Assembly: GCA_017303995.1 (NCBI GenBank)
Contig: JAFLBE010000009.1
Location: forward strand, 13,993-77,992
Origin: Bacteroidota bacterium
Lineage (GTDB): Bacteria; Bacteroidota; JABWAT01
Reading direction: 5' to 3'
Length of the DNA stretch: 64,000 bases
Part shown: piece by piece, positions 1 through 64,000 of the stretch
Numbering within the stretch: position 1 is the stretch's first letter
How the letters are laid out: the number at the start of each line of letters is the position of its first letter
Translations under genes and position numbers: made by a program
Notes under the pieces: model-generated
Told to the model about the DNA's origin: nothing
Seen by the model: the letters and a program-made list of their open reading frames with translations, nothing else
Database searches by the model: none

Positions 1-53
1 CTTCCCCAACAAGTCAGGAACATCTGGCTGCATTCTATAAGAAAACGAGACCA

Positions 54-299
54 ATGGGTCCGGGCTGGAGAAAATTTCGTGAAGAGCTTAAACTTGAAGG
101 GAAGGGAATTCCGCTTTCCCGGCTATTTAAGTTATGGTTTTATGGTGTTGTGGTCATTTACTTTACCCTTTTTGCAATTGCGGAAGTGATTTTCAGCCGG
201 CTTGATCTGGCTTTGACCTTTACTGGAATTGTACTTTTAGCCGTTGCGCTTCTTAAACTGGATTATGACAAGCATGGCTGGCGGATGTTGAACGAGTGA
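54..299 (+). CDS. small hypothetical membrane protein (81 aa, two predicted TM segments); overlaps xerD start by ATGA
   Basis: ORF with hydrophobic stretches (FYGVVVIYFTLFAIAEVIF, LTFTGIVLLAVALL). Its stop overlaps the next start. I recognised no homology. Confidence 0.35.
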   Translation: MGPGWRKFREELKLEGKGIPLSRLFKLWFYGVVVIYFTLFAIAEVIFSRLDLALTFTGIVLLAVALLKLDYDKHGWRMLNE

Positions 300-1210
300 A
301 AAAATATGTTTTCCCGGTCTTTCCTGCCGTTTTTCAGCGGTACCTTCAGTTTGTAAGAATTGAAAAAAACCTTGCAGGAAATTCCCTTCAATCATACAGT
401 CTTGATTTGGTCCGTTATGCAGGTTTTCTTCAGGATCATAAAATCACATCGTTGGGTTACGTTGATCTGAAATTAATTGAAACCTACCTGCGGGTTCTTT
501 ACGACCTTGGCCTTGCCCCTTCTTCCATTGCCAGAAATATGTCGAGTCTGAAAGGCTTTCACCGGTTTATTGCCTCTGAAGGAATCATGGCTTCTGACCC
601 CACTGAACTGATTGATTCCATCAAACTTCCCAAAAAACTGCCCGATGTTCTTACCGTACAAGAAGTTTTTTCAATTTTAGAGGCTGCAGATCCGAATGAC
701 CGAATCGGATTGCGGGATCGTGCAATTCTTGAGACGTTATATGCGACCGGAGTCAGAGTTGGTGAATTGATTACCCTGCGGCAATCTCAGCTGTTTTTTG
801 ATGTTGAATTGATCAGGGTGTTTGGAAAAGGGTCAAAAGAAAGAATTGTACCTATTGGGGGAAGTGCAATGTCGATGATTAGCCGATACCAGGCGTCAAC
901 CCGGCCAACATTGGCAACTTCAGGAAAAAGTGCGGATGTTTTGTTTTTAAACCAGCGTGGAACTGGTTTGAGCAGGATGGCAATTTTAACCCTTGTAAAA
1001 ACCTACGCATCACTTGCTGGTGTTACTAAGGAAGTGACGCCCCATACCTTCCGGCATTCGTTTGCAACACATCTTCTTGAAGGTGGAGCTGATTTACGTG
1101 CAGTCCAGGAGATGCTGGGTCATGCTGATATTTCAACAACGCAGATTTATACCCATATCGACAGAGAATTTCTAAAGGAAATTCATTTTCAGTTTCATCC
1201 GAGAAAATAA
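296..1210 (+). CDS. xerD: tyrosine site-specific recombinase, XerC/XerD family
   Basis: The C-terminal catalytic motifs HTFRHSFATHLLEGGADLRAVQEMLGH...TQIYTH (R-H-R-Y tyrosine recombinase signature) are present. The N-terminal SAM-like domain has LKGFHRF. Confidence 0.8.
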   Translation: MKKYVFPVFPAVFQRYLQFVRIEKNLAGNSLQSYSLDLVRYAGFLQDHKITSLGYVDLKLIETYLRVLYDLGLAPSSIARNMSSLKGFHRFIASEGIMASDPTELIDSIKLPKKLPDVLTVQEVFSILEAADPNDRIGLRDRAILETLYATGVRVGELITLRQSQLFFDVELIRVFGKGSKERIVPIGGSAMSMISRYQASTRPTLATSGKSADVLFLNQRGTGLSRMAILTLVKTYASLAGVTKEVTPHTFRHSFATHLLEGGADLRAVQEMLGHADISTTQIYTHIDREFLKEIHFQFHPRK

Positions 1211-1240
1211 AATCCCGGTTTCATACCTTAGGTTATAAAT

Positions 1241-1864
1241 CTACTTTACTTCTTCCACTATATAAGTCTGATTCACCACTCCAATTACTCTGACTTGCTT
1301 TCCTGTTTCTATCGGGCGGTGCAGCATTTCAATAGCATCCGCTTCAAATTCTGAATTTTCCACCAGAATTTTGATTTTTCCGGATTTTTCCTTTGAAATA
1401 GATTCAATAACTAGTCCAGCTGCCCGGATTCCAACCTCAGGTCCTTCGTTTTTTGATCGGACGAATGCAATGATCCCGGTTACGGTTTCTCCTGTAATCC
1501 AGGAAATCAGAATTCCTGAAATAATTGATCCCACACTAATTAAAAAGGGAGTTGTGCTGGAAATATCGGACAGAAAAATTCCTGAAAGGCCAGTAAAAAA
1601 CAAAATCAGGCTGATACCGGGAAATGAATACAAATGAAATTTTACAACAGCAGGGGCAGATTGATTATCGGTTGAATCTGAAGTTGCAAGTCCGGGATTT
1701 CCATAAAATGAACTCAAAAGCAGGTTAATGAAAATGCAAAACCCTCCAAGAGAAACAAGGAAGAAAAAAACAAAATTTAAAATTGACATAATTGCATTCA
1801 AGGTGATTTTCGTATAAGTTTTGATCAATTCGTAAAAATCGTGAATAAAAAGTGAAATAACCAT
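1241..1864 (-). CDS. NfeD-family membrane protein (membrane-bound protease-associated, C-terminal OB-fold)
   Basis: The N-terminal half is multi-TM and the C-terminal half is a soluble beta-rich domain (KIKILVENSEFEADAIE...GKQVRVIGVVNQTYIVEEV), typical of the NfeD short form. Confidence 0.55.
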   Translation of the reverse strand: MVISLFIHDFYELIKTYTKITLNAIMSILNFVFFFLVSLGGFCIFINLLLSSFYGNPGLATSDSTDNQSAPAVVKFHLYSFPGISLILFFTGLSGIFLSDISSTTPFLISVGSIISGILISWITGETVTGIIAFVRSKNEGPEVGIRAAGLVIESISKEKSGKIKILVENSEFEADAIEMLHRPIETGKQVRVIGVVNQTYIVEEVK

Positions 1865-1964
1865 GCCTGATTCCTCACAATTTCAGACCACTTTGGCAAG
1901 GTTCTATTTTTTTTAGCAGGATTGAATCGTATTTTAGCTGTTTATTTACCAGAATTCTGGGGCT

Positions 1965-2858
1965 ATGTCAAAAGATTTCAAAGTTGGTTTTACGGTTTTC
2001 ATTTCTCTCGTCGTTTTATTTGCCGGATTGATTTGGCTGAAAGGCTGGTCATTTTCGCAAAAACATAAAGTTGTTGTGGCAAGATTTGATGACACCATCG
2101 GTTTGCTTGAAGGTGACCCTGTCTATGTACGCGGAACCAACGTGGGAAAAGTTGGGCAAATTTCTAATGACGGAGATCAGGTTTCTGTTAAACTTGTACT
2201 TGATGAAGAAATAGTGTTATATACAGATGCCGTTGCAAAAATTGGCATGCTCGAATTGCTTGCCGGTAAAAAAATTGATGTTGTCCCCGGGATTTCAGGA
2301 ATTCAGCTTCCTGATGGAGGGCTGATAACAGGGGCGATTGGTGCCGATATTCCCCGGATGCTTAGTCAGGTTAATGATGTAAGTGATGACCTGAAATTGC
2401 TCATCAAAAACTTGAATGTGACCCTTGACGGATTAAATAAAGTGATTGCCAATCAGCAGTTTCAGCAAAACACACTCACATTATTTGAAAATCTTGCAGA
2501 AACCAGCCAGAATCTTGCAAACATGACTGCAAATTTGGATAAAAATAGTAGTAAACTGGATTCATTGGCCAATCGCATCAACAGGCTGGTTCTTTCAATG
2601 AATTCGGCAATAACAGAGTTAACGCCCAAAGCTGGAACCATGCTGACATCAACGTCTGAAACCATGATTCAACTCAATAAAACGATTTCACAACTTAATG
2701 ATCTGACAGGCAAATTAAATAATAACAAGTCACTTGGTAACCAATTGCTGACTGATGAAAAATTTGCCGAACGGTTTAACGCCACTATCGATTCCCTTAA
2801 TTTGTTCATGAACCACATCCGGAATAAACCCGTAAAACTGGAAGTTGATCTATGGTAA
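1965..2858 (+). CDS. MlaD/Mce-family protein (outer-membrane lipid asymmetry / Mce domain)
   Basis: An N-terminal TM anchor is followed by an Mce domain (VVVARFDDTIGLLEGDPVYVRGTNVGKV). The C-terminal region is coiled-coil. Confidence 0.7.
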   Translation: MSKDFKVGFTVFISLVVLFAGLIWLKGWSFSQKHKVVVARFDDTIGLLEGDPVYVRGTNVGKVGQISNDGDQVSVKLVLDEEIVLYTDAVAKIGMLELLAGKKIDVVPGISGIQLPDGGLITGAIGADIPRMLSQVNDVSDDLKLLIKNLNVTLDGLNKVIANQQFQQNTLTLFENLAETSQNLANMTANLDKNSSKLDSLANRINRLVLSMNSAITELTPKAGTMLTSTSETMIQLNKTISQLNDLTGKLNNNKSLGNQLLTDEKFAERFNATIDSLNLFMNHIRNKPVKLEVDLW

Positions 2859-2905
2859 CCTTCAGCAAAAAAAAGTGTTCAACCCCCCTGAATGGAGAAT
2901 TCCCA

Positions 2906-4213
2906 ATGACATCCGTAAGAGTTTTGATAGGTACCTTGCTTCTGTTTACCTTTTCTTCAGGTTTTACTCAGATTTATACTGCCACAGGGCGCCTAACCCA
3001 TGCGATGATGGCAGATATGCAAAAATTAGCCACTTATAAAGTAAGTTTTGATGCATTTGGAAGTTACCTCCCCGGTACATTCAGCGGCCAGACTGGTTCC
3101 GGTGCACTTCTAAATCAGAATTATTTGGGTTTGGATTATGGCATTACCGACAATTTTCAGGTTTCAGCTATATTCAACGTTCTTCAGATGAATCATTCTT
3201 CCTCAAAGTCAACATTCAATGCGGGTCCGGTTACCCTTGGAATGAAAATTGGGAATTTACCTTTTCTTGATGGCAGAGTTCAGACCGGATTTTTAATCGG
3301 GACAAGTTTTGCTATCGGTGATCTTAATAATGTTCCTTTTTATCCGTATTACTCGGGAACTGTTGAAATTGGCATTGGTAATATTACCTCATGGTATCTG
3401 GATTCTGAAAGCCCTGAACAAGGACAAAGTCTTCACTTTAATGTCATGCTGATGAATCACAATGAAAACCAGCTTGAGATGTCAAAAATAGATAGTGTTA
3501 GCTATGAAATTCCGGGTCGGGCGGTCGGAGTAAAATATGCAATCGGATATTTATATCCTTACGGAAGCTGGAATTTCTATACTGAAGTTTGGGGCGAGTG
3601 GTTTTACAAACAACCAGACAAAGTTATGTTTTCCAGAGAATCCTATTCATATTTGAATGCCGGACTTAAATACAAATTTGCCTATTGGGAATTAAATGCT
3701 TCAGCAGATGTCCAGGTAATGGGATTTACTGAGGAAACTGATTTTGTAGCTTCAACTGCAATTGGTTATCCAAAAGTTTTTATAGAGGATAAGAATTATT
3801 CCCCTTTCTTTGTTAATCTTGGTGTAACGATGAACTTTTCTGATATTGTAAACTCCTGGATGGGTTACAGTATTGCAACATACAATTACAACCTGGTTAC
3901 GGCTGATAAATATACAGACGATCTCAGAAAAGATGACGTACTTACCAAAATTGAAATGGAATATTACCGTACCATGTACGAATGTTTCAGAAATGCAAAA
4001 CGGTTTGATGAAAACATCAAAGGAACGCTTTACATTGATTTCACAGTAAAGCCAGATGGCACTGTTGAAAATGAAAAGGTTGTCATTTCTACTTTTGATT
4101 CTGCTTTGACTTCCCAGGTCGAAGATTGTATGATTGGTCAGGTTCATGACTGGGTTTTCCCTAAAGGCGAGAAACCCTTGCGTTTTGAAATCTTACCTCT
4201 GAATTTCAAATGA
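2906..4213 (+). CDS. secreted/outer-membrane hypothetical protein with a C-terminal TonB-C-like domain
   Basis: There is a signal peptide (MTSVRVLIGTLLLFTFSSGFTQ) and the body is rich in aromatic/Gly residues, like a beta-barrel. The last ~90 aa (IKGTLYIDFTVKPDGTVENEKVV...VHDWVFPKGEKP) follow the TonB_C/energy-transducer fold pattern. The start is chosen at the internal Met after the MlaD stop. Confidence 0.4.
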   Translation: MTSVRVLIGTLLLFTFSSGFTQIYTATGRLTHAMMADMQKLATYKVSFDAFGSYLPGTFSGQTGSGALLNQNYLGLDYGITDNFQVSAIFNVLQMNHSSSKSTFNAGPVTLGMKIGNLPFLDGRVQTGFLIGTSFAIGDLNNVPFYPYYSGTVEIGIGNITSWYLDSESPEQGQSLHFNVMLMNHNENQLEMSKIDSVSYEIPGRAVGVKYAIGYLYPYGSWNFYTEVWGEWFYKQPDKVMFSRESYSYLNAGLKYKFAYWELNASADVQVMGFTEETDFVASTAIGYPKVFIEDKNYSPFFVNLGVTMNFSDIVNSWMGYSIATYNYNLVTADKYTDDLRKDDVLTKIEMEYYRTMYECFRNAKRFDENIKGTLYIDFTVKPDGTVENEKVVISTFDSALTSQVEDCMIGQVHDWVFPKGEKPLRFEILPLNFK

Positions 4214-5904
4214 GTTTTTCAAACCGGATTATTCCGGTAGGTCTTGTCCTGCTGTTTCTTCTCTCCTCACCGGTTCCTGCACAACGCATTGAACCGGTCT
4301 CCGGCAAAAATGGTATCGTTGTTTCTGCTCATCCGTTAGCCAGTGAGGCAGGTCTTGCTGTTCTTAAATCTGGCGGAAATGCATTTGATGCGGCTGTCGC
4401 AGTTGGATTTGCACTCCAATCTGTTCACCCAACTGCTGGAAATATAGGTGGGGGTGGATTTGCAGTGGTTCGTCTTAAAGATGGATCTTCGTTTTCACTT
4501 GATTTCCGTGAAACTGCACCATCAGGCTCCTCCAGAGATATGTATGTCACAAATGGGAAAGCAGATGGTCGTCTTTCAACAGTTGGTGCCCTTTCTGCAG
4601 GAGTTCCCGGAACGGTCGACGGGTTAAGTCAGCTCCAAAAAAAGTGGGGTAAGCTTTCCTGGCAAAGCTGCATTGAAGCCTCAGTAAAACTTGCCCGGTT
4701 TCACCTTCTCAGTCAACAATCCGCTAAAACCCTGAATCAGTTCCGGTCCGATCTTTCACTGTTTCCCGAAACATCCTCAATTTATGTAAAAAAAGATGGT
4801 TCCGACTGGATGACGGGAGATACTTTATTTCAGCCGGATCTTGAAAAAACGTTAGAGAGAATTGCAAAATCAGGTCCCAAAGAATTTTACACCGGCGAAA
4901 CTGCCAGGTTAATTCTGAATTCTGTTAAAAAGCATCAGGGTCTCATTTCTGATTCTGATCTGCAGAACTATCAATCAAAATGGCGTAATCCATTGAAAGG
5001 CAATTACAGAGGAACAGAACTCATATCGATGGGACTTCCTTCCAGTGGTGGAATTATTTTGCTTCAAACTTTGAATATGCTTGAAACAACAACAATTGAT
5101 ACCGCAAATTTCAGAACCACGACTTTTGTCCATAATTTTTCAAGAGCCCTGCAGCTTGCCTATTCTGACCGGGCAAAATATATGGGTGATCCTGATTTTG
5201 TAAAGGTTCCTTTTGATACATTAATTTCAAAATCCTACGCAAAAAGGAGATTTAATCAAACCAGGTCAGACCGTAAATTACCATCACAGGAAGTTCAATC
5301 TGGCGTTATTTCTGGTTTTGAGCATGAAGAAACAACCCATTTCTCCATTGTTGATAACGAGGGCAATGCTGTCAGTATAACCTATACATTAAACGGAGCA
5401 TTTGGTTCATTTCTTGTTGTTGATGGCGCCGGATTTTTACTTAATAATGAAATGGATGATTTCAGTATTCAACCTGGGGTCCCGAATTCGTACGGACTCA
5501 TTGGTGGAAAGGCAAATGAAATCCAACCTGGAAAGCGAATGTTGAGCAGCATGACCCCTATGATTGCTGTTCGTGACAATAAACCGTGGCTTATCATCGG
5601 AAGTCCGGGCGGATCAACCATTCCCACAACAGTTTTGCAAACTTTTCTTAATGTTTTTCATTTTAAAATGACGATTCAGGAAGCTGTAAATGCGGGTCGG
5701 ATTCACTATCAATGGTTGCCTGATATTTTGTTTTACGAGAAGCATACACTCAGTTCTGAGCTTGTTGGCAATCTTGAAAAATTAGGGTATCAATGTGTCC
5801 AGCGATCTGGGTATCAGGGTCGTTGTGATGCCATCGAAATCAAAAATGGGTGGTATTTTGGGGGCGCTGACCCTCGTGGTGACGATTCTGCAGCTGCCTG
5901 GTAA
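4210..5904 (+). CDS. ggt: gamma-glutamyltranspeptidase
   Basis: GGT signatures are present: GGGGFAVVR, the nucleophile-region TTHFSIVD and GSPGGSTI. A signal peptide is present. Confidence 0.85.
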   Translation: MSFSNRIIPVGLVLLFLLSSPVPAQRIEPVSGKNGIVVSAHPLASEAGLAVLKSGGNAFDAAVAVGFALQSVHPTAGNIGGGGFAVVRLKDGSSFSLDFRETAPSGSSRDMYVTNGKADGRLSTVGALSAGVPGTVDGLSQLQKKWGKLSWQSCIEASVKLARFHLLSQQSAKTLNQFRSDLSLFPETSSIYVKKDGSDWMTGDTLFQPDLEKTLERIAKSGPKEFYTGETARLILNSVKKHQGLISDSDLQNYQSKWRNPLKGNYRGTELISMGLPSSGGIILLQTLNMLETTTIDTANFRTTTFVHNFSRALQLAYSDRAKYMGDPDFVKVPFDTLISKSYAKRRFNQTRSDRKLPSQEVQSGVISGFEHEETTHFSIVDNEGNAVSITYTLNGAFGSFLVVDGAGFLLNNEMDDFSIQPGVPNSYGLIGGKANEIQPGKRMLSSMTPMIAVRDNKPWLIIGSPGGSTIPTTVLQTFLNVFHFKMTIQEAVNAGRIHYQWLPDILFYEKHTLSSELVGNLEKLGYQCVQRSGYQGRCDAIEIKNGWYFGGADPRGDDSAAAW

Positions 5905-6151
5905 CCAAAAACATCCAATTTTGTATTTTTAACAATATTTGAAAATTAATGAAAAGCTAATCTGAATACTTGATTTTTTTCCTCATGCCATTCTGCCCTG
6001 AATTCTGCACTTTTCCCCCACTCCGGTTCTGAAATTCCTGAAAACTTCGCAACTATCTGATTTTTAAAGACTTTGGACAATTAAAAATAATTTGCAAATA
6101 AATAAATTATTTGTAAATTACAGTAGGTAAGTCCGGAATTATAAAAAAGAT

Positions 6152-8350
6152 ATGTCGATATCACTGCTAAATGAACCTGCGGAACAGAATCTGAACCGGC
6201 TTTTGGAAACTTGTCACCGGAATTTAAAAACGGTTGATGACGGGTTGATCAGAAAGGCTTTTCAGTTCTCTTACACTGCCCATCAAAATATACAAAGGGC
6301 CAGTGGGGAACCGTATTTCATTCATCCGCTTGCAGTTGCTACCATTCTTGCCGAAGAATTGATTCTGGATGATATCTCGGTTGCAGCAGCACTTCTTCAT
6401 GATATCATTGAAGACACCGACTATGAATTTGATTTCCTGAAAAAGGAATTTGGTGTTACCGTCGCAAATTTAGTTGATGGTGCCACCAAAATAACCGACA
6501 TGTTTAAAAGCCATGAAGTCACTGAAGCTGAATCCTTCAGAAAACTCATGCTTTTCATGATCAAAGATATTAGGGTTATTCTGGTCAAGTTTGCTGACCG
6601 GCTTCATAACATGCGCACGCTGCAGTTCCTTCCTCACCCGAAACAAGTTAAAATCGCAACCGAAACCCTCGATATTTATGCACCTCTGGCTCACCGGTTC
6701 GGTCTCTGGCAGATTAAATGGGAGCTTGAAGATCTGAGTTTTAAATACCTGAATCCGGAATCCTACGAAGATATTTTCAGAAAAGTAAATGCACGTCGTG
6801 AAGAACGTGAAGGTTATATTGGCCAGTTCACCAATCCCATTGCAGAACGGTTGACGGCTGCCGGATTTCATTTTGAACTTTCAGGTCGTCCCAAGCATTT
6901 TTACTCGATTTACAACAAGATGGTGAACCGGGGCAAACCTTTCGAAGAAATTTATGACTTGTTTGCCGTGAGAATCATTCTCGACACCCAGCAGGCTTAT
7001 GACTGTTTTACCGTTTATGGCATTGTAAGTGATATTTATTTTCCGGTTCCGGTTCGGTTTAAAGATTATATTTCTGTTCCAAAACACAATGGCTATCAAA
7101 GTATCCATACAACAGTTGTTGGACCCGAAGGCAAATTGGTTGAAGTCCAGATCAGAACCCGTAAAATGCATGAAATTGCTGAAAAGGGAGTTGCCGCTCA
7201 CTGGTCTTACAAAGAAGCCGGTGAATCTGTTGTCAATAAGCAAAGTGATGAATGGATCAGCTGGGTCAGAGAAATTTTTGACCAGGCAGACAGTTCTGAA
7301 AATCCGAATCAGTTTATCGAAGATTTTAAACTGAATCTGTTTCAGGATGAAATATTTATTTTCACGCCGAAGGGTGATCTCAAAATCCTTCCGAAAGGGT
7401 CGACCCCGGTAGATTTTGCCTATGAAATCCATACCAACGTGGGAAATCACTGTATTGGCGCCAAAATTAATGGTAAAATTGTTCCTCTGAATACCCGAAT
7501 CGACAACGGTAATCAGGTTGAAATTATTACATCCAAAAATCAGAAACCCAATCCGGATTGGGAAAAGTTTGTTGTTACCCACAAAGCTAAAAGCAAAATC
7601 AGGGCTTTTCTGAATGAAGAAAAACGGAAGATAACTGAGCTTGGCCGTGAAATGTGGGAAAAAAGGGTTAAAAAGCTCAAGCTGAAGTTCACTGATCTTG
7701 AATTAAATAAGCTGACTCAGGATTTGAAATACTCAAATCAGTCGGCGTTTTTCTATGCGATCGGTTTCGGACTTTTCAATCATGAGGATTATCTCGAAAA
7801 ATATATCATCCGGCAGACGGCAAAAAAAGAACAGAAAGCGGATGAGAAACCTGAGTTTGGCACTTTCGAAGAATTTGTAAAGACATCCCGTTCCGGCCAG
7901 AAAACCTTGGTTGTTGAAGGTAAAAACGCCAATATTCAGATGAATTATGCCAAGTGCTGCAATCCCGTTCCCGGTGATGAAATTGTGGGATACGTGACCA
8001 TTGGCGAAGGTATTAAAGTCCACCGGAAGAATTGCCGGAATATTGTAAATTATTCAAACAGTGAAGTGCTTCGCCTGGTCGATGTTGACTGGCCAAAAGG
8101 TGCTCACGAAGATTTTATGGCTGGAATCAGGCTTTCTGGTGAAGACAGGAAAGGGTTGGTTTCTGATATCACCAATGTGATTTCAAAAACAATGAACACG
8201 AATATCAGAGGTTTAAATTTTAATACCAAGGATGGAATATTTGACGGTTCCATCATCGTTTTTGTTAATGATGTTGATCATTTGTTACGGATTATTGACC
8301 GGATGAAACGGATCGAGGGTGTGAAGTCGGTAGCCCGTCTTGAAGAGTGA
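6152..8350 (+). CDS. bifunctional (p)ppGpp synthetase/hydrolase, RelA/SpoT (RSH) family
   Basis: It has an HD hydrolase domain (LLHDIIEDT), a synthetase domain (RFKDYISVPKHNGYQSIHTTV), and TGS and ACT-like C-terminal domains (GLVSDITNVIS). Confidence 0.85.
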   Translation: MSISLLNEPAEQNLNRLLETCHRNLKTVDDGLIRKAFQFSYTAHQNIQRASGEPYFIHPLAVATILAEELILDDISVAAALLHDIIEDTDYEFDFLKKEFGVTVANLVDGATKITDMFKSHEVTEAESFRKLMLFMIKDIRVILVKFADRLHNMRTLQFLPHPKQVKIATETLDIYAPLAHRFGLWQIKWELEDLSFKYLNPESYEDIFRKVNARREEREGYIGQFTNPIAERLTAAGFHFELSGRPKHFYSIYNKMVNRGKPFEEIYDLFAVRIILDTQQAYDCFTVYGIVSDIYFPVPVRFKDYISVPKHNGYQSIHTTVVGPEGKLVEVQIRTRKMHEIAEKGVAAHWSYKEAGESVVNKQSDEWISWVREIFDQADSSENPNQFIEDFKLNLFQDEIFIFTPKGDLKILPKGSTPVDFAYEIHTNVGNHCIGAKINGKIVPLNTRIDNGNQVEIITSKNQKPNPDWEKFVVTHKAKSKIRAFLNEEKRKITELGREMWEKRVKKLKLKFTDLELNKLTQDLKYSNQSAFFYAIGFGLFNHEDYLEKYIIRQTAKKEQKADEKPEFGTFEEFVKTSRSGQKTLVVEGKNANIQMNYAKCCNPVPGDEIVGYVTIGEGIKVHRKNCRNIVNYSNSEVLRLVDVDWPKGAHEDFMAGIRLSGEDRKGLVSDITNVISKTMNTNIRGLNFNTKDGIFDGSIIVFVNDVDHLLRIIDRMKRIEGVKSVARLEE

Positions 8351-8375
8351 GCTTTTACACACGAAAGGGAAGAAA

Positions 8376-8723
8376 ATGAAACCTAGAGTTAAAACTCTGA
8401 CCAAAAAAGACGTAGCCAAGAAGGTTGCTGAAGATAATGATGAGCGGTTGTATCATACCTCAAAATGGGTAGATTCAACGTTTGCCGCACTTCGGGAACT
8501 TATGCTGACCACTGATGAAGAGGTCAGGATTGAAATTCGTGATTTTGGTGTTTTTGAAGTGAAAATTACCCGGCCCAAACCGAAAGCCCGCAATCCAAAA
8601 ACCGGCGATACGGTTTACATTCCCTGGAGAAAGAAAACTCACTTTAAGCCAAGCAAACTCATTCGTGAAGCTCTTCAACAGCCCCTTTCGGATGAAAAAA
8701 TCAAAGAAATTATGGAAGAATAG
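8376..8723 (+). CDS. HU/IHF-family DNA-binding protein
   Basis: The HU-fold arm motif is RDFGVFEVKITRPKPKARNPKTGDTVYIPWRKKTHFKPSKLIRE. The start is set at the internal Met after the relA stop. Confidence 0.65.
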   Translation: MKPRVKTLTKKDVAKKVAEDNDERLYHTSKWVDSTFAALRELMLTTDEEVRIEIRDFGVFEVKITRPKPKARNPKTGDTVYIPWRKKTHFKPSKLIREALQQPLSDEKIKEIMEE

Positions 8724-9134
8724 ATGACCGGATTTTATCTCGGCCTCGATTTGGGAGATGTCAGAACCGGAATTGCAAAATCGGATCCGCTTGGCATTCT
8801 GGCGACGCCGCTCAAAACCATTCCTGCCGGTACTTTACTGGATGAACTGAAGCAATTAGTTTCTTCTGACTGTAAAGGATTGGTGATCGGAATGCCCTTT
8901 AACCTGAAAGGACAGGCTGAGCAAAAGGCAAAATTTGTTGAAACTGTGATAACGTCCATCCGGGGTGAGTTTCCCGATCTTCCCATCGTGACTCTGGATG
9001 AACGGTTTACGAGCAGAATTGCCCAGCAACAGATTCTAGCTTCAGGCCGAGGTAAAAAAGCCCGTCAGGAAAAAGGTCTCGTTGACCGCCAAGCAGCAGC
9101 CATTATTTTGCAGGATTATTTGAACAGCAAATAA
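8724..9134 (+). CDS. ruvX: Holliday junction resolvase-like protein YqgF/RuvX
   Basis: The N-terminus is GLDLGDVRTGIAKSD, the RuvX/YqgF RNase H-like signature. Confidence 0.8.
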   Translation: MTGFYLGLDLGDVRTGIAKSDPLGILATPLKTIPAGTLLDELKQLVSSDCKGLVIGMPFNLKGQAEQKAKFVETVITSIRGEFPDLPIVTLDERFTSRIAQQQILASGRGKKARQEKGLVDRQAAAIILQDYLNSK

Positions 9135-9366
9135 TCAATGATTAATGGTAAATGATTAATGATCAATGGTTAATGGTTAGTGAAATTAGGAATCCCGGAA
9201 ATAAATCCCGAAGGGATTAAATACGAATAACCCCGGATCACAATCCGGTGGTTCAATATGAAGAAAATCAATCAACCCCGAATGGGGTTGAAAAATCTTA
9301 GGCAATCTGAACAAATTCCCGCATTTAAAATTTATATTCTGAGTTTCAATTAGGGCCGATCCTAAC

Positions 9367-10800
9367 TCAACCCCGTCTGGGTTCTGCTATTTTTTTTATC
9401 ATTCCGTTGAAAATGTACCCATGAAAGGGAAGAACTGAATACCAGTACAATAAACCCAAAACGCCCAATGGTCTGAAGGTTGCCGTTTGAGTCAGAAAAT
9501 TGTTGTCATCAATTTTAAATTCAAGCCAGGCTTCACCGGGTAATTTCATTTCGGCAAACAACAGCAATCGCTTTTCACTTTTATCAGCAAGTAAAACCCG
9601 CCAGAAATCAAGAGCATCACCGGGAGCAATTTCAGTATCGCTTTTCCGTCCTCTCCGCATGCCAACACCGCCAATCACCTGATCCAAAAATCCTCTGATT
9701 TTCCATAGCCAATTGGCGTAGTACCAACCGGTTTTTCCACCGATTGACCAGATTTTATCCAGAGAAAACTGTGCATTTTCAATTTTTAAACGGCGGATAT
9801 CTTTAAAACATCCGTTGACAGGGACTTCAATAAATTTTGATAATCCTTTTCTGAACAAATCGCTGGTTTGCGCATCCTTCCAGCTGGATAAAACCTGATT
9901 TTGTTCGATTTTATCAAAGGCAAACCGAATGGATGTATCGTAATCAATCAGCTGGATACCCAGGTTTACAGCAAGATCGTTGGGTTCACAGGTGACCTCC
10001 GTTTTCATGCTGTTCACCAAATTCTTGGCGAGGGGAAAAGAAGTTGCAGTTAAAAAATACAACCAGTAGGAGGATATTTTTGGCGTCATGATCGGAACGA
10101 TGAAAATACGGCGTTTAAGTCCGCGTATGGAAGCAAACCTGAGAAGCATCTCTTTGTAGGATAAGAGATCAGGACCACCAATGTCATAGCTTTTGTTGTA
10201 AGTGAACTCTTTGCCAATAACACCGGTTAAAAATTCAACCACATTTCTGATTGCGATAGGCTGGCATTGTGTATTGAGCCATTTGGGGGTAATCATAAAG
10301 GGAAGTTTTTCAACCAGATCCCTGATGATTTCAAAGGAAGCACTTCCCGATCCCATGATAATACCAGCTCTTAACGTCGTTAAAGCAAATTTGCCACCAG
10401 ATAAAATGGCTTCAACATTTTTACGGGATGATAAATGTTTAGATAATTCTGATGAATTTACAATTCCGCTCAGATAAATAACTTGTTTGGCCGTTGTTTG
10501 ATTGATCCGGTCTTTAAAGTTTTGTGCGCAAATCTGCTCCATCGATTCAAAATCACCAATTTCAGTCGACATGGAATGGATCAGATAATAGGCAATATCA
10601 ATATCATCAGGAATCGTTGCGAGACTCGAAGAATCCAGAAAATCAGCTTCAATGACAGTCAAAGCCTCTGAACTGTAATTTTTCCGGTTGAACCGGTTTT
10701 TGTCCCTCACGCAGCAAACGACTTCATGTCCGTTTTCAATTAGTACGGGTAAAAGTCGTTGGGCAATATAGCCGGTAACACCGGTGAGCAGAATTTTCAT
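9367..10800 (-). CDS. NAD-dependent epimerase/dehydratase (SDR) fused to a DUF2867 domain
   Basis: The Rossmann motif is MKILLTGVTGYIAQRL. A long C-terminal extension matches the common SDR-DUF2867 fusion architecture. Confidence 0.65.
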   Translation of the reverse strand: MKILLTGVTGYIAQRLLPVLIENGHEVVCCVRDKNRFNRKNYSSEALTVIEADFLDSSSLATIPDDIDIAYYLIHSMSTEIGDFESMEQICAQNFKDRINQTTAKQVIYLSGIVNSSELSKHLSSRKNVEAILSGGKFALTTLRAGIIMGSGSASFEIIRDLVEKLPFMITPKWLNTQCQPIAIRNVVEFLTGVIGKEFTYNKSYDIGGPDLLSYKEMLLRFASIRGLKRRIFIVPIMTPKISSYWLYFLTATSFPLAKNLVNSMKTEVTCEPNDLAVNLGIQLIDYDTSIRFAFDKIEQNQVLSSWKDAQTSDLFRKGLSKFIEVPVNGCFKDIRRLKIENAQFSLDKIWSIGGKTGWYYANWLWKIRGFLDQVIGGVGMRRGRKSDTEIAPGDALDFWRVLLADKSEKRLLLFAEMKLPGEAWLEFKIDDNNFLTQTATFRPLGVLGLLYWYSVLPFHGYIFNGMIKKIAEPRRG

Positions 10801-10856
10801 GGAAATATTGAGAGTATGAAGGTGGATTGAGAATGTGCCTGAAGAAAAGAAAACAT

Positions 10857-11126
10857 TCAGCGTTTGCTTATTTTATTTAAGGTAATGGTTCGTTGCATGG
10901 TACTTTTAAACCGGTTGATTTCCGGATTTCGTTTCATTGCATGTTTTTGACTGACTCCGCTGTTTACTCTTTTCCGCCATAAGTTAAAACTGCTTCGTTT
11001 TAATTCTCTTCGCATCAGTGCAATGACATCGGCCTCAGAAAAGCCAAACTGAAGTTTAATGGCTTCAAACGGGGTTCGGTCTTCCCATGCCATTTCAATA
11101 ATTCGGTCAATGTCCCGTGGTTCCAT
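10857..11126 (-). CDS. DUF2805/TIGR03643-family small protein
   Basis: The segment DRIIEMAWEDRTPFEAIKLQFGFSEADVIALMRRELK is highly characteristic of this family. Confidence 0.65.
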   Translation of the reverse strand: MEPRDIDRIIEMAWEDRTPFEAIKLQFGFSEADVIALMRRELKRSSFNLWRKRVNSGVSQKHAMKRNPEINRFKSTMQRTITLNKISKR

Positions 11127-11185
11127 TTTATCTGATAGGTTAAGTTATATTTTTTTGGTTAAAAATTTCAGTCAGCAAGTTAAGT

Positions 11186-11536
11186 TCAATCTAAATAAGG
11201 TTGCAGAGATTCAATGAACAGATAGGAGTTAAGAATCAAATAAAAAACAGCCGGCAGGGAAACCCAAAGGCTGTCTTTAATTTTGATACGGACCCCAACC
11301 CCAAAAAACATGAGCAAAGCAAGTCCACCCGACGAAATCACGAGGATTGGGTTAAACAATAAACCAAAAAGAAGGCCGGTTGCACCCAGTAATTCAAGCA
11401 TAACCGTTAGTAACCCGAATTTTTCAAGATTAAATCGTTTGAATTCATTTTTCATGTGAGAAGACGAAAACCAGGAGGCACCATAAACGAAAAACGAAAT
11501 GCTCGAAATAAGAAGGCAAAGGGTAAAAAAACTCAT
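11186..11536 (-). CDS. DoxX-family membrane protein
   Basis: It is a 4-TM small protein with a DoxX-like layout. It overlaps the upstream paralog start by ATGA. Confidence 0.55.
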   Translation of the reverse strand: MSFFTLCLLISSISFFVYGASWFSSSHMKNEFKRFNLEKFGLLTVMLELLGATGLLFGLLFNPILVISSGGLALLMFFGVGVRIKIKDSLWVSLPAVFYLILNSYLFIESLQPYLD

Positions 11537-11883
11537 ATTGAAATGTAATTCAACGAAACCAGAACTATGAAAAGACTTAACAGAAATAAAACCAGAGAGG
11601 GTAGGCGTTTGATCATCGGATTGTTGATTTTATTATGAAAATATTGAGCCACCAACATAAACAAGCCCATCAGAACTGCAGGAATCAGAATCAGCGAGGG
11701 AAACCAGATACCAGCAACCAATAAAGTTGCAATCGCAATTTTGCTTGCACCCACTGCACTTCGGGTCAAATCAGACAAACCGAATTGTTTGAAATCTCTG
11801 ATGATGTTGTCAAATCTAAAAATCCAGACAAAGGCAACTGAGAGGCCAACGAGTAGTTGGGCAGCTGACAGAAATGTTAACAC
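11533..11883 (-). CDS. DoxX-family membrane protein (paralog)
   Basis: It is a 4-TM small protein in tandem with the previous DoxX-like gene. Confidence 0.55.
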   Translation of the reverse strand: MLTFLSAAQLLVGLSVAFVWIFRFDNIIRDFKQFGLSDLTRSAVGASKIAIATLLVAGIWFPSLILIPAVLMGLFMLVAQYFHNKINNPMIKRLPSLVLFLLSLFIVLVSLNYISI

Positions 11884-12149
11884 AATAGGTTCCTATTCTT
11901 CTTACTCGTATGGCTTTTCAGAATTCGCCCCGTTTTTTGTGGTTTCTGGACTCCACGACAAAATCATTTAAAAGGCAAATTCTTTGATAGGAATGCTCCG
12001 GCGGATAAATAGATATCCTGGAAACCAAAAATTGTCAGTCTGAGTGATCCTGCTTGCAGGATTGTATCGAAGACTTTCATCTCTATTTAACTGCTGGAAT
12101 AATAGTAAATTTTTCGGATTACCTGACTTTGGATTTATAAAAGGTTTTT

Positions 12150-12848
12150 TCAGATTTTTAAAGTGGAGATTCCACCATCCACGTGCAGAATCTGACCGGT
12201 CATCCATCCCGATTTTTCTGAAAGCAGAAACTCAGCCATATTGGCAATATCTTCGGTCGTGCCGATTCTTTTGAGTGGATGTCTTTGGGCGTTTGTTTCC
12301 ATTTTTTGTGCTGTGTTGATGAAGTTGGTTGCAAGAGGAGTGTCAGTTAGGGAAGGTGCAATACAGTTCACTCTGATGGTGGGCGCAAATTCTGCAGCCA
12401 AAGCTTTGGTAAGTCCTTCAATTGCACCTTTGGAAGTGGAAACCTGAGAGTGGAAATTAAATCCGGATTGAACGGCTACTGTTGAAAAAAGGACGATGGA
12501 TGGGTTGTCTGAAACTTTCAGTTTGGGTAAGGCAGCCTGAATTACTTTTACAGCACCCACAACCTGCAAATTAAAATCGGCGGTAAAGTCAGCGGGATTT
12601 ATTCTTGCAAACGGTCTGAGGTTAATACTGCCGGGACAATAAATCAATCCGTTTAAAGTTTCCGGAAGAAAACTTATGTCAACCGTTTCATCCAGGACAT
12701 TCAAATAGTGGGTGGAGATGGACGGCTGCTTGGGTTCGGTTTTATTCTTAAAATAAGTACTTATAACCTGATGCCCGGCTTCTGCCAATTGACTTGCAAG
12801 TTTTTGACCGATTCCCGATGAACCACCAATAATGAAATAATTTGCCAT
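12150..12848 (-). CDS. short-chain dehydrogenase/reductase (SDR) family oxidoreductase
   Basis: It has the TGxxxGIG cofactor motif (IIGGSSGIGQKLA) and spacing consistent with an SDR catalytic triad. Confidence 0.75.
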   Translation of the reverse strand: MANYFIIGGSSGIGQKLASQLAEAGHQVISTYFKNKTEPKQPSISTHYLNVLDETVDISFLPETLNGLIYCPGSINLRPFARINPADFTADFNLQVVGAVKVIQAALPKLKVSDNPSIVLFSTVAVQSGFNFHSQVSTSKGAIEGLTKALAAEFAPTIRVNCIAPSLTDTPLATNFINTAQKMETNAQRHPLKRIGTTEDIANMAEFLLSEKSGWMTGQILHVDGGISTLKI

Positions 12849-13352
12849 GAATAAACGCCAGTCGTTGATTTAAATTTTGATTCAGAACATAGATTTCCGG
12901 GGTTTGGTTCGTTAAAGTCAATCTTTGGGGTTTAGTTGAACTGGAACACCGAATTGTAACACCGACCTCCCGGTCGGTATCCCTGTTTTTACCCAAGCAA
13001 AAGCACGGGTTCTTTGAACAGGGATGATCAGGATGGACAGGATAAAAGTCAAATGGTTAATGGTGAATGGTTAATTGAACTTGAATTGGTTTTTGTCACC
13101 CCAGCGGGGTGATATGTTTATAGAAAAATTGTCTACACCGTTTCAAAACTGCCCGGCCACTAATTTTATTGAAACTTGAAATATCGTTCCGGGCAAACGG
13201 AAAAATCCCCTGAAATAAAAAGTTTGCTGATCTAACCAAATACAAATTGTATTAGAAACAGATTATAACCGGGTGCAAATTTTACTATTCCACCTCTTGA
13301 TGACTATTATTTTGTACATTTAGATGGGCAATTATTTTTATAAAGGAATTAA

Positions 13353-14408
13353 ATGATGAATAAGAACTTTTCCAAACCTCAACTCCTTCAAATTAAAGTG
13401 GGATCAATGAAGTCTTATTTATGGATTCTTGTTGTTTCAATGATTTTTGGTGTTTCTTGTGAAGAGTCTTCATCCAGTGAGAATTCTGATCTGCCAACCG
13501 TCACAACTACTTCGGTTTCAGAACTAACCTCAACCGGGGCTATTACCGGTGGAAATGTAACTGATGGCGGCACAAGTCCGGTTCTCAGCCGGGGTGTCTG
13601 TTTGGGAACAAAATCAAATCCTGTCATAGAGACTGACTTTAAAACCTCTGATGGAAAAGGGAACGGTTCTTTCACAAGTGCGCTAACCAATTTAACACCT
13701 TCCACAAAATATTATGTCAGAGCTTATGCAACCAATGATGCGGGTATTTCCTACGGAAAGGAAATCTCATTTAATACGCCTTCCGGTGAAATTACGCCGC
13801 CTGCAATTTTAGATGCAGATGGAAATTCTTATTCTGTTGTCCGGATCGGAACCCAGGATTGGACAGTTCAAAACTGGCGGTCAACCCGTTACAACGACGG
13901 TTCTGTGATTCAAAAAGTGACTGATAATGACACCTGGAGTAATCTGGAAACGGGTGCTTATTGCAGTTACGACAATACAGAAGCCAACTCTGCAGACTAT
14001 GGAAACCTATACAACTGGTACGCAGTAAATTCAGGAAAACTGGAGCCAGCTAACGGTGGTTGGAGAGTTCCCTCAGCCAACGACTGGAAAAAACTTGCTG
14101 CCTACCTGGGCGGATTTGATGAAGCCGGTAAAAAAATGATGGAAACCGGAATTTCATATTGGGTAAGTCCGAATAGTGAGGCAACCAATACCAGTGGTTT
14201 TTCGGCCAGGCCAAACGGAGTGAGGAATTACTTTTCAGGAAATTTTGATTATCTGACCTACCGTGCTTATTGGTGGAGTTCAACAAATACCTCCACAGCT
14301 TATGCACCATATTATTCAATCCGTGCAAACGAAATCCAACTTCGTGAAGTGACCGAATCAGACAAGACAAACGGCTATGGCGTCCGGCTGGTTCGTGACG
14401 TTCCTTAA
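13353..14408 (+). CDS. FISUMP-domain (Fibrobacter succinogenes major paralogous domain, TIGR02145) lipoprotein
   Basis: The C-terminal segment DGNSYSVVRIGTQDWTVQNW...YGNLYNWYAV...YWWSST...GYGVRLVRD is the FISUMP signature. A lipoprotein-like signal is present (MKSYLWILVVSMIFGVSC), so the alternative start at 13410 is plausible. Confidence 0.7.
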   Translation: MMNKNFSKPQLLQIKVGSMKSYLWILVVSMIFGVSCEESSSSENSDLPTVTTTSVSELTSTGAITGGNVTDGGTSPVLSRGVCLGTKSNPVIETDFKTSDGKGNGSFTSALTNLTPSTKYYVRAYATNDAGISYGKEISFNTPSGEITPPAILDADGNSYSVVRIGTQDWTVQNWRSTRYNDGSVIQKVTDNDTWSNLETGAYCSYDNTEANSADYGNLYNWYAVNSGKLEPANGGWRVPSANDWKKLAAYLGGFDEAGKKMMETGISYWVSPNSEATNTSGFSARPNGVRNYFSGNFDYLTYRAYWWSSTNTSTAYAPYYSIRANEIQLREVTESDKTNGYGVRLVRDVP

Positions 14409-14550
14409 CTAGTTGGTTCAGGCTTGTCGTGTGTTTTAATTCTTTAATTTTGTCCTTGAATAGGTAAACTGCATTTCCATTTTATATCCTGCCGGAATTC
14501 TTTTATTTTTGCAGATGTTGAAGATTGTGCAGAAGAAATAAAAGCGGACT

Positions 14551-15090
14551 ATGATTTTACCTATTTATACACTCGGTGATGCCGTACTCAGGCAAAAGGC
14601 CGAAACCCTTACCGGCGTCGATAAAAACCTGGATAAGCTTATTAAAGACATGTTCGAAACCATGTATCAGGCTGATGGGATCGGACTTGCAGCCCCTCAG
14701 GTTGGCAAATCTTATGATTTACTTGTTATAGATATTTCTGTTATGAAAGAAGGCAGAGATACACTCCCAATGGTTTTTATAAACCCTGAGTTTATCGACA
14801 AACAAGGTTCCTGTTCAATGGAAGAGGGTTGCCTTTCGGTTCCCGGAATTAACGACTTTGTTGACCGTCCTGAAATAATTACTGTAAAATTCAGGGATGA
14901 AAAGTTCAACGAACGAATCGAAACATTTGACGGAATGCTTGCCAGAGTTCTGCAACACGAATATGATCACTTACAGGGAACCCTTTTTGTCGATTATTTA
15001 TCTGCTTTCAGAAAAACACTGCTAAAAAACCGGATGCGTGATATCCAGAAAGGAACCGTTGAGGTAGATTATCTGCTTGCCGAAAAATAA
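14551..15090 (+). CDS. def: peptide deformylase
   Basis: The motifs GIGLAAPQVG, EGCLSVPG and QHEYDHLQG are present. Confidence 0.9.
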   Translation: MILPIYTLGDAVLRQKAETLTGVDKNLDKLIKDMFETMYQADGIGLAAPQVGKSYDLLVIDISVMKEGRDTLPMVFINPEFIDKQGSCSMEEGCLSVPGINDFVDRPEIITVKFRDEKFNERIETFDGMLARVLQHEYDHLQGTLFVDYLSAFRKTLLKNRMRDIQKGTVEVDYLLAEK

Positions 15091-15120
15091 TCGGCAGTCT
15101 TCCATTTTCATCCCTTTCTC

Positions 15121-16062
15121 ATGTCACTGAAACTCGTCTTTATGGGAACACCGGATTTCGCTGTTCCCATCCTCGAAAAACTCATCCTGAACGGATATAA
15201 ACCAGTTGCAATTGTAACCGGAAAAGATAAACCACAGGGTCGTGGTCTGCAGATGCAGGAAACACCGGTTAAACAATGTGCGAAAAAACATGGCATTGAA
15301 ACCATTCTCGAACCCGAAGATTTAAAAAGTGATGACTTTTATTACCAGATGAAGGCAATCGAGGCCGATTGTTATGTTGTCGTGGCCTTCAGGATATTGC
15401 CTGAACGGATTTTTTCACTTCCCTCAAAAGGCACTTTTAATCTTCACGGCAGTTTGCTTCCGAAATACCGGGGTGCTGCACCCATGCAATGGGCTTTGCT
15501 CAACGGTGACAAAGAAACCGGGGTAACAACGTTTTTTCTTAGACAGGCAGTTGATACAGGAACCATCATCGGCAGGAAAAAATTGCCGGTTCCTGAAACC
15601 ATGACCGGCAGCCAACTTCACGATGAACTCAGTCATCTGGGTGCCGATCTGGTTCTTGAAACGGTTATCAAAATTGATAACGGAACGGTTACAACAGAAA
15701 CTCAGGATGATGCACTGGCAACACGGGCGCCAAAATTAACAAAAGAAGATTTTAGAATTGACTGGAACCAGCCAGGCGTCGTAATTCGTAATAAAATAAG
15801 GGCTTTTGATGACTATCCGGGTGCTTTTTGTTATCTGGATGGCAAAGTGCTGAAGTTATTTAAGGTTGACTTTTTTCCAGAAACTCAGTATTCTTACACC
15901 AGCAATGGTTTGATCACCGGGTTATCAAAAGCGAACATCTCAATAAAAGTCTCCGATGGCACGATCCAGATTGGTGAAGTGCAGCTCGAAGGTAAACGGC
16001 GTCTTTCCGTTCGTGAGTTCCTCAACGGTTATAATTTACAAACAGGTATTACATTAAATTGA
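15121..16062 (+). CDS. fmt: methionyl-tRNA formyltransferase
   Basis: It has the formyltransferase N-domain (FMGTPDFAVP, HGSLLPKYRGAAP) and a C-terminal domain. It follows def in the conserved def-fmt order. Confidence 0.9.
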   Translation: MSLKLVFMGTPDFAVPILEKLILNGYKPVAIVTGKDKPQGRGLQMQETPVKQCAKKHGIETILEPEDLKSDDFYYQMKAIEADCYVVVAFRILPERIFSLPSKGTFNLHGSLLPKYRGAAPMQWALLNGDKETGVTTFFLRQAVDTGTIIGRKKLPVPETMTGSQLHDELSHLGADLVLETVIKIDNGTVTTETQDDALATRAPKLTKEDFRIDWNQPGVVIRNKIRAFDDYPGAFCYLDGKVLKLFKVDFFPETQYSYTSNGLITGLSKANISIKVSDGTIQIGEVQLEGKRRLSVREFLNGYNLQTGITLN

Positions 16063-16080
16063 TTACAGGAGTTATTCAAA

Positions 16081-16530
16081 ATGGCTAGAAGCGTAAACAA
16101 AGTCATTCTTGTTGGCAATGTCGGAAAAGATCCGGAAGTACGTTACACCCCAAGTAACCAGGCTGTTGCCCAATTCTCTCTTGCAACGTCAGAAAGCTGG
16201 AAAGATCAGTCTGGCAAGCAAGTTGAAAAAACAGAATGGCACAATCTTGTCGTCTGGGGTAAGTTGGCAGAAATTTGCCAGGAATATGTAAAAAAAGGCC
16301 ACAAAATCTATATTGAAGGCCGTCTTCAAACCAGAAGCTGGGATGATAAAGAAACCGGTGCAAAACGGTATTCAACTGAAATCGTTGTCGGTGACCTTCT
16401 GATGCTGGGCTCCAAAGGTTCAGGTAGTGGTGAATATGAAGGTGTTTCTCATTCGTCATCAGGTGCATCAAAATCGGATGTCATGCCTTCTGCTCCTGAT
16501 CCGATGAGTGATGACGATTTGCCATTCTGA
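16081..16530 (+). CDS. ssb: single-stranded DNA-binding protein
   Basis: It has an OB-fold and a Gly-rich linker, and an acidic C-terminal tail ending DDDLPF. Confidence 0.9.
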
Positions 16531-16581
16531 TCAAAAAAGATACTTTTTTAAAGCCGTAACACCATTCTGGGTCATCTGACT

Positions 16582-17913
16582 TTGGTGATTGCGGCTTTTT
16601 TCTTATTATTGAATGTTGTTTCACTAGTTCGGGAATTTTCCCTTTTGGACAGTTATCAGTTAGGCCTGCTGGCAGTTTTCATCCTCTGTATTGCCCTTTC
16701 CTTTTTTTTAAGCGGATCAGAAGTCGCTTTTTTCTCTTTGAAAGAAGACCAGATCAATCGTTTGGCCAAAAGTAAAAAGAAAAATGAAAGTTCTATCCCT
16801 TTAATTCTTGCAGATTCCCAAAAACTTCTCGTTACGATTCTGCTTTCGAATAATATAGTAAACGTGCTGGCCTCAATTATTGCCGTCACTTTGACCTATG
16901 ATTATTTGCATCACATACCCATTGACCCTGTTTTGGTGATTTTAATTGAAGTTGTGGTCATGACTTTTATCCTTCTGATTCTATCAGAAATAACTCCGAA
17001 AATTATTGGAGCCCAGCTTTCGGTCAGGTATGCCGTTTTTGCTGCGCCTTTGATGACGGTGATTTTATTTTTTTCAACCCCCTTTGTCTGGTTGATTATG
17101 CGGCTGACACGGTGGGTTCACCTGCCATTCCAGTCCGCTGATAAAATTTCAAATGATGACCTGAAAACCATTGCCGACGTGGTTCACGAACATGGCAGTC
17201 TTGAAGAAAATGAAAAGAACATGATTTCTTCCCTTGCCGGGTTTTCCGAACGAACGGTAAATGAAATCATGATTTCACGGGTGGATATGGTTGCTGTTGA
17301 GTCGGATTCTGATTACCAGACTGTTATGGAAACTGTCAGGCAAAGCGGACATTCCCGCATTCCTGTTTTTACCGAATCGTTGGATAATATCAATGGAATT
17401 TTGTACGCAAAGGATTTGATCACGTTTCTGGCTGCAGATCAGGGAACGAAATCTTTTCAGATTGATAAATTGATCCGCCAGCCGCTTTTCATACCGGAAG
17501 GTAAAAAAGTAAGCGACCTGCTTAAAGAATTCCAGTTGAAAAAAATGCACATCGCCATTGTTGTTGATGAATATGGCGGCACAGCGGGCATCGTAACTCT
17601 TGATGATGTTATCGCCGAAATCATTGGTGAAATCCACGACGAGCACGATATTGAAGAGCCATTGTACAAACAATTGGCACCGAATGTCTGGCTGTTTGAC
17701 GGAAAAACACCAGTCGATGTCGCAGAGGAGGTGCTCGAAACCAGTCTTCAGACCAACGATGACGGATTTGAAACTCTGGCTGGTTTTCTTTTATCACTTT
17801 CAGGAACAATTCCCAAGGAAAAAGCTATTTTCAGAAATGGGAATATGGAGTTTATTGTTGACCAGATGGAAGGCCGCCGGATTGCCAAAATTAAAGTGAT
17901 CATCCGTGATTAA
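16582..17913 (+). CDS. CNNM/CorC-HlyC family transporter-associated protein (DUF21 TM domain + CBS pair + CorC_HlyC)
   Basis: The N-terminal TM domain is followed by tandem CBS domains and a C-terminal CorC/HlyC transporter-associated domain. Confidence 0.8.
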   Translation: MVIAAFFLLLNVVSLVREFSLLDSYQLGLLAVFILCIALSFFLSGSEVAFFSLKEDQINRLAKSKKKNESSIPLILADSQKLLVTILLSNNIVNVLASIIAVTLTYDYLHHIPIDPVLVILIEVVVMTFILLILSEITPKIIGAQLSVRYAVFAAPLMTVILFFSTPFVWLIMRLTRWVHLPFQSADKISNDDLKTIADVVHEHGSLEENEKNMISSLAGFSERTVNEIMISRVDMVAVESDSDYQTVMETVRQSGHSRIPVFTESLDNINGILYAKDLITFLAADQGTKSFQIDKLIRQPLFIPEGKKVSDLLKEFQLKKMHIAIVVDEYGGTAGIVTLDDVIAEIIGEIHDEHDIEEPLYKQLAPNVWLFDGKTPVDVAEEVLETSLQTNDDGFETLAGFLLSLSGTIPKEKAIFRNGNMEFIVDQMEGRRIAKIKVIIRD

Positions 17914-18247
17914 ACTGTTTGGTTTGTTTCTGTTTTTATTCGCTTTCCCCTTCTGCGCATCTGCTCAAAATGGTCAGGAACTGGCAAATACAACTTCAGA
18001 TTCCTGGTTAGGCGACGACAAAATAAAACATGTTACTTTGAGTTACGTGCTTACGGTTGCCGGAACGGTGGTTATTAAAAAGGAAACGCAATCCCCAAAT
18101 CCTGAAATACCCGCCGCCGCAGGCGTTTTACTTCTTGGTATTGGAAAAGAAATCAGGGATAGTTTTCAGCCCGGGAACCATTTTTGTTTTAAAGATCTTG
18201 TTTGGGATGCAGCCGGTTTGTTGCTTGCAGTAGGATTATTAAGATGA
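17906..18247 (+). CDS. small hypothetical lipoprotein/membrane protein
   Basis: There is a signal peptide (MIKLFGLFLFLFAFPFCASAQ) and a C-terminal hydrophobic segment. I recognised no catalytic motif. Confidence 0.35.
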   Translation: MIKLFGLFLFLFAFPFCASAQNGQELANTTSDSWLGDDKIKHVTLSYVLTVAGTVVIKKETQSPNPEIPAAAGVLLLGIGKEIRDSFQPGNHFCFKDLVWDAAGLLLAVGLLR

Positions 18248-19287
18248 AGCATCCATTTTTTGAGGTTGAAGGAATCATTCACCTTCATTCACGCTACAGT
18301 GATGGATCAGGTGAAGTTCCTGATATCATGAAGGATGCGCAGGAAAGTCTTCTAGATTTCGTCATTTTCACCGATCATAACACCCTTCGTCCCAAAAAAG
18401 ATGGCTGGGAAGGCTGGTATGGAAATTCACTTGCGGTTTTTGGATGTGAACTGAATGATAAAAACGACCAGAATCACCTGCTTGTCGTTGGTGTTGATGA
18501 TATCATCCATAAAAACAAAGCTGCCACAGAATATGTAACTGAAGTAGTTGATTCTGGTGGTGTCTGTTTCCTTGCTCATCCTCACGAAAAAAGATCTACC
18601 ATGCCTCAGTATCCGCCGTACCCCTGGACGGCCTGGGATTCCAAAGATTTTACAGGAATTGAAATCTGGAATCACATGTCAGACTGGATGGAAGGTCTGA
18701 CTGACGAAAATAAATATCAGCGGTTTATTCACCCACTTCGCTCCCTTCTGGTTCCGCCAAAAGAAACACTTGCAAAATGGGATGAACTAAACCGTGAACG
18801 CCTTGTTGTAGGTATTGGTGGTTCAGACTGCCATGCCATCGAACAGGAAGTAATGGGAGTAACCGTTCAGGTTTTTCCCTATAAAGTTGCCTTCAGAGCA
18901 GTAAGAACACACTTATTGCTTGAAAAACCGCTTTCCAAAGACAATTCAAACGAAGTAAATATTGCCTTGATTGTTGATGCCTTGAAAAAGGGTAGATGTT
19001 TCATTGTTAATCATTACCGCGGTGCAGGTAAAGGATTCCGGTTTTGGTTTGAAGGCTCAAAAACTTCTTTATTCCCGGGTGACCGGCATAAAGCCGGAAA
19101 ATTTACTGCAAAAATATTTTCACCTGAAAAACGGCAAATACGGCTATTAAAAGATGGTCAGATTATTTTTACTGCACAGGAAAGTGATCATCTTGTTTTC
19201 CCGGTTTCTGAGCCGGGTGTATACCGCACTGAACTTTTTTTCAATGAAACCGGCTGGATTTACAGTAATCCGATTACGTTGGTCTGA
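18244..19287 (+). CDS. PHP-domain (CehA/McbA-like) metal-dependent phosphoesterase
   Basis: An N-terminal His cluster (HLHSRYSDGSG) and conserved His/Asp residues downstream (DHN, AHPHE, GGSDCHA) are typical of the PHP superfamily. Confidence 0.55.
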   Translation: MKHPFFEVEGIIHLHSRYSDGSGEVPDIMKDAQESLLDFVIFTDHNTLRPKKDGWEGWYGNSLAVFGCELNDKNDQNHLLVVGVDDIIHKNKAATEYVTEVVDSGGVCFLAHPHEKRSTMPQYPPYPWTAWDSKDFTGIEIWNHMSDWMEGLTDENKYQRFIHPLRSLLVPPKETLAKWDELNRERLVVGIGGSDCHAIEQEVMGVTVQVFPYKVAFRAVRTHLLLEKPLSKDNSNEVNIALIVDALKKGRCFIVNHYRGAGKGFRFWFEGSKTSLFPGDRHKAGKFTAKIFSPEKRQIRLLKDGQIIFTAQESDHLVFPVSEPGVYRTELFFNETGWIYSNPITLV

Positions 19288-19378
19288 ACGCCATTTCCTT
19301 TTTCTTTCCACGGAAAAATTGTATTTTCGCACGATATTTCTTAACTGCGACCCTCAGTTCAATTTAATCCGGAAGATT

Positions 19379-20899
19379 ATGTCCTCCAACTCTCCGTCTC
19401 AGACAAATGACTATCCAATGTCTCTTGATAAGCCACAGGAATATTGCGGTATTTTTGGAATTTTCAACCATCCAAATGCTGCCGTCCTTACTTATTACGG
19501 GCTACATGCACTCCAGCACCGGGGTCAGGAAGCAGCCGGGATTGTAACCGTCAGCAAAGATCCTGAGAAAAAAAAGAAGCAAATGAATGCGTATCGTGGC
19601 CTGGGGTTGGTAACAGACGTATTCAGAAATCCGAAATTGTGGGAAGATATTCTCAAAGGTGATATGGCTATTGGCCATAACCGGTACTCAACGTCTGGGT
19701 CATCGAATAAAATTGCCAATATTCAACCGTTTCAGGTTCATTATAAAAGTGGCAACATTGCGCTTGGTCACAACGGGAATCTGTCCAACATCCGTGAAAT
19801 CAGAAACCGGCTGATTGAAGAAGGAACAATTTTTCAGTCTTCAACCGATTCTGAAGTTTTTCTTCACCTGATCGCAAAATCAATCGAACATGATCAGGTT
19901 GCCCAGATCCGTCATGCTTTGCTGCAGGTAAAAGGTGCATATTGTTTAGTCATCCTTACCGAAGATAAACTGATTGCTGTTCGTGATCCGAACGGTTTCC
20001 GGCCATTAAGTCTGGGTATTAAAGACGGTGCATATGTCGTTGCAAGTGAAACCTGTGCATTTGATATTATTGGCGCCGAATACATCAGAGAAATTGAACA
20101 CGGCGAAATGCTGGTGATTGACCGTGATGAAAATAATCAGGTCAGGATGCAATCGTATTTTCTTCCCCGCCCGGAACGTACGTCAAAATGTATTTTCGAA
20201 TTTGTCTACTTTTCACGTCCTGACAGTAAAATATTTGGAGAATCGGTGGATAAAGTCCGCCGGAAACTCGGGAAAAATCTGGCTCTTGAAACGCCGGTAA
20301 AAACTGAGGGTGACGAAAAGGTATTCGTGATTTCAGTACCCGATTCATCAAATACTGCAACACTTGGCTTTGTGACTGAATCGCAAAAGCAGGGAATCAA
20401 TGCCCGTTATGAACTTGGCCTGATCAGAAACCATTATGTCGGCCGTACATTCATCCATCCTGAAGAAAGTGGCCGTGGATTGAAAGTCCGCACCAAATTC
20501 AATCCGGTTCGTGGCGTGATTGAAGGACGAAAAATTGTGGTTGTTGATGATTCTATCGTTCGTGGAACCACTTCAGAAAATCTGATGAAGTTGATTCGTG
20601 AAGCCAACCCAAAAGAAATCCATTTCCGGGTTTCATCCCCACCAATTAAATTTCCGTGTTATTACGGACTCGATTTCCCCGATCCAGAGAAACTCATTGC
20701 CAATGAATGTGGCGGTGACATCAAGAAAATTGCAGAAAAAATCGGCGTCGATACGCTAGAATATTTATCACTTGAAGGTATGGTTTCTGCCTGCGGTTTT
20801 GATGGTGATCCAGAAAAATCTGGTTTCTGCACCGCCTGTTTCAGTGGCAAATATCCGGTCAGTATTGAAGAAGGAATCGGAAAAGAAGAAAATGACTGA
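19379..20899 (+). CDS. purF: amidophosphoribosyltransferase
   Basis: The N-terminal nucleophile is CGIFGIF, with the glutamine amidotransferase class-II domain, the PRTase motif VVVDDSIVRGTT, and a C-terminal Cys cluster for an Fe-S centre. The long N-terminal ORF extension from 19154 was rejected. Confidence 0.85.
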   Translation: MSSNSPSQTNDYPMSLDKPQEYCGIFGIFNHPNAAVLTYYGLHALQHRGQEAAGIVTVSKDPEKKKKQMNAYRGLGLVTDVFRNPKLWEDILKGDMAIGHNRYSTSGSSNKIANIQPFQVHYKSGNIALGHNGNLSNIREIRNRLIEEGTIFQSSTDSEVFLHLIAKSIEHDQVAQIRHALLQVKGAYCLVILTEDKLIAVRDPNGFRPLSLGIKDGAYVVASETCAFDIIGAEYIREIEHGEMLVIDRDENNQVRMQSYFLPRPERTSKCIFEFVYFSRPDSKIFGESVDKVRRKLGKNLALETPVKTEGDEKVFVISVPDSSNTATLGFVTESQKQGINARYELGLIRNHYVGRTFIHPEESGRGLKVRTKFNPVRGVIEGRKIVVVDDSIVRGTTSENLMKLIREANPKEIHFRVSSPPIKFPCYYGLDFPDPEKLIANECGGDIKKIAEKIGVDTLEYLSLEGMVSACGFDGDPEKSGFCTACFSGKYPVSIEEGIGKEEND

Positions 20900-21926
20900 T
20901 TCCGGTCGTTCAAATCAGGAAAGTTTGTCGATTTCAATTGAGCAGGATCAGGAAGAAAAACAATCAGGTTCATTTTCACCGGTGAAAGATTTGCGCTGGT
21001 TGGTTCTTGATTTGATTTTTCTCATGAGACCTACTCAATTTTTCCCGATTTGGGCTACACTGACTGCCGGGTTTGTTGTTCCTCAGGTTTCTTTCCAATC
21101 TGTTTCTTTTTTTTCGATTGGTTTTACATCCGATTTCTGGCTGACACTATTAAGTGTTTCGCTTGGAAGTGGTGCCGTTTTCATTTACAATCAGGTTGAA
21201 GATGTCGAATCTGATTTCATAAACGGCAAGCTGATGATTTTAAATTTCGGACTTATTACCGAAAATGTGGCATTGTGGTTTGGACATTCTATTGCAGCAG
21301 TTTCTCTTTTTATTGCAGCAAGTGTAAGTTATGAATTATTATATATTTATATTGCTTGCGGTGTTTTAGGTCTGGCTTACAATTTTTATCCGTTTTCATT
21401 AAAAAATAATCCATACTCTGCCATTGTTGTAAATGCACTTGGTGGATTTTTGTGTTTTCTTGCCGGATCTGTTTCAGCTTCAGACTCTTTAACAGTTCTG
21501 ATTGGCACTGCAATTCCATACGGACTTGCCTGGGGTGCTGTGTTTGCCTTGGTAACGGTACCTGATCAGGCAGGTGATCAAAAAACCGGAAAGAAAACCC
21601 TTACGGTTGTGAAAGGAGAAGGCTTTACCCGGCATTTTGCTTTTTGGGTAAATGCTGTGGCAGTTGCAATTGCTGTTTATTTTAAGGATCCTGTTTTTCT
21701 TTTTGCTGGAATCGTTTCACTTCCATTTTATTTTAGAATTTTGAAAGCACAAAAGGGTTCGGGGATATTTTTTCCGGTGAAACTGTCTTTCGTTTTGTTG
21801 CTTTTAGGGTCTTCAGTCTTCGTTCCGGTTTTTTTTATTCTGAATTCAGTTAACTTTGCAATTTGCCGTTTGTATTACCGGTTCAGATTTCGCCTTGATT
21901 ATCCAAGTTTTTCAGCTGTACAATGA
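20892..21926 (+). CDS. UbiA-family integral-membrane prenyltransferase
   Basis: It is a multi-TM protein with the two Asp-rich UbiA motifs: NQVEDVESD for the first and VPDQAGDQKTGKKTL (D-x-x-G-D-x-x-x-G-x-x-T-L) for the second. The start overlaps the purF stop. Confidence 0.6.
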   Translation: MTDSGRSNQESLSISIEQDQEEKQSGSFSPVKDLRWLVLDLIFLMRPTQFFPIWATLTAGFVVPQVSFQSVSFFSIGFTSDFWLTLLSVSLGSGAVFIYNQVEDVESDFINGKLMILNFGLITENVALWFGHSIAAVSLFIAASVSYELLYIYIACGVLGLAYNFYPFSLKNNPYSAIVVNALGGFLCFLAGSVSASDSLTVLIGTAIPYGLAWGAVFALVTVPDQAGDQKTGKKTLTVVKGEGFTRHFAFWVNAVAVAIAVYFKDPVFLFAGIVSLPFYFRILKAQKGSGIFFPVKLSFVLLLLGSSVFVPVFFILNSVNFAICRLYYRFRFRLDYPSFSAVQ

Positions 21927-21948
21927 AAAATAAAAACAGAATTGCTTC

Positions 21949-22497
21949 ATGATTTATCCAACTGATCGTTTCTGGACGATATCAAATTTATTCAGTCTGT
22001 CCCGGATTTTTATAGTCCTGCCGGCTGTTTGGCTGCTATTTGAAAAAACAGAAACCGGAAATTTGTGGGCTACCATATTATTGGTAATTGCAGCTATCAC
22101 TGATGGGCTGGATGGTTTCATTGCCCGAAAATTTAACCAGGTTTCTGACTGGGGAAAAATCCTGGATCCGCTTTCAGACAAAATTTGCATTACCATTGTG
22201 ATTTTTTCTTTACTCTGGCTGAATATTTTACCGTTATGGTTTGTACTCCTGGTTGCTGGGCGGGATGTTTTGATTTTCATTGGTGGAATTTATTTCAAGA
22301 AACGTGTTGGCTACATTCCAATGAGTGTTCCAAGCGGAAAATTTGCTGTCTTTTTTACGGGTTTTACCCTTTTGTTCGCCATTCTGAATGTCGAACCCTG
22401 GTATCACTATTTCCTTTACCTCAGTGTTCTTCTGCTTTTATATTCGTTTGGTGAATATTCAGTCAGAATGAGTCGCGAATTAAAAAAAGTCCCCTGA
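21949..22497 (+). CDS. CDP-alcohol phosphatidyltransferase family protein (PgsA-like)
   Basis: The signature D-G-x2-A-R-x8-G-x3-D-x3-D is present (DGLDGFIARKFNQVSDWGKILDPLSDK). It is ~180 aa and multi-TM, like PgsA. Confidence 0.7.
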   Translation: MIYPTDRFWTISNLFSLSRIFIVLPAVWLLFEKTETGNLWATILLVIAAITDGLDGFIARKFNQVSDWGKILDPLSDKICITIVIFSLLWLNILPLWFVLLVAGRDVLIFIGGIYFKKRVGYIPMSVPSGKFAVFFTGFTLLFAILNVEPWYHYFLYLSVLLLLYSFGEYSVRMSRELKKVP

Positions 22498-22498
22498 A

Positions 22499-23470
22499 AT
22501 GCTAAAATGGTTTAACCGGCAGGAAGAAACTGCCCGAATTGAAAAAGGTCTCGACAAGACCAAACAATCCATCTTTGGAACCCTCCACAAATTTTTCCTC
22601 GGAAAACGAAAAGTTGATGATGCCTTTCTTGATGATCTTGAAGATATTCTGATCACTGGTGATGTAGGCGTTAAAACAACGCTTGAAATTATTGACCGGC
22701 TTCGTGAAAAAGTGGCAAAAGAAGCCTTTACTTCCGAAGATGAACTGATTAGCCAACTTCATGACACCGTCGTAACCATTTTAAAATCAGGAATGAACGG
22801 AGTTGAATCCTTCGATCATTTCATGGAAAAAAACGACGCAAAAAAGCCATATGTGCTTCTGATTGTTGGGGTTAACGGCGTTGGGAAGACAACCACAATT
22901 GGCAAACTGGCGCATCTTTTTAATTCGCTGGGTAAAAAAGTAGTCTTAGGTGCCGCTGATACATTTCGTGCTGCAGCTGCCGAACAATTGGAAATTTGGG
23001 CGAAAAGAGCTGACGTCAGAATTGTTGTTCACCAGGATGGGGCCGATCCGGCATCTGTGGCTTTCGATACCGTTCAGTCTGCGGTTGCCAGAAAAGAAGA
23101 TATTGTTATCATCGATACGGCCGGCAGACTTCATAATAAACTCCACCTCATGGAAGAACTCAATAAAATTCAGCGTTCTGTTGAAAAAGTCCTTCCAGGT
23201 GCGCCGCATGATGTGTTTTTGATTTTAGATGCTTCGACGGGACAAAATGCGCTGGTTCAGGCAAGAGAATTTTCAAAAGTTGTTACCATTTCAGGGTTGG
23301 TTCTCACCAAACTGGATGGAACCGCCAAAGGTGGAATTGTGCTTGGTATTTGTAATGAATTGAAAACTCCGGTCCGTTTTATCGGAATCGGTGAAAAAAT
23401 AGATGATCTCCGGCCATTTGATCCGGATATTTTTGTGGATGCATTGTTTGAAGGTGTCGGGAAATCATGA
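22499..23470 (+). CDS. ftsY: signal recognition particle receptor FtsY
   Basis: The NG domain has the GTPase motifs GVNGVGKTTT, DTAGR and TKLDG. Confidence 0.9.
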   Translation: MLKWFNRQEETARIEKGLDKTKQSIFGTLHKFFLGKRKVDDAFLDDLEDILITGDVGVKTTLEIIDRLREKVAKEAFTSEDELISQLHDTVVTILKSGMNGVESFDHFMEKNDAKKPYVLLIVGVNGVGKTTTIGKLAHLFNSLGKKVVLGAADTFRAAAAEQLEIWAKRADVRIVVHQDGADPASVAFDTVQSAVARKEDIVIIDTAGRLHNKLHLMEELNKIQRSVEKVLPGAPHDVFLILDASTGQNALVQAREFSKVVTISGLVLTKLDGTAKGGIVLGICNELKTPVRFIGIGEKIDDLRPFDPDIFVDALFEGVGKS

Positions 23471-24798
23471 GTTTAACAGGTGTTCGGTCAATCAGTAAAA
23501 AAATTAAAAAGGGACAGTTCCCAACGGTGAATATTATTACCATGGGATGTTCAAAAAACCTGGTTGATTCAGAAGAAATGATGAGACAATTTCAGGGTAA
23601 CCAGTTTAAAATTTCTCATGAGTCAGAAAATGCTGATATCATCATTATTAATACCTGCGGGTTTATTGATGCTGCCAAGGAAGAATCGATAAATACCATT
23701 CTCGATGCAGTTGATCTGAAAGAAAATGGTACCGTCAGTAAGGTTCTGGTAACCGGTTGCTTGATCGAGAGGTTTAAATCTGATCTGGAAAGGGAATTAC
23801 CGGAAGTTGACAAATTTTTCGGTACCAATCAGCTGAATGCTGTCCTCGAAGAACTGGGTGCCGTTTATAAAAAAGAACTGGTTGGCGAACGGCTGATTAC
23901 AACGCCCAAACACTTCGCCTACATGAAAATCAGTGAGGGTTGTGATCATCCCTGCTCGTTTTGTGCTATCCCGTTAATGCGTGGCAAACACGTTTCAAAA
24001 CCAATTGATCAGATCATCAAAGAAGCTCAGTTTCTGGCCGGACAGGGCGTAAAAGAACTGAATCTCATCGCTCAGGATCTCACCTTTTATGGTATGGATC
24101 AGACCGGGAAAAGAACACTGGCGCCAATGCTGCGTGAACTTGCTCAGGTTGATGGCATTGAATGGATCCGGTTAAACTATGCCTATCCCAACAATTTCCC
24201 CATGGAAATGATTGAAGTGATGGCCTCAGAATCCAAAATCTGTAATTATCTTGATATGCCTATTCAGCATTTATCGAGTCAGGTTTTAAAGGATATGCGC
24301 CGGGGAATTACCCGTGAGCGCACTGAAACTCTGATTAAAGATATCCGGTCAATTATTCCTGACATTACCTTGAGGACAACTTTGATCGTTGGTTTTCCTT
24401 CTGAAGGAGAAAAAGAATTTAACGAACTCGCTGAAGGAATTCAGGACTTAAAATTCGATCGGTTAGGTACTTTTACCTATTCGCAGGAAGAAAACACAAC
24501 TGCCGTTCCGTTGGGTGATCCGGTTCCGAAAGAAGAAAAAGAACGTCGTCAGAAAACGATCATGGAAATTCAGGGAAAAATTTCCCGTGAAAAAAATGAA
24601 GCGAAAATTGGCAAAACAGTAAAAGTGATTGTTGACCGTCAGGATGAAGACTGGCTTGTTGGCCGCACTGAAGCAGACGGGCCTGAAGTAGACAATGAAG
24701 TAATCATTCAGGAAGGACATGCACTTCCGGGTACTTTTGTCAATGTAGAAATTGTTGATGCTGAAGATTTTGATCTTTTCGGGCGAATCGTTTCTTAA
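23467..24798 (+). CDS. rimO: ribosomal protein S12 methylthiotransferase RimO (MiaB-like radical SAM)
   Basis: It has the MTTase N-domain, the radical-SAM CxxxCxxC motif (CDHPCSFCAI), and a C-terminal TRAM domain. The length and layout resemble RimO. Confidence 0.75.
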   Translation: MSLTGVRSISKKIKKGQFPTVNIITMGCSKNLVDSEEMMRQFQGNQFKISHESENADIIIINTCGFIDAAKEESINTILDAVDLKENGTVSKVLVTGCLIERFKSDLERELPEVDKFFGTNQLNAVLEELGAVYKKELVGERLITTPKHFAYMKISEGCDHPCSFCAIPLMRGKHVSKPIDQIIKEAQFLAGQGVKELNLIAQDLTFYGMDQTGKRTLAPMLRELAQVDGIEWIRLNYAYPNNFPMEMIEVMASESKICNYLDMPIQHLSSQVLKDMRRGITRERTETLIKDIRSIIPDITLRTTLIVGFPSEGEKEFNELAEGIQDLKFDRLGTFTYSQEENTTAVPLGDPVPKEEKERRQKTIMEIQGKISREKNEAKIGKTVKVIVDRQDEDWLVGRTEADGPEVDNEVIIQEGHALPGTFVNVEIVDAEDFDLFGRIVS

Positions 24799-24941
24799 TC
24801 GGGTTATTGGTAAACACAAAAACGGCCATTTTGAGGCTAGTGTTACGATTAGACTTTGAAGATTCTTTTAGAATAAATAAAATTACTTTGTATTTTTATC
24901 ATAATTATCGCAATCCTCTCATTTTTAGTTATCGGTTCTGA

Positions 24942-25661
24942 ATGCTGAAAAGAATTAAGCAAGACTGGGCAGTTTTCATTGGAATTTGCAAACTCATAAA
25001 ATTCGGTTTCATTTTTATTTCTAAAAAGGATCCAAAACAGCAGGAACAGGTCATTCGGGATTGCTTTAAAGAATTAGTCAGATACTGGAAGGTTCAAATA
25101 ACGGTTGAAGGTGCAGAACATGCTGATCATCATGAACAGTATGTGATTATTTCAAACCATCAGAGCCAAATGGATATTCCGGTTTTATATCAGGCAATTC
25201 CTGTTCCCATGCGGATGGCCGCCAAACACCAGTTATTTCAGATTCCGCTTTTTGGGTATTTTTTAAAACACGGCGGGTTTATTCCCATTTATCGTGGAAA
25301 CAGTACTGCAGCAATCAGAGCTTTGAATCAATCAAAAGATTTATTTCAAAAAGGACTTTCACTTTTTATGGCTCCGGAAGGAACCCGGTCAAAAACCGGT
25401 GACTTTCTGAAGTTTAAAAAAGGTCCCTTCGTGATGGCAATTGAACATCAGAAGCCTATTCTCCCGATTGTCCTTATTGGCACCCGGGATGTCGTCAGAC
25501 ATGGAAGCCTCCGGATTTATCAGGAATTTCCCATCCACGTGAAAATCTTGCCTCCGATACCGGTCAACGGATTAACCTACAAAGACCGGGAAGCTTTACT
25601 TGAACGGGCATTCAAAGAAATGTCGGCCGTTTATAAGGAAGGAACAAGGGATGTCAGGTAA
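24942..25661 (+). CDS. plsC: 1-acyl-sn-glycerol-3-phosphate acyltransferase
   Basis: The acyltransferase motifs are NHQSQMD (HX4D) and FMAPEGTRS. Confidence 0.75.
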   Translation: MLKRIKQDWAVFIGICKLIKFGFIFISKKDPKQQEQVIRDCFKELVRYWKVQITVEGAEHADHHEQYVIISNHQSQMDIPVLYQAIPVPMRMAAKHQLFQIPLFGYFLKHGGFIPIYRGNSTAAIRALNQSKDLFQKGLSLFMAPEGTRSKTGDFLKFKKGPFVMAIEHQKPILPIVLIGTRDVVRHGSLRIYQEFPIHVKILPPIPVNGLTYKDREALLERAFKEMSAVYKEGTRDVR

Positions 25662-26655
25662 CCAATCGATCACTCTCACCTTTGATGACCAGCGGGTTGT
25701 TTCAGGTCATCCGCAATGGGACGAAATTCTCAACGAGTTTAAAAAAAGCAGGGATATTCAAACCTGGATTTCTTCAACCGATTTTGATGTGTTTGAAACC
25801 CGTTGGGATGGTAACTCTCCCTTCGACTGGTGTATCAAATTTTCAACAAGTCTGGTTACCCGATATTATTTGATTTCGTTTGATCCAAAAGAAAAAACAG
25901 CAAAAGTAACTCCCCTGATTAATTTTCTTGAGTATCAGGAGTTTCTTAATATCGAGTATAAAACCCCCGGAATTAAGAAAACACTCAGTTCTTTTCTGCA
26001 TGACTTCAACAATCACCTTACCGTATTGCTTCCCAATATGGAAGCAGCCCAGATGTTTAGCAGCCACGAGGCTAAGAATTATAAATATCTGGTTTCTTCA
26101 ATGAAGGGCATGGATAACCTGAATGCCTATGCAAATCTGGTATCGTCCCTTTGCAGGTCACCACGGGCTATGATCCGGTTTTTTAATATTGCCCCGCTTA
26201 TGGTTGAAATTAAAAATGAAATTCTTGAAAAATATCCGGGATTATCCGTTTCTTTTTCAATTGACGAAGATTATAAAATTGCCTTTTATCAGGAGTTCTT
26301 TAAAGATCTGATTCATGTTTTTCTGAAAAATGCATGGGAAAACAAACCGGATGACCATGTTTCACTTGCTTTTGAATCCTTTTCACAACCAAACAGCAAT
26401 TGTCTGCCTGACTTTGAATTAAACCGGGGTGAATACCTCAGATTGAAAATTTTCCAAACAGGACCCGGTCCCTCACTCGAAACCCGTTCAAGAATGTATG
26501 ATCCGTTTTTTACTACCCGCAGCAAAGGAAAAGATGAAGGAATTGGATTGACTCTGGCGAAAAATATGATGGACAGTTCTAATGGAACTTTGAAGTTTTT
26601 TCCGTCGTCGGAATCGTGTTATTTCCAATTAACCTTTCAGCGTGCAAACACATGA
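25651..26655 (+). CDS. sensor histidine kinase (soluble, with an uncharacterised N-terminal domain and no cognate response regulator nearby)
   Basis: The H-box is LHDFNNHLTVLL and the HATPase_c G-box is GIGLTLAKNMMDSSNG. There are no TM segments. The stop overlaps the gldA-like start (ATGA). Confidence 0.65.
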   Translation: MSGNQSITLTFDDQRVVSGHPQWDEILNEFKKSRDIQTWISSTDFDVFETRWDGNSPFDWCIKFSTSLVTRYYLISFDPKEKTAKVTPLINFLEYQEFLNIEYKTPGIKKTLSSFLHDFNNHLTVLLPNMEAAQMFSSHEAKNYKYLVSSMKGMDNLNAYANLVSSLCRSPRAMIRFFNIAPLMVEIKNEILEKYPGLSVSFSIDEDYKIAFYQEFFKDLIHVFLKNAWENKPDDHVSLAFESFSQPNSNCLPDFELNRGEYLRLKIFQTGPGPSLETRSRMYDPFFTTRSKGKDEGIGLTLAKNMMDSSNGTLKFFPSSESCYFQLTFQRANT

Positions 26656-27602
26656 GTATTATTGCCAAAGAGTTAACAAAAAAGTACGGGTCTTTTACTG
26701 CAGTTGATTCTGCTTCTTTTACCATTCAAACCGGCGAAATTGTCGGGTTTCTTGGGCCAAACGGCGCCGGTAAAACAACAACCATGAAAATGCTGACCGG
26801 AATTCTGAAACCGACTTCAGGAACCGCAGAAATTAATGGTTTTGATGTGCTTACCGATCCTGAATCCGTCCGAAAAGAAATTGGCTTCCTTCCCGAAAAC
26901 AACCCACTTTACCTCGATCTCACCGTCAACGAATACCTCGATTACAGTGCCAGAATCAGTGGGGTAAAGCCTGCAGACGTTTCCGGTCGGATGGATACTA
27001 TGATTCAGCTTTGCGGACTTGAATCCGTCCATAAAAAAATTATCGGAACCTTGTCAAAAGGATACCGGCAAAGGGTTGGTCTGGCTCAGGCATTGGTTCA
27101 TAATCCGTCTGTACTTATTCTTGATGAACCCACAACCGGACTTGACCCCAACCAGATACTTGAAATCAGAGATTTGATTTTAAATCTTGGCAAAGAAAAA
27201 ACCGTACTGCTTTCAACACATATTCTTCAGGAAGTGGAAGCCATTTGCAGCCGTGTTCTGATCATCAATGAAGGTGAGATTGTTGCTGACGGAACGCCTT
27301 CAGATCTGCAAAACCAGTTTAAAGGCGGGGTTGCCTGGTATCTTGAATTTGCCAACGATCTGGTTATTTTTCAGGAAGAAATCAGGAAGCAATATCCCGA
27401 AATGATGATGGAAGTCATTGCGATGAGTGATGAAAAAAACCTTGTCAAATTTACAACTCTACAAGATGATCAGTTAAACCGGAAGTTATACCGGTTCTGC
27501 AACGACCACCAGGTTGACCTTCTTCAGCTTTATAAAGAAGAAAGTAATCTGGAAGATATTTTCAGAAGACTGACCATCACCACAGAATCCCGCTCAAATT
27601 GA
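26652..27602 (+). CDS. gldA: ABC transporter ATP-binding protein, gliding-motility GldA-like
   Basis: Walker A is GPNGAGKTTT, with an ABC signature and Walker B LILDEPTTGLD. The N-terminus closely resembles Flavobacterium GldA (MSI..LTK.YG...AV...SF....GEI.GFLGPNGAGK.TTMK.LTG). Confidence 0.7.
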   Translation: MSIIAKELTKKYGSFTAVDSASFTIQTGEIVGFLGPNGAGKTTTMKMLTGILKPTSGTAEINGFDVLTDPESVRKEIGFLPENNPLYLDLTVNEYLDYSARISGVKPADVSGRMDTMIQLCGLESVHKKIIGTLSKGYRQRVGLAQALVHNPSVLILDEPTTGLDPNQILEIRDLILNLGKEKTVLLSTHILQEVEAICSRVLIINEGEIVADGTPSDLQNQFKGGVAWYLEFANDLVIFQEEIRKQYPEMMMEVIAMSDEKNLVKFTTLQDDQLNRKLYRFCNDHQVDLLQLYKEESNLEDIFRRLTITTESRSN

Positions 27603-27621
27603 ATTAAATGGAGAATCTGCT

Positions 27622-28335
27622 ATGAATCCCTCTCTGGCGGCAGTGTTCCGCAAAGAGTTAAAATTATTTTTTAACACACCGGTGGCCTTCATTGCGACGG
27701 TCATTTTTCTCGTTTTCGTTGGTTGGTTTTTTAACTCAACTTTATTCCTGGAAAACGCTGCTTCGATGCGCACGTTGTTCACTGTTGCACCGTTTGCGTT
27801 TCTTTTTTTTATTCCGGCACTCACCATGAAGTTGTTTTCTGAAGAACTGAAATCGGGAACCTATGATTTGCTGGTTTCCAAGCCGGTTACCCTTCCGCAG
27901 GTCATCGCCGGTAAATTTCTTGCAACCATGGCGGTAATTTCGGTTTTTCTGGCTCCAACTCTCATGTATGCCATCACAATTGGGTCATTGGCTCCGCTCG
28001 ACTGGGGAACAGTTATTGGCGGATATCTGGGGCTTCTCCTGATCGGTGGCATTTACACTTCGGTTGGGATTTTTACTTCAACACTGACTGAAAACCAGAT
28101 TGTTGCGTTTATTTCCGGATTTGTACTTTGCTTTCTTTTGTACACCGCCGACCGGATTGGTATGTTTGTTCCCTCAGCAATCAGTGGTTTTTTTCAATTT
28201 CTTTCTGTAAACGTTCATTTTTCTGCAATTTCACGTGGCGTCATTGATTCCCGTGATCTCATTTATTCGTTTAGTATGATGGTTTTATTCCTGACTTTCT
28301 CGTACCTCATTCTTTTAAAGAGAAAGGAAAACTGA
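27622..28335 (+). CDS. gldF: ABC-2 family permease, GldF-like
   Basis: It is a 6-TM ABC-2 permease immediately after the gldA-like gene. Confidence 0.55.
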   Translation: MNPSLAAVFRKELKLFFNTPVAFIATVIFLVFVGWFFNSTLFLENAASMRTLFTVAPFAFLFFIPALTMKLFSEELKSGTYDLLVSKPVTLPQVIAGKFLATMAVISVFLAPTLMYAITIGSLAPLDWGTVIGGYLGLLLIGGIYTSVGIFTSTLTENQIVAFISGFVLCFLLYTADRIGMFVPSAISGFFQFLSVNVHFSAISRGVIDSRDLIYSFSMMVLFLTFSYLILLKRKEN

Positions 28336-28336
28336 A

Positions 28337-29833
28337 ATGAACTTTCTGAAATCCCTTTCCCCAAAACAAAAATCAGGTTTGGTTATTTTACTCATCGTGA
28401 TCCTGAATCTGGTTTCTTATGTGTTCTTTTTCAGACTTGACCTCACAAAAAATGAGTTGTACACCATTTCAAAAGCCACCCGTGGGCTGATGAAAAGTCT
28501 TGACGATAAAGTAACTGTAAAAGTTTATTTTACAGATAACCTGCCGGCACCGTATTCAACCAACCGCAGGTATCTTGAAGATCAGCTTGAAGAACTCAGA
28601 AGTTACTCTGATGGAAAACTGAACTTCCAGATGATGGATCCTGCCGGAAGTCCTGAACTGGAAAAACAGGTAGAGTCTGCTCAAATTCCGGCTTTGCAGG
28701 TTCAAGTTATTGACAATGACAAAATGGAATCCAAAAAAGCTTACATGGGTCTTGAAATCCTTTATGAGGATAAAAAAGAAACCATGCCGGTTCTTCAGCA
28801 GCTTGAAAATTTTGAGTTTGAATTTGCTACCACTTTAAACAGGATGGTGAATAAAAAGTTGCCTGTCCTCGCTACGTCTGCAGATTTTGGTATGCAGGGT
28901 TGGGAAGGAAAGCAAAGTATTCAGCAGTATCTGGGCAAACAATTTCAGCTTGAAACCATCTCGATTTCAGATTCTGCCGGAATTACCGATTCACTAAACA
29001 GTTTGATTTTATTTACACCAAAAGATTCACTTTCTGATGTTGCAAAAAAGAATATTAAATCCTTCCTGAGTCGTGGCGGAAAACTGGCCTGGTTTTTTGA
29101 CCGTGTGTCTGTTAATCCACAAAACCAACAAGCATCCGGATTAAATAATGGCATGGATTCTATCTTTTCGGATTATGGTATCACCATTTCAGATAATCTG
29201 GTTCTTGATTTGCAATGTGCTGCAATCAGTGTACCACAACAGGTTGGGATGTTTCAGTTTAACAATCAGGTTCAATTTCCTTATTTACCTGTAATTTCTG
29301 CAGTTAATCAGGAAAGTGAACTTTCCCGGGGAATTTCGGTTGTGACCCCAATTTTTGCCTCTGAAATTTCTATTGGCAAAGTTCCTGAATCACTTTCGGT
29401 AACCCAGGTCCTTTCAACAAGCAGCAAGTCAAAACGTGCCGTTGGTTTCTATCTGCTTGATCCGTTTCAGGAATGGACTGAAGCATCCTTCACTGAAAAA
29501 AATCTACCGGTTGCCCTTTCGTTAGAAGGTAAGTTTGGAAACGATGAAAAAACTGGCAAGTTGTTTCTGATGACGGACGGGGAATTGGTAAATGAGGATT
29601 TTATTCAGAATGGTGCCAGTATTCCGTTTTTCATGAATGTGCTGTACTACATTTCCGATGACAAAGGCTTGCTTGCCATTCCATCCAAAAAAGATTTTGT
29701 TGTTCCCCTGCCAGAAATGGCACCGGCCGCAAAACAATCAGTGAAATATGCTAACCTGATTTTACCCCCTGTTCTGATTCTGATCTGGGGAGTTGTTCGC
29801 TGGCGGAACCGGAAAAGGGCATCTGAATCCTGA
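28337..29833 (+). CDS. gldG: GldG-like ABC transporter auxiliary component
   Basis: It has N- and C-terminal TM anchors flanking a large periplasmic domain. Its position after the gldF-like gene fits the GldG family layout. Confidence 0.55.
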   Translation: MNFLKSLSPKQKSGLVILLIVILNLVSYVFFFRLDLTKNELYTISKATRGLMKSLDDKVTVKVYFTDNLPAPYSTNRRYLEDQLEELRSYSDGKLNFQMMDPAGSPELEKQVESAQIPALQVQVIDNDKMESKKAYMGLEILYEDKKETMPVLQQLENFEFEFATTLNRMVNKKLPVLATSADFGMQGWEGKQSIQQYLGKQFQLETISISDSAGITDSLNSLILFTPKDSLSDVAKKNIKSFLSRGGKLAWFFDRVSVNPQNQQASGLNNGMDSIFSDYGITISDNLVLDLQCAAISVPQQVGMFQFNNQVQFPYLPVISAVNQESELSRGISVVTPIFASEISIGKVPESLSVTQVLSTSSKSKRAVGFYLLDPFQEWTEASFTEKNLPVALSLEGKFGNDEKTGKLFLMTDGELVNEDFIQNGASIPFFMNVLYYISDDKGLLAIPSKKDFVVPLPEMAPAAKQSVKYANLILPPVLILIWGVVRWRNRKRASES

Positions 29834-29895
29834 AAAATGGGATTCAGAATTTCAGTGAGTCTTATTAATTCTAAAGTCAATTCAAATTGTAGACT

Positions 29896-30801
29896 ATGAA
29901 CTCAAACAAAACGCTTTTCTATTCACTGGCACTTATTCTGTTGCTGATTATCAGTTTTCTCGTTTACCGGAATTACCTTTCCGTTTCGGGTACTTTCGAT
30001 GTGGGCAGTAAACTCGGGGTTGAGTCAGGCTCCATAACCTCACTTGAGCTGAAAACAAACGCTGAATCCATCCTTCTGTCAAAAAAAGATTCGGTCTGGA
30101 TGATCACATCGCCAATTTCAGAACCTGCAGACCCAGAAAAAATGACAGAAATTATCCGGTTGATTACAGAAGCCATGATGGTTGCTCCAATCTCCGAAAA
30201 TCCTGAAAAACAGCACATTTTTGGAGTTGACAGTCTTGGCAAAAAGTTGATCGTTAGCTCTGGATCTGAGGAAAAGTTGTTTTGGGTTGGGAATCCCGGT
30301 CCTGATATGATTTCAACCTATATTCGCAAAGACGGACAGAATGAAGTTATGATTTTTACCGGAAATTTGGGCTCAATCTTTTCGCCGGTCGGTGAATTCC
30401 GGAATAAAAATCTTTTGAAACTTCAGCCAGATTCCGTTGGAAAAGTTGAAGTCACTTCCACGATTGAATCTTTTGTGATGGTGAAAGATTCTGCAGATTG
30501 GTTGATCAGCGGACTTAAAATCGATCCGGAAAAATTGCAACCGTTTGTATCTTCCCTGAATCGTCTTGATGCAGATTATATCGCTGATTCACTTTCAGCA
30601 AAATCAATAAATTACCCGCAGTCACTGACACTTTCGATAACCTCAGGTAATCAGAAGCATGAATTAAAATTTTACAAAATTCCTGAGCGAATGGAATATG
30701 CCGTTACCCGTTCAGGTTCAGATAAAGTGTATCTGATCTCTGACTGGAAAGTTGACCGGCTCAATAAATCGAAAGCCTACTGGACTGGAACCGAAAAATG
30801 A
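29896..30801 (+). CDS. DUF4340-like protein commonly following gldG
   Basis: It has an N-terminal TM anchor and a soluble domain, and is conserved in synteny with the gldAFG-like genes. Confidence 0.45.
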   Translation: MNSNKTLFYSLALILLLIISFLVYRNYLSVSGTFDVGSKLGVESGSITSLELKTNAESILLSKKDSVWMITSPISEPADPEKMTEIIRLITEAMMVAPISENPEKQHIFGVDSLGKKLIVSSGSEEKLFWVGNPGPDMISTYIRKDGQNEVMIFTGNLGSIFSPVGEFRNKNLLKLQPDSVGKVEVTSTIESFVMVKDSADWLISGLKIDPEKLQPFVSSLNRLDADYIADSLSAKSINYPQSLTLSITSGNQKHELKFYKIPERMEYAVTRSGSDKVYLISDWKVDRLNKSKAYWTGTEK

Positions 30802-32573
30802 AAAAACTGTTTTTATTAGCATTAATTGCCTCATTTGTTACCGCTTGTGCCACAAATAAGGCTACGATCTCAGAGAAGGATTTGAAGTCAACCTTGTCTT
30901 ACCTGGCATCTGACGAATTAAAGGGAAGAATGACAGGTTCTGAAGGAATCAGACAGGCTGCTACTTTTATTGCAGATCGTTACAGGGAAATGGGTTTGCA
31001 GCCAATGGGAGATTCCGGTGGATATTTTCGGTATTATGATTTCATTGCCGGTGCTGAACCTGATGCTTCTTCATTTCTTTCTGCGAATGGTAAAAATCTG
31101 GTTTATGGATCCGATTTTACTTTCAAGGGATTCACAGGCACTGCGGATATAAAAGATGCTGAAGTTGTTTTTGCCGGATTTGGTGTCAGGTCTGATTCAT
31201 TAAAATATGATGACTATTCCGGCGTTGATGTTACCGGGAAAGTTGTTGTGGTTCTCAGATACAATCCAGATGGTGATAACCCCCATTCAGTTTACAATCC
31301 GATCTCATCATTCAGAGCAAAAACAAAACTTGCAAAAGAAAAAGGTGCTGCAGCTGTTTTATTTGTAAACAGCAAAGAAGATGACGATGTGTTGCAAAAT
31401 CTAGAGTATGACCGTGCCGGAACACAGGCACTTCCTGCCATTCATGTTAAGCGAACTGTTGTTGACCAATGGCTGAAAATAGCGGGTTTTGAAACACTTT
31501 CTGCTCTTGAAACCGGAATTCAAACTTTGAAACGCCCGGATTCCAAAGTGATTTCAGGTGTAAAAATTTCACTTCATTCCGGACTTCATCTGATTAAAAA
31601 ACCGGCTTACAACGTGGTGGGCTATTTTCCGGGTTCAGATTCTCTGTTGAAAAACGAATATGTCGTTCTTGGCGCTCATTATGACCATTGGGGCATGGGC
31701 GGATCGGGTTCTCTTTATCGTGGAAATGAACCGCAAATTCACAATGGTGCCGACGATAATGCCAGTGGTTCTGCAGGAATTGTTGAACTTGCCCGAACAG
31801 TAATCACTCAGAAAAATCAACCAAAACGGTCATTGATTGTGGCGGCCTTTTCAGGCGAAGAACTTGGTTTATTGGGTTCTGCAGCGTTGGTGAGTCAATT
31901 TCCGGTTCCAACCAGTCAGGTTGTGACCATGTTCAATTTTGACATGATTGGCCGGTTGGATTCGGTCAATCAGCTTGTCATTTATGGAATGGGAACCTCA
32001 TCACAATTTAAATCACTGGCAGATTCGCTAAACAAAACCTATCAGTTCAAGTTATCATTTAAAGATGAAGGTTACGGACCCAGCGATCACTCCAGTTTTT
32101 ATGCAAAAGACATACCGGTCATGTTTTTTCATACCGGACTTCATTCAGACTATCACCGGCCAAGTGATGATGCAAATAAAATTAATTATGCAGGCACCAA
32201 AAAGGTTTTGGACTATGCTTCAGAAATTGTTGAAACGATTGTGAATCAGCCGGTTAAACCTGATTTTATAAAAGTAAAATCTCCGTCAGCCGGTCGGTCG
32301 ATGGCGTTTAATGTGTATATCGGCACGATTCCTGATTATGCCTACAACGATAAAGGGTTAAAAATAACCGGAGTAAATCCGGGTTCACCGGCCGACAAAG
32401 CCGGGTTGAAAGGCGGAGATGTAATTCTTCAGATCGGATCATCTAAAATTGACAATATTTATGATTATACTGATGCACTTTCTTCGCTGAAAGCCGGAAA
32501 AGAGGAAGTGCTGGTTTACAAACGGGATGGAAAAGAAGTCAAAGGCACAATTACTCCCGGAAAACGAAATTGA
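30798..32573 (+). CDS. M28-family zinc peptidase with a C-terminal PDZ domain (lipoprotein)
   Basis: The M28 metal-binding motifs are HYDHWG, NGADDNASG and SGEELGLLGS. The C-terminal PDZ is GLKITGVNPGSPADKAGLKGGDVILQIG. The N-terminus is lipoprotein-like (SFVTAC). Confidence 0.75.
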   Translation: MKKLFLLALIASFVTACATNKATISEKDLKSTLSYLASDELKGRMTGSEGIRQAATFIADRYREMGLQPMGDSGGYFRYYDFIAGAEPDASSFLSANGKNLVYGSDFTFKGFTGTADIKDAEVVFAGFGVRSDSLKYDDYSGVDVTGKVVVVLRYNPDGDNPHSVYNPISSFRAKTKLAKEKGAAAVLFVNSKEDDDVLQNLEYDRAGTQALPAIHVKRTVVDQWLKIAGFETLSALETGIQTLKRPDSKVISGVKISLHSGLHLIKKPAYNVVGYFPGSDSLLKNEYVVLGAHYDHWGMGGSGSLYRGNEPQIHNGADDNASGSAGIVELARTVITQKNQPKRSLIVAAFSGEELGLLGSAALVSQFPVPTSQVVTMFNFDMIGRLDSVNQLVIYGMGTSSQFKSLADSLNKTYQFKLSFKDEGYGPSDHSSFYAKDIPVMFFHTGLHSDYHRPSDDANKINYAGTKKVLDYASEIVETIVNQPVKPDFIKVKSPSAGRSMAFNVYIGTIPDYAYNDKGLKITGVNPGSPADKAGLKGGDVILQIGSSKIDNIYDYTDALSSLKAGKEEVLVYKRDGKEVKGTITPGKRN

Positions 32574-32852
32574 AGCTGATTACAGATCACTTATTACGGG
32601 TTGAAATTGCAATTAAACTCCCCTCCTTTTCAAGGAGGGGCAATCTGTCGTAAGACAGATGGGGTGGTTTCCGTGCCTATTAAAGATTGAGAAAATAACA
32701 AAACCACCCCGGCTTCGCCACCCCCCGAAAGCATTCGGGGCAGGCTCTCCTTGAAAAGGAGGGGAATTTACACCGTAACCTAACCGTAAACCGTACAACG
32801 TACCCCGTTCCACCGACTTATCACTTATAACTTGTAACTTACCACTGATTTC

Positions 32853-33158
32853 ATGTACAAACACCACATCTTTATCTGCGAAAATGAACGTCCGGCTGAT
32901 AACCCCAGGGGAAGTTGTGCTGCAAAAGGTTCGGTAGAATTAACCGCAACCTTTAAAGCTGAACTTGCCAAACGTAAATTAAAAGGAATCGTTCGTTCCA
33001 ATAAATCGGGTTGCCTTGATTTTTGCGAAAAAGGTCCGGTGGTGGTGATTTATCCTGAAGCAGTGTGGTATTCTCCCAAAACAATCGGCGATGTTGTTGA
33101 AATTGTCGAATCTCATATCGATAATGGTATCATTGTCGACAGACTGCTCATGAAATAA
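32853..33158 (+). CDS. thioredoxin-like [2Fe-2S] ferredoxin domain protein
   Basis: Four Cys residues (FICENER..., GSCAAKG, CLDFC) are spaced as in thioredoxin-like [2Fe-2S] ferredoxins. Confidence 0.55.
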   Translation: MYKHHIFICENERPADNPRGSCAAKGSVELTATFKAELAKRKLKGIVRSNKSGCLDFCEKGPVVVIYPEAVWYSPKTIGDVVEIVESHIDNGIIVDRLLMK

Positions 33159-33170
33159 CTGCAGGATTCC

Positions 33171-34709
33171 ATGATTTCAGCCACAACCCCCAAAGTAAGT
33201 TTGGTAAAATCGTTTACCAATCCGTTCAGAAATGCCATTGCTACGGCACGAACCTGTTATTCATCCAAAGGGATAATAACTGATCAGGATGTAAACGAAA
33301 AACATTTTCATATCGCTCACTCCACCTATCAGGCGGGTCATCATACAACGCTTCAACATGCCCATTTCCAGTTTGCTATAACTGATGTGTCTCGTCACAC
33401 CATCTGGAGTTTTCTTCACAGCCACCCGTTTTACAATTCTGAACAGGTCAGTCAGCGTTACGTTGAAGTCAAACCCGGTACTTTTTACGTTCCCCCGATC
33501 TCAGGTTCGGCACTTGAACTTTATCTGGCCACGCAAAACAAGCTGATGGATTACTACCATCAATTAAATGAATCTTTACTTGGCGTAACGACATCTGCGT
33601 ATCTTGATCGGTTTCCGGCAAGAAAAAGTGATCAGAAAAAAATTGACCGGGACGTCAAAAAGAAAACCCAGGAAATAGCACGGTACGTGCTTCCTGTCGG
33701 AACATTTGCCTATTTATATCACACAATTTCAGGCATCACTTTACTTCGTTACTGGCGGTATTGCCGGCAGTATGAAACCCCACAGGAAACCCGTGATCTG
33801 ATTGAGGCCATGGTTCGTCTCATGCTCGATCACGATCCGGAATTTGGAGAAATCATTCAGGAACCGCTGACCCTCGAAGAAACTCCGGAATTCGCCCAGT
33901 TTCAGCAATTCTGGCAAGGGAAAAATCCAACCAAGGAATTTATAAATGAATTTGATCTAAGTCTGGATGGCAGGGTTTCAAAACTGATCGGCTGGTCTGA
34001 ACAGGCAGAATCAACTGTGGCTTCTGCGGTAAGGGAAGTTTATGGCTTAGCCTCATCAGAGCTTTCTGATGTTGAGGCAATCAACAAGCTTTTAAATCCT
34101 GCAGAAAATAAAATCTTTGGTGAAAATCTGAACCTGACAACTCATTCCAAATTGTCACGGGCAATGGTTCACGCTCATTATTCCTTCCGTAAAAAATTAA
34201 GTCATGCTGCCGATTCTCAGGATCAGCGTCACCGGATGACACCCGGAAGCCGGCCGATTTTATCCACCCACATCACAGATGATCCAGATTATATTACACC
34301 GGTTATTGTCAACCTGGATGAAAAATCTAAACGATTGTACGATGAGGCGATGTCGGTTGCCTGGGATGCCATCAGAAAATTAAAATTGTTGGGCGTTTCT
34401 GAAGAATACGCAAATTTTCTGCTTCCAAATGCGGTTTCCGTCCGGTTTACCGAGTCAGGGGATTTGCTGAATCTTCACCACAAGCACCAGATGCGGTTGT
34501 GTTACAATGCTCAGGAAGAAATCTGGCGGGCATCTCTTGATGAAGCTTTGCAAATTTCTGAAGTTCATCCAAATATCGGTCGATTTCTCCTTCCACCGTG
34601 CAGCCAGCGATCAATGAGCGGAACCCGGCCAATTTGTCCGGAAGGGGATCGTTTCTGCGGAATAAAAGTGTGGAGATTAAACCGGGAGGATTATTCCCGG
34701 ATTATCTGA
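33171..34709 (+). CDS. ThyX-like (flavin-dependent thymidylate synthase family) protein, unusually long, probably a tandem/pseudo-dimeric form
   Basis: The N-half has ARTCYSS and SRHTIWSFLHSHPFYNSEQVSQRY, resembling the ThyX motif RHRxxS...SxRY. The C-half has QRHRMTPGS. At 512 aa it is about twice a canonical ThyX. Confidence 0.4.
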   Translation: MISATTPKVSLVKSFTNPFRNAIATARTCYSSKGIITDQDVNEKHFHIAHSTYQAGHHTTLQHAHFQFAITDVSRHTIWSFLHSHPFYNSEQVSQRYVEVKPGTFYVPPISGSALELYLATQNKLMDYYHQLNESLLGVTTSAYLDRFPARKSDQKKIDRDVKKKTQEIARYVLPVGTFAYLYHTISGITLLRYWRYCRQYETPQETRDLIEAMVRLMLDHDPEFGEIIQEPLTLEETPEFAQFQQFWQGKNPTKEFINEFDLSLDGRVSKLIGWSEQAESTVASAVREVYGLASSELSDVEAINKLLNPAENKIFGENLNLTTHSKLSRAMVHAHYSFRKKLSHAADSQDQRHRMTPGSRPILSTHITDDPDYITPVIVNLDEKSKRLYDEAMSVAWDAIRKLKLLGVSEEYANFLLPNAVSVRFTESGDLLNLHHKHQMRLCYNAQEEIWRASLDEALQISEVHPNIGRFLLPPCSQRSMSGTRPICPEGDRFCGIKVWRLNREDYSRII

Positions 34710-34728
34710 TCAATCTGGTCCATTTAAA

Positions 34729-35217
34729 ATGAAATTAAGTCCGTTTGTTACCCGCTGGATGCTGAACCTGTTTCCTCCTTTGTTTTTTAACCGGATCAGG
34801 ATAAAAACGCTGTCTCCCGATTTTACTTATTGTTTGGTTCAGGTCAAAAAATCTTTTCTGAACACAAATCTTCAAAAATCGATTTTTGGCGGAACGATTT
34901 TCAGCGCCGGTGACCCATTTCAGGCCATTATTTACTGGCAATATTTCGCTCACCAGGGAATTTCAGTTCAGGCCTGGCTGAAAAAAGCCCAGATCTCCTA
35001 CCGTCAACCAGCCTTTGGAAACCTCAAACTGGAATTTGTGCTCACAGAATCGGATATTGCAGAAGCAAAATCGGCCTTGGAAGTTTCTGGCCGGTTTGAA
35101 AAGTGGCATGAAATCCCGATTCTGACTGATCAGGGAGACCTTGTGGCCGTGATCAAAACCCTTGTTCACCTTCGGATAGCCGGAGACACTCATCTTTTAC
35201 GGGAACCCAACCCATGA
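34729..35217 (+). CDS. hotdog-fold thioesterase-like protein (DUF4442/YiiD_C-like)
   Basis: The size and residue pattern resemble DUF4442. This is a weak call. Confidence 0.35.
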   Translation: MKLSPFVTRWMLNLFPPLFFNRIRIKTLSPDFTYCLVQVKKSFLNTNLQKSIFGGTIFSAGDPFQAIIYWQYFAHQGISVQAWLKKAQISYRQPAFGNLKLEFVLTESDIAEAKSALEVSGRFEKWHEIPILTDQGDLVAVIKTLVHLRIAGDTHLLREPNP

Positions 35218-36404
35218 CTTACCATCCATTATCATTCGAAATTTTTAAACGGTTTTTCCCGGAAGGAAGACGGCTTGACAGTTTATTCCGTCAGGTTTTT
35301 AAAGAAAACAGAGTCAACCCGAAAGAAAAACGGATTATCTATTATGAAGTAACCGGCTTTATTCGTCTGTTTCCGGCTTGGATGGCTGTAAATGAACCTG
35401 GAAAACCAATCGATGAAGCAGAATGGACAACCATTTTAAAAGCGATTAAGGATTTCGACTGGGAAGCTCATGCTGAAAAACTGATAAACCTTCCTAATAA
35501 AACCAAAATTACGCCGGCTCTTTTATCTGAATTTGCTTTGCCTGTTTTATTTCGCTCCTGGATTGGTGAATCGGTGCCTGACCCGTTGGTTTTAAACTTT
35601 CTCAAGAAATCAGTCATGACCCGGCCAGTTTATCTCAGGGAAATTCAGGACCAGGTTCAGGTTGACCCTGATCTTGAACCCGTTTATGGGATTCCCGGTG
35701 CCTGGAAACTCAATAATCCAATTCTTGATTTTGCTGACGATTGGTTTCAGTCCGGTCAGTTTGAAATTCAGGATCTTTCCGGGCAACTTGCTTCGCTGAT
35801 GGTGAATCCAAAGCCCAATGATAAAGTGATGGATGCCTGTGCCGGTCACGGCGGAAAAACAATTGCTCTGGCCGGTTTGATGAAAGGAAAGGGCAAAATT
35901 GTTACCATCCATGTTTCTGATGCTGATATTCAAACCCTGAAACTTCGGGCGAGAAAGCACGGAATCGGTAATATTTCGCCCATGAAGCTGGATTCACCTG
36001 CCCTGGATGCCCTAAAAGGAACGATGGACATCGTCTGGGTTGATGCACCTTGTACAGGTTCAGGTGTGATCAGGCGGAATCCGGAAGTGATTTACCGGCT
36101 GAGTGAAACGGTGATCAAAAAAATGGAAGAAGAACAACTCATTTTGCTGAACCACTATTCTCAGTATGTGAAACCAGGTGGTAAATTGGTTTATTCAACC
36201 TGCTCAGTTTTTCAAAATGAAAATGAAGCAGTTATTCAGGATTTCAAAACTGAACACAAAGATGAGATGAGTTTGGGTTCCTTTGCTCCGGGTCTCAATT
36301 ATTATCATCTTGCTTTGCCTGATATTAATCCAATCAGACTAGGGTTTGCAGACGAACCGGATTCTGACGGATTTTTCCTGTCTGTTCTCACGAAAAAAAA
36401 GTAA
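35214..36404 (+). CDS. rsmB: RsmB/NOP (Sun) family RNA cytosine-C5 methyltransferase
   Basis: The SAM-binding motif is DACAGHGGKT. The catalytic motifs are DAPCTGSGVIRRNPE and VYSTCS. Confidence 0.7.
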   Translation: MTYHPLSFEIFKRFFPEGRRLDSLFRQVFKENRVNPKEKRIIYYEVTGFIRLFPAWMAVNEPGKPIDEAEWTTILKAIKDFDWEAHAEKLINLPNKTKITPALLSEFALPVLFRSWIGESVPDPLVLNFLKKSVMTRPVYLREIQDQVQVDPDLEPVYGIPGAWKLNNPILDFADDWFQSGQFEIQDLSGQLASLMVNPKPNDKVMDACAGHGGKTIALAGLMKGKGKIVTIHVSDADIQTLKLRARKHGIGNISPMKLDSPALDALKGTMDIVWVDAPCTGSGVIRRNPEVIYRLSETVIKKMEEEQLILLNHYSQYVKPGGKLVYSTCSVFQNENEAVIQDFKTEHKDEMSLGSFAPGLNYYHLALPDINPIRLGFADEPDSDGFFLSVLTKKK

Positions 36405-36414
36405 TAATTTCTGA

Positions 36415-36831
36415 ATGACTGAAGAAAATTCAGAATCCGTTTACACAAATGAACAAAGAAATCTGCTCTTAAAAGGGATTGTTTCTTTTCAAAACGGAGA
36501 TTATTTTGAAGCTCATGATCTGATCGAAGAAGCCTGGCAGGAGTTGAGGGGCAACCCTAAAATTTTCTGGCAGGCCGTTATTCAACTGTCAGTTTCGTTT
36601 TACCATTTTTCTTCAGGGAATCGATCTGGGGCAACCGGATTGGCCCGCAAGGCTAACCTAAAAATAAATTCTCTTCCTGCTTTTTTCAATCCGGAAATCA
36701 AATCTGACTTTCTGAATCTCACTTCGGAATGGTCCAACCTTTCTCATATTGCTGAAATGCCTGAGTTTCCACCCGAAATTGTTACCGAATTGAAACGATT
36801 GCTTACTCCCGATTTGCTCAACGAAAAGTAA
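36415..36831 (+). CDS. DUF309-domain protein
   Basis: GDYFEAHDLIEEAWQE is the DUF309 hallmark. Confidence 0.5.
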   Translation: MTEENSESVYTNEQRNLLLKGIVSFQNGDYFEAHDLIEEAWQELRGNPKIFWQAVIQLSVSFYHFSSGNRSGATGLARKANLKINSLPAFFNPEIKSDFLNLTSEWSNLSHIAEMPEFPPEIVTELKRLLTPDLLNEK

Positions 36832-36957
36832 CCGTACTGTCATTTTCATCGTATTTACCGGATGTGAATTTTTGATAACCTGATTAATAGCTTATTTTTA
36901 CACCATGACATCACCCTCATTAAAATCCTTGTCTCCTGCTTCTGTGGCTGACCTGAA

Positions 36958-37836
36958 ATGAAAATCCCAGGTTTTATTTCCAAACTTCTACTTGATGCCG
37001 AAGGTAAATTTCGTTACGAAACTATATTAGTGGCATTTTGGCTTGGAAGTATTCTGCTTTCAATGGTTTTTGTGCTCCTATTCGCTGTAATATTTTTTAT
37101 GTCTGACAGCGTAATCATGAAGAAACTGGTCATCTTCCAAAGTATTCTGCTTGGGTTTCTTTCGGGTACATTTGCTGCCTGGTATTTCTTTTCCAAATCA
37201 ACCGAGTTAAACATCAGTCTTGGTTTGACGGATTGGAAATGGCTCAAATTTGTAAAAGGTTTTTTTATCAGCGGACTAGCAGTTGTTCTTCTTTTTTCAA
37301 TTGGATGGGGTTTGGGTTGGGTTGAAATTATTCCTCAATGGAATATGATGCCACTTGGGCTAATCATCCAGGGAACCGGCATCCTTATTTTTCTGACTTT
37401 GATGCCAACTCTCACAGAAGAACTGATGTTCAGAGGGTTTCCACTTCAGATTAATCTGACAAAAAAGGACAGACTTTACAGAATTGTGCTTCTTTCCGGA
37501 ATATTCAGTTTGCTTCATTTTACTGTTTCAGGCGTAACTCCGTTAAGTTTTCTCTCCTTTTTTCTTTTGGGAATCTGGTTTTCACTGGGGAATCTTGCTG
37601 AAGGAACCGTCTGGTATTCCAGCGGACTTCATTTTGGCTGGAACTATGTTCAGACAGCTGTTTTTGGACTTTCCGCCAAAGAAATGGGAATTCCCGGACA
37701 GTCATTTTTCTCAGTTTCTTACCCGCAGGAAAGCACGTATTGGGTAATTGGGGATTCTCACGGATTGGAAAATGGAGTTATAACCATTGCCCTGATCGTA
37801 CTTTTCATCCTGATGGAGAAATACCGTAATTCATGA
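36958..37836 (+). CDS. CPBP-family intramembrane glutamic endopeptidase (CAAX protease-like)
   Basis: It is multi-TM with the motifs TEELMFRGF (EExxxR) and FSLLHF. Confidence 0.65.
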   Translation: MKIPGFISKLLLDAEGKFRYETILVAFWLGSILLSMVFVLLFAVIFFMSDSVIMKKLVIFQSILLGFLSGTFAAWYFFSKSTELNISLGLTDWKWLKFVKGFFISGLAVVLLFSIGWGLGWVEIIPQWNMMPLGLIIQGTGILIFLTLMPTLTEELMFRGFPLQINLTKKDRLYRIVLLSGIFSLLHFTVSGVTPLSFLSFFLLGIWFSLGNLAEGTVWYSSGLHFGWNYVQTAVFGLSAKEMGIPGQSFFSVSYPQESTYWVIGDSHGLENGVITIALIVLFILMEKYRNS

Positions 37837-38954
37837 TTCTTTTTACTTTTCTTCTTCTTTTTACGGGTACATCCAATTTTATTCCGCCAGATTCTGACGG
37901 ATTAAAAAAGGGGATTGAGCAGATTTACCAAACCAACTTTGATGAAGCCAGTCTTGTCTTTAAAACGTATCAAAGAAGATTTCCAAATCGGCCTGAAGGA
38001 TATTTTCTCGAATCGATGGTGGTTTGGTGGAAGGTTTTACTTCAAATTGATTCTGAACAGGCAGACTCTCAGTTTTACAATTCAATCGACAAAACCATTG
38101 CAAGGCTAGAACAGATTTCGAATGCAAACCGGAACAGGGAAGTTGCAGATTATTATATTGCGGGAGCCTACGGGTTTAAAGCCAGACTGCTTGCGATTCG
38201 TGAAAAATGGTTAAGTGCAGCAAACAATGGGAGATTGGCCTATCCCGTTCTGGCCAAAGGACTTGCAGGAGATTACGGTTTCATTGACGGAAAGTTTGGA
38301 ACAGGAATTTATCTGTATTATGCGGAACGGGTTCCCGCAAAATATCCGATCATAAAGCCATTGATGGTTTTTTTCCCGGAAGGAAACCGGCTAAAAGGAC
38401 TTTCTCATCTTGAAGAAGTTATGAATGGCGGTTATTTTACCAAATATGAATCAGCATGGTTTTTAATGCAGATTTATCTCAATTTTGAATCTTATTTTGA
38501 AAAGGCAAGGATAGTGGGTGAACGTCTTTATACCCAGTTTCCGGGAAATCCGCATATTCAGCTTAACTACGGTAATGCATTATTTCAAACCGGGAAAAAT
38601 GAATCAGCCAAAGAAATATTCGAAAGTTATCTGGTATCTATTCAATCAGGTAAACCTTACTTTTTTCCATATCAGCAGGTTCAGTGTTCCTATTTTCTTG
38701 GCGCCATTAATCAAAGGTTAAAAAAGCAGGATACCGCACTTTCACTTTATGAAACTGCAATTGAAATCTATCTAAAATCACCCAAAAAGTCACAACAAAG
38801 TTATTACATTGAATCATTGCTTGAAGCAGGTAGTCTTTATTTGCGTCAGGATAAAAAAGACAAGGCACGCCAAAAGTTCAATCTGGTATTAAAATACCCA
38901 GATCAGCATAATTGGCACCAAAGAGCCCGGGACGGGCTAAAAAGACTGAGTTAA
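37833..38954 (+). CDS. TPR-repeat protein, secreted
   Basis: It has a signal peptide and tetratricopeptide-like repeats. I recognised no catalytic motif. Confidence 0.45.
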   Translation: MILFTFLLLFTGTSNFIPPDSDGLKKGIEQIYQTNFDEASLVFKTYQRRFPNRPEGYFLESMVVWWKVLLQIDSEQADSQFYNSIDKTIARLEQISNANRNREVADYYIAGAYGFKARLLAIREKWLSAANNGRLAYPVLAKGLAGDYGFIDGKFGTGIYLYYAERVPAKYPIIKPLMVFFPEGNRLKGLSHLEEVMNGGYFTKYESAWFLMQIYLNFESYFEKARIVGERLYTQFPGNPHIQLNYGNALFQTGKNESAKEIFESYLVSIQSGKPYFFPYQQVQCSYFLGAINQRLKKQDTALSLYETAIEIYLKSPKKSQQSYYIESLLEAGSLYLRQDKKDKARQKFNLVLKYPDQHNWHQRARDGLKRLS

Positions 38955-38981
38955 AACCAGTTACAGACAAGGTTTATAAAA

Positions 38982-39722
38982 ATGGATATTTTTTATTTGC
39001 TGCTTATGCTGATCACAATTTCAGCAGCACAGTACATTGGCGGCATGCTGGTTCTGAAAGGCACTGGCTGGATCAAATCCTCACAGGAATACTTTCTTGC
39101 CCTTTCCGCCGGATTTTTACTTTCGCTTGCTCTGGTTAACCTTATTCCGGAATCTTTGGAATTATCTGAAATGGCACCCTTTTACGTCATTTTGGGATTT
39201 GGTATTCTTCACCTTTTTGAACATACCGTCTTTAGGCACATGCATTTTGGTGAGGAGAAACATTTCCACGACGTAAAAAAAATAGCTTTTGTTCTTCCTA
39301 CCTTTGCCGGACTTTTTATTCATACCATTTTCGACGGAATTGCATTGTCAGCAGTTTTTCTGCACGAATGGTCACTAGGCGTTCTGGTTTTTGTTGGTTT
39401 GATGCTTCACAAGTTACCCGAAGGGCTAACTATTGCCTCGGTTACGATTGCTGCTAACATGAAAGCATCCTCGGGTCATAAAGTTGTCCTGACGCTTGCA
39501 ACCGGAAGTTTCATCGGGTTGCTGATTGTTGTTTTTCTTGAAAAAATCAGCCCGGAACTTTCAGGCGGATTACTTGGCTTCGCAGGTGGAATTGCACTCT
39601 ATATTTGCACGGCAGATTTGATACCCGAGGTTAATAAATCAAAGAAGAAACTCGTCCCGGTAACCCTTTTTGCTGGTATGTTTCTTTATTGGTTGATTGT
39701 TCAGCTTTTTCATCACCACTGA
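38982..39722 (+). CDS. ZIP-family metal (Zn/Fe) transporter
   Basis: It is an 8-TM protein with the HKLPEGL ZIP signature and a His-rich loop. Confidence 0.7.
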   Translation: MDIFYLLLMLITISAAQYIGGMLVLKGTGWIKSSQEYFLALSAGFLLSLALVNLIPESLELSEMAPFYVILGFGILHLFEHTVFRHMHFGEEKHFHDVKKIAFVLPTFAGLFIHTIFDGIALSAVFLHEWSLGVLVFVGLMLHKLPEGLTIASVTIAANMKASSGHKVVLTLATGSFIGLLIVVFLEKISPELSGGLLGFAGGIALYICTADLIPEVNKSKKKLVPVTLFAGMFLYWLIVQLFHHH

Positions 39723-39784
39723 CTTCTGAAACCTTCCACTATTGACCCCGTAAGACCCTCAAGGTAAAAACCGGAGACAGTCAA

Positions 39785-40447
39785 ATGGAAAACACAACTA
39801 TACCAACCGATACTGAAATGCCAAAACGCCTTTTCAGAGATGTAAATAACAAAGTTTTTGGCGGTGTTGCAGCTGGATTGGCATCAAATTTAAATATTGA
39901 CGTTATTCTGATCCGGCTCCTGTTTATTATCACTGGTTTCGCAGGTTTTGGAATTCTGGCCTATTTCTTAATGTGGATTTTTATTCCTGCAAATGAAACC
40001 AACCAGATTAATGCAAATGAACCAGTTTTAAATCCGAAGTCAACTGCCTATTTCCATCGATTGGTTGCTACAGGGTTGATTCTTATCGGACTTTTCTGGT
40101 TGTTTGACAATTTAGAAATATTCTGGTTTGAAACCTTTATTGAACAGGTTGAAGATTTTGCATTTCCTGTATTTTTAATTTTTGGCGGCTTGGCAATTTT
40201 ATATTATTCACTCAGAAAACCCATCAAGGAAAATGAAATGGCACAATCAGAAGAACCCCGCAGATTGTTTCGGGTTATGAAAGAAAGAATGATTGCTGGA
40301 GTTTGCTCAGGTCTTGGGTATTATTTTAAAGTTGACCCTGTTCTTGTCAGAATACTTTTCATTATCAGTGTGTTTGTTAGTTTTGGTGCAACCCTTTTGG
40401 TCTATCTTGTTTTGGCTTTAGCTGTCCCAAAAGACAACGGGCAATAA
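39785..40447 (+). CDS. PspC-domain protein (two PspC domains)
   Basis: Two copies of the PspC motif are present: LFRDVNNKVFGGVAAGLASNLNIDVILIRLLFII and LFRVMKERMIAGVCSGLGYYFKVDPVLVRILFII. Confidence 0.65.
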   Translation: MENTTIPTDTEMPKRLFRDVNNKVFGGVAAGLASNLNIDVILIRLLFIITGFAGFGILAYFLMWIFIPANETNQINANEPVLNPKSTAYFHRLVATGLILIGLFWLFDNLEIFWFETFIEQVEDFAFPVFLIFGGLAILYYSLRKPIKENEMAQSEEPRRLFRVMKERMIAGVCSGLGYYFKVDPVLVRILFIISVFVSFGATLLVYLVLALAVPKDNGQ

Positions 40448-40448
40448 G

Positions 40449-40805
40449 ATGAACCGATTTCCAACCATACCTTTTATCAGCATTTTACTGATCATCATTG
40501 GTGGTGATTTGCTGCTCGACCGGCTTAACTTACTTTATTCAACCTGGTATGAATTAGTCGGGGTTATTCTGATGGTTCAGGGACTTTTATTCCTGATTTA
40601 TGGAATCCGGGATAAAAACAATTCGAAAACTGTAACTGGTGTGCTTCTTGCAATTGCAGGCACACTCTTTTTCTTCCCAGCTATTGTTGATCAGATTGAT
40701 TGGTGGCTGGTTCGTGAAAACTTGCAAACCTGGTGGCCTGCTGCTCTTGTTTTACTTGGAATCTGGATTCTGATTCGTTCCTTGTTCAGAAAACCAAAAG
40801 TTTAG
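40449..40805 (+). CDS. small integral membrane protein (downstream of the PspC-domain gene)
   Basis: It has four hydrophobic helices. It is translationally adjacent to the PspC-domain gene. Confidence 0.4.
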   Translation: MNRFPTIPFISILLIIIGGDLLLDRLNLLYSTWYELVGVILMVQGLLFLIYGIRDKNNSKTVTGVLLAIAGTLFFFPAIVDQIDWWLVRENLQTWWPAALVLLGIWILIRSLFRKPKV

Positions 40806-42232
40806 TAGCCTTTTTTTATCGGACCGGAATCCATATTTATGATGGATTCCGGTTTAATATTTAAACTTTCCAAAATTCCCTTCAACTTCGTAATTGTTTC
40901 AGCATATTCCTCTTCTGCTTTTGAATCTGAAGTAATTGCCCCTCCTGCCTTTGCAGAAAATACCTTTCCGATGAATTCAATGCACCTGATTAAAACCGAC
41001 CATTCAGAATTTCCCGAATAATCAACATATCCTGAAATCCCGGAATAAAATCCACGCGGCCCTGATTCATATTTTCGGATGAGTTCCATCGTGCGTTTTT
41101 TTGGAGCACCTGTCATTGATCCAGGCGGGAATAATGCTTCAATAACAGAAAATACAGTTTCATTTTCTGGCAGTTCGCCAGTGATTGTTGAAATCATCTG
41201 ATGAACAGTTTGGTAGGATTCAACTTCAAAAAGGGATTTAACTTTGACTGAGCCCGTTTTGCAAATTTTTCCCAGATCATTTCGCATCAGGTCAACGATC
41301 ATCAGGTTTTCTGCCTGATCTTTCTCAGAAAGCGATAATTCGGTTTTCATCCTAAGATCAATTTCCGGATCTGAATCCCGTCTTCGGGTACCTTTCATTG
41401 GCTGAACGGTAATTTGCCGGCCGGTTGTTTTGAAAAATCGTTCGGGAGATGAACTCAGCAGAGTAAAATGATCAAGTTTAAACCAGGTGAAAAAGGAAGA
41501 GGGTGAATAGGAAATCAGAGAATCCCAGATTTGGGATGGATTACCATTTTTGATATTTCCTTTTAGTTCATGAACGTAATTCACCTCATAAGTATCACCG
41601 TCCCGGATGTGATTTCTGAGCGATTCAACCTTTGATGAATAAAGATTGAAGGATTCGGTAAAATGTACCCCGTCGGTTTCAACTGGAGCGGAGTCAGATT
41701 TATTTGATTCTTTTAAATTAACGATCAGATTGGAAGTTGGAAAATCTTGTGGATGCAATAAATCGATAGACCCGTTTTTTAGATCGTGCCTGAAAAGTAC
41801 CTTAGGTTTCAGTCCAACACCCAGAAGTTCAGAAGGGAGAACTGGAAAGGTTTCAACTTTGCTGGCAGTGAGAAATGAAGAAAATTCGTAGGAAAAAGCA
41901 AAAAACCATCCGCCTGTAATCAAGGGGTCTGAAAGTTTTGAAGATGACCCAAGATTTACAATATTTTCAATTTCTTTAAGTGGATTTGATCCGTCCAAAG
42001 GAATGACCGAGTTCCCTGTTTCTGAATGGATTTCTAACCGGTTTGAAAAAACCAGAATAAGGGTTTCAGGTGAAAAACCTGCAAATTCAAACTTGCTTCG
42101 GTGGTCATTTTTCAGGGGCGATGCAAGGATAAAACCAGGATTCTGCTGCTGAACAAAATTCTGAATCTGTTTCCAGGAAAAAGAATCCGGAAGAACGGTT
42201 TTAATTGTGGGATATGGAGCTGGAGTCTGCAT
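40802..42232 (-). CDS. pabB: aminodeoxychorismate/anthranilate synthase component I (chorismate-binding enzyme)
   Basis: The chorismate-binding domain has GSMTGAPKKRTMELI, FYSGISGYVD and GGAITSDS. pabB is favoured over trpE because it neighbours a class-IV aminotransferase-like gene. Confidence 0.7.
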   Translation of the reverse strand: MQTPAPYPTIKTVLPDSFSWKQIQNFVQQQNPGFILASPLKNDHRSKFEFAGFSPETLILVFSNRLEIHSETGNSVIPLDGSNPLKEIENIVNLGSSSKLSDPLITGGWFFAFSYEFSSFLTASKVETFPVLPSELLGVGLKPKVLFRHDLKNGSIDLLHPQDFPTSNLIVNLKESNKSDSAPVETDGVHFTESFNLYSSKVESLRNHIRDGDTYEVNYVHELKGNIKNGNPSQIWDSLISYSPSSFFTWFKLDHFTLLSSSPERFFKTTGRQITVQPMKGTRRRDSDPEIDLRMKTELSLSEKDQAENLMIVDLMRNDLGKICKTGSVKVKSLFEVESYQTVHQMISTITGELPENETVFSVIEALFPPGSMTGAPKKRTMELIRKYESGPRGFYSGISGYVDYSGNSEWSVLIRCIEFIGKVFSAKAGGAITSDSKAEEEYAETITKLKGILESLNIKPESIINMDSGPIKKGY

Positions 42233-42250
42233 TTTCGTTACTTACATCAT

Positions 42251-43027
42251 TCAAAGGTTGATGTAATAACTCCAGAAATCTATGGCTGGTTCATTTTCAC
42301 AGGTAATGTGCCAGTTTTTTCCTTCTCCGGTAACCAGATGAACAGGAATGAGCCCGTGAGTTGAGTTAGCATAATACCAATTTCTGAATGTGGAAAGATC
42401 CTGCACAGAAAAGGGAGCATTTATAATGTCCTGCTGGTTGATCTGGCAATACTCTCTGAAAACCCGGATGATAACTGAGTCCAGAACGTCACCGGTTTGT
42501 GTATTTAAGACCCAGGTTCCATCTGCTTTTCTTCCAATCAGGGAAGCTGTTGTAGATTCTAAAATTTCATCATGGTTCCTGACGATGGTGTCATATCCTT
42601 CCGGATCATGATTCCGGATTAAGGCCCAGGGTTGGAAATGACTCCATTTCAGTGCAGAAAGTCCGGGAAAAGGGGTTTGGAAGTCAAGTCGTGAAAGAGA
42701 GAGTGAAATGCCGTCTTCGCGCAGAAGGTCAAGTTCCGGGTTCAGGTTCCTGAGTTCGATTGAGGCTTCGCTTTTCGAGTTTTTTCTTTTGTATAAACGA
42801 TCGGTTTCTGTGGCTGACACAATGATTCTGACTGCGACCGATTCTGGAATATCATGTTCATAGAGCCAGGTTTTCATTTCATCGGCTGATGAAAATGGCA
42901 TGTCAAGTCCGAAAATTTCGGATTGCCGTAAAAGACGTTCAAAGTGCAGATTTAATCCGCAAAATTGTTCATTCCACCTTAAAAGGGTAGTGAAAAACCC
43001 GTCGCCGTTTTGGTAAAATCGATTCAT
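42251..43027 (-). CDS. pabC: aminodeoxychorismate lyase-like (PLP-dependent class IV aminotransferase fold)
   Basis: It is ~258 aa and sits directly upstream of the pabB-like gene in the same orientation. Residues fit the ADC lyase/BCAT fold loosely. Confidence 0.45.
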   Translation of the reverse strand: MNRFYQNGDGFFTTLLRWNEQFCGLNLHFERLLRQSEIFGLDMPFSSADEMKTWLYEHDIPESVAVRIIVSATETDRLYKRKNSKSEASIELRNLNPELDLLREDGISLSLSRLDFQTPFPGLSALKWSHFQPWALIRNHDPEGYDTIVRNHDEILESTTASLIGRKADGTWVLNTQTGDVLDSVIIRVFREYCQINQQDIINAPFSVQDLSTFRNWYYANSTHGLIPVHLVTGEGKNWHITCENEPAIDFWSYYINL

Positions 43028-43092
43028 TTCGGAAATTCGTTGATAGTTATGAAAAATTCAATTATTTTTGCAAGTTTTACTTTATATACCCT

Positions 43093-43971
43093 ATGATCGA
43101 ATCCATGACCGGCTTTGGTGCCGGAACTGCCACTTCTGACGGAATAACCGCCTCAGTTGAGCTCAGATCGCTGAACAGCCGGTTTGTTGAGCTGAATTCT
43201 AGGCTTCCAAAATCGCTGCAGAGCCGTGAAAATGACATCAAAGAAATTCTCCGTCGTGAGCTTCAGCGTGGTAAAATTAACATTTTGGTTCAGCTTGACC
43301 GTGATTCTGAAGCAGATCCGGGTCTTCGTATCAATGAAGAAGCTGTAAAAAAGTATACTTCACTGCTTGAAAAAGTTCTTTCTGTATCCGGCATAAAAGA
43401 TACCGTTCGTCTGGAACATATTCTAAAATTTGGTGATGTTTTTGAAGCTTCCGAACTTTCAGATTTTGAAACTGAAGAATGGAAACTCACGACCGAAGCA
43501 TTGAATCTTGCTATTGTTCAACTGAAAGACATGAGAAAACGTGAGGGTGATGTACTCTCAAAAGATCTTCGTGAACGTATTAAAATCCTACAGGTGAATG
43601 GGGATCTGGTTCGGAAAATGGGTGAAGAGAGAATTCCTCAGGAACGGATCAAACTCAGAAATAAAGTTGCAGAACTGATCAGTGATGAGAAAATCAATAC
43701 TGACCGGCTTGAACTTGAAATTGTTCTGCTTTCAGAACGTCTGGATATCACTGAAGAAATTACACGGTTGAACAGCCACCTGGATTATTTTCTTGAAGCC
43801 CTTGACGGTTCTGAATCAGTCGGGCGTAAACTAAACTTTCTTGTGCAGGAAATGAATCGTGAGATCAATACTATCGGGTCGAAATCGAATCATGCTGATA
43901 TTGCCCGGATTGTAGTTCAGATGAAAGAAGAGCTGGAACGGATCAGGGAACAAATCCAAAACCTTGAATAA
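43093..43971 (+). CDS. yicC: YicC/YloC-family stress-induced protein (endoribonuclease)
   Basis: The N-terminus is MIESMTGFG and the C-terminal domain is conserved (EMNREINTIGSK). It is followed by gmk as in many bacteria. Confidence 0.8.
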   Translation: MIESMTGFGAGTATSDGITASVELRSLNSRFVELNSRLPKSLQSRENDIKEILRRELQRGKINILVQLDRDSEADPGLRINEEAVKKYTSLLEKVLSVSGIKDTVRLEHILKFGDVFEASELSDFETEEWKLTTEALNLAIVQLKDMRKREGDVLSKDLRERIKILQVNGDLVRKMGEERIPQERIKLRNKVAELISDEKINTDRLELEIVLLSERLDITEEITRLNSHLDYFLEALDGSESVGRKLNFLVQEMNREINTIGSKSNHADIARIVVQMKEELERIREQIQNLE

Positions 43972-43974
43972 ATC

Positions 43975-44544
43975 ATGACCAAACCCGGAAAAGTGATTGT
44001 ATTTTGTGCGCCAAGCGGAGCCGGAAAAACGACTATTGCACGTGCACTTCAGCAATTGGTAGACAACCTTCATTTTTCAGTTTCCGCAACTACCCGTCAA
44101 CCCAGACAAAATGAATCTGATGGTGTTGACTATTTTTTCATCTCTAAAACAGAATTTCTTGACCGGGTTGGGAAAGATGAGTTTATTGAATGGGAAGAGG
44201 TTTTTGGCAATTATTATGGTACCTTGGTTTCTCATGTCCATGAAATGATGGACCAGGGGAAAAACGTCATTTTGGATATTGATGTAAAAGGCGGACTAAA
44301 CATCAAAAAAATATTCGGTGATCAATCGCTGACGCTGTTTATTCTTCCGCCAGACGTAAATGCACTTGAAGAACGCTTAAAATCAAGACAATCTGAAAGT
44401 AACGAGACGCTTAAACTCCGGTTGGCCCGTGTGCCAATGGAAATGGAACTCGGAAAACAATTTGATGCCCAGGTCGTTAATGACGATCTGAAAAAGGCAA
44501 TCGACCAGGTCTCTGCTCTGGTCACAGAATTTTTAAAAAAGTAA
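43975..44544 (+). CDS. gmk: guanylate kinase
   Basis: The P-loop is GPSGAGKTT and the guanylate kinase motif is TTRQPRQNE. Confidence 0.85.
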   Translation: MTKPGKVIVFCAPSGAGKTTIARALQQLVDNLHFSVSATTRQPRQNESDGVDYFFISKTEFLDRVGKDEFIEWEEVFGNYYGTLVSHVHEMMDQGKNVILDIDVKGGLNIKKIFGDQSLTLFILPPDVNALEERLKSRQSESNETLKLRLARVPMEMELGKQFDAQVVNDDLKKAIDQVSALVTEFLKK

Positions 44545-44562
44545 AAACTAAGGAGAACTGCA

Positions 44563-44850
44563 ATGCCTATTAATCCTGTTGATCTGAAAATTGTTCAGGG
44601 TGCCAACGAAAACGTTTACGAAGCCATCAATGTGCTTGGAAAACGTGCACGCCACATCAATGATGAAGTCCGTGCTGAACTTCATGATAAACTTTCCCTG
44701 TTCAGTGAACTCGTTGAAAGCGATGAAGAGCAAGAAGTGAATCACGAACAAGCCCGTATCTCGATTGAATATGAATTGCGTGACAAGCCAACCATTCAAT
44801 CCATCAAAGAAAAAAGCAAAAATGATATGGAATTTCATTACGCACAATGA
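44563..44850 (+). CDS. rpoZ: DNA-directed RNA polymerase subunit omega
   Basis: The segment NVYEAINVLGKRARHIN is the RpoZ signature. The gmk-rpoZ synteny is conserved. Confidence 0.75.
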   Translation: MPINPVDLKIVQGANENVYEAINVLGKRARHINDEVRAELHDKLSLFSELVESDEEQEVNHEQARISIEYELRDKPTIQSIKEKSKNDMEFHYAQ

Positions 44851-46076
44851 AATCCGTCCTGAATGGTAAGACAGTTGTTCTGGGGATTACAGGCGGCATT
44901 GCTGCCTATAAAACCCCCGAACTTGTCCGCCTGCTGAAAAAGGCAGGTGCCAACGTTCAGGTTTTGCTTACCGACTCTGCAAAACAATTTGTTACCCCGA
45001 CCGCACTTGGAACCGTTTCTGAAAACCCGGTTTTAACTGACATTTTTCCAAAAGATGTTCAGGGTTCCTGGACGGTTCACATCCATCTGGCCAGAAAAGC
45101 TTCCGTTTTTCTCGTAGCCCCGGCCACTGCAAACACAATTGCCAAGCTTGCCCACGGTCTCGCCGATAATATTCTTACCAATATTTATCTCGCACTTCCG
45201 CCAACCGTGCCGGTGATCATCGCTCCTGCCATGGACACCGATATGTTCGTTCATCCCGCAACACAGGCAAATCTTGAGATTTTACGCCAGCGCGGCCATA
45301 TCATTTTGCCACCGGAATCGGGTTTATTAGCCTCCGGGCTCACCGGAATCGGCCGTTTGCCTGAACTTACTGCAATTGTAGACAAAGTAAATGAAGTCGT
45401 TGCCGGAGCAAAAGGTGATTTATCAGGAAAAACGATTCTGATATCTGCCGGACCAACCCGTGAAGCCATTGATCCGGTTAGATATATTTCGAATTATTCA
45501 AGCGGAAAGATGGGTTTTGCCCTTGCATCCGCAGCTCAAAAACGGGGAGCAACCGTTCAGCTCATCAGCGGACCCGTTCATCTTTCCCCACCCGTTGGCG
45601 TTGATCTGATTTCTGTTGAATCCGCACTTGATATGCAGACAGAAATTGAAAACCGGTTTATAAAAGCTGATGTGGTCATCATGGCTGCTGCAGTTGCCGA
45701 TTACCGGGTGAAATCAGTTTCAGACACAAAAATTAAAAAAGAATCTTCTGCCGGATTTGAATTGGAACTGGTGAAAAATCCGGATATTTTGCAAACCCTC
45801 GGAAAGAAGAAAAAGAAACAAATCCTGATTGGTTTTGCTCTTGAAACCGACAACGAAATTGAACATGCCCGTCAAAAATTGGTATCCAAAAATCTGGATG
45901 CGATTGTTCTGAATAAAGCTAATGAACCCGGGGCAGGATTTGAAGTTGATACCAACATTATCCGGATTTTACCGGCAACCGGCGGCATTATTGAGTTTCC
46001 GAAGGCACTTAAAACTGAACTTGCAGACCGTATCCTCGATTTCTGCTTAACTTTATCTGAAAAGAACCATGTCTGA
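44847..46076 (+). CDS. coaBC: bifunctional phosphopantothenoylcysteine decarboxylase / phosphopantothenate-cysteine ligase
   Basis: The N-terminal flavoprotein domain has GITGGIAAYK. The C-terminal CoaB domain has ISAGPTREAIDPVRYISNYSSGKMG. Confidence 0.85.
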   Translation: MKSVLNGKTVVLGITGGIAAYKTPELVRLLKKAGANVQVLLTDSAKQFVTPTALGTVSENPVLTDIFPKDVQGSWTVHIHLARKASVFLVAPATANTIAKLAHGLADNILTNIYLALPPTVPVIIAPAMDTDMFVHPATQANLEILRQRGHIILPPESGLLASGLTGIGRLPELTAIVDKVNEVVAGAKGDLSGKTILISAGPTREAIDPVRYISNYSSGKMGFALASAAQKRGATVQLISGPVHLSPPVGVDLISVESALDMQTEIENRFIKADVVIMAAAVADYRVKSVSDTKIKKESSAGFELELVKNPDILQTLGKKKKKQILIGFALETDNEIEHARQKLVSKNLDAIVLNKANEPGAGFEVDTNIIRILPATGGIIEFPKALKTELADRILDFCLTLSEKNHV

Positions 46077-46767
46077 CCTTCCTATTGAAGAAATCCGGAA
46101 ACTGTTTGCCTTTACCCGTGTTTACCTTGATCAGCAGCATGATCTTTTTGGTCCGTCACTGCCTGATTTGATTACTTCCCCTGAAATTACAGTTGACGCC
46201 AGGAAAAAGGCAGAATTGCTCGATTCCTATTACAAACAGATTGCCAATTGCCAGAACTGCAAACTTGGAAAAACCCGTAAAAATCTGGTTTTTGGCAGTG
46301 GAAATCCGGATGCAAAATTACTTGTAATCGGTGAAGGTCCGGGTGCAGATGAGGATGAAACCGGTTATCCGTTTGTTGGTCGTGCCGGTCAGTTGCTGAC
46401 AGCTATTCTAAAGGCCATCAACTTTACCCGTCAGGATGTTTACATTGCCAATATTGTAAAATGCCGTCCGCCGCAAAACCGGAAACCAGAGCCGGATGAA
46501 GTGGCGGAATGTATGCCTCATCTGAAAAAACAAATTGAAATTATCCGCCCGGCAATTATTCTTGCTTTGGGTGCAACAGCAGCCAATACGTTACTCGCAA
46601 ATGCCGATTCTCTCGGTTCGATGAGGGGCCGGATCCACACTTTTGAAAACACCCCTTTGGTTGTGACTTATCATCCGGCAGCATTGCTTCGCAACCCGAA
46701 TTACAAACCCGAAACCTGGCAGGATGTTCAATTTCTGCGAAAACAGTACGATTCTCTCGTTCAGTAA
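46069..46767 (+). CDS. uracil-DNA glycosylase, family 4
   Basis: The family-4 UDG motif is GEGPGADEDETGYPFVGRAGQLL. A Cys cluster for a 4Fe-4S centre is present. Confidence 0.8.
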   Translation: MSDLPIEEIRKLFAFTRVYLDQQHDLFGPSLPDLITSPEITVDARKKAELLDSYYKQIANCQNCKLGKTRKNLVFGSGNPDAKLLVIGEGPGADEDETGYPFVGRAGQLLTAILKAINFTRQDVYIANIVKCRPPQNRKPEPDEVAECMPHLKKQIEIIRPAIILALGATAANTLLANADSLGSMRGRIHTFENTPLVVTYHPAALLRNPNYKPETWQDVQFLRKQYDSLVQ

Positions 46768-46776
46768 GATAAAATT

Positions 46777-48288
46777 ATGGCAAAAGTATTTGGGGATTCG
46801 TCTGGTGACAAATTCCCGATCGATGATTTTCTAAACCGGAAAAACAAGTCAGCTTCTCCACTATTGATGGAAGGGCGGACTCCACCCCAGGCTGTTGATG
46901 TAGAACAGGCTGTTCTGGGTGCTATTTTAATTGATCCGGATGCGATTTTTAAAGCTGTCGATCTGATTGATGATTCCTGTTTCTACAAACCTTCACACCG
47001 GATGCTCATGGCAACCATCATGAAAATGGTGGAGAAAAATGAAGCCATTGATATGGTGACGCTGGTTGAAGAACTTCGCCGGAATAATATGCTTGAAGAA
47101 GTTGGTGGTGCCCACTATATTTCAGAGCTGACAACCAAAGTTTCGACGTCAGCAAATATTGAATATCATGCCCGGATTGTTCTCGAAAAATTTATCCTCC
47201 GCCGGGTTATTTCCATTTCAGGAAATCTGGCCTCTGAAGCATTTGACGGTGAAGATGACGCCTTTGAAATTCTGGACAAAGCTGAAAAGGAATTGTTTCA
47301 GATCAGTGCGGAACGCCTGAGAAAAGGTGCACTTTCGATTTCAGAAATTTTAACCAATGCCATTGAAAAACTTCAACACATCCATGAAAATCCGGGTGGC
47401 GTTTCTGGCGTTCCTTCCAATTTTGTTGATCTTGATAAAATGACTGGTGGATTTCAGCCAACTGATCTCGTTATCATTGCCGCACGTCCTTCCATGGGGA
47501 AAACGGCTTTTGCAATGACAGCGGCTATTAATGCTGCTTTGAAATCTAAAAAAGCAGTTCTTGTTTTTTCTCTTGAAATGTCGGCACAGGCCTTGGTTGA
47601 ACGTTTATTGTATTCGACAGCAAAAGTGGATGCCCACCTGGCAAGAAATGGCCGGCTTCCGCATGATGACTGGCCTAAAATTTCGAAGGCTGCCGGTAAA
47701 CTGAACGAAGCGAAGATTTACATTGATGATTCCCCCGGGATGTCAGTCATGGAAATCAGGGCCAAAGCCCGCCGTCTAAAATTTGAAAAGGGAATTGACA
47801 TGATTATTGTCGATTACCTTCAACTGGTGCACGGACCCAAAGCCAGCCAGTCACGGGAACAGGAAATTTCTGCCATCAGCCGGTCGTTAAAAATGCTTGC
47901 AAAAGAACTTGATGTGCCGGTTTTAGCGTTGTCTCAGCTTTCACGTGCTGTTGAAAGCAGAAATCCGAAACGCCCTATGCTTTCAGATTTGCGGGAATCG
48001 GGTGCGATTGAACAGGATGCTGACGTTGTTATTTTTATTTACCGGCCAGAGTTTTACGGTGAAAAAGAAACTGAAGATGGTGCACCTGCAGAAGGATTGG
48101 CAGAAATCATCATCGGTAAACAGCGTAACGGACCAACCGGAACGGTCATTCTTCAGTTTAATAAAATGTTTGCAGCATTCGACAACCGTGCAGGTTCGGG
48201 TGGTGGATACAGTGGTCCTTCCGGACCTGAAGCACCTTTGAATCCTGAAGATTTCGGTGCACCTCCAGCCGGGATCGTCCCGTTTTAA
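46777..48288 (+). CDS. dnaB: replicative DNA helicase DnaB
   Basis: The N-terminal DnaB domain is followed by the RecA-like domain with Walker A ARPSMGKTAFA and Walker B IIVDYLQL. It appears to have no intein. Confidence 0.9.
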   Translation: MAKVFGDSSGDKFPIDDFLNRKNKSASPLLMEGRTPPQAVDVEQAVLGAILIDPDAIFKAVDLIDDSCFYKPSHRMLMATIMKMVEKNEAIDMVTLVEELRRNNMLEEVGGAHYISELTTKVSTSANIEYHARIVLEKFILRRVISISGNLASEAFDGEDDAFEILDKAEKELFQISAERLRKGALSISEILTNAIEKLQHIHENPGGVSGVPSNFVDLDKMTGGFQPTDLVIIAARPSMGKTAFAMTAAINAALKSKKAVLVFSLEMSAQALVERLLYSTAKVDAHLARNGRLPHDDWPKISKAAGKLNEAKIYIDDSPGMSVMEIRAKARRLKFEKGIDMIIVDYLQLVHGPKASQSREQEISAISRSLKMLAKELDVPVLALSQLSRAVESRNPKRPMLSDLRESGAIEQDADVVIFIYRPEFYGEKETEDGAPAEGLAEIIIGKQRNGPTGTVILQFNKMFAAFDNRAGSGGGYSGPSGPEAPLNPEDFGAPPAGIVPF

Positions 48289-48293
48289 ATTTT

Positions 48294-48322
48294 AAAGTCC
48301 GGTTCTCCCGGACTTTTTTTTG
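48294..48322 (+). terminator. putative Rho-independent terminator after dnaB
   Basis: The GC-rich hairpin GTCCGG-ttctc-CCGGAC is followed immediately by a run of 8 T. Confidence 0.55.
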
Positions 48323-48537
48323 CGGGAAAATTCAATTTGCGCGCAAAGACGCAAAGGCGCTAAGAAAACGCTAAGCGGGGGGATTTTTTTTATTTAAAAC
48401 ACCATAGGGATATTTAAATTTTTTGGGTGGGGTAGAGACGCGATGCATCGCGTCCCTGTTATCCACAAGGAAATACATTAATTTGAATTGTGCCAGATTT
48501 AGAAATTACGTTATTATAAATTCAAAAAGGAAATAAA

Positions 48538-49425
48538 ATGGCTGGCGGAAGTTTATTAGCTTTACTCGATGATATTACAACCATCCTGGATGACGTCTCT
48601 GTCATGACCAAGGTGGCTGCAAAGAAAACTGCCGGTGTGCTGGGTGATGATCTTGCTTTGAACGCTCAGCAGGTCAGTGGGGTGAATGCAGACAGAGAAT
48701 TGCCGGTTGTCTGGGCAGTTGCTAAAGGTTCTTTGCTGAATAAGGTGATTCTGGTTCCGGCTGCACTTCTGATCAGCACCTTTTTGCCCTGGGCCGTCAT
48801 TCCGTTGCTTATGATTGGTGGTGCCTATTTGTGTTTTGAAGGCGTTGAAAAAGTAGTTCACACTTTTTTTCACAAAAAACATGAAACAACGAATGAACCT
48901 GCTGTTGTTATTCCGGAGTCCACAGAAAAAGAAAAAATTAAAGGAGCTATCAGAACGGATTTTATTCTTTCAGCGGAAATTATTGTGATTGCTTTGGGAA
49001 CGGTTGCCGGGGCTTCATTTGGTATCCAGGTTACTGTTTTATCCGGAATTGCTCTGGTTATGACTATTGGCGTTTATGGTCTGGTTGCCGGAATTGTAAA
49101 ACTGGATGATCTTGGTTTGTGGCTGTTAAAACCGGAGTTTAATAAGGTGTTCAGAAAAATGGGTTCTGCAATTTTAAAACTTGCTCCCTGGCTGATGAAG
49201 GGACTTTCTGTTGCTGGTACGATTGCCATGTTTCTGGTGGGCGGACAAATTATCGTTCACGGAATCCCATTCATTCATCATCTTTTAACAGATACTGCTA
49301 ATCATATTCCACTTTTCTCAAGTCTTATTGAAATGACCGGGAATGCGCTTTTCGGGATTTTGGTCGGGTTTGTCGTTTTGGGCGGGGTTATGACGATTTC
49401 AAAATTGCGAAAAAACCGGATTTAA
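48538..49425 (+). CDS. DUF808-family (YedI-like) inner membrane protein
   Basis: The N-terminus is [15 protein letters not shown], typical of DUF808, followed by multiple TM helices. Confidence 0.65.
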
Positions 49426-49448
49426 AATCCGGTTTTTTCGCAATGGGT

Positions 49449-52280
49449 TTATTTCACAACCGTCATTTTCTTTGTTGATGAAAATGAACCTGATTTTAAA
49501 GTGTAATAATAAATTCCGCTTGGCAGATTCTTTCCGTTTACATCAATTCTATAATTTCCAGCAGGCTGAAATTCATTGACTTCTGTTTGAATCAACCGGC
49601 CAAGAATATCAAAAATCTGAAGCGAAACCAAACCTGAATTGGAAAGGGAATACCTGATTACCGTTGTCGGATTGAACGGATTCGGGTAATTCTGTTCAAG
49701 CACAAATCCAACCGGATTATTCTTTCCATCAACAGAAACGACATTTGGTTTGGTGTCGTACCAGACAGAATTGTAATACCAACCTTCTTTATCCCGTGTC
49801 AAATCTGCAGTTTGTGGCTGTCCGCCGTTGTTGAAAATGAGGTTGGCAGACTTCGTCCCTTTCAAGGTGTATGTATACCAGCCATTTCCTTCATTTGTCA
49901 TTAGAACGCCCGGCCAGGAGGTTATCTGTGCATTTCCGGCATTCCACCAGTAAATATGCGGATTGGTATAATTAGCCGGTTTATAAAAATGAACCGTCAG
50001 GGAATCACCGGTTGGCGTCACTGAGGTATCATTGCCCGAAACGTTGAATCCGTAATTTTTCCCGCCATTGTTATCCCAGGAATTGTCATTGTAATTGATT
50101 ACAAATGCTACTTTGGTCACTTTTTGCGCCGGTTTGTTGAACGGACCAATTTTAATCGTTAACCAGCTTGAATCATTGGGTCCTGCAAAAGGCGTCTGAA
50201 TGGCCGGACCCGATCCGAATAAAACAGAACCAGCCGGTTGATAAACGGCATTTGGTGTTTGCCAGGTTCCGCCCACATTGTTTACACCCCAATGGAGTTT
50301 TCCGCCCTGAGTTGCACCTTTTACAGTGACCGTAACCGTGTCATCAATAGTAGGTTCAAGCGGGTAAATAACCACCGACTCATCGCCACCACCACCGCCT
50401 CCGCCCGAATTATTTCCGACCCAGACATGAAGAATAACCGATTTTTCCGTATTGCCAAGACTGTCAGTTGCTTCAACATAATAATCAAGCAGTTTTTCTG
50501 AATAACCGGTCACCTTTGCCGAATATTCTTTTGCAATCTTAATCGGCATGGGGTTCGTTTTTGGCGTCCAGGTGGTTGAAGTCATTGGAAGTGAAATCCA
50601 CTCAGAAACTTCTGAGCCGCCCGAGTAAGTTTCATTATCAGTTGAAGAGGGTGAATTCATTCCGTCATTATCGGTCCGGATTTTCAGAGTGACAGATGTT
50701 AAGCCATTGAAATCATAAGCATAGGTCCAGACGGTGAACTCTTTGGGCTGGGCAATTTCCCACTCAGTTCCACCCGGATTGTACGGCTCCCGCTGGGGGA
50801 CGAAAATGGTTGGGGCTGTCTGATCATTTGCTTTATTGATAACCGGCAGCACACTTTGAACTGCAAGATTTGAACCCCGTGTCGGATGGGAATCCCACAT
50901 TTCTGTACCATCCCAATACCAATAGTCAGAAGCCTGTGCATTCATGAGGTATTTCCAGCCAGTTTCGGTTTCTGAACTTGCCGGATTTTGCTGCTGAGCC
51001 ATCGAAACCAGATTTTGTGCGGCGGTAACGGCTGCCCAACTGTTCCGATCCGGACTGTAATTATCAACACCAGGATCACCCAGCCATTTCTTGAATTCAG
51101 GATCGCCTGCATCGGCGCCGGCCCAACTGCCTGATTCAACGTGAATGACGTCATTCGGATCTGGAGGATACGTATCCAGATAATCCTGAACTGTGGTGCA
51201 ATTAAACCGTGTCGGATTTGCTTTCACCCAATCTACAAATGCCTGAAAATTACTTTGATAATAATAGTCAGCACCACCGCCGAAATTATCTCCGTCATGG
51301 TGAAGCACAATCAGAATCGGATGTGCCGGATCGGTGTTGTAACTCTCAAGCTGACTCATCACCGTTTCATAATTCAGGGCACCAAACCCGCCACGGCCAT
51401 CTTCATTTCCAAGATAACGGTCGGTCGGGACAGCAATAATCTTTTTGGTTTCGCCGGTTTCAGGATTGGTGTAAGCGACAAAGTGTGGTTGCCGTCCCCA
51501 TTTTGCAGAGTTTTTGGTCGGGGCCCAGAGTCCGTTTAACTGAACCCAATCGTTCGGATTTGAATTGATTTGGTCGGCTTTATTCGGTTCGACGACACTT
51601 CCGCCTTTATTCCAGGGGTAACCACCGGCTGCACGGTCGAAGTGAATGTTGTCAACCAAAGCCCATTCGATATTTTCCTCTGCAAGTGCCGGAACCATCC
51701 GGTCAGCAAAAGCATTTTCCGGCGGAAAAATCCCTTTTGAATAGGCACCACCAAAATTGGTTGAAATTGCATCTTTATGCAGTTTGATCTGTTTCCTGAT
51801 GTCTTCGTACCGGATGAGTCCCATCAGCGGGTGATGGTAGCCAAATCCGATCAGATCAGTTCTTGGGTTTCCCTTTGTGGTCAGACTTTTTTTCGCATCG
51901 ATCCAGTTTTGTTTCCAGTTCTGGAATCCTTTTCCTGCAGCTTCAAGAGTGTTCAGGTTTTCGATGAGAGATCCGGTCAGACTCACCTGTGCCCCGAAAT
52001 TGGGAAGGGAAGCACCTTTTGCAACAGCATCCTTTGGCCAGCTTGTGTACGGCCCTGTCCGGCTGGTGTGAATGTTGACAACGGAATAGGAATAGGCAGC
52101 ACGATTTTCAGTTTGTATAATGGATTCATACGGCCAGTAAATGGGTTGGTGCATGTGCCAGAGAAACGCAATCTGGATGGGTGGATTTGCTGTTTCTTTT
52201 TTCTGGGCGGAAAGTTGGGCTGTAACTGTGAGCAGACTGATTGCCAGAAAAAGGATTCTGGCGGATACCGGGTTTTGCAT
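49449..52280 (-). CDS. secreted glycoside hydrolase (GH57-like catalytic domain) with starch-binding-like beta-sandwich modules and a T9SS C-terminal sorting domain
   Basis: There is a signal peptide. The N-terminal segment HMHQPIYWPYE fits the GH57 HxHQPxY pattern. A poly-Gly linker (GGGGGGG) follows. Two CBM-like modules have GWY/IFNNG/QT.DL patterns. The C-terminal ~80 aa (NYPNPFNPTTVIRYSL...GIYYYTLKSGSFSSTKKM) matches the T9SS/Por secretion tail. Confidence 0.55.
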   Translation of the reverse strand: MQNPVSARILFLAISLLTVTAQLSAQKKETANPPIQIAFLWHMHQPIYWPYESIIQTENRAAYSYSVVNIHTSRTGPYTSWPKDAVAKGASLPNFGAQVSLTGSLIENLNTLEAAGKGFQNWKQNWIDAKKSLTTKGNPRTDLIGFGYHHPLMGLIRYEDIRKQIKLHKDAISTNFGGAYSKGIFPPENAFADRMVPALAEENIEWALVDNIHFDRAAGGYPWNKGGSVVEPNKADQINSNPNDWVQLNGLWAPTKNSAKWGRQPHFVAYTNPETGETKKIIAVPTDRYLGNEDGRGGFGALNYETVMSQLESYNTDPAHPILIVLHHDGDNFGGGADYYYQSNFQAFVDWVKANPTRFNCTTVQDYLDTYPPDPNDVIHVESGSWAGADAGDPEFKKWLGDPGVDNYSPDRNSWAAVTAAQNLVSMAQQQNPASSETETGWKYLMNAQASDYWYWDGTEMWDSHPTRGSNLAVQSVLPVINKANDQTAPTIFVPQREPYNPGGTEWEIAQPKEFTVWTYAYDFNGLTSVTLKIRTDNDGMNSPSSTDNETYSGGSEVSEWISLPMTSTTWTPKTNPMPIKIAKEYSAKVTGYSEKLLDYYVEATDSLGNTEKSVILHVWVGNNSGGGGGGGDESVVIYPLEPTIDDTVTVTVKGATQGGKLHWGVNNVGGTWQTPNAVYQPAGSVLFGSGPAIQTPFAGPNDSSWLTIKIGPFNKPAQKVTKVAFVINYNDNSWDNNGGKNYGFNVSGNDTSVTPTGDSLTVHFYKPANYTNPHIYWWNAGNAQITSWPGVLMTNEGNGWYTYTLKGTKSANLIFNNGGQPQTADLTRDKEGWYYNSVWYDTKPNVVSVDGKNNPVGFVLEQNYPNPFNPTTVIRYSLSNSGLVSLQIFDILGRLIQTEVNEFQPAGNYRIDVNGKNLPSGIYYYTLKSGSFSSTKKMTVVK

Positions 52281-52440
52281 AATTCCTTACCTGTGGCGAT
52301 ATAATGAAAGGGCTTCCATTTAAATCAAAGGTAATGAAAAATTTTCAAAAGTCACAGGATGTAAATCACGTTAGGAAAGCATTTTGTTTGAATTGACAAC
52401 ACCAGAAACACCTTTGAGTTTTCTGTTGTAAACTAGTTTG

Positions 52441-52603
52441 AAGCACCATAGGTGCGACCCATTTGTAGAATCAAAATCGATTTAAGATTGAAGCTCCATC
52501 GGAGCGACCTGTACAGAATCAGGGAAAGGGTAAACAGGTCGCTGCTCTGCAGCTATTTTGAGGGATGGGTTGGTTTTCTACAAACAGGTCAGGGCTACGC
52601 CCT
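52441..52603. repeat. copy 1 of a ~160-bp structured direct repeat
   Basis: It is near-identical to 52728-52890. It contains internal inverted repeats (GCACC-ata-GGTGC; TTTGTAGAA...TTCTACAAA; GCGACCTGT...ACAGGTCGC). Confidence 0.7.
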
Positions 52604-52727
52604 TCCAAAATACCTAATAAAATTGAATTTAAATCCAATATTAGAATATTAATTACAAGAATGGTTGAGGGAATTAAGGTTAACAAAACAGATACTCACT
52701 TTAGTTTTCTGTTTTGTACAAGTTTGC

Positions 52728-52890
52728 AGCACCATAGGTGCGACCCATTTGTAGAATCAAAATCGCTTTAAGTTGGAAGCTCCGTCGGAGCGACCTGTAC
52801 AGAACAAGGGAAAGGGAAAACAGGTCGCTGCTCTGCAGCTATTATGTGGGCTGGGTTGGTTTTCTACAAACAGGTCGGGGCTACGCCTCT
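52728..52890. repeat. copy 2 of the ~160-bp structured direct repeat
   Basis: It is a near-identical direct copy of 52441-52603 with about a dozen substitutions, several of them on paired stem positions. Confidence 0.7.
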
Positions 52891-53159
52891 TCTTTTATAT
52901 CCATCCCGTCGACAACACCCATGATGATGGCGTTGGCGGGCATTTTGTCTGATCCGGTCATTTGCTTCACCACATCACCTTCCTGAGCAACCAAAACCGT
53001 ATCACCGACGCCTGCAGACGAAAAATCAATGGCGAGAAGATCTGATCCATCTGGTTTGCCGTCAAGTCCGATAGGCTGAACGATAAGCAGTTTGCTGGAA
53101 TCAAGATTGTTGTTTTTAACCGGAGCGACAACCGTTCCGGTTACTTTGGCTAAAATCAT
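52881..53159 (-). CDS. EutN/CcmL/PduN-family bacterial microcompartment vertex protein (orphan)
   Basis: MILAKVTGTVVAPVKNNNLDSSKLLIVQPIGLDGKPDGSDLLAIDFSSAGVGDTVLVAQEGD aligns closely with EutN/CcmL (MxxAxVIGTVVsT...KLLlV...dG...A.D..GAG.G..VLV). Its start overlaps the glmM-like stop (ATGA). Confidence 0.6.
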   Translation of the reverse strand: MILAKVTGTVVAPVKNNNLDSSKLLIVQPIGLDGKPDGSDLLAIDFSSAGVGDTVLVAQEGDVVKQMTGSDKMPANAIIMGVVDGMDIKEEA

Positions 53160-54523
53160 GGTGTCATCATCGCACGGATTTTCGCCACGTACGTTTCCCC
53201 GAGGGTATCGGCCTCAGATTGGGTTGGTGCTTCTGTATAAATGCGGATGATTGGTTCTGTGTTCGATTTTCTCAGATGAACCCAACGGTCAGGCAAACTG
53301 ATTTTCAATCCGTCACGCTGATCAATCTTTCCATCTTTTTCTGAAGCAGACAGTTTGGCAATGATGTCATCCGGATTGTTTTTCCCTAGATCAACTTTCT
53401 TTTTTCCCATTTCAAAATTGGGAAGACCGGCACGAAGAACGGAAATTGGCTTATTTCCTTCAACAAACCAGGCCACAATCAGCAACGCAGCAACCAGGGA
53501 ATCCCGGCCATAATGAGATGCCGGAAGAATCACACCGCCGGAGCCTTCACCGCCGATGACAGCCCCTTTTTCCTGCATCATTTTCACCACATTGATTTCA
53601 CCGACTTTTGACCGGTGACAGGTCACACCATACCGTTTTGCAACTTCTTCAACTGCCTGTGTTGTCGAAAGATTGACTACAACGTCACCCTTTTTCCGTT
53701 TGAGGATGTAATCAACGGCTGCCGTAATTGTGTATTCTTCGCCCATGGGTTCGCCATTTTCGAGAATCACCGCCAGACGGTCTGCATCCGGGTCAACGGC
53801 AAGTCCGAGATCTGCTTCTTCGAGTTTCACCCGGGCCATTAAATCGGTCAGGTTGTGCGGAAGAGGTTCAGGAACGTGTGGGAAAAGTCCGTTCGCACCA
53901 CAGTTCATTCTGATGACTTCACAACCCAGTTTTTCAAGCAATTCAGGAAGGGCAACTGAACCGGCACCTTCAACCGCATCGAGAACTACTTTGGGTTTTC
54001 TTTTTTGGATGGATGCATAATCGATAAAATCAAATTCCATCATCATGCTGATGTGAGTTTGGTGGTAGTCTCTGATCTTTTTAAAAGAACCGGTTTTATC
54101 ATAGTTGACGGAAATGAATTTACCCGATTCTTTGATTTTCAGGAGGGCTTCACCTTCTTCGGGCGACATAAATTCGCCGGTATGATTCAGGAGTTTCAGG
54201 GCATTCCATTCCGCCGGATTGTGGGAAGCTGAGACGATAATGCCGCCTTGTGCGCCAAATTGTTCAACGCCAATCTGAACGGTCGGAGTTGGCACCACGC
54301 CAAGATCGATAACATCACATCCGCACCAGTTTAGAGTTGAGCTCACCAGTTCGGAAACCATTTTCCCGGTGATGCGGGAATCCCGGCCGAGAACGATGGT
54401 TGCTTTTGGAAAAGATTGCCTGACCCAGGTGGCGTAAGCAGATGAAAAATCGACGATAACCTGCGGAGTGAGTCCGTCACCCACAATTCCCCGGATTCCG
54501 GAGACGCTGACCATTAAAGGCAT
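53156..54523 (-). CDS. glmM: phosphoglucosamine mutase / phosphohexomutase family (GlmM-like)
   Basis: The N-terminus has GIRG. The active-site phosphoserine loop is SASHNP. It has the four-domain alpha-D-phosphohexomutase layout and is ~455 aa. Confidence 0.75.
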   Translation of the reverse strand: MPLMVSVSGIRGIVGDGLTPQVIVDFSSAYATWVRQSFPKATIVLGRDSRITGKMVSELVSSTLNWCGCDVIDLGVVPTPTVQIGVEQFGAQGGIIVSASHNPAEWNALKLLNHTGEFMSPEEGEALLKIKESGKFISVNYDKTGSFKKIRDYHQTHISMMMEFDFIDYASIQKRKPKVVLDAVEGAGSVALPELLEKLGCEVIRMNCGANGLFPHVPEPLPHNLTDLMARVKLEEADLGLAVDPDADRLAVILENGEPMGEEYTITAAVDYILKRKKGDVVVNLSTTQAVEEVAKRYGVTCHRSKVGEINVVKMMQEKGAVIGGEGSGGVILPASHYGRDSLVAALLIVAWFVEGNKPISVLRAGLPNFEMGKKKVDLGKNNPDDIIAKLSASEKDGKIDQRDGLKISLPDRWVHLRKSNTEPIIRIYTEAPTQSEADTLGETYVAKIRAMMTP

Positions 54524-54900
54524 ATTGAAGTCCTGAATTTAAAAAGTGAACGGCACCTCTAAAAACATAACCAGTGTCATCCCGGACCTGATCCGGGATC
54601 CAGTATTGGTGTTATAAACCGAGGTTTTAGAGGTGCTATGTAAAAATACGAAAAAAGCACGGGAAATGGAGAGTTGGATTTTTGTGTTCGCTTTTATTGG
54701 GTTGGGGGGGGAATTGAAGCAGAAATTGGGTTCGGTTTTTGGGGAAAAGGTAACAATGTTTTATTCAGAATTCAAAAACCAGTAAGGTAAATTTAAATAC
54801 CTTTATGTAAAATTGACTTAAGGTTTAACTGCTAATATCTTTGTCAGTCCCGACCCCGGGATTGCTCACCCTTCTTTTTAATTTTTCAGGACATCTGACC

Positions 54901-57900
54901 ATGAAACCTTTATTTCTGGCTGTTTCATTACTAATCTTTTTTTGTCTTCAAACAAGTAATGCTCAAGTTGGTTCCCCGGGAAATTTTGAAAAGTATGAGT
55001 TTCAGCCGGAGGCATGGAAACTTCCTGACATGTCAGCGGGCTCGGTTAATGAACATGGTGATTATACAACTTCAATTGGTCTTGCCCAAATCAGTTCACC
55101 GTCTGGGTTAGCCTTTAATTTTAATATTTATTATTCCAGTGATATTCACTATGATGATGTTTCGGGTTGGCTTGGATTGGGCTGGCAAGCCAATCCGGGT
55201 ACAATTTCAAGAAGTGTAAGGGGGGATTATACACCTTTTAATGAATCAAATATTAATGCAAGAAGTTTTAGTACAAAAGATAAAAACCCAGTTGATTTTC
55301 CTTCAAATTTGAAGGAAAACCATTGGGATGGGTATTTGGATTTATTTAATGTTTCCTTACCGGATGGTACTAACCTGGAAATGGTTGTAGAAGAGAGTGG
55401 AATAACATCCGCTTCTCAAACCCATCAGTTCAAAGTATTAAACGAAAAGGGATTTTCAGTTGAAGCAAAATTTGGGCCTGTTTCTGATCGGACCGGTACT
55501 GTTTCTGTGGCACAGAATAAGTATTATGCTGATGGGATTTCTGCAACCGATTACACTTCTTTTATTATTACTGCACCAAATGGGATCCGGTATCTTTATT
55601 GCCAGCCAACTCTGGAACTGAATATTGGCTTCGGTACCAGTCAATCAGTTTATGTGAGTACCTGGAGAATTGGTGCAATTATCGGACCTGAATATAAAGG
55701 TAACATTTGGTCAGCGGATAACAATCCTACAGCAAATTCGATTGTTTTCCGCTATGGTCATGAAACCATGAATACGACGCAAAAGGTTTTCCCAAATAGG
55801 CTTTTAACTGGTCTTAGTGTTCTTGTTGGGGATAAATTAAATGCGGATTACAAATATGAAGCTATTTCTCATCTAAAATACCTTATCTCAGTTGAATCAA
55901 AAACCCAAAAATTGAGTTTGACTTATATTGATGACATTACCACTGAAAAAAATAGTCAGATTCCGTACAAGGTAACCGAAAATCAGGTTGAATCTGCTGG
56001 ATCTTGGGGTTTAATCCCAATCTTAGGCAGGAAACGAATAGATAAAATCGAAACTTATCAGAATCTGGAAAATCCCGTTTCTTCTAAGCTGGTCAAAACC
56101 GCCTCACTGGGTTATTCTATTGATTTCGGTCGTTGTTTTCTGGTTTCTTTAACTCAATCAGAATTGGAAGGAAAACAATATTTCTTTGATTATGACCTGA
56201 GCGATGCTTCAGGGGAATTTGATTATACAACAATTTGGAATTATTACAATAATAACGATGATTATGAAAGATTTACCAAGTTTAGAAATAGTCTCTATGT
56301 TTACCATCCCTATGTTGTGCCATTTGACATCAATGGTTATTATAAAACCCGTTCCCTTTCTACTGTTCCAGAATCTGATCTATTAAATGATTATACTGTT
56401 AAATCAAAGCCCAATATTGGGCAATTGACCTCAATTTCATTTCCAACAGGGAAAATTGAAAGCATTAAGTATACCAAAAAACAGATAACCAGCCAAAAGA
56501 CTTATGATTTTGGCTGGAGTGGATTTACAAAGTATAAAGTTATACCCTACAGTTATAGTGATTTAGAAAATAAATATAACAAACAAATCAGTAAAAATGC
56601 ACTATTCCATGTTGCAAAGTACTTTGAGGGAGATATTGATTTTTTTACAAAAAGCTGTCCTGAAAAAATCACAATCTCGGATGATACAAATGTTGGTGAA
56701 ACAATAAAATTATACTCCTACGAAAAACCAGTTTTTCCCGGAATTGTTCGTGAAATGCACTTCAATGACTTCACCCGCTTGATGGATGAAGGGCCAGACA
56801 ATACCTGTCTTTCAGAGGCCACTTATGGTTTGTGGGCATCCGATTGGCAAAATGGTAATGCTTCCTTTCAGAACTTTGTAAATAACCTGGAACCCCTTGA
56901 TGATTTTATAACAAGCAAGGCAACCCGACTTATGGATGTTGAAGACCGGGTTTGGTTTTCTGAGGTTTATGAGACCGTTAATGAAAAAGTTGTTAATGGC
57001 CATTTTACTCATTTTAAATCTAAGCAACCCATTGGGATTTTATTGTTTAAATCTGTTTCCGGATCTCAACAATCCGTGGTCCTCATGAGCAGTAATTATC
57101 ATTTGGCTACTCTTCAAAAAGCATCGGAGCAATATTCAATTCAGGATGGAATAAGGAATTCAAAAAAAGTTTGGGAAGAAGATGATTTTTCGACAAAAAT
57201 AAAATTAAATCCGAATGGACCCAATTTCTCCACTTACCCAATGGAAGATTTTGAAAGCCATTATAATTTTAAAAAATTACCAGAAATTGAAATAGCGGAT
57301 GGTCTTAAACTTGAAAAAACGTTCCGTTCATTTGACTATGCCGGAAACCTGGTTTTTCAGGCAGATTATACAGGTAAGGTGAACAATAGCTATCAATTCT
57401 CAATTCTTTATAATCGCTATCTATATGAAGAATCCAGTATTCCCGGTTATCAGATCCTGAAGCGAAATGCGAAAATTCAACAGATATCTGGTGTTTGGAC
57501 CGTTGATTCGTTGAAATTTATCGACCAGGATTCAGTAAAAAAATATTTGCTCCCAGTTGAGAATTTTCTGAAAGAGGCTTGTGGTCCTAATTCAGCCGGA
57601 GATAATGTAATTGAAACCAACTCAACAGGTTTCAAGCTGATATCTAATTCTATATTTCATTACAAGGATTTTGGCTCAAATAACGGTGGGTTTCAGGTTG
57701 ACTGGATTGCGAAATCAAAAGACTGGAAATGGTATCGTTACCCTAACTGGGCTCAAACCACGCTTCCCCCTGTTGATAAGTGGAAAGTTGAGTATCAGAT
57801 TACCGGCTATTATCAGTTTGGTGTGCCAAAATCTATTGATTATGGCCGATTTTCAGAATCCTATTATTTAGGAAGTAAAACAAACCCCTTTATTTCTGAT

Positions 57901-60900
57901 GATGATTCGATCTACACTTATAAAATGACAGGAAGAAAAATTACAGGGAAAAGTTTGTCATTATCTGAATATGCTTTCAGTGCCAGGTATGACGATTACG
58001 GCAGACTTATTGAGGCAAAAGCGCCAAATAAAAACATCTATGCATTTGGGTACGATGCATATCACCGGCTTGTTCACGTAAAGCGAAACGGACAAAACAT
58101 CAGAAGGTATGCCTATAATATTGCAAGGTTTAATGGGGATCCCATAAAAATTTCAACAACTGATTATACAAGTAATGTTGATTCCCTGATTTCAACAGAA
58201 TTCATGGATGGACTTGGTTTAATTCAATCTCAGAGTGGAAATGCCCAGGTTGTGATGATTTCTGAACCTGTTTTTGATAAGTCCTGGGAAGCCCTGGGAC
58301 AGACCCAAAGTCTTGTTTTTAAATCAGGAGAAACTGGATTTCAAAATCCATGGAGTAAAACTTTTCATTCTTCGTTTACCAATGGCGGTAAGTTACAGGT
58401 TGATAAATTATTTAATTACGGTGAAAACAAATCAAATTACGATCAGACCTATGCCGCAAGTCGTGGAACAGGAAAATTGTTAACTAGTGGGGGACCTGCA
58501 GCCTTTTCTGAAAGCAATTCTTCTCCATTTGGTACCAATATCGTTGAGACAGGTCCAGGTACCACCAGGCGAATGAAAGAAAAATACAGTCGATCTGTAA
58601 GCAGGAGGGTGATGGATAATTATCTTATTGCGCTCATGATTGATGAAGATGAAAGGGTTCAGTTTGCAATTTCAGAAACGGATGGAAAAAAACTTATCAC
58701 AGGGTCAACAAACCTTTCATCCTTATCCCCATCCGCTTCTGGTGGAATAGTCTCCCTGTTTAATAAAATAAACAAAACTGTCTCACCTGTTCAGAGTTCC
58801 ACACCTGTAGAAAACCCGGGAGACGGAGGTCCAGATGAAGGGGATGGTTATGATCATCCGATAGACCCGCCAGCCTGTCTGGTTGCAAGTGAACTGGGAG
58901 TAAATGGCGACCTTATTGAAACACGTGAAGTTGGTTGCGGTTCAAGTAATAATTTTGTTATTGGCGGGACAGTAACACATCTAGAACAGTTAACTCCTGT
59001 TGGAACTGTATCTTATCAGAAGTTATCGCCACTTAGTTATTTGGAGGTACAAATAAATAACCTTGATTCCGGTAAAAATCTTAATCTTTTGTGCAATGGT
59101 GAATTAATTAAAGTTTTTACGGGGCCTTTAACAGATTATGTTTTCAGGTATTATGGCGGCGAACTTACAGACAATTTTATTATTGATTACGAAACGGATC
59201 TCGGGTGCATAACCTGTTCAGATATTGTCTCATTTAAGGAGGTTAGTTTGATGAACCTAATCCCCCAAAGTGTAACTCAATACAAATATAATGATTTGAA
59301 TCAATTGGTTAATGTTATTCACCCGGATGGCAGTGAAACCCGGTATGACTATGATTTTTTTGGAAATGTGATCAGAAAAGAAACACCCTTCCAGAATGGA
59401 AAACTTAAAAACGGAACACTGCCGGAAAGTGATGTTTCAGTCAATCCTGATTTTGAATATGCGTATGACCAATATGGTCAGTTAAGAATGAGTATTGATC
59501 CCAATCAGTCGGTTGCCGGGAAAATGTCTGTTTTTCAGTATGATGGTTTTGGTCGGTTAATTGAAACTGGTGAAATGAACAGTTCAGCCAGGTTTATATC
59601 AGTAAATGCTGAAAATCCGCTTTTCCCTTTTACAACAGCTCCGCTAAACGGAACGGCAGCATTAGATCCATTTGACCGTGGTAATTTTACAGCCCCTGCT
59701 GACTATATCTGGAAACAGCAGTTTTACTATGATGGCTCAGATACCTCAGAAGGAAGGATCTTCCAGGTTAGAGAAAATGTTCCGAAACCGGATGGAACTT
59801 TAGGTACTTTTACAAAGGAAATTAAATACCGTAAGGAAGGCTGGGTTGCGAAAGTAAATACAACCTACCCCAATGGGGTCACTCAGGAGGAAGTTGTTTA
59901 TACTTTTGACCTGACCGGGAAGCCAACTTTCTCTGCCCTTTTGGTAAATGGGACGCTGAAACAGCGCCAATGGTATGAGTATTCCGCATTTGGCCAACTG
60001 ACCAAAGTTTGGTTAAGCAAAACAACAGCCAAACCTGCTTCACCAACCTTTACCTATAACTATAACCGGTTTGGACAAATCGGAAGCAAATCAATCGGTC
60101 CGATAAGTACCAAACTTTATCAGGGATTTACCGAAGAGGGATGGCTTGACTCTCTTTCAGTGTACCCCTCACTGGCTGCTTCACAAAACCCTGCAACCCG
60201 GTTGTTCCGGCTGAAGTATAATTATTACAATTCTACATTTTCCGCAGACAGGACTTATTCGCCCTTATATTCCGGAAATATCGGACAAATGCTCACCAGC
60301 CATAAGGATATAACCGATGATCTTCTGGAAACGTTTACCTATGATGGTCTCAACAGGCTTTCAGCATCCCAAACAGATAAAATATTTAAAACAACCGGTT
60401 CGATTTACAAAAACGATATCTATGGTTCATTCTATTCATACGATGTCATGGGAAATGTGCTGAATTTGCAGAGAAACTGGGACTCACCTTCACAACCCGG
60501 ATCAACAGAACTGAAAGATAATTTCATCTACCAGTATGATGGTTCCCGTTTGAGGAATCTGGTTGATTTATCTACAGTTGCTACCAATCAAAGCCTGAAC
60601 ATAAAAACCCAGGTTTCAACAGTTTCAGGCTCTTCCCTGTATCAGAATGTAGTTTTCCCAGGACTTTCTGATGGTTTTGAGGCCTATCCGACCGGCCCAG
60701 GACTTCCTTCTCCCGATTTTTCATCATCAACTTCAACCCAGGTCGGTATTTCGACTGATGCTGTTAAAGGCAAGGTTTTGACACTTAATCTATTACCTGG
60801 GAAAACCTCAGCCAATACACAGGCGGATACCATTCAGGTTGTTTTTCCCAGAACCTATCAGCTTAAGTTTGATTACAAAACAGGGTTTTATAATGATGGT

Positions 60901-62301
60901 GAAATGCAATGGAATTCAGCTTTGACCGTTTCATTAATCTGGTTGAAAACAAATAAAACGGTACTGTCAACGGCAACCCTTTTAAATGCTGTAAATTCAC
61001 CTGCCTGGCTCACCATAACGCGGTCGGTGACAGCACCAGATCAGGCTGCTTTCCTGGTCGTGAAATTCACTGCTTCAGCCACTTATACTCCTCTTTCCGT
61101 CCAGATTGATAATTTCCTGATCGAGGAAAATAATCTGGCTTATACATATGACGGAAACGGAAACATAACTCAGGACAAAATCAGAGGAATCAGCGGAATT
61201 GTTTACAACTCCCTGAATCTGCCCACCCAGCTATCCAACCTGACACAAACCGTAAATTATGGTTATCTTTGGGAAGGAAGCAGGTGGTTCAAAAAGGTGG
61301 GAACCACCATTCAGTATTATCTAAGAGGAAGCGGCGGAGAGCTTCTCGGTGAATATACAGGCACCCCTTCTACCATGAATTACCTGAATCTGTACGGGAT
61401 GGATCTTGAAGGAAAATGGCAATATGACACACCCGGTGAGTATTTTTATGTAAAAGATCATCTTGGGAATGTTCGCCAGATACTGAAGAATATCTCGGGT
61501 GCACCTCAGTTATCATCTAAAACAGATTATTACCCGTTTGGTGCGGTGATGAGAGAAACCAATTCCCTGTCACTGGCAGAATCTAAGTTTAAGTACCAGA
61601 ATAAGGAGAGAGATGTAGAATCTGGGTATGACTACTTCGAAGCCCGGATGTATGACAGTCAGCTCGGACGGTTTTTACAAGTGGATCCCCATGAATTTAG
61701 ATATCCAAATATAAGTTCATATGCAGGGATGAACAACAACCCTATAAGATACGATGATCAGACTGGGAGGGATCCTGGTGATTTATTTAAAACCAGAAAT
61801 AGAGCCGCAAGAGATTTTGGTAAAACATTTAATGGCGTATCTATTAAACAAAAAAAGGAATATGGAGCAACTATTTACACTACAACAGCTGCAGATGGAA
61901 AAACATATTACTCATATTCTAAACCAGATGTTGGCGGAAATGCAGGTACTAGTGTAAGCCCCGCCCCGGTTGGGACAACACCTGTCGCAGATATACATTC
62001 TCACGGGGGTTATGAAAAAGGTTATGATAACAATAATATTTCACCTCAAGACAAAGCTGATAATGACAAAACAAAATTGGTAGGTTATGTATCTACACCG
62101 GATGGGTCATTAAAGAAATATGATCCAAACACGAAAAAGGAAACCGTTGTAACAGAACAGTTACCAAGTGATCCAAATGATCCTAACAGGAAAAATAAAA
62201 TTAATCCAGATCAAAAAGTAACCCCTGAAGAAAAGGAAGTACCTGAGAAAAAACCAGAACCAGAAAAAAAGGAAGAGTCAGAAAAAAAGAATGGGAATTA
62301 A
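54901..62301 (+). CDS. giant secreted RHS/YD-repeat polymorphic toxin protein (RHS repeat-associated core + C-terminal variable toxin domain)
   Basis: There is a Sec signal peptide (MKPLFLAVSLLIFFCLQTSNAQ). A ~1450-aa N-terminal region is of unknown fold. Many YD repeats (YDYDFFGNVI, YAYDQYGQL, YDGFGRLIE, YTYDGNGNITQD) lie at nt ~59280-61780. The RHS core ends YFEARMYDSQLGRFLQVDP...NNNPIRYDDQTGRDPG. Then a ~170-aa tail (EYGATIY...DGKTYYSYSKP...VADIHSHGGY) is followed by a Lys/Glu/Pro-rich low-complexity end. Confidence 0.8.
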   Translation: MKPLFLAVSLLIFFCLQTSNAQVGSPGNFEKYEFQPEAWKLPDMSAGSVNEHGDYTTSIGLAQISSPSGLAFNFNIYYSSDIHYDDVSGWLGLGWQANPGTISRSVRGDYTPFNESNINARSFSTKDKNPVDFPSNLKENHWDGYLDLFNVSLPDGTNLEMVVEESGITSASQTHQFKVLNEKGFSVEAKFGPVSDRTGTVSVAQNKYYADGISATDYTSFIITAPNGIRYLYCQPTLELNIGFGTSQSVYVSTWRIGAIIGPEYKGNIWSADNNPTANSIVFRYGHETMNTTQKVFPNRLLTGLSVLVGDKLNADYKYEAISHLKYLISVESKTQKLSLTYIDDITTEKNSQIPYKVTENQVESAGSWGLIPILGRKRIDKIETYQNLENPVSSKLVKTASLGYSIDFGRCFLVSLTQSELEGKQYFFDYDLSDASGEFDYTTIWNYYNNNDDYERFTKFRNSLYVYHPYVVPFDINGYYKTRSLSTVPESDLLNDYTVKSKPNIGQLTSISFPTGKIESIKYTKKQITSQKTYDFGWSGFTKYKVIPYSYSDLENKYNKQISKNALFHVAKYFEGDIDFFTKSCPEKITISDDTNVGETIKLYSYEKPVFPGIVREMHFNDFTRLMDEGPDNTCLSEATYGLWASDWQNGNASFQNFVNNLEPLDDFITSKATRLMDVEDRVWFSEVYETVNEKVVNGHFTHFKSKQPIGILLFKSVSGSQQSVVLMSSNYHLATLQKASEQYSIQDGIRNSKKVWEEDDFSTKIKLNPNGPNFSTYPMEDFESHYNFKKLPEIEIADGLKLEKTFRSFDYAGNLVFQADYTGKVNNSYQFSILYNRYLYEESSIPGYQILKRNAKIQQISGVWTVDSLKFIDQDSVKKYLLPVENFLKEACGPNSAGDNVIETNSTGFKLISNSIFHYKDFGSNNGGFQVDWIAKSKDWKWYRYPNWAQTTLPPVDKWKVEYQITGYYQFGVPKSIDYGRFSESYYLGSKTNPFISDDDSIYTYKMTGRKITGKSLSLSEYAFSARYDDYGRLIEAKAPNKNIYAFGYDAYHRLVHVKRNGQNIRRYAYNIARFNGDPIKISTTDYTSNVDSLISTEFMDGLGLIQSQSGNAQVVMISEPVFDKSWEALGQTQSLVFKSGETGFQNPWSKTFHSSFTNGGKLQVDKLFNYGENKSNYDQTYAASRGTGKLLTSGGPAAFSESNSSPFGTNIVETGPGTTRRMKEKYSRSVSRRVMDNYLIALMIDEDERVQFAISETDGKKLITGSTNLSSLSPSASGGIVSLFNKINKTVSPVQSSTPVENPGDGGPDEGDGYDHPIDPPACLVASELGVNGDLIETREVGCGSSNNFVIGGTVTHLEQLTPVGTVSYQKLSPLSYLEVQINNLDSGKNLNLLCNGELIKVFTGPLTDYVFRYYGGELTDNFIIDYETDLGCITCSDIVSFKEVSLMNLIPQSVTQYKYNDLNQLVNVIHPDGSETRYDYDFFGNVIRKETPFQNGKLKNGTLPESDVSVNPDFEYAYDQYGQLRMSIDPNQSVAGKMSVFQYDGFGRLIETGEMNSSARFISVNAENPLFPFTTAPLNGTAALDPFDRGNFTAPADYIWKQQFYYDGSDTSEGRIFQVRENVPKPDGTLGTFTKEIKYRKEGWVAKVNTTYPNGVTQEEVVYTFDLTGKPTFSALLVNGTLKQRQWYEYSAFGQLTKVWLSKTTAKPASPTFTYNYNRFGQIGSKSIGPISTKLYQGFTEEGWLDSLSVYPSLAASQNPATRLFRLKYNYYNSTFSADRTYSPLYSGNIGQMLTSHKDITDDLLETFTYDGLNRLSASQTDKIFKTTGSIYKNDIYGSFYSYDVMGNVLNLQRNWDSPSQPGSTELKDNFIYQYDGSRLRNLVDLSTVATNQSLNIKTQVSTVSGSSLYQNVVFPGLSDGFEAYPTGPGLPSPDFSSSTSTQVGISTDAVKGKVLTLNLLPGKTSANTQADTIQVVFPRTYQLKFDYKTGFYNDGEMQWNSALTVSLIWLKTNKTVLSTATLLNAVNSPAWLTITRSVTAPDQAAFLVVKFTASATYTPLSVQIDNFLIEENNLAYTYDGNGNITQDKIRGISGIVYNSLNLPTQLSNLTQTVNYGYLWEGSRWFKKVGTTIQYYLRGSGGELLGEYTGTPSTMNYLNLYGMDLEGKWQYDTPGEYFYVKDHLGNVRQILKNISGAPQLSSKTDYYPFGAVMRETNSLSLAESKFKYQNKERDVESGYDYFEARMYDSQLGRFLQVDPHEFRYPNISSYAGMNNNPIRYDDQTGRDPGDLFKTRNRAARDFGKTFNGVSIKQKKEYGATIYTTTAADGKTYYSYSKPDVGGNAGTSVSPAPVGTTPVADIHSHGGYEKGYDNNNISPQDKADNDKTKLVGYVSTPDGSLKKYDPNTKKETVVTEQLPSDPNDPNRKNKINPDQKVTPEEKEVPEKKPEPEKKEESEKKNGN

Positions 62302-62307
62302 ATATAT

Positions 62308-62667
62308 TTGTATTTTAATATGGAGGATGATTTTATGGTAAAGTTATTTTTTATTTCAGTAACAATAATGGTGTTGACTTTGACTATGACCACTACGAAT
62401 AATGCAGAAAAAAATAATAATCAAAATAAAGGTTACGTACCAGAAGACGGTTTTGTGCCAAATGAGGAAACTGCCGTCAAGATTGCAGAAGCGGTTTGGT
62501 TCCCCATTTACGGTGAGAAGATCAATGAAAACAAACCATTTCAAGCAATTTTAGTCAAGGGTGTCTGGCAAGTTACTGGAACGATCCATACCAGCAAAGG
62601 CGGGGCACCATATGCAGAAATTCAAAAAAATGATTGTAAAATTCTCATAATAACCCATTCAAAATAG
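62308..62667 (+). CDS. putative immunity protein, NTF2-fold immunity-like (Imm-NTF2 family)
   Basis: EETAVKIAEAVWFPIYGEKINENKPFQAILVKGVWQVTGTIH...GGAPYAEIQKNDCKILIITHSK matches the pattern of NTF2-fold immunity proteins found downstream of Bacteroidota RHS/polymorphic toxins. It lies 6 bp downstream of the RHS gene stop. An alternative start at the MVKLFF Met is possible. Confidence 0.55.
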   Translation: MYFNMEDDFMVKLFFISVTIMVLTLTMTTTNNAEKNNNQNKGYVPEDGFVPNEETAVKIAEAVWFPIYGEKINENKPFQAILVKGVWQVTGTIHTSKGGAPYAEIQKNDCKILIITHSK

Positions 62668-63304
62668 CATCAACAAACGGAAATAGTTTTGGATTGTGGG
62701 ATCAATTGAGACGATTTGAACAGATTAGAGTTATTTTTCATAACCTCTTTTTACAAATCATCATTATATTAAATGAAATTTGAAGGGCATCAATTTATTA
62801 ATTGGAATCAACTTTCGTTGCCCCAACCGGAGTCACCAAAGTAAATCCGTCGAATGCCGGATGCTTCGCAAAATCCTGCTCAAAAACGCCTCCGCAGTTA
62901 CCTCAACTGCCACTTTGATGAAATCTGGTTGGGAGAATCCTCCGACCCGGTTCCGGTTTAAGGAAATTTCAGACCACCGCCCCGGATGGGGCAGAATATT
63001 GGTAGAAGATATATCCAAATAAAACATCACTCCGGCGGAGTGACACGATCTGTTACCATTTTTTATTCCGCTCCTGCGGAGCTTGAAACCTACTATTTTT
63101 TTACAGGTTCTACCAATATTTCACCCCGCCGGGGTGAGCATTTGGAACCCGAACGTCCAGGTTTATTTGTCCCGATAAAAATGAACACTTACAGCTCATC
63201 AAAACCTGTTTAAGCGAATTACTCCAATACCGACCAAATTATCCTTATCCCGCCTCGATATCCACTCCGGAAATTCGTAACTTACTCTTTTTACCGGAGA
63301 GTTT

Positions 63305-64000
63305 ATGATTTTCAGGATTTTAACAGTTCTTTTCTTATCAGTTTCCATTGGCTTTGCTCAGGAAGGGAAACCCTTCTATAAACGACAGGCACCACAGACC
63401 CCCAAAAGTCCGGGGAGGAATTTCGATGTTTTGCATTACCGGATTGATCAGGACTGGTTTGGATTGTTCAACAGCAACGATGTGCGGGTTCCGGGCTCAA
63501 CTACCCTCTGGCTGGTTCCTGAGGATACGTTATCATTTGTTCGTTTGCAATATGGATCGATGGATTTGCTATCTGCAACCATCAATGATCAGCCTGCAAC
63601 CATCAAAACAGAACCTGAAGGTATGTTTCTGGTCAAATCCGGACAGCTTTTTACCCACTCAGATACTCTGAAAGTCAAAATTGATTTTAAACGACAGAAT
63701 GTGAATGAGTTTGGTTTGTACTATTACCGGCCAACAATCACCGTTAAAATACCTGAAAAGATGGCCTACACCATGGCTGAACCCTATGAAGGGCGCAACT
63801 GGTTTCCTTGCTACGACTATCCGGATGACCGGGCAACTGTTGAAACGTTTACGAGGGTTCCGGCAGGTTATACCGTTACTTCAAACGGACTTCTGCAGTC
63901 GGTAAAAGATAATGGTGACAACACCCAAACCTTTCACTGGAAAGCGGCTGACCCGATGCCGTCGTATCTCGTTGTGGTCAATGCTTCAAAGTTTGATACC
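63305..64000 (+). CDS. M1-family aminopeptidase (aminopeptidase N-like), 5' portion; the gene continues beyond the window
   Basis: This is an open frame I translated myself; it is absent from the ORF track because it has no stop in the window. It has a signal peptide (MIFRILTVLFLSVSIGFAQ) and the M1 N-terminal domain with AEPYEGRNWFPCYDYPDDRATVE (cf. EPxxARxxFPCFDEP). Confidence 0.65.
   Translation, partial: MIFRILTVLFLSVSIGFAQEGKPFYKRQAPQTPKSPGRNFDVLHYRIDQDWFGLFNSNDVRVPGSTTLWLVPEDTLSFVRLQYGSMDLLSATINDQPATIKTEPEGMFLVKSGQLFTHSDTLKVKIDFKRQNVNEFGLYYYRPTITVKIPEKMAYTMAEPYEGRNWFPCYDYPDDRATVETFTRVPAGYTVTSNGLLQSVKDNGDNTQTFHWKAADPMPSYLVVVNASKFDT

Follow-up and report, generated by a model that had tools for sequence, protein, structure and literature searches.

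Short repeats of the BoxC/PIT/TM kind have been known in Escherichia coli since 1992, with about 16-23 copies of BoxC, and we take BoxC, the PIT (potential intrastrand triplex) elements and the TMECO triplex motifs to be one and the same. They were described by Holder et al. (2015; PMC4666352) and reportedly by Bergler (1992) and Hoyne & Maher (2000), and Hoyne et al. are said to have allowed loops of 0-10 nt. To our knowledge, nobody has found where these repeats come from and how they spread. Oligonucleotides of BoxC/TMECO sequence fold into stable intrastrand triplexes in vitro, triplex formation by TMECO has not been seen in vivo, and RNA does not adopt purine-motif triplexes (PMC4666352). 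The repeats are intergenic and occur in palindromic pairs as well, and the main survey reports no mobility gene near them (PMC4666352).

We analysed a window of 64 kb (the whole stretch of DNA under study) and here describe a structured element in the 279-nt spacer between an M28 peptidase gene and a ferredoxin-ThyX gene pair. The reading that we favour, with a probability of roughly three in four, is that the element represents a dispersed DNA repeat with an intrastrand-triplex design of the BoxC/PIT/TMECO kind, present as a palindromic doublet without a gene, and is a MITE-like derivative of cassettes that carry a DUF559 gene. For the window itself this result is deflationary: a spacer that had looked "riboswitch-like" would be a copy of a dispersed DNA repeat between genes that are contiguous in relatives, and its annotation should read repeat, not regulator.

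Architecture and folding of the element

The element is real (157 bp), and every stem given in the preliminary description is present (Table 1). Its ends form an inverted repeat of 24 nt (32614-32637 and 32747-32770) with 96% complementarity. The outer arms had been recognized before, with coordinates that were off by one: CTCCCCTCCTTTTCAAGGAG occupies 32618-32637 and its partner 32747-32767. The inner stem of GGGGTGGTTT (32661-32670) and AAACCACCCC (32701-32710), in which the left third strand plus T32670 find an alternative pairing partner across 30 nt, and the hairpin CCCCGAA-AGCA-TTCGGGG were located exactly, as was CTGTC-GTAA-GACAG at 32645-32658, whose stem is actually 7 bp long (32643-32660). 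Overlooked, on the other hand, were the self-hairpin in each outer arm (CCCCTCCTT-TTC-AAGGAGGGG at 32620-32640 in the left one), the hairpin GGC-TTC-GCC at 32711-32719 and the fact that GGGGTGGTT mirrors AAGGAGGGG.

Table 1. Features of the element and its flanks (window coordinates; Y, pyrimidine; R, purine)
Feature	Position	Strand	Description
Whole element	32614..32770	.	two triplex-motif units head to head (palindromic doublet), bounded by the 24-nt inverted repeat TAAACTCCCCTCCTTTTCAAGGAG / CTCCTTGAAAAGGAGGGGAATTTA
Left unit, Y arm	32620..32628	+	CCCCTCCTT
Left unit, R arm	32632..32640	+	AAGGAGGGG; Watson-Crick pairing with the Y arm over the 3-nt loop TTC
Left unit, variable hairpin H2 in loop 2	32643..32660	+	ATCTGTC-GTAA-GACAGAT
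Left unit, third strand	32661..32669	+	GGGGTGGTT; exact mirror of AAGGAGGGG with T in place of A; 9/9 G*G:C and T*A:T triads
Central spacer	32671..32700	.	CCGTGCCTATTAAAGATTGAGAAAATAACA, 30 nt; position taken by the DUF559 ORF in gene-bearing cassettes
Right unit, third strand	32702..32710	-	GGGGTGGTT on the - strand
Right unit, mini-hairpin GGC-GAA-GCC	32711..32719	-	GGCTTCGCC (GGC-TTC-GCC) on the + strand; C(GAA)G triloop
Right unit, second hairpin in loop 2	32723..32740	-	CCCCGAA-AGCA-TTCGGGG
Right unit, Y/R hairpin	32744..32764	-	- strand CCCCTCCTT-TTC-AAGGAGAGC; + strand CTCTCCTT-GAA-AAGGAGGGG (32745-32764)
Left rest of the 279-nt spacer	32574..32613	.	no similarity to the repeat family; missing in relatives
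Right rest of the spacer, to the ferredoxin ATG	32771..32852	.	short ACCGTA-like words and ACTTATA x3.7; no similarity to the repeat family; missing in relatives

Folding shows that the structure cannot be put down to chance. RNA folding of the whole 279-nt spacer gave z-scores of -5.9 (+ strand) and -6.1 (- strand) and DNA folding of 32618-32766 gave -9.5 and -8.9, with 0 of 200 shuffles as stable in each case; the window contains two occurrences of the 20-mer arm where 0.01 would be expected. Two smaller observations of the preliminary description need to be reworded. Its GNRA-type loops do include a GTAA loop, but they are better seen as short loops closing mini-hairpins of DNA, the dominant loop type in the family being the C(GNA)G triloop. 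The run of ACCGTA-type repeats downstream is weak and comes down to one 9-nt pair (32769-32777 and 32787-32795), Tandem Repeats Finder reporting just the ACTTATA tract (32816-32841).

Each unit consists, in this order, of the pyrimidine arm CCCCTCCTT, the purine arm AAGGAGGGG, a small variable hairpin and GGGGTGGTT. As single-stranded DNA such a unit could fold into a class II (purine-motif) intrastrand triplex, in which CCCCTCCTT would pair with AAGGAGGGG, the following loop would hold one or two autonomous hairpins, and GGGGTGGTT would then be laid onto the purine arm through G*G:C and T*A:T triads. A pyrimidine block, its purine complement and a mirroring third block are present in both arms of the element, with all nine triads on the left and 7/9 on the right, where the Y/R hairpin is degenerate (Watson-Crick pairs 7/9) and fails a strict triplex scan. 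Loop 1 is short (3 nt), whereas loop 2 measures 20 nt on the left and 33 nt on the right and is filled by self-folding hairpins; the limit on loop length is a search parameter, not a biological criterion. Nearest-neighbour folding leaves GGGGTGGTT unpaired beside the Y-R hairpin, which is compatible with a triplex, the model having no triplex energetics.

The mirror rule also holds in the family as a whole. Among 157 Y-R hairpins adjoining DUF559 genes, 77 show the purine arm mirrored exactly on its 3' side, as compared to 12 with a direct copy and 13 with a mirror copy on the wrong side, and among sequence variants changes in the purine arm are matched by changes in the third strand. We read GGGGTGGTT, an exact mirror of the purine arm, as the probable mark of an intrastrand DNA triplex of class II. 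Mimicry of SD/anti-SD sequences (AAGGAGG / CCTCC) and a G-quadruplex were dropped because of this mirror symmetry and because published NMR data exclude a quadruplex for TMECO.

No credible ORF lies inside the element, and a tblastn search for a DUF559 remnant in it gave only spurious matches from the translated arm. In the 64-kb window, neither a pattern search nor a sequence-agnostic triplex scan found a further copy, and no DUF559 gene was seen. We found no near-identical full-length copy elsewhere, the likeness to other loci being limited to the arm modules, and the spacer flanks share only chance-level 10-11-mers with other loci. With its right arm decayed, the window copy is probably inert.

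The repeat family and its association with DUF559 genes

A genome scan with the 19-mer of the arm retrieved at least 120 stretches from at least 79 assemblies and more than 10 phyla, with several copies per genome (up to 7 loci among the matches listed). In most listed copies the arm is followed by a variable hairpin and then by GGGGTGGTT, and 48 full doublets or cassettes are found among the matches listed. The units are dispersed, single or in inverted pairs, about 82% intergenic and without fixed orientation to genes. About a fifth of them (43/220) have a spacer of less than 9 nt with no inserted hairpin. In the variable hairpin H2 all 6 pairs covary, nearly always from one Watson-Crick pair to another and hardly ever by way of G-U; none of 500 shuffles equalled the score. 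A distant blastn search of plasmids with the element gave no match. Among viral contigs, 23 stretches carry a unit and 8 a DUF559 relative; these cases are rare and possibly host-derived.

Elsewhere, in genomes of many phyla, these two arms are found on either side of a gene, in cassettes of ~430-550 bp in which the gene of a ~120-aa DUF559 (Vsr-like) nuclease sits exactly between them. When 1,922 ORFs from the 120 listed loci were clustered, DUF559 was the only neighbour family enriched beside the arms (9 of 120 loci, directly adjoining arm modules in 8; Pfam PF04480, E-values 1e-31 to 1e-34). No transposase, integrase or RAYT was found among these ORFs, the recurrent families being generic ABC ATPases and DUF559. 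In three loci (L032, L106, L114) GGGGTGGT and ACCACCCC enclose the gene exactly, and in two others (L091, L108) it lies between two complete doublets instead of two arms. The MAG CAWEYU01 contains both forms, a doublet without a gene (L088) and a unit linked to DUF559 (L111). The association also holds in the reverse direction: in 80 DUF559 loci fetched independently, by protein alone, the exact full architecture was found in 13 and a triplex motif within 260 nt in 63, the other 17 having no such motif under the criteria used. The density of triplex motifs was 4.65 per kb near the DUF559 gene and 0.20 per kb elsewhere, a 24-fold enrichment. In E. coli K-12, the single triplex motif in 12 kb around ycjD (DUF559) is a BoxC repeat, located 168 nt downstream of ycjD and adjoining a duplicated ycjD 3' fragment.

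We know of no function assigned to DUF559, a very common family of the PD-(D/E)xK fold class, to which Vsr-like homing endonucleases, either free-standing or intron-borne, are related. Profile searches with DUF559 matched PDB 3hrl (4e-28) and the homing endonuclease I-Bth0305I (3r3p, 2e-3). In the cassette proteins D53, E64, D66 and D79 are invariant, and D53, D66 and D79 fall on the catalytic positions of I-Bth0305I (aligned to D196/N208/D222). A role in defence was considered for DUF559 and rejected, with just weak partial matches to nuclease domains (mREase_II, 1.7e-6; DpdF). Since a PD-(D/E)xK nuclease cuts but cannot join, the protein would not be a conventional transposase. In the searchable literature we found no paper linking DUF559 to BoxC/PIT-type repeats; a prior description elsewhere is possible.

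Since the same arms bracket a DUF559 gene elsewhere and are only 30 nt apart here, the window copy can be regarded as a MITE-like derivative of such cassettes. Mobilisation, we infer, would be due to the DUF559 nuclease: it might recognize and nick the folded or cruciform arms, and repair of the break or gene conversion between copies could then spread the arms together with the gene and leave no target-site duplication, possibly with a contribution from template switching at stalled forks. Arms flanking DUF559 genes may thus explain how these long-mysterious repeats spread. A broader proposal, which we put forward tentatively and at clearly less than even odds, is that small DUF559 endonucleases (YcjD-type, Vsr-fold) are the missing partner enzymes of BoxC/PIT-type repeats in general. 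Enzyme and repeats would jointly make up a selfish cassette of minimal size (~0.45 kb, less than in any insertion sequence known), whose ends would be recognized as folded triplex or hairpin DNA, which would have crossed more than 10 bacterial phyla with no target duplication and whose MITEs would be the gene-less doublets. The strong, two-way and sequence-independent association between DUF559 and triplex repeats turns this into a testable hypothesis for both, for which E. coli (ycjD) and cultured carriers, Thiorhodospira sibirica ATCC 700588 among them, are available. If true, it would add to the few cases in which a non-B DNA structure (here a triplex) acts as recognition element.

Alternatively, no dedicated enzyme might be involved, the units being self-spreading by-products of replication or repair (slippage, or template switching at forks stalled by triplexes and hairpins). 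DUF559 would then be a structure-specific nuclease in the DNA repair of the host, or a passenger; such repeats would accumulate or be retained at its gene, or would serve that gene as ends with a regulatory or insulating role. The lack of a consistent direct repeat at the ends of the 48 doublets and cassettes fits such an origin, as do unit arrays and local duplications (arrays in L106, three units in L078, duplicated doublets in L108 and L091), the weak co-variation of arm type and protein similarity (53.0% vs 50.3% identity) and the more than 90% of listed copies with no DUF559 gene nearby. TMECO sites are also locally more unstable, with no report of a mobility gene (PMC4666352). However, local slippage does not account for unlinked intergenic sites that number several to dozens in a genome, nor for the same 19-mer in so many assemblies and phyla, nor for a gene placed precisely between two third strands in many independent cassettes and enriched for triplex motifs to the extent given above. 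We consider it unlikely, though it is the most serious competitor of the cassette model.

The junction between the peptidase and ferredoxin genes

In syntenic relatives (ThyX identity 71-77%) the stop of the M28 peptidase gene and the start of the ferredoxin gene are separated by only 6 nt (L206), 2 nt (L205) or 63 nt (L201), as opposed to 279 nt in the window, and their junctions carry no arm modules; the element is missing in L201/L203, L205 and L206. Look-ups with the exact ThyX and ferredoxin proteins of the window gave no record, and a cluster representative at 100% identity (P0001) belongs to a 'Bacteroidetes bacterium' MAG. This absence from three syntenic relatives points to a lineage-specific insertion and not to a conserved leader. 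The doublet thus appears, from the comparison of sequences, to have entered the peptidase/ferredoxin-ThyX junction in the present lineage and not to be a conserved regulator of the genes on either side. The relatives lack the entire spacer, beyond the 157-nt element, and are too distant for a target-site duplication or an empty/filled pair to be found at nucleotide resolution. In the window itself the only candidates for a duplication are a 2-nt TA and a distant 12-nt pair (32586-32597 and 32820-32831, 11/12 identical), near chance by a rough estimate.

An inserted repeat might nevertheless have been exapted at the level of RNA or transcription, which would be compatible with its origin as a repeat: in the manner of some REP elements, as a terminator, an insulator, a stabilizing 3' structure for the mRNA of the peptidase gene, or a barrier uncoupling the ferredoxin-ThyX genes from the operon upstream. 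Very stable hairpins form on both strands, units of the family lie nearer to the 3' than to the 5' ends of genes and, since the genes of the relatives are so closely spaced and likely co-transcribed, an insertion of 279 nt must alter the transcript. Yet no T-run follows the stems on the + strand, as the preliminary description had already observed, and no intrinsic terminator was found there; matches to the terminator consensus occur on the - strand only (2 vs 1.2 expected), where no gene ends. Nothing is conserved at the locus, and in E. coli PIT/BoxC repeats showed activity neither as promoters nor as terminators (cited in PMC4666352). Such a secondary role is rather improbable.

The cis-regulatory leader, riboswitch-like RNA or small ncRNA for the ferredoxin-ThyX operon that the preliminary description preferred, on account of the rich structure, the GNRA-like loop (GTAA) and a position upstream of the ferredoxin gene that we place at 83 nt from the ATG (32853), is largely refuted and hardly credible: no Rfam family was found at the gathering score and nothing relevant at E<=10 (mir-2331, E 1.4, and engA, E 0.41, being chance-level matches to single hairpins), conservation at orthologous peptidase-ferredoxin-ThyX junctions, set beforehand as the deciding point, is absent in the three relatives, related copies lie beside unrelated genes in either orientation, the third strand obeys the mirror rules of a DNA-only triplex and not those of Watson-Crick pairing, and G-U intermediates are nearly lacking in the covarying hairpin.

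Comparison with known systems

The third possibility of the preliminary description, a miniature inverted-repeat or dispersed element, was essentially right, as seen from the distribution of the arm and the gene-bearing form with the same arms, although not in the sense of a classical DDE-type MITE. Like MITEs, the element is small and non-coding with terminal inverted repeats, the non-coding form outnumbers the gene-bearing form with the same ends, and insertions are lineage-specific. Unlike MITEs, it has no target-site duplication, its "TIRs" are modules that fold (a hairpin with a triplex strand) and are also found on their own, and the gene of the long form encodes a putative Vsr-like nuclease in place of a DDE, HUH or serine/tyrosine recombinase.

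The homing endonuclease family of I-Bth0305I sets a precedent for a Vsr-fold nuclease that drives the spread of its own gene, and the cassette proteins are homologous to its catalytic domain with the catalytic Asp positions kept. This homology is distant, however; the proteins lack the NUMOD/HTH DNA-binding region, and their genes do not reside within introns or inteins.

The family also shares features with the REP/BIME/REPIN-RAYT (TnpA_REP) and IS200/IS605 systems, in which intergenic repeats are active as an inverted doublet of a structured unit (REPIN), recognition presumably takes place on folded single-stranded DNA, one small enzyme gene is flanked by repeats, and mosaic arrays occur with no target-site duplications. 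In our family, though, neighbour clustering pointed to DUF559 and to no Y1 HUH transposase (RAYT), the unit shows triplex mirror symmetry instead of a simple palindrome with a GTAG tag, and the consensus is near-identical across phyla whereas REPs are species-specific.

The closest counterparts remain the BoxC/PIT/TMECO repeats. They differ from the family described here in sequence, the TMECO/BoxC consensus sensu stricto being CCCTCNCCC-N3-6-GGGNGAGGG-N3-GGGNGAGGG instead of CCCCTCCTT, AAGGAGGGG and GGGGTGGTT. They also differ in loop 2 (3 nt in TMECO, as compared to 20-33 nt with autonomous hairpins here, past the 1-6 nt of ITxF), in their reported occurrence in Proteobacteria as opposed to many phyla, and in that published work describes no mobility gene where we find a DUF559 nuclease gene between arms. 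What they share is the class II purine-motif design itself, i.e., three consecutive blocks on one strand (pyrimidine arm, purine complement and G/T-rich mirror), together with a G/C-rich, intergenic and multi-copy nature without strand bias, an occurrence as single units and inverted ("palindromic") pairs, and the absence of a known function and of target-site duplications. The window repeat would thus represent, judging from its blocks, a different sequence family within the BoxC/PIT structural class.

Architecture and predicted triplex design of the element

The M28 peptidase gene ends with its stop codon at 32573, and a spacer of 279 nt separates it from the start codon (ATG, 32853) of a gene for a 101-aa ferredoxin-like protein. 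All stems of the preliminary description are present within it, but the outer-arm coordinates given there were one base off (correctly 32618-32637 and 32747-32767), and the arm hairpins, the mini-hairpin and a mirror-image strand had been overlooked. A chance origin of the structure was excluded by folding z-scores (spacer as RNA, -5.9 on one strand and -6.1 on the other; 32618-32766 as DNA, -9.5 and -8.9) and by recurrence of the arm 20-mer, which is found twice in the window vs 0.01 times expected.

Features of the element and further repeats and motifs in the window
Feature	Position	Remarks
Whole element	32614-32770	Ends form a 24-nt inverted repeat, 96% complementary
Left outer arm hairpin	32620-32640	CCCCTCCTT-TTC-AAGGAGGGG
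Two small hairpins	32645-32658 and 32723-32740	Exact
Inner stem	32661-32670 / 32701-32710	Exact
Mini-hairpin	32711-32719	GGC-TTC-GCC
Right outer arm hairpin	32745-32764	Degenerate twin of the left
12-nt direct repeat	32586-32597 and 32820-32831	ATCACTTATTAC / ATCACTTATAAC; flanks the element at a distance; could be the remnant of a larger insertion, or chance
7-nt tandem repeat	32816-32841	ACTTATA x3.7, immediately 5' of the ferredoxin start codon
DUF805 RNA motif (RF03081)	11894-11961 (-)	Full-length, 70.6 bits vs gathering score 51.1; sole Rfam match in the 64-kb window
Palindrome	49404-49444	Perfect, 20+20 nt (ATTGCGAAAAAACCGGATTT / AAATCCGGTTTTTTCGCAAT); resembles a bidirectional terminator
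Repeat cluster	52492-52877	Inverted and direct copies of related repeats (AGCTCCATCGGAGCGACCTGT / ACAGGTCGCTGCTCTGCAGCT), period ~286 nt; may represent a recurring protein module or a different repeat family
Inverted repeat near the window end	62981-63134	41 nt, 71% complementary, over 154 nt

Besides pairing, the conserved blocks follow a mirror rule: the purine (R) arm 5'-AAGGAGGGG-3' is followed by its mirror image, the inner-stem strand 5'-GGGGTGGTT-3', which reads as the reverse with A replaced by T. This layout matches a class II (purine-motif) intrastrand triplex, in which a pyrimidine (Y) arm forms Watson-Crick pairs with an R arm and a third strand lies antiparallel on the R arm; nine G*G:C and T*A:T triads are predicted for the left arm in the window. 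The rule holds through sequence change in variants located beside genes of the DUF559 family (AAGGAGGA with AGGTGGTT, AAGGGAGG with GGAGGGTT, AAGGGGAG with GAGGGGTT, AAGAGGGG with GGGGAGTT, and GGGAGGGG with GGGGTGGG). Of 157 Y-R hairpins (self-mirror ones left out), 77 have an exact mirror copy 3' of the purine arm at a distance of no more than 75 nt, vs 12 that have a direct copy there and 13 whose mirror copy is on the incorrect side.

The hairpin in loop 2 (H2; H3 on the other side) is free to vary in sequence while its pairing is kept: across 26 equal-length units, covariation extends to six of six pairs, with 45 double changes vs one single-sided change, and none of 500 shuffles reached the observed score. 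The majority of H2 loops are C(GNA)G triloops, and loops of the d(GCGAAGC) type are classic extra-stable DNA mini-hairpins. Since G-U-type intermediates are almost absent from H2, the units have no orientation bias, and purine-motif triplexes are not formed by RNA (PMC4666352), these sequence patterns indicate that selection acts on the folded DNA and not on RNA. We read the window element as a triplex-motif repeat doublet, i.e., two inverted units each consisting of Y arm, R arm, hairpin-bearing loop 2 and third strand, with a probability of about 0.9. Its right arm is decayed (7/9 Watson-Crick pairs and 7/9 triads), which suggests an old, inactive copy.

Dispersal of the units across phyla

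A scan of one genome per species (596 Gb) for the 19-mer TCCCCTCCTTTTCAAGGAG common to both arms yielded at least 120 stretches from at least 79 assemblies, where a handful of chance matches would by our own estimate be expected for a random 19-mer. This bears out the earlier suggestion of a dispersed repeat or miniature inverted-repeat element. Among the matches listed, the carriers represented by MAGs comprise Burkholderiales and other Proteobacteria, Bacteroidales and other Bacteroidota, Ignavibacteria, Kapaibacteria, Balneolaceae, several Patescibacteria lineages, Armatimonadota, Nitrospinota, Acidobacteriota, Verrucomicrobiota and Brevinematales, and the cultured ones Thiorhodospira sibirica ATCC 700588 (four loci), Hymenobacter aranciens, Robertkochia marina, Autumnicola tepida and Nitrospina sp. 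32_T5; these matches also include genomes with up to at least seven loci and at least 48 full doublets or cassettes, the latter with a DUF559 gene between two arms.

Although the search required the 19-mer alone, most copies continue into a G+C-rich hairpin of variable sequence and, after it, GGGGTGGTT, and many loci have the symmetric form seen in the window (arm hairpin, H2, GGGGTGGTT, spacer, AACCACCCC, H3, arm hairpin). Resemblance of the window element to other loci is confined to these arm modules. The units are ~82% intergenic and, again by crude gene calls, have no fixed orientation to neighboring genes and lie somewhat nearer to gene 3' ends. Their ends read yT/CCCCTCC...GGAGGGG/Ar, with no consistent target-site duplication at the ends of doublets or cassettes.

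Some doublets of T. sibirica ATCC 700588 (L081, L083, L102) have a different arm type on each side, CCCCTCCTT/GGGGTGGTT on one and CTCCCCCTT.../GGGGGAG on the other; the family, like BIMEs, is mosaic, and this strain, which is cultured and obtainable, carries it. In a Bacteroidales subfamily (L041, L043, L064, L086, L097, L113), loop 2 has a long hairpin (~48 nt) and similarity continues ~30 nt upstream of the arm (GTATGCAACTGAGTTGCAATAATTTACATT/TCCCCTCC), an extension of which TTGCAAT-A (32606-32613) is the sole part common to the window. Units also occur on IMG/VR contigs, among them at least four on UViG_3300038435_000085 (36 kb; L209, L214, L220) and one together with a DUF559 relative (63% identity) on UViG_3300049983_000004 (L210/L231); phages may carry them, which would open a path between phyla, or the contigs may be host DNA wrongly filed as viral.

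Association with DUF559 genes and possible routes of spread

When ORFs of at least 120 aa from 120 genome loci were clustered, the only families recurrent across genomes were generic ABC ATPases and one ~120-aa protein abutting the repeats. The latter is a DUF559 protein (PF04480, E 1e-31 to 1e-34), akin to E. coli YcjD in NCBIfam, which occurs in 9 of the 120 listed loci and adjoins arm modules in 8. In L032, L106 and L114, as in L073, L111 and L058, which are cut by contig ends, its ORF stands exactly where the window, none of whose ORFs is DUF559, has a 30-nt spacer, giving the order arm hairpin, [H2], GGGGTGGT, DUF559 ORF, ACCACCCC, [H3], arm hairpin in whole cassettes of ~430-550 bp; in L091 and L108 the gene lies instead between two complete gene-less doublets. 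A single MAG, CAWEYU01, has a doublet without the gene (L088) as well as a unit linked to DUF559 (L111). Tandem arrays of ~50-nt units (CTCCCCTCCTTTTCAAGGAGGGCACGGCTTTAGCCGGGGCGTGTTATAGG) flank the DUF559 gene of a Chloracidobacterium MAG (L106, 3814-3990 and 4561-4800), often with a degenerate third strand (GGGGCGTGTT), which suggests local unit amplification.

The association holds in both directions. Among 80 metagenomic DUF559 loci fetched by a peptide pattern, i.e., by the protein alone, 13 have the full exact architecture and ~40 at least one exact module, the remainder being mostly sequence variants of the same arm design. A sequence-agnostic scan placed a triplex motif no more than 260 nt from the gene in 63 of these 80 loci, at a density of 4.65 per kb near the gene vs 0.20 per kb elsewhere in the same loci. 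Arm type co-varies weakly with protein similarity (53.0% vs 50.3% identity; 2 of 2,000 permutations), which could be an effect of host relatedness. Kinship of the window element with the DUF559 cassettes is in our view likely; the literature searched, itself incomplete, holds no mention of a DUF559-repeat association.

Searched as a profile, DUF559 hits PDB 3hrl (4e-28) and has a distant match (2e-3) in the catalytic domain of the homing endonuclease I-Bth0305I. Because its invariant D53, D66 and D79 align with D196, N208 and D222 of I-Bth0305I, corresponding to D51, H64 and D97 of Vsr, the cassette proteins are probably active nucleases. The window element would represent a non-autonomous, gene-less counterpart of the cassette, arisen by ORF loss or corresponding to an 'empty' doublet that could receive a copy of the ORF. 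The nuclease might recognize the folded arms, as triplex or hairpin on single-stranded DNA or as cruciform, and nick there, after which break-induced repair, gene conversion from unit to unit, or template switching would disperse copies. Such a route is in keeping with the absence of target duplications and with the kinship to a homing endonuclease, and classical transposition is unlikely because a PD-(D/E)xK nuclease cannot rejoin DNA. Mobilization of the units by DUF559 is the weakest step, which we propose tentatively and at somewhat less than even odds. Alternatively, the units might spread without any enzyme, through errors of replication or repair, a view that the tandem arrays and local duplications favor, DUF559 being a host repair nuclease or a passenger; this is unlikely given the distribution over many phyla and loci and the precise placement of the gene between the arms.

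The ferredoxin-ThyX locus and relation to BoxC, PIT and TMECO repeats

One database entry, from a 'Bacteroidetes bacterium' MAG, is 100% identical to the ThyX-like protein of the window; three relatives of the protein, with 77, 75 and 71% identity, lie on syntenic contigs (DUF4340, M28 peptidase, small ferredoxin-like ORF(s), ThyX). From the peptidase stop to the next start these contigs have 6 nt (L206), 63 nt (L201/L203) and 2 nt (L205), vs 279 nt in the window, and because these junctions are short and without arm modules, the element, indeed the entire spacer, is specific to this lineage. Between peptidase and ThyX, two small ORFs (104-106 and 96-97 aa) are found in L201/L203 (3200-3812) and L205 (3244-3855), and a single 101-aa ferredoxin-like ORF in the window (32853-33158) and L206.

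The element probably has no dedicated function at this locus, and it may incidentally alter transcription of ferredoxin and ThyX, whose genes lie directly against that of the peptidase in the relatives. Exaptation as terminator, insulator or RNA stabilizer would be compatible with a triplex-motif doublet, but is improbable: no T-run follows the stems, and published tests of the E. coli PIT/TMECO repeats gave neither promoter nor terminator activity (PMC4666352). The leader RNA, riboswitch or small RNA also proposed in the preliminary description deserves next to no weight, because the element is absent from the junction in all three relatives, an absence which that description had itself held to argue against a regulator, and because Rfam returned nothing for it at gathering score and, at E<=10, just two chance-level matches to single hairpins.

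The E. coli BoxC repeats are the same as the PIT elements, the name under which Hoyne and Maher found them again, and as TMECO, the name under which Holder et al. 2015 (PMC4666352) studied them; their consensus is CCCTCNCCC-N3-6-GGGNGAGGG-N3-GGGNGAGGG. MG1655 has 23 copies, all intergenic, on either strand, some in 'palindromic' inverted pairs, with elevated local sequence variation and, according to the authors, never with transposase or integrase remnants nearby; the triplex is stable in vitro (CD, NMR), whereas none was detected in vivo (PMC4666352). The BoxC sequence near ycjD, with a median of 16 occurrences per E. coli genome, lies 168 nt downstream of the gene in strain K-12 and is the sole triplex motif in 12 kb around ycjD there. 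In K-12 (NC_000913.3; L207 7180-7430, - strand), ycjD, whose stop codon lies within a BoxC-like hairpin, is followed by a duplicated fragment of its own 3' end and then by the BoxC/TMECO unit. The layout resembles a decayed version of the cassettes found in other phyla. The window element shares the structural class of these repeats (Y arm, R arm, mirror third strand), but its block sequences are not those of TMECO, and inserted hairpins extend its loop 2 to 20 nt in the left and 33 nt in the right arm. Units of this type would escape the published triplex search ITxF because their loop 2 is longer than the 1-6 nt allowed there. Judged by its blocks and loops, we class the window element as a new sequence variant of a known repeat class, outside TMECO proper.

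Follow-up and report, generated by a model that had tools for sequence, protein, structure and literature searches.

What is the pair of near-identical repeats that lies between an EutN_CcmL gene (52881-53159, minus strand) and a GH57 gene (49449-52280, minus strand) in the 64-kb window, by which we mean the whole stretch of DNA analysed here? A preliminary description of this DNA named three candidates: a tandem pair of cis-regulatory RNA elements in the leader of the GH57 gene, a duplicated small RNA gene, or a MITE-like repeat. We argue that the region is, in all likelihood, a REP-type DNA repeat cluster made up of two tandem, gene-less, non-autonomous composites that are REPIN/BIME-like and MITE-like in character. 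The last of the three candidates was essentially right: each composite is built from four REP-like units, and such units flank a Y1 transposase gene elsewhere.

The repeats themselves are readily delimited. The gene on one side is of the GH57/CBM26/T9SS-tail kind, and on the other a phosphoglucomutase (PGM) gene lies upstream of EutN. A repeat search, with which pairwise alignment agrees, found direct copies at 52403-52601 and 52689-52887 (199 nt, 89% identity, spacing 286); the composites proper occupy 52443-52603 and 52729-52889 (161 nt each, approximately 89-91% identical, 286 nt apart). Both the direct repeat and its position between EutN and GH57 had been described correctly, with the correction that copy 2 overlaps the end of the EutN gene, covering its final two codons and TAG stop. 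Between the copies, the 163-nt core delimited earlier differs at 14 positions. Several of these substitutions had been said to fall on paired positions, which holds for 3 of the 14, all in the stem of the outermost hairpin (among them an A-T pair replaced by G-C, which is compensatory, and a pair that became G.T); the remaining 11 lie in linkers, in loops or outside units, and the example that had been cited as paired, CCATCGG versus CCGTCGG (52498/52784), is a hairpin-loop base. The MRPICRIKI... ORFs called in this region are, as had been supposed, probably artefacts of the repeat. Across the window, blastn with the element found no further copy, Tandem Repeats Finder reported nothing at the period and identity of the repeat, and element probes of 18-22 nt matched only the two copies (0.00-0.02 matches expected from shuffles). 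No further units occur elsewhere in the 64 kb, and the repeats form a single cluster.

Each composite consists of four units of approximately 28 nt, two per strand, that converge on a central loop. The unit is a 5-bp GC-rich hairpin with a GTA-type loop, directly followed by the tail GACCTGTTTGTAGAA. In a half composite, an outer unit whose tail is full is joined by a 22-nt linker to an inner unit whose tail is truncated; the other half is its mirror image on the opposite strand. In composite 1 (13+15 / 22 / 13+7 / 21 / 7+13 / 22 / 15+13 nt), the plus-strand half is formed by the outer unit D1 (52443-52470; GCACC-ATA-GGTGC followed by GACCCATTTGTAGAA, a CA variant of the consensus tail) and the inner unit C1 (52493-52512; GCTCC-ATC-GGAGC followed by GACCTGT). 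The 21-nt central loop (52513-52533) is the slot that holds a Y1 transposase gene of approximately 460 nt in related loci. Beyond it, on the minus strand, are the inner unit B1 (52534-52553; GCTGC-AGA-GCAGC followed by GACCTGT) and the outer unit A1 (52576-52603; AGGGC-GTA-GCCCT followed by GACCTGTTTGTAGAA). Composite 2 has the same layout, with D2 (52729-52756) and C2 (52779-52798) on the plus strand, a loop at 52799-52819, and B2 (52820-52839) and A2 (52862-52889) on the minus strand.

The overlap with EutN falls on the hairpin of A2 (52877-52889, minus strand; GAGGC-GTA-GCCCC), whose GTA loop and following G give the EutN TAG stop (52881-52883) along with the final two codons. The EutN-like protein ends ...GMDIKEEA, as against ...GMDLAD in a related metagenome-assembled genome (MAG), and its Pfam domain (residues 1-84) is intact. 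Since its last codons and stop are encoded by the repeat hairpin, the insertion rewrote the EutN C-terminus. What was duplicated extends beyond the composite. A 40-nt flank at 52403-52442, which lies outside the element in other genomes, was co-duplicated with composite 1 and has its partner at 52689-52728, next to composite 2; an AT-rich spacer of 85 nt (52604-52688) is present in single copy. Spacer, composite and flank together make up the 286-nt period, of which there are approximately 1.7 tandem copies.

Comparison with related genomes shows that the window element is an insertion. Two MAGs (GCA_041911795.1 and GCA_023151185.1) carry the gene order PGM-EutN-GH57-DUF808-DnaB-UDG, with an EutN 79% identical to that of the window, and in both the EutN-GH57 spacer is 129 nt long and contains no unit. 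Nucleotide homology between the window and these MAGs ends at 52899 and restarts at 52211. More distant relatives likewise do without the element. In those (L149-L151, compared with window positions 48538-52280), PGM-EutN is followed directly by AmiA-like-DnaB-UDG, from which it appears that GH57 and DUF808 are themselves a lineage-specific addition at the same junction, made before the repeats.

Homologous composites are found at unrelated sites in other genomes. A strict pattern (inner stem plus TGC), run on one genome per species, returned 20 chance matches and one true homolog, a single copy in the MAG Bacteroidetes bacterium BAC1 (contig L006) that is 70% identical and lies between thioredoxin-like and TatD-like ORFs. 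Contig L058 carries a tandem pair of composites with a period of 283, between trpF and pntB and with different flanking DNA, and in contig L084 a composite follows yet another gene. The homologous composites of these three contigs, with 70-74% identity and the same hairpin set as in the window, occupy non-syntenic sites. The hpD stem GCACC/GGTGC is common to all four contigs with related composites, and the hpA, hpB and hpC stems are each common to most of the four. A variant four-unit composite, with the hairpin GTTGC-NNN-GCAAC and a tail ending ...ATATTTGTAGAA, lies just upstream of an annotated IS200/IS605 tnpA on a plasmid of the cultured Bernardetia (Cytophagales; NZ_CP147018.1). Copy number per genome looks low: the strict pattern matched one site in BAC1, the sole matching genome, and there were two match places on the Bernardetia replicon, maybe representing one palindromic site. 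The window composite had no match in the plasmid collection, nor had the two-unit pattern described below any match in viral contigs. The preliminary description had proposed many dispersed copies bearing target-site duplications as the mark of a mobile family, and by eye no short direct repeats border the window copies or those of L006 and L058; to our knowledge, Y1/HUH elements make no target-site duplications, and hence the proposed test does not suit this class of element.

The units belong to a family that is widespread in metagenomes. A scan for pairs of phased units (GACCNNTTTGTAGA followed after 24-44 nt by GCGACCTGT) found the pattern in at least 120 contigs, and the consensus read from the 120 loci listed is A-GCNCC-GTA-GGNGC-GACCTGTTTGTAGAA. 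These loci were chosen for two phased units, which inflates the share of pairs among them. When units were anchored on the tail only, 344 unique units were obtained, and in 84% of them the tail is directly preceded by a hairpin of 4 bp or more, the stems comprising more than 25 distinct sequences. In the 127 units with which the 5-bp stem was analysed, 91.4% of stem cells are paired and 128 cells show a double change, compared with 30 +/- 4.5 in shuffles (0/500), a signal that collapses once the register is slid. The hairpin of the unit is thus upheld by compensatory change. In 82% of units an A immediately precedes the stem on its 5' side, and GTAG is found twice, once across the loop and 3' arm (C-GTA-G) and again in the 3' tail TTTGTAGAA. 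Mismatches within units are more often G.T than A.C (45 versus 27), a weak bias for naming the functional strand. Units on the same strand keep a tight spacing of 49-53 nt, and on either strand units may form direct arrays or pairs that diverge or converge.

The commonest metagenome layout is divergent, with a truncated and a full unit on one strand, then mostly exactly 13 nt (14 cases), then a full and a truncated unit on the other strand (for example, L121 330-480 and L137 330-480). In L113, L116, L118, L121 and L125, an extra conserved AATCGGACACTAnTGTTA-like motif, recognised by eye, flanks the truncated units on their outer side, and in L121 does so at both ends. This could represent two ends joined together or a portion of some larger element.

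What links this family to transposition is the gene found with it. Although the 120 listed loci were picked by DNA pattern alone, 25 contain a Y1 gene, whose ORF starts MANTYTQIY... and in many cases comes right after a unit pair. The protein (152-153 aa) matches Pfam Y1_Tnp (PF01797, E 5e-24 to 7e-25), passes the NCBIfam model for IS200/IS605 TnpA (NF033573; 67-72 bits against a cut-off of 55) and falls below that for the REP-associated tyrosine transposase (NF047646; 33 bits against a cut-off of 80); its nearest solved structures are the ISDra2 and IS608 TnpA proteins. Sixteen ORFs of 144-154 aa carry the motifs PDH[VIT]H, (N/Q)WQ and Y(I/V)xNQxxHH, and by this signature the predicted Y1 protein matches subclass 1.2, an assignment made by motif and not by phylogeny. 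The clade is large, with at least 7,914 protein clusters at E <= 1e-30, and its members' names include Ignavibacteria and Bacteroidia at NCBI and RayT at JGI. Many members sit on contigs shorter than 2 kb, and hence repeat-flanked Y1 genes probably often break short-read assemblies.

The arrangement of units around the Y1 gene is that of the window composites. Most units upstream of the gene share its orientation and most downstream are opposite, and tails are truncated in the gene-proximal units but full in the distal ones, which matches the layout in the window. Moreover, the gap between converging inner units is bimodal, being either 3-33 nt (19 cases, including both window copies) or approximately 440-700 nt (21 cases), the size of the Y1 gene. 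From this shared full/truncated layout and the bimodal gap, it follows that the window element is a Y1 cassette without its gene. The 64-kb window itself contains no Y1 gene.

If the element is a cassette minus its gene, could it be an immobile relic, that is, a resident Y1 cassette that lost its gene through an in-place deletion and was then duplicated locally, without ever having been a mobile gene-less element? The architecture would be as expected, the window holds a single cluster, and the copy number elsewhere seems low too. Nevertheless, we consider this unlikely, as composites with overlapping hairpin sets occur at non-syntenic sites in at least four contigs, and spread of the composite as a unit is an easier explanation for these than four independent identical deletions. 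Nor do the 19 gene-less composites, with loops of 3-33 nt, show by eye any resemblance to the Y1 gene.

A structured non-coding RNA, in which the fold would be the selected feature of a tandem cis-regulatory element in the GH57 leader or of a duplicated sRNA gene, is less probable again, to the point of being very doubtful. The nested inverted repeats on which this reading was built are real: an inverted-repeat search found them, and the folds of both strands are more stable than those of shuffles (z = -2.7 to -5.9), that of the minus (sense) strand most so (z = -5.9 and -3.9) and with a continuous 15-bp outer stem that includes two G.U pairs. In addition, the small hairpins covary strongly, and the strand on which G.U pairs can form has the same sense as the gene that ends immediately upstream, in the window as in L006, L058 and L084 (only two or three of which are informative). 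However, the long-range stems of the preliminary description, TTTGTAGAA/TTCTACAAA and GCGACCTGT/ACAGGTCGC, are the tails of opposite-strand units. When 17 gene-less composites were aligned and their pairs counted, three of the four local hairpins covaried at 4-5 of 5 pairs and the fourth, hpC, showed a double change in 1 of 5, but the long-range stems were near-invariant, with a double change in 0 of 7 pairs of P2 and 2 of 15 pairs of P1. What these stems contain is an almost invariant 15-nt sequence with almost no compensatory change, and the linkers and loops, the central loop included, keep their length and not their sequence. The covariation data are no independent support for a selected long-range RNA fold; the large nested fold is accounted for as a geometric by-product of inverted copies of a conserved tail. 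The same pattern of conservation fits a DNA hairpin and tail recognised by a protein.

Other observations also stand against the RNA candidates. The Rfam search that had been suggested, run over the whole window with Rfam 15, gave no gathering-threshold match to the element on either strand, and at E <= 10 the region 52250-52950 yielded two chance matches only, lying outside the element or at its margin. Related MAGs lack the element at the orthologous EutN-GH57 junction, the genes that neighbour it in other genomes are unrelated, and the freedom of its units to lie in any orientation and their tight association with a transposase gene are at odds with an RNA of this locus. A promoter scan, which does not cover Bacteroidota promoters, found no sigma-70-type promoter. 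The window's sole gathering-threshold match in Rfam is a full-length DUF805 RNA (RF03081) at 11894-11961 on the minus strand, at 70.6 bits.

It is scarcely credible that the host selected the element to terminate transcription of the PGM-EutN operon or to stabilise its mRNA, with no connection to transposition: the element does start within the stop codon of the upstream gene, and a terminator-like scan gave 6 matches against 0.6 expected, but what the scan picked up was simply the 5-bp hairpins of the units, the sense strand has no U-tract after the outer stems, relatives do without the element, and both the Y1 association and the conserved 15-nt tail would be left unexplained. As a secondary effect, such a role is compatible with the REP-type cluster proposed here. 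Transcribed along with EutN and PGM, the element would form a stable structure at the 3' end, through which the mRNA could be stabilised or punctuated, and a passive effect on the upstream mRNA is possible, the orientation of the G.U-competent strand being a weak hint of it. Two further readings were discarded. One was CRISPR-like, on account of hairpin repeats ending ...TTCAAAC, but the would-be spacers are 22-nt linkers that are similar between copies, and the units lie on both strands. The other, an attC/integron reading, fell with the absence of R'/R'' core sites.

If the region is a repeat cluster of REP type, how does it compare with repeats already described? It resembles the REP/BIME/REPIN sequences of Proteobacteria and their RAYT partners (TnpA_REP; REPtrons; PMC3116915, PMC3733652, PMC6006769) in its short, GC-rich, extragenic hairpins with GTAG. 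REP families form inverted dimers with 20-100-bp spacers, and REP clusters are re-iterated in tandem together with flanking DNA (PMC3733652). Here, likewise, inverted pairs are able to form one long hairpin, with two plus and two minus units converging in the EutN-GH57 spacer, and re-iteration in tandem has taken in the flank. REPs adjoin the 3' end of the upstream ORF, and their GTAG can supply its TAG stop (PMC3733652), as the loop of A2 does for EutN. As in a REPtron, though in related loci only, a Y1/HUH gene is flanked by inverted units and has gene-less copies elsewhere.

There are also clear departures from REP-RAYT. The partner protein is of class 1 (IS200-like, Y---Q--HH) and not class 2 (Y---NP), and with this motif, and with a score below the NF047646 cut-off, it does not represent a canonical RAYT system. 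The stem has just 5 bp, conservation resides in a 3' tail of 15 nt, GTAG is placed in the loop and tail rather than 5' of the stem, the ends are doublets with a phasing of approximately 51 nt, and the 64-kb window shows no high copy number. Canonical REP families are usually species- or genus-specific, whereas the tail is nearly identical across contigs named for Ignavibacteria and for Bacteroidetes/Bacteroidia. The element is therefore a variant of known repeat kinds and not canonical REP-RAYT.

With IS200/IS605 elements the related loci, though not the window, share a Y1_Tnp transposase of approximately 150 aa whose nearest relatives of solved structure are from ISDra2 and IS608. Further points in common are small subterminal hairpins, no sign by eye of a classical target-site duplication, and miniature gene-less derivatives, which in IS200/IS605 are named PATEs (palindrome-associated transposable elements). 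The hairpins at IS200/IS605 ends lie on the same strand and are not inverted repeats, however, and compared with that group (subclass 1.1) the ends here are mirror images on opposite strands, with two phased units per end. Correia, ERIC and RUP sequences are MITE-like intergenic palindromic repeats that are tied to DDE-type transposases and make target-site duplications. As with the element, their size is approximately 130-160 nt and their ends are inverted; they are transcribed together with their neighbours and form long hairpins, as the element would. It is unlike them in having no flanking short direct repeats by eye and a Y1 enzyme as partner.

How might the cluster have formed? By analogy with the known chemistry of its family, the Y1 enzyme would act on single-stranded DNA, binding there to the small hairpins and to the conserved tail, and would move or amplify gene-less composites in trans. 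The 286-nt tandem duplication may have arisen by local re-iteration of the element together with adjoining DNA, in the manner published for REP clusters.

The closest published counterpart of the Y1 protein is subclass 1.2 of the TnpA_Y1 family, with a signature of approximately 148 aa, DH[IV]H, WQ and Y---Q--HH (Quentin et al. 2018; PMC6006769), which the proteins described here share (approximately 148-153 aa, with DHTH also occurring in place of the HuH motif DH[IV]H) along with Bacteroidetes hosts. Subclass 1.2 has been reported as restricted to Bacteroidetes and Cyanobacteria, low-copy, and without REPs or IS200-type ends (PMC6006769), whereas the genes in these loci are flanked by hairpin units. 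Searching the literature, as far as it is searchable, brought to light no relevant report of the tail sequence and no relevant follow-up on subclass 1.2. Our more tentative proposal, which we would place a little short of an even chance, is that the subclass 1.2 Y1 proteins of Bacteroidota and Ignavibacteria may own an undescribed REPtron-like system, characterised by phased doublets of 5-bp hairpins with the near-invariant tail GACCTGTTTGTAGAA and giving rise to gene-less four-unit composites, two of which the window would contain. If true, an IS200-type transposase would have arrived independently at a REP/REPIN-type lifestyle, with a recognition sequence conserved across contigs that carry Ignavibacteria- and Bacteroidia-named Y1 proteins and a variant tail in Cytophagia.

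For the window, our findings remove a riboswitch/sRNA candidate from the annotation, and the repeat cluster explains two probably spurious ORFs, a 600-nt spacer, and the odd C-terminus and stop codon of EutN. For the enzymes, a very large Y1 clade that has been published as repeat-free is now tied to a specific repeat family. This yields a concrete substrate with which to test the role of the Y1 enzyme, namely a 5-bp hairpin with a 15-nt tail, and a second lineage for studying the transition of IS200-type transposases to REP-type systems.

Some minor observations concern the surroundings of these repeats. In L139 (approximately 3039-3090, minus strand), there is a tail-only tandem array in which GACCTGTTTGTAGAAC is repeated with a 16-nt period and without hairpins, adjoining normal units and a Y1 gene. 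Interspersed among the tandem composites of L058 is another palindromic repeat, unrelated to them (CCACCCCTCCTTGAAAAGGAGAGG-like), at 2270-2300, 2545-2590 and 2825-2870. L006 has other direct repeats of 49-70 nt with the hairpin AGACGCGATGAATCGCGTCT, at 3119-3460 and 2283-2352, upstream of the thioredoxin-like ORF. Finally, beyond the PGM gene of the window lies an ORF of 2,486 aa (54841-62301, plus strand) that by eye is RHS/YD-repeat-like, with a variable C-terminal tip.

Follow-up and report, generated by a model that had tools for sequence, protein, structure and literature searches.

A solitary BMC-P gene overlapping an archaeal-type phosphohexomutase gene is probably a dispersed FRAG1-type vertex gene

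Pentamers of BMC-P proteins cap the vertices of bacterial microcompartment shells. A single gene of this kind lies in the 64-kb stretch of a Bacteroidetes MAG analyzed here (the window, to which all positions refer), where it overlaps the gene of a phospho-sugar mutase. What does a lone vertex-protein gene do in such company? A sequence-only reading of the locus had called the arrangement one not described for canonical microcompartment loci and had seen in it a possible non-BMC use of the EutN fold. Our analysis indicates that the gene is probably a dispersed vertex gene of the FRAG1 type, expressed from a housekeeping operon. The locus comprises the following features.

52881..53159, minus strand: BMC-P (EutN/CcmL, PF03319) gene, 92 aa; a single-copy "orphan" vertex-protein gene
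53156..53159, minus strand: 4-nt ATGA overlap of the mutase stop (TGA) and the BMC-P start (ATG); the plus strand reads TCAT
53156..54523, minus strand: phosphohexomutase gene of the archaeal-type GlmM / PGM-PMM clade, 455 aa, with four PGM_PMM Pfam domains (I–IV)
54524..54840, no strand: intergenic spacer 5' of the mutase gene, common to a divergent RHS gene (from the ORF map)

The 92-aa ORF matches the Pfam profile EutN_CcmL (PF03319) with 78.8 bits (cut-off 25), its residues 1–84 covering profile positions 1–83 of 83. The AlphaFold2 model of the monomer (pLDDT 82, pTM 0.71) contains the five-stranded barrel of solved vertex proteins, and in a Foldseek search of the PDB ranks 1–47 were occupied exclusively by BMC-P vertex pentamers, with best TM-scores of 0.72–0.78 (0.78 for GrpN). 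By sequence, too, the PDB entries that match best are GrpN, EutN, the Haliangium ochraceum shell BMC-P, and CcmL. The EutN/CcmL identity proposed from the sequence alone is thereby confirmed. The protein fell below the cut-offs of the NCBIfam equivalogs for CcmL, EutN and CsoS4 (NF053795, 58.1 versus 125; NF011992, 48.3 versus 118; TIGR02703, 27.5 versus 120). Because its dN/dS relative to the closest relative is 0.085, with dS near saturation, we regard the ORF as a real gene. Its product is predicted to form homopentamers and may be incorporated into a shell.

Three of the four motifs of shell-associated BMC-P proteins are kept in the window protein: the N-terminal KVxGxxV, (G/D)AGxG(D/E)xV, and (I/V)VD. 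Two of these occur as variants, SAGVGD for the canonical GAGxGE and VVD for I(V/I)D, and one extra residue precedes the EG motif relative to solved vertex pentamers. Residues K5, V6, G8, V11, K15, D45, G50, G52, V55, and D84 are conserved across the related orphan copies described below and are common to copies from shell loci. The fourth motif, GSSAR, has lost its arginine, which is replaced by K65. This arginine is gone in 45 of 50 distinct orphan sequences; it is retained in 97/101 and 37/40 other BMC-P proteins (92–96%) and in all 11 sister copies from shell loci. Such a loss suggests altered constraints in the orphan clade.

The neighboring enzyme belongs to an archaeal-type family. It passes the NCBIfam model Arch_GlmM TIGR03990 with 514.9 bits (cut-off 439) and fails the bacterial glmM model TIGR01455 (213.6 bits, cut-off 447.55), and its nearest solved structure is the Pyrococcus horikoshii phospho-sugar mutase 1WQA (281 bits). 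An assignment as phosphopentomutase was set aside, as the match to 9ix8 reached 146 bits compared with 281 for the PGM/PMM 1WQA and 515 for the GlmM model. Residues 4–448 of 455 align with positions 3–443 of the 444 in TIGR03990. With the protein aligned end to end in this way, there is no terminal extension that could hold an encapsulation peptide of linker and helix, and none was found at either the N- or the C-terminus of the full 455 aa. The mutase gene has a dN/dS of 0.090.

The ATGA overlap with a GlmM-like gene was also correctly described in the earlier reading, to which we add that this gene is of the archaeal type. From the sequence, the overlap suggests that the mutase and BMC-P genes are translationally coupled. 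No GGAG-type Shine-Dalgarno sequence was seen in the 30 nt upstream of the BMC-P start. The spacer at 54524..54840 presumably serves as the promoter region of the two-gene operon. A scan with the sigma-70 consensus, outside which FCB promoters lie, returned a single promoter-like site, on the plus strand at 54813–54841, and none on the minus strand.

The window holds one EutN copy. A local BMC-H/T profile, built from shell-locus BMC-H/T proteins below 130 aa and run with --max against every six-frame segment of 35 aa or longer, reached an E-value of 5.6 at best, and tblastn of the window with PduA and five BMC-H/T queries returned no match. Pfam scans of 51 large ORFs, which are all but a few short ones of at most 116 aa, revealed housekeeping genes, a GH57 amylase-like gene, and an RHS toxin cassette; aldehyde dehydrogenase, PduL/Pta, and glycyl radical enzyme were absent from these ORFs. 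The signature of SPU loci, DeoC (PF01791) and RpiB (PF02502) with aldehyde dehydrogenase, was not found in the window either. The claim that the 64 kb lack BMC-H/T proteins and signature enzymes therefore stands. A repeat downstream had no Rfam match.

We compared the locus with 70 related single-copy orphan BMC-P loci from species-level genomes of Ignavibacteria, Chlorobi, Kryptonia, Rhodothermia (Rhodothermales), and Bacteroidota MAGs. In a neighbor-joining tree of 92 BMC-P sequences from 90 loci, calculated without support values, the lone copies form one clade nested inside one of three BMC-P groups. This clade adjoins BMC-P genes of genuine shell loci, among them the SPU-like L006 and L007, which carry BMC-H, aldehyde dehydrogenase, RpiB, and DeoC. 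The ORF is intact at 90–92 aa in all 70 genomes, conservation reaches 90% or more in 24 alignment columns of the clade, and the clade is under strong purifying selection. The orphan is probably inherited vertically, as a single-copy gene.

The surroundings of these orphans are housekeeping genes, including MEMO/AMMECR1-like genes, dprA, rpoN, and hslV. A mutase gene lies upstream of the orphan in 44 of the 70 loci, and in 24 of these 44 the two genes overlap or are at most 30 nt apart; the 4-nt ATGA or GTGA overlap recurs in 15 related loci. The pairing is thus conserved in related FCB genomes, a check that the earlier reading had proposed. Both outcomes that it had named as counting against it, loss of the pairing among relatives and a missing EutN fold, are contrary to what we found. 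The mutase is not nearby in the other 26 loci; the Ignavibacteriales/Melioribacteraceae and Rhodothermales branches have the orphan without it. A more constant neighbor is dprA, which follows the orphan directly in 56 of the 70 loci, at junctions that are overlaps or short gaps, with 4-nt overlaps in some loci. It has been lost in the lineage of the window and is missing also from the Rhodothermales loci. Ancestrally, the genes probably stood in the order mutase, BMC-P, dprA, Rv0495c-like gene, rpoN, hslV. Within 10 kb on either side, none of the 70 loci contains a BMC-H/T or aldehyde dehydrogenase gene, and no aldolase, aldehyde dehydrogenase, or RpiB gene is found near any of them. An apparent second, independent link between GlmM and microcompartments, a canonical cdaA-ybbR-glmM operon beside the ACI-like locus L005, was attributed to chance; it is missing in the similar loci L056 and L078.

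Solitary vertex genes have a precedent in the literature. In the microcompartment catalogue, FRAG1 is a "shell-protein-only, fragmented" type (Sutter et al. 2021, Nat Commun 12:3809, Supplementary Data 2). Its set consists of a BMC-P triplet (green, grey, and orange clades) and two BMC-H proteins, one of them C-terminally extended, often with PduS/PduT and without recognizable cargo enzymes; its taxa are Ignavibacteria, Kryptonia, Bacteroidetes, Chlorobi, and Rhodothermaeota (Sutter et al. 2021). The source genome, a Bacteroidetes MAG, and the orphan-clade loci fall among these taxa. They also have the dispersed, enzyme-less shell genes of this type, as seen in the window and over 10 kb on each side of the 70 loci. 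Since the green-clade members of FRAG1 are given there as 88–99 aa "viridian3" proteins, the 90–92-aa orphan clade would be grey or orange. Two MAGs that carry the orphan, those of L052 and L070, have PduT-type BMC-T proteins (CO128_10830 and CO129_04540) listed as FRAG1 (sat) in Supplementary Data 4 of Sutter et al. 2021; these shell proteins are encoded elsewhere in the genome, and both MAGs belong to the mutase-less sub-clade. Complete genomes of related lineages give a similar picture in the tabulated data. Chloroherpeton thalassium has two BMC-H and three BMC-P genes, in satellite-like loci throughout (Axen et al. 2014, Table S2), and Melioribacter roseus has seven BMC-P genes over five loci (Axen et al. 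2014) and a FRAG1 PduT, MROS_2475 (Sutter et al. 2021). The view that the arrangement is undescribed and so points to a non-BMC use is not supported by these entries, in which lone, enzyme-less BMC-P genes are already catalogued as FRAG1 or as satellite-like. Nor does the occurrence of FRAG1 PduT-type shell proteins elsewhere in two orphan-carrying genomes sit well with such a use.

We therefore consider the window gene to be probably a vertex gene of a dispersed FRAG1-type set, expressed as part of a housekeeping operon. Its 92-aa product would be a BMC-P subunit forming pentamers at the vertices of a microcompartment shell, whose genes in Ignavibacteria, Chlorobi, Kryptonia, Rhodothermia, and related Bacteroidota MAGs would be scattered around the chromosome in the FRAG1 manner. 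The orphan paralogue would have settled within a housekeeping block. Co-transcription with the archaeal-type GlmM/PGM-PMM gene and translational coupling through the ATGA overlap could then provide a steady, low-level supply of a minor shell component. The link to the mutase would be one of shared expression rather than of physical or metabolic partnership, and the source genome would be expected to contain BMC-H genes. Several observations speak against this reading. The 64 kb of the MAG hold no BMC-H, no BMC-T, and no second BMC-P, shell genes are missing within 10 kb in all 70 orphan loci, and the two genomes with FRAG1 co-occurrence lie outside the mutase-paired sub-clade. Of 50 distinct orphan sequences, 45 lack the GSSAR arginine, and the tight 4-nt junctions, found for the mutase in 15 loci and for dprA in some, go beyond loose synteny.

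Much of this same evidence would fit a shell-independent role, in which exaptation has turned the orphan into a small OB-fold-like oligomer working with the mutase and/or DprA, where it might scaffold, regulate, or bind nucleic acid or sugar. The gene has been kept in a housekeeping block over several phylum-level lineages with tight junctions to both neighbors, it has no shell gene within 10 kb, and it has shed a near-invariant arginine. BMC-P proteins descended from OB-fold proteins, and the multiplicity of BMC-P paralogues is taken as a hint of an additional role by Sutter et al. 2021. Such a role is nonetheless unlikely, and we do not favor it. It has no constant partner, with the mutase missing in 26 of 70 loci and dprA missing in the window and the Rhodothermales loci, and the clade is nested among shell BMC-P proteins and has kept their other conserved motifs. 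At least two carrier genomes, together with related complete genomes, encode other shell proteins, and our literature search found no paper linking EutN with DprA. The mutase in particular makes a poor witness for a non-BMC use, contrary to the sequence-only reading: dprA is the more constant neighbor, and the enzyme has no encapsulation-peptide extension. A more specific proposal, that one member of the BMC-P triplet was recruited in the Ignavibacteria/Chlorobi/Kryptonia/Rhodothermia lineages to a constitutive, shell-independent job with the mutase (envelope sugars) and DprA (ssDNA processing), the loss of the GSSAR arginine marking the change, seems to us a long shot. If true, it would establish a non-shell use of the EutN/CcmL fold, with no earlier documented case, and account for the surplus of BMC-P paralogues over the needs of 12 vertices.

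The mutase might instead function together with the cryptic FRAG1 organelle, interconverting sugar 1- and 6- (or 5-) phosphates for an SPU-like catabolic microcompartment; its pairing with the orphan would then reveal the FRAG1 substrate. The shell loci whose BMC-P genes come nearest to the orphan do include SPU-type loci with RpiB and DeoC, an SPU aldolase adjoins BMC-P in FRAG3, FRAG5, and FRAG8 (Sutter et al. 2021), and the archaeal phospho-sugar mutase clade includes both PGM/PMM (1WQA) and phosphopentomutase (9ix8). The pairing in 44 of 70 loci is also in keeping with it. We doubt this explanation, however, as the enzyme passes the GlmM equivalog cut-off, is far nearer to PGM/PMM than to phosphopentomutase, and lacks an extension for encapsulation. 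The remaining neighbors are housekeeping genes, the orphans of Ignavibacteriales/Melioribacteraceae and Rhodothermales do without the mutase, and no aldolase, aldehyde dehydrogenase, or RpiB gene accompanies any orphan. The gene could also be a relic, left over from a lost microcompartment locus and functionless today, as its solitude in 64 kb and the loss of a conserved motif residue might suggest. This is hardly credible and is already contradicted by the data on selection and conservation: the dN/dS of the BMC-P gene equals that of the adjacent enzyme gene, the ORF is intact in 70 species-level genomes, and 24 columns are conserved across the clade.

The catalogued FRAG-type microcompartments are cryptic, with scattered shell genes and no recognizable cargo. 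Our results single out one probable FRAG BMC-P paralogue as a single, ancient, strongly conserved clade, fixed between mutase and dprA genes in a housekeeping operon, frequently through 4-nt overlaps, and devoid of a near-invariant residue. This offers a concrete handle, a defined gene for deletion, tagging, and pull-down in culturable carriers such as Melioribacter and Chloroherpeton. If the orphan protein occurs in shells, it is an ordinary dispersed shell gene product under constitutive expression; if it does not, the "additional role" of BMC-P paralogues suspected by the authors of the catalogue would gain its first evidence. For annotation, it would be an error to equate a lone EutN gene with ethanolamine or carboxysome function, or the lack of a neighboring shell gene with the lack of a microcompartment.

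Compared with known systems, the window BMC-P matches GrpN (PDB: 4i7a), EutN (PDB: 2hd3/2z9h), CcmL (PDB: 2qw7, 4jw0), and the H. ochraceum BMC-P (PDB: 5v74) over the full length of the fold, with 30–39% identity and a common conserved core. It differs from these solved pentamers in having K65 in place of the GSSAR arginine and no shell or cargo gene beside it. SPU-type BMC-P proteins (L006/L007, L084) are among its nearest shell-locus relatives, with 48–53% identity; unlike the orphan, they are encoded beside BMC-H/T, aldehyde dehydrogenase, RpiB, and DeoC and keep the GSSAR motif. The mutase resembles the TIGR03990 GlmM family and P. horikoshii 1WQA in its full-length match above the cut-off and its four PGM_PMM domains. 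It is a bacterial protein, unlike the namesakes of its archaeal-type relatives, and its substrate may be either GlcN-6-P or a Glc or Man phosphate. We know of no archaeal-type phospho-sugar mutase that associates with a BMC protein.

The CcmK3/K4 satellites of beta-carboxysomes parallel the orphan in that these shell genes lie obligately off the main locus, which is read as allowing separate regulation (Sutter et al. 2021). They encode BMC-H proteins and their main locus is known, whereas the window gene is a BMC-P gene inside a housekeeping operon, with no known main locus. The satellites of C. thalassium and M. roseus come closer, in related lineages with BMC-P and BMC-H genes all dispersed (tabulated data of Axen et al. 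2014), and on the ground of taxon their BMC-P genes may be orthologous to the window gene. In the portions searched, mutase or dprA (PF02481) neighbors are not mentioned by Axen et al. 2014, nor is a mutase or PGM (PF02878) in the text and supplements of Sutter et al. 2021. The FRAG1 entries of the latter differ from the orphan loci in that they make no mention, in these portions, of a block of mutase, BMC-P, and dprA. In other respects FRAG1 is the system that the window gene most resembles, with the same phyla, a solitary BMC-P gene without neighboring enzymes, and two orphan-clade MAGs classed as FRAG1.

The gene pair in question lies on the minus strand:

52881..53159, minus strand: gene for a EutN/CcmL-type microcompartment vertex protein (BMC-P), 92 aa, matching PF03319 EutN_CcmL from end to end
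53156..54523, minus strand: mutase gene, 455 aa, with all four PGM_PMM domains (Pfam)

The sequence-only reading had described the 92-aa protein as EutN/CcmL-like over its full length, and both profile and fold bear this out. Residues 1–84 align to positions 1–83 of the 83-position PF03319 profile at 78.8 bits (cut-off 25). An AlphaFold2 model built from 37 homologues (pLDDT 82, pTM 0.71) retrieved only BMC vertex proteins among its top 47 Foldseek PDB matches (best TM-scores 0.72–0.78), including GrpN, CcmL, EutN, the H. ochraceum shell BMC-P, MSM0273, and CsoS4; a PDB sequence search returned the same list. The protein scores below the curated NCBIfam equivalogs for CcmL, EutN, and CsoS4, and on these profile scores we classify it as a BMC-P without orthology to the carboxysome or Eut vertex protein. 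The start–stop overlap reported earlier can be read directly from the DNA: TCAT on the plus strand at 53156–53159 is ATGA on the minus strand, in which the start codon of BMC-P (ATG) and the stop codon of the mutase (TGA) overlap. No GGAG-type ribosome-binding motif occurs within 30 nt upstream of the window BMC-P gene; such a motif is present upstream of BMC-P in several relatives.

The description of the mutase as GlmM-like holds for the archaeal type, with 514.9 bits against NCBIfam TIGR03990 (archaeal-type GlmM equivalog, cut-off 439), but not for bacterial GlmM TIGR01455 (213.6 bits, cut-off 447.55). Among solved structures, 1WQA, a phospho-sugar mutase from Pyrococcus horikoshii, is nearest (281 bits); phosphopentomutase 9ix8 reaches 146 bits. 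Residues 4–448 of 455 align to the 444-position TIGR03990 model, and the alignment shows no terminal extension able to serve as an encapsulation peptide.

The reported lack of other shell proteins (BMC-H, BMC-T) and signature enzymes across the 64 kb was confirmed. PduA, five BMC-H/T, and BMC aldehyde dehydrogenase queries gave no tblastn match in the window, where tblastn detected one EutN copy. A local HMM made from shell-locus BMC-H/T proteins of under 130 aa, run unfiltered on all six-frame segments of at least 35 aa, reached a best E-value of 5.6, and a EutN HMM on six-frame window segments found nothing beyond the known BMC-P gene. A Pfam scan of 51 large ORFs across the window, the few short remaining ones all being ≤116 aa, revealed no aldehyde dehydrogenase, PduL/Pta, or glycyl radical enzyme. 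The scan identified housekeeping genes (xerC-like integrase, relA/spoT, def, fmt, ssb, ftsY, thyX, coaBC, dnaB, and others) and a secreted GH57/CBM26 enzyme with a T9SS tail.

Several other features of the window were observed. From the BMC-P stop codon to the start of the GH57 gene, the spacer measures 601 nt, compared with ~130 nt in the closest relatives, and is occupied by two copies of a ~199-nt element (52403–52601 and 52689–52887) that share 89% identity at a distance of 286 nt. Both fold as long, imperfect hairpins (z = -5.1 on the minus strand). The element has no Rfam match, was not found in any of the 90 fetched loci, and could be an inserted MITE- or REP-like sequence. A polymorphic toxin cassette (54841–62667) runs divergently from the mutase operon: its RHS-repeat protein of 2486 aa carries DUF4329 at the C-terminus, and the gene that follows encodes an Imm-NTF2-2 immunity protein; relatives carry a homologous but shorter 462-aa gene at the position of the RHS gene. 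At 33171–34709, a ThyX of 512 aa contains two Thy1 stretches and resembles a flavin-dependent thymidylate synthase doubled in length by tandem duplication.

The closest BMC-P homologues (52–79% identity) lie directly after a PGM_PMM gene, on contigs whose flanks are otherwise dissimilar. Homologues at ≤48% identity occur in real shell loci, one resembling the sugar-phosphate utilisation (SPU) type, with BMC-H, BMC-T, AldDH, RpiB, and DeoC, and another combining an aldolase, BMC-H, and a BMC-P triplet. Scanning one genome per GTDB species yielded 80 loci; together with earlier ones, 89 loci and the window were analysed. Seventy loci have a single BMC-P gene and no BMC-H/T match within 10 kb on either side, although one of them, L005, is actually a shell locus. 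A comparative check, proposed earlier, showed that the mutase pairing is conserved among these orphan loci.

Position of the mutase gene relative to BMC-P in the 70 orphan loci
Mutase upstream, same strand, total: 44/70
Upstream, 4-nt ATGA/GTGA overlap as in the window: 15/70
Upstream, other overlap: 1/70
Upstream, gap of 0–30 nt: 8/70
Upstream, gap of 31–200 nt: 8/70
Upstream, gap of >200 nt, in most cases containing one to three genes: 12/70
No mutase near BMC-P: 26/70

The mutase is a less constant neighbour than dprA, which lies directly 3′ of BMC-P in 56 of the 70 loci (for example, at L070:8479–9600), mostly overlapping it or within ~100 nt; the overlap is sometimes 4 nt. The usual block reads MEMO-like < AMMECR1-like < mutase > BMC-P > dprA > Rv0495c-like > rpoN > hslV. 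The place of the mutase is taken by two small genes in the Ignavibacteriales/Melioribacteraceae branch and by an AAA protein in Rhodothermales. The window lineage has lost dprA, which is absent throughout the 64 kb, and carries the GH57 gene downstream of BMC-P instead. In Kryptonia (L017:8709–10004 and matching stretches of L028 and L041), a 431-aa gene with no family assigned lies between mutase and BMC-P, breaking the tight coupling found in other loci. At L005:4586–11000, on a 5.17-Mb contig, an ACI-like mini shell locus (Aldolase_II, BMC-H, three BMC-P, 2-hydroxyacid dehydrogenase) lies ~1 kb downstream of the end of a canonical cdaA-ybbR-glmM operon; this adjacency is probably due to chance, since it is missing from the similar loci L056 and L078.

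A rough neighbour-joining tree, carrying no support values, was built from 92 BMC-P sequences in the analysed loci. Three groups emerge, in line with the published BMC-P triplet, and every lone copy falls into a single clade within one group, beside shell-locus copies. For the window and its closest relative, BMC-P has a dN/dS of 0.085 and the mutase one of 0.090, with dS near saturation. The orphan clade retains most conserved BMC-P positions (K5, V6, G8, V11, K15, D45, G50, G52, V55, E60, G61, P74, D84) and departs from other BMC-P at one striking position, the arginine of the GSSAR motif.

Sequences with arginine at the GSSAR position
Diverse BMC-P from the profile search: 97/101
More distant matches of the first search: 37/40
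Sister shell-locus copies: 11/11
Distinct orphan sequences: 5/50

The five orphans keeping arginine are four Kryptonia sequences and Rhodothermales L058; the window protein has K65 (codon ~52965–52967).

Dispersed shell genes are described for the "fragmented" (FRAG) types, where they occupy as many as six separate places; these types usually lack enzymes and have a BMC-P triplet. FRAG1 comprises 57 loci and has two BMC-H, joined in 24 cases by a PduS/PduT pair (Sutter et al. 2021). Axen et al. 2014 give the complete genome of Chloroherpeton thalassium three satellite-like loci with 2 BMC-H and 3 BMC-P, and that of Melioribacter roseus five loci with 7 BMC-P. Two orphans, L052 and L070, belong to the Ignavibacteriales MAGs CG_4_9_14_3_um_filter_30_11 and CG_4_9_14_3_um_filter_34_10, whose PduT-type proteins CO128_10830 and CO129_04540 are labelled FRAG1 (sat) in the BMC-T tree, where M. 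roseus MROS_2475 likewise appears (Sutter et al. 2021). Hence at least some orphan-clade genomes encode other dispersed shell proteins, and this co-occurrence is the most direct evidence tying the clade to FRAG1. Among the tree entries read from Sutter et al. 2021, FRAG1 BMC-P are 88–99-aa green-clade ("viridian3") proteins. According to that paper, grey and orange BMC-P always co-occur in triplets; extrapolating from the green-clade entries suggests that the 90–92-aa orphan clade is a grey or orange triplet member. As a side observation, Table S2 of Axen et al. 2014 lists 2 BMC-H and 0 BMC-P for Ignavibacterium album, and in L057, from an uncultured Ignavibacterium sp., an orphan BMC-P adjoins dprA; the small gene may be unannotated in I. 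album.

The sequence-only reading had raised a possible non-BMC use of the EutN fold. On such a view, BMC-P would act outside any shell with the mutase and/or DprA. The tight gene overlaps, the lost GSSAR arginine, and the lack of shell genes within 10 kb in the 70 loci, L005 excepted, are in keeping with such a role, but operon partners vary between branches, the orphan clade is nested within shell BMC-P genes, and FRAG1 shell genes co-occur with it in two relatives, making a shell-independent function unlikely. It also seems improbable that the mutase is a metabolic clue to FRAG1 function: sister loci are of SPU type and an SPU aldolase adjoins BMC-P in FRAG3, FRAG5, and FRAG8, yet this mutase scores as a GlmM equivalog, lacks an encapsulation peptide, and is missing from the pairing in whole branches. 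Purifying selection contradicts the idea that the gene is a relic, which we consider highly implausible.

We therefore favour, with moderate confidence, a FRAG1-type vertex protein long carried within a housekeeping operon. It would form pentamers and be incorporated into a shell whose other parts, including BMC-H, would be encoded elsewhere in the genome. Translational coupling to the mutase through the ATGA overlap could provide a steady, low supply of this minor shell component. Because the mutase lacks an encapsulation-peptide-like extension and the other neighbours are housekeeping genes, the link between the two would reflect shared expression rather than partnership.

We found no mention of a mutase or dprA beside BMC-P in the available parts of Sutter et al. 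2021 and Axen et al. 2014, and none of the papers searched mentioned both EutN and DprA. Overall, the window gene is somewhat more probably than otherwise a dispersed BMC-P of the already known FRAG1 category, to which our analysis makes three modest additions: the orphans are monophyletic, the mutase > BMC-P > dprA block is conserved, and the GSSAR arginine is lost. The taxon list of FRAG1 matches the taxa of the orphan loci described here.
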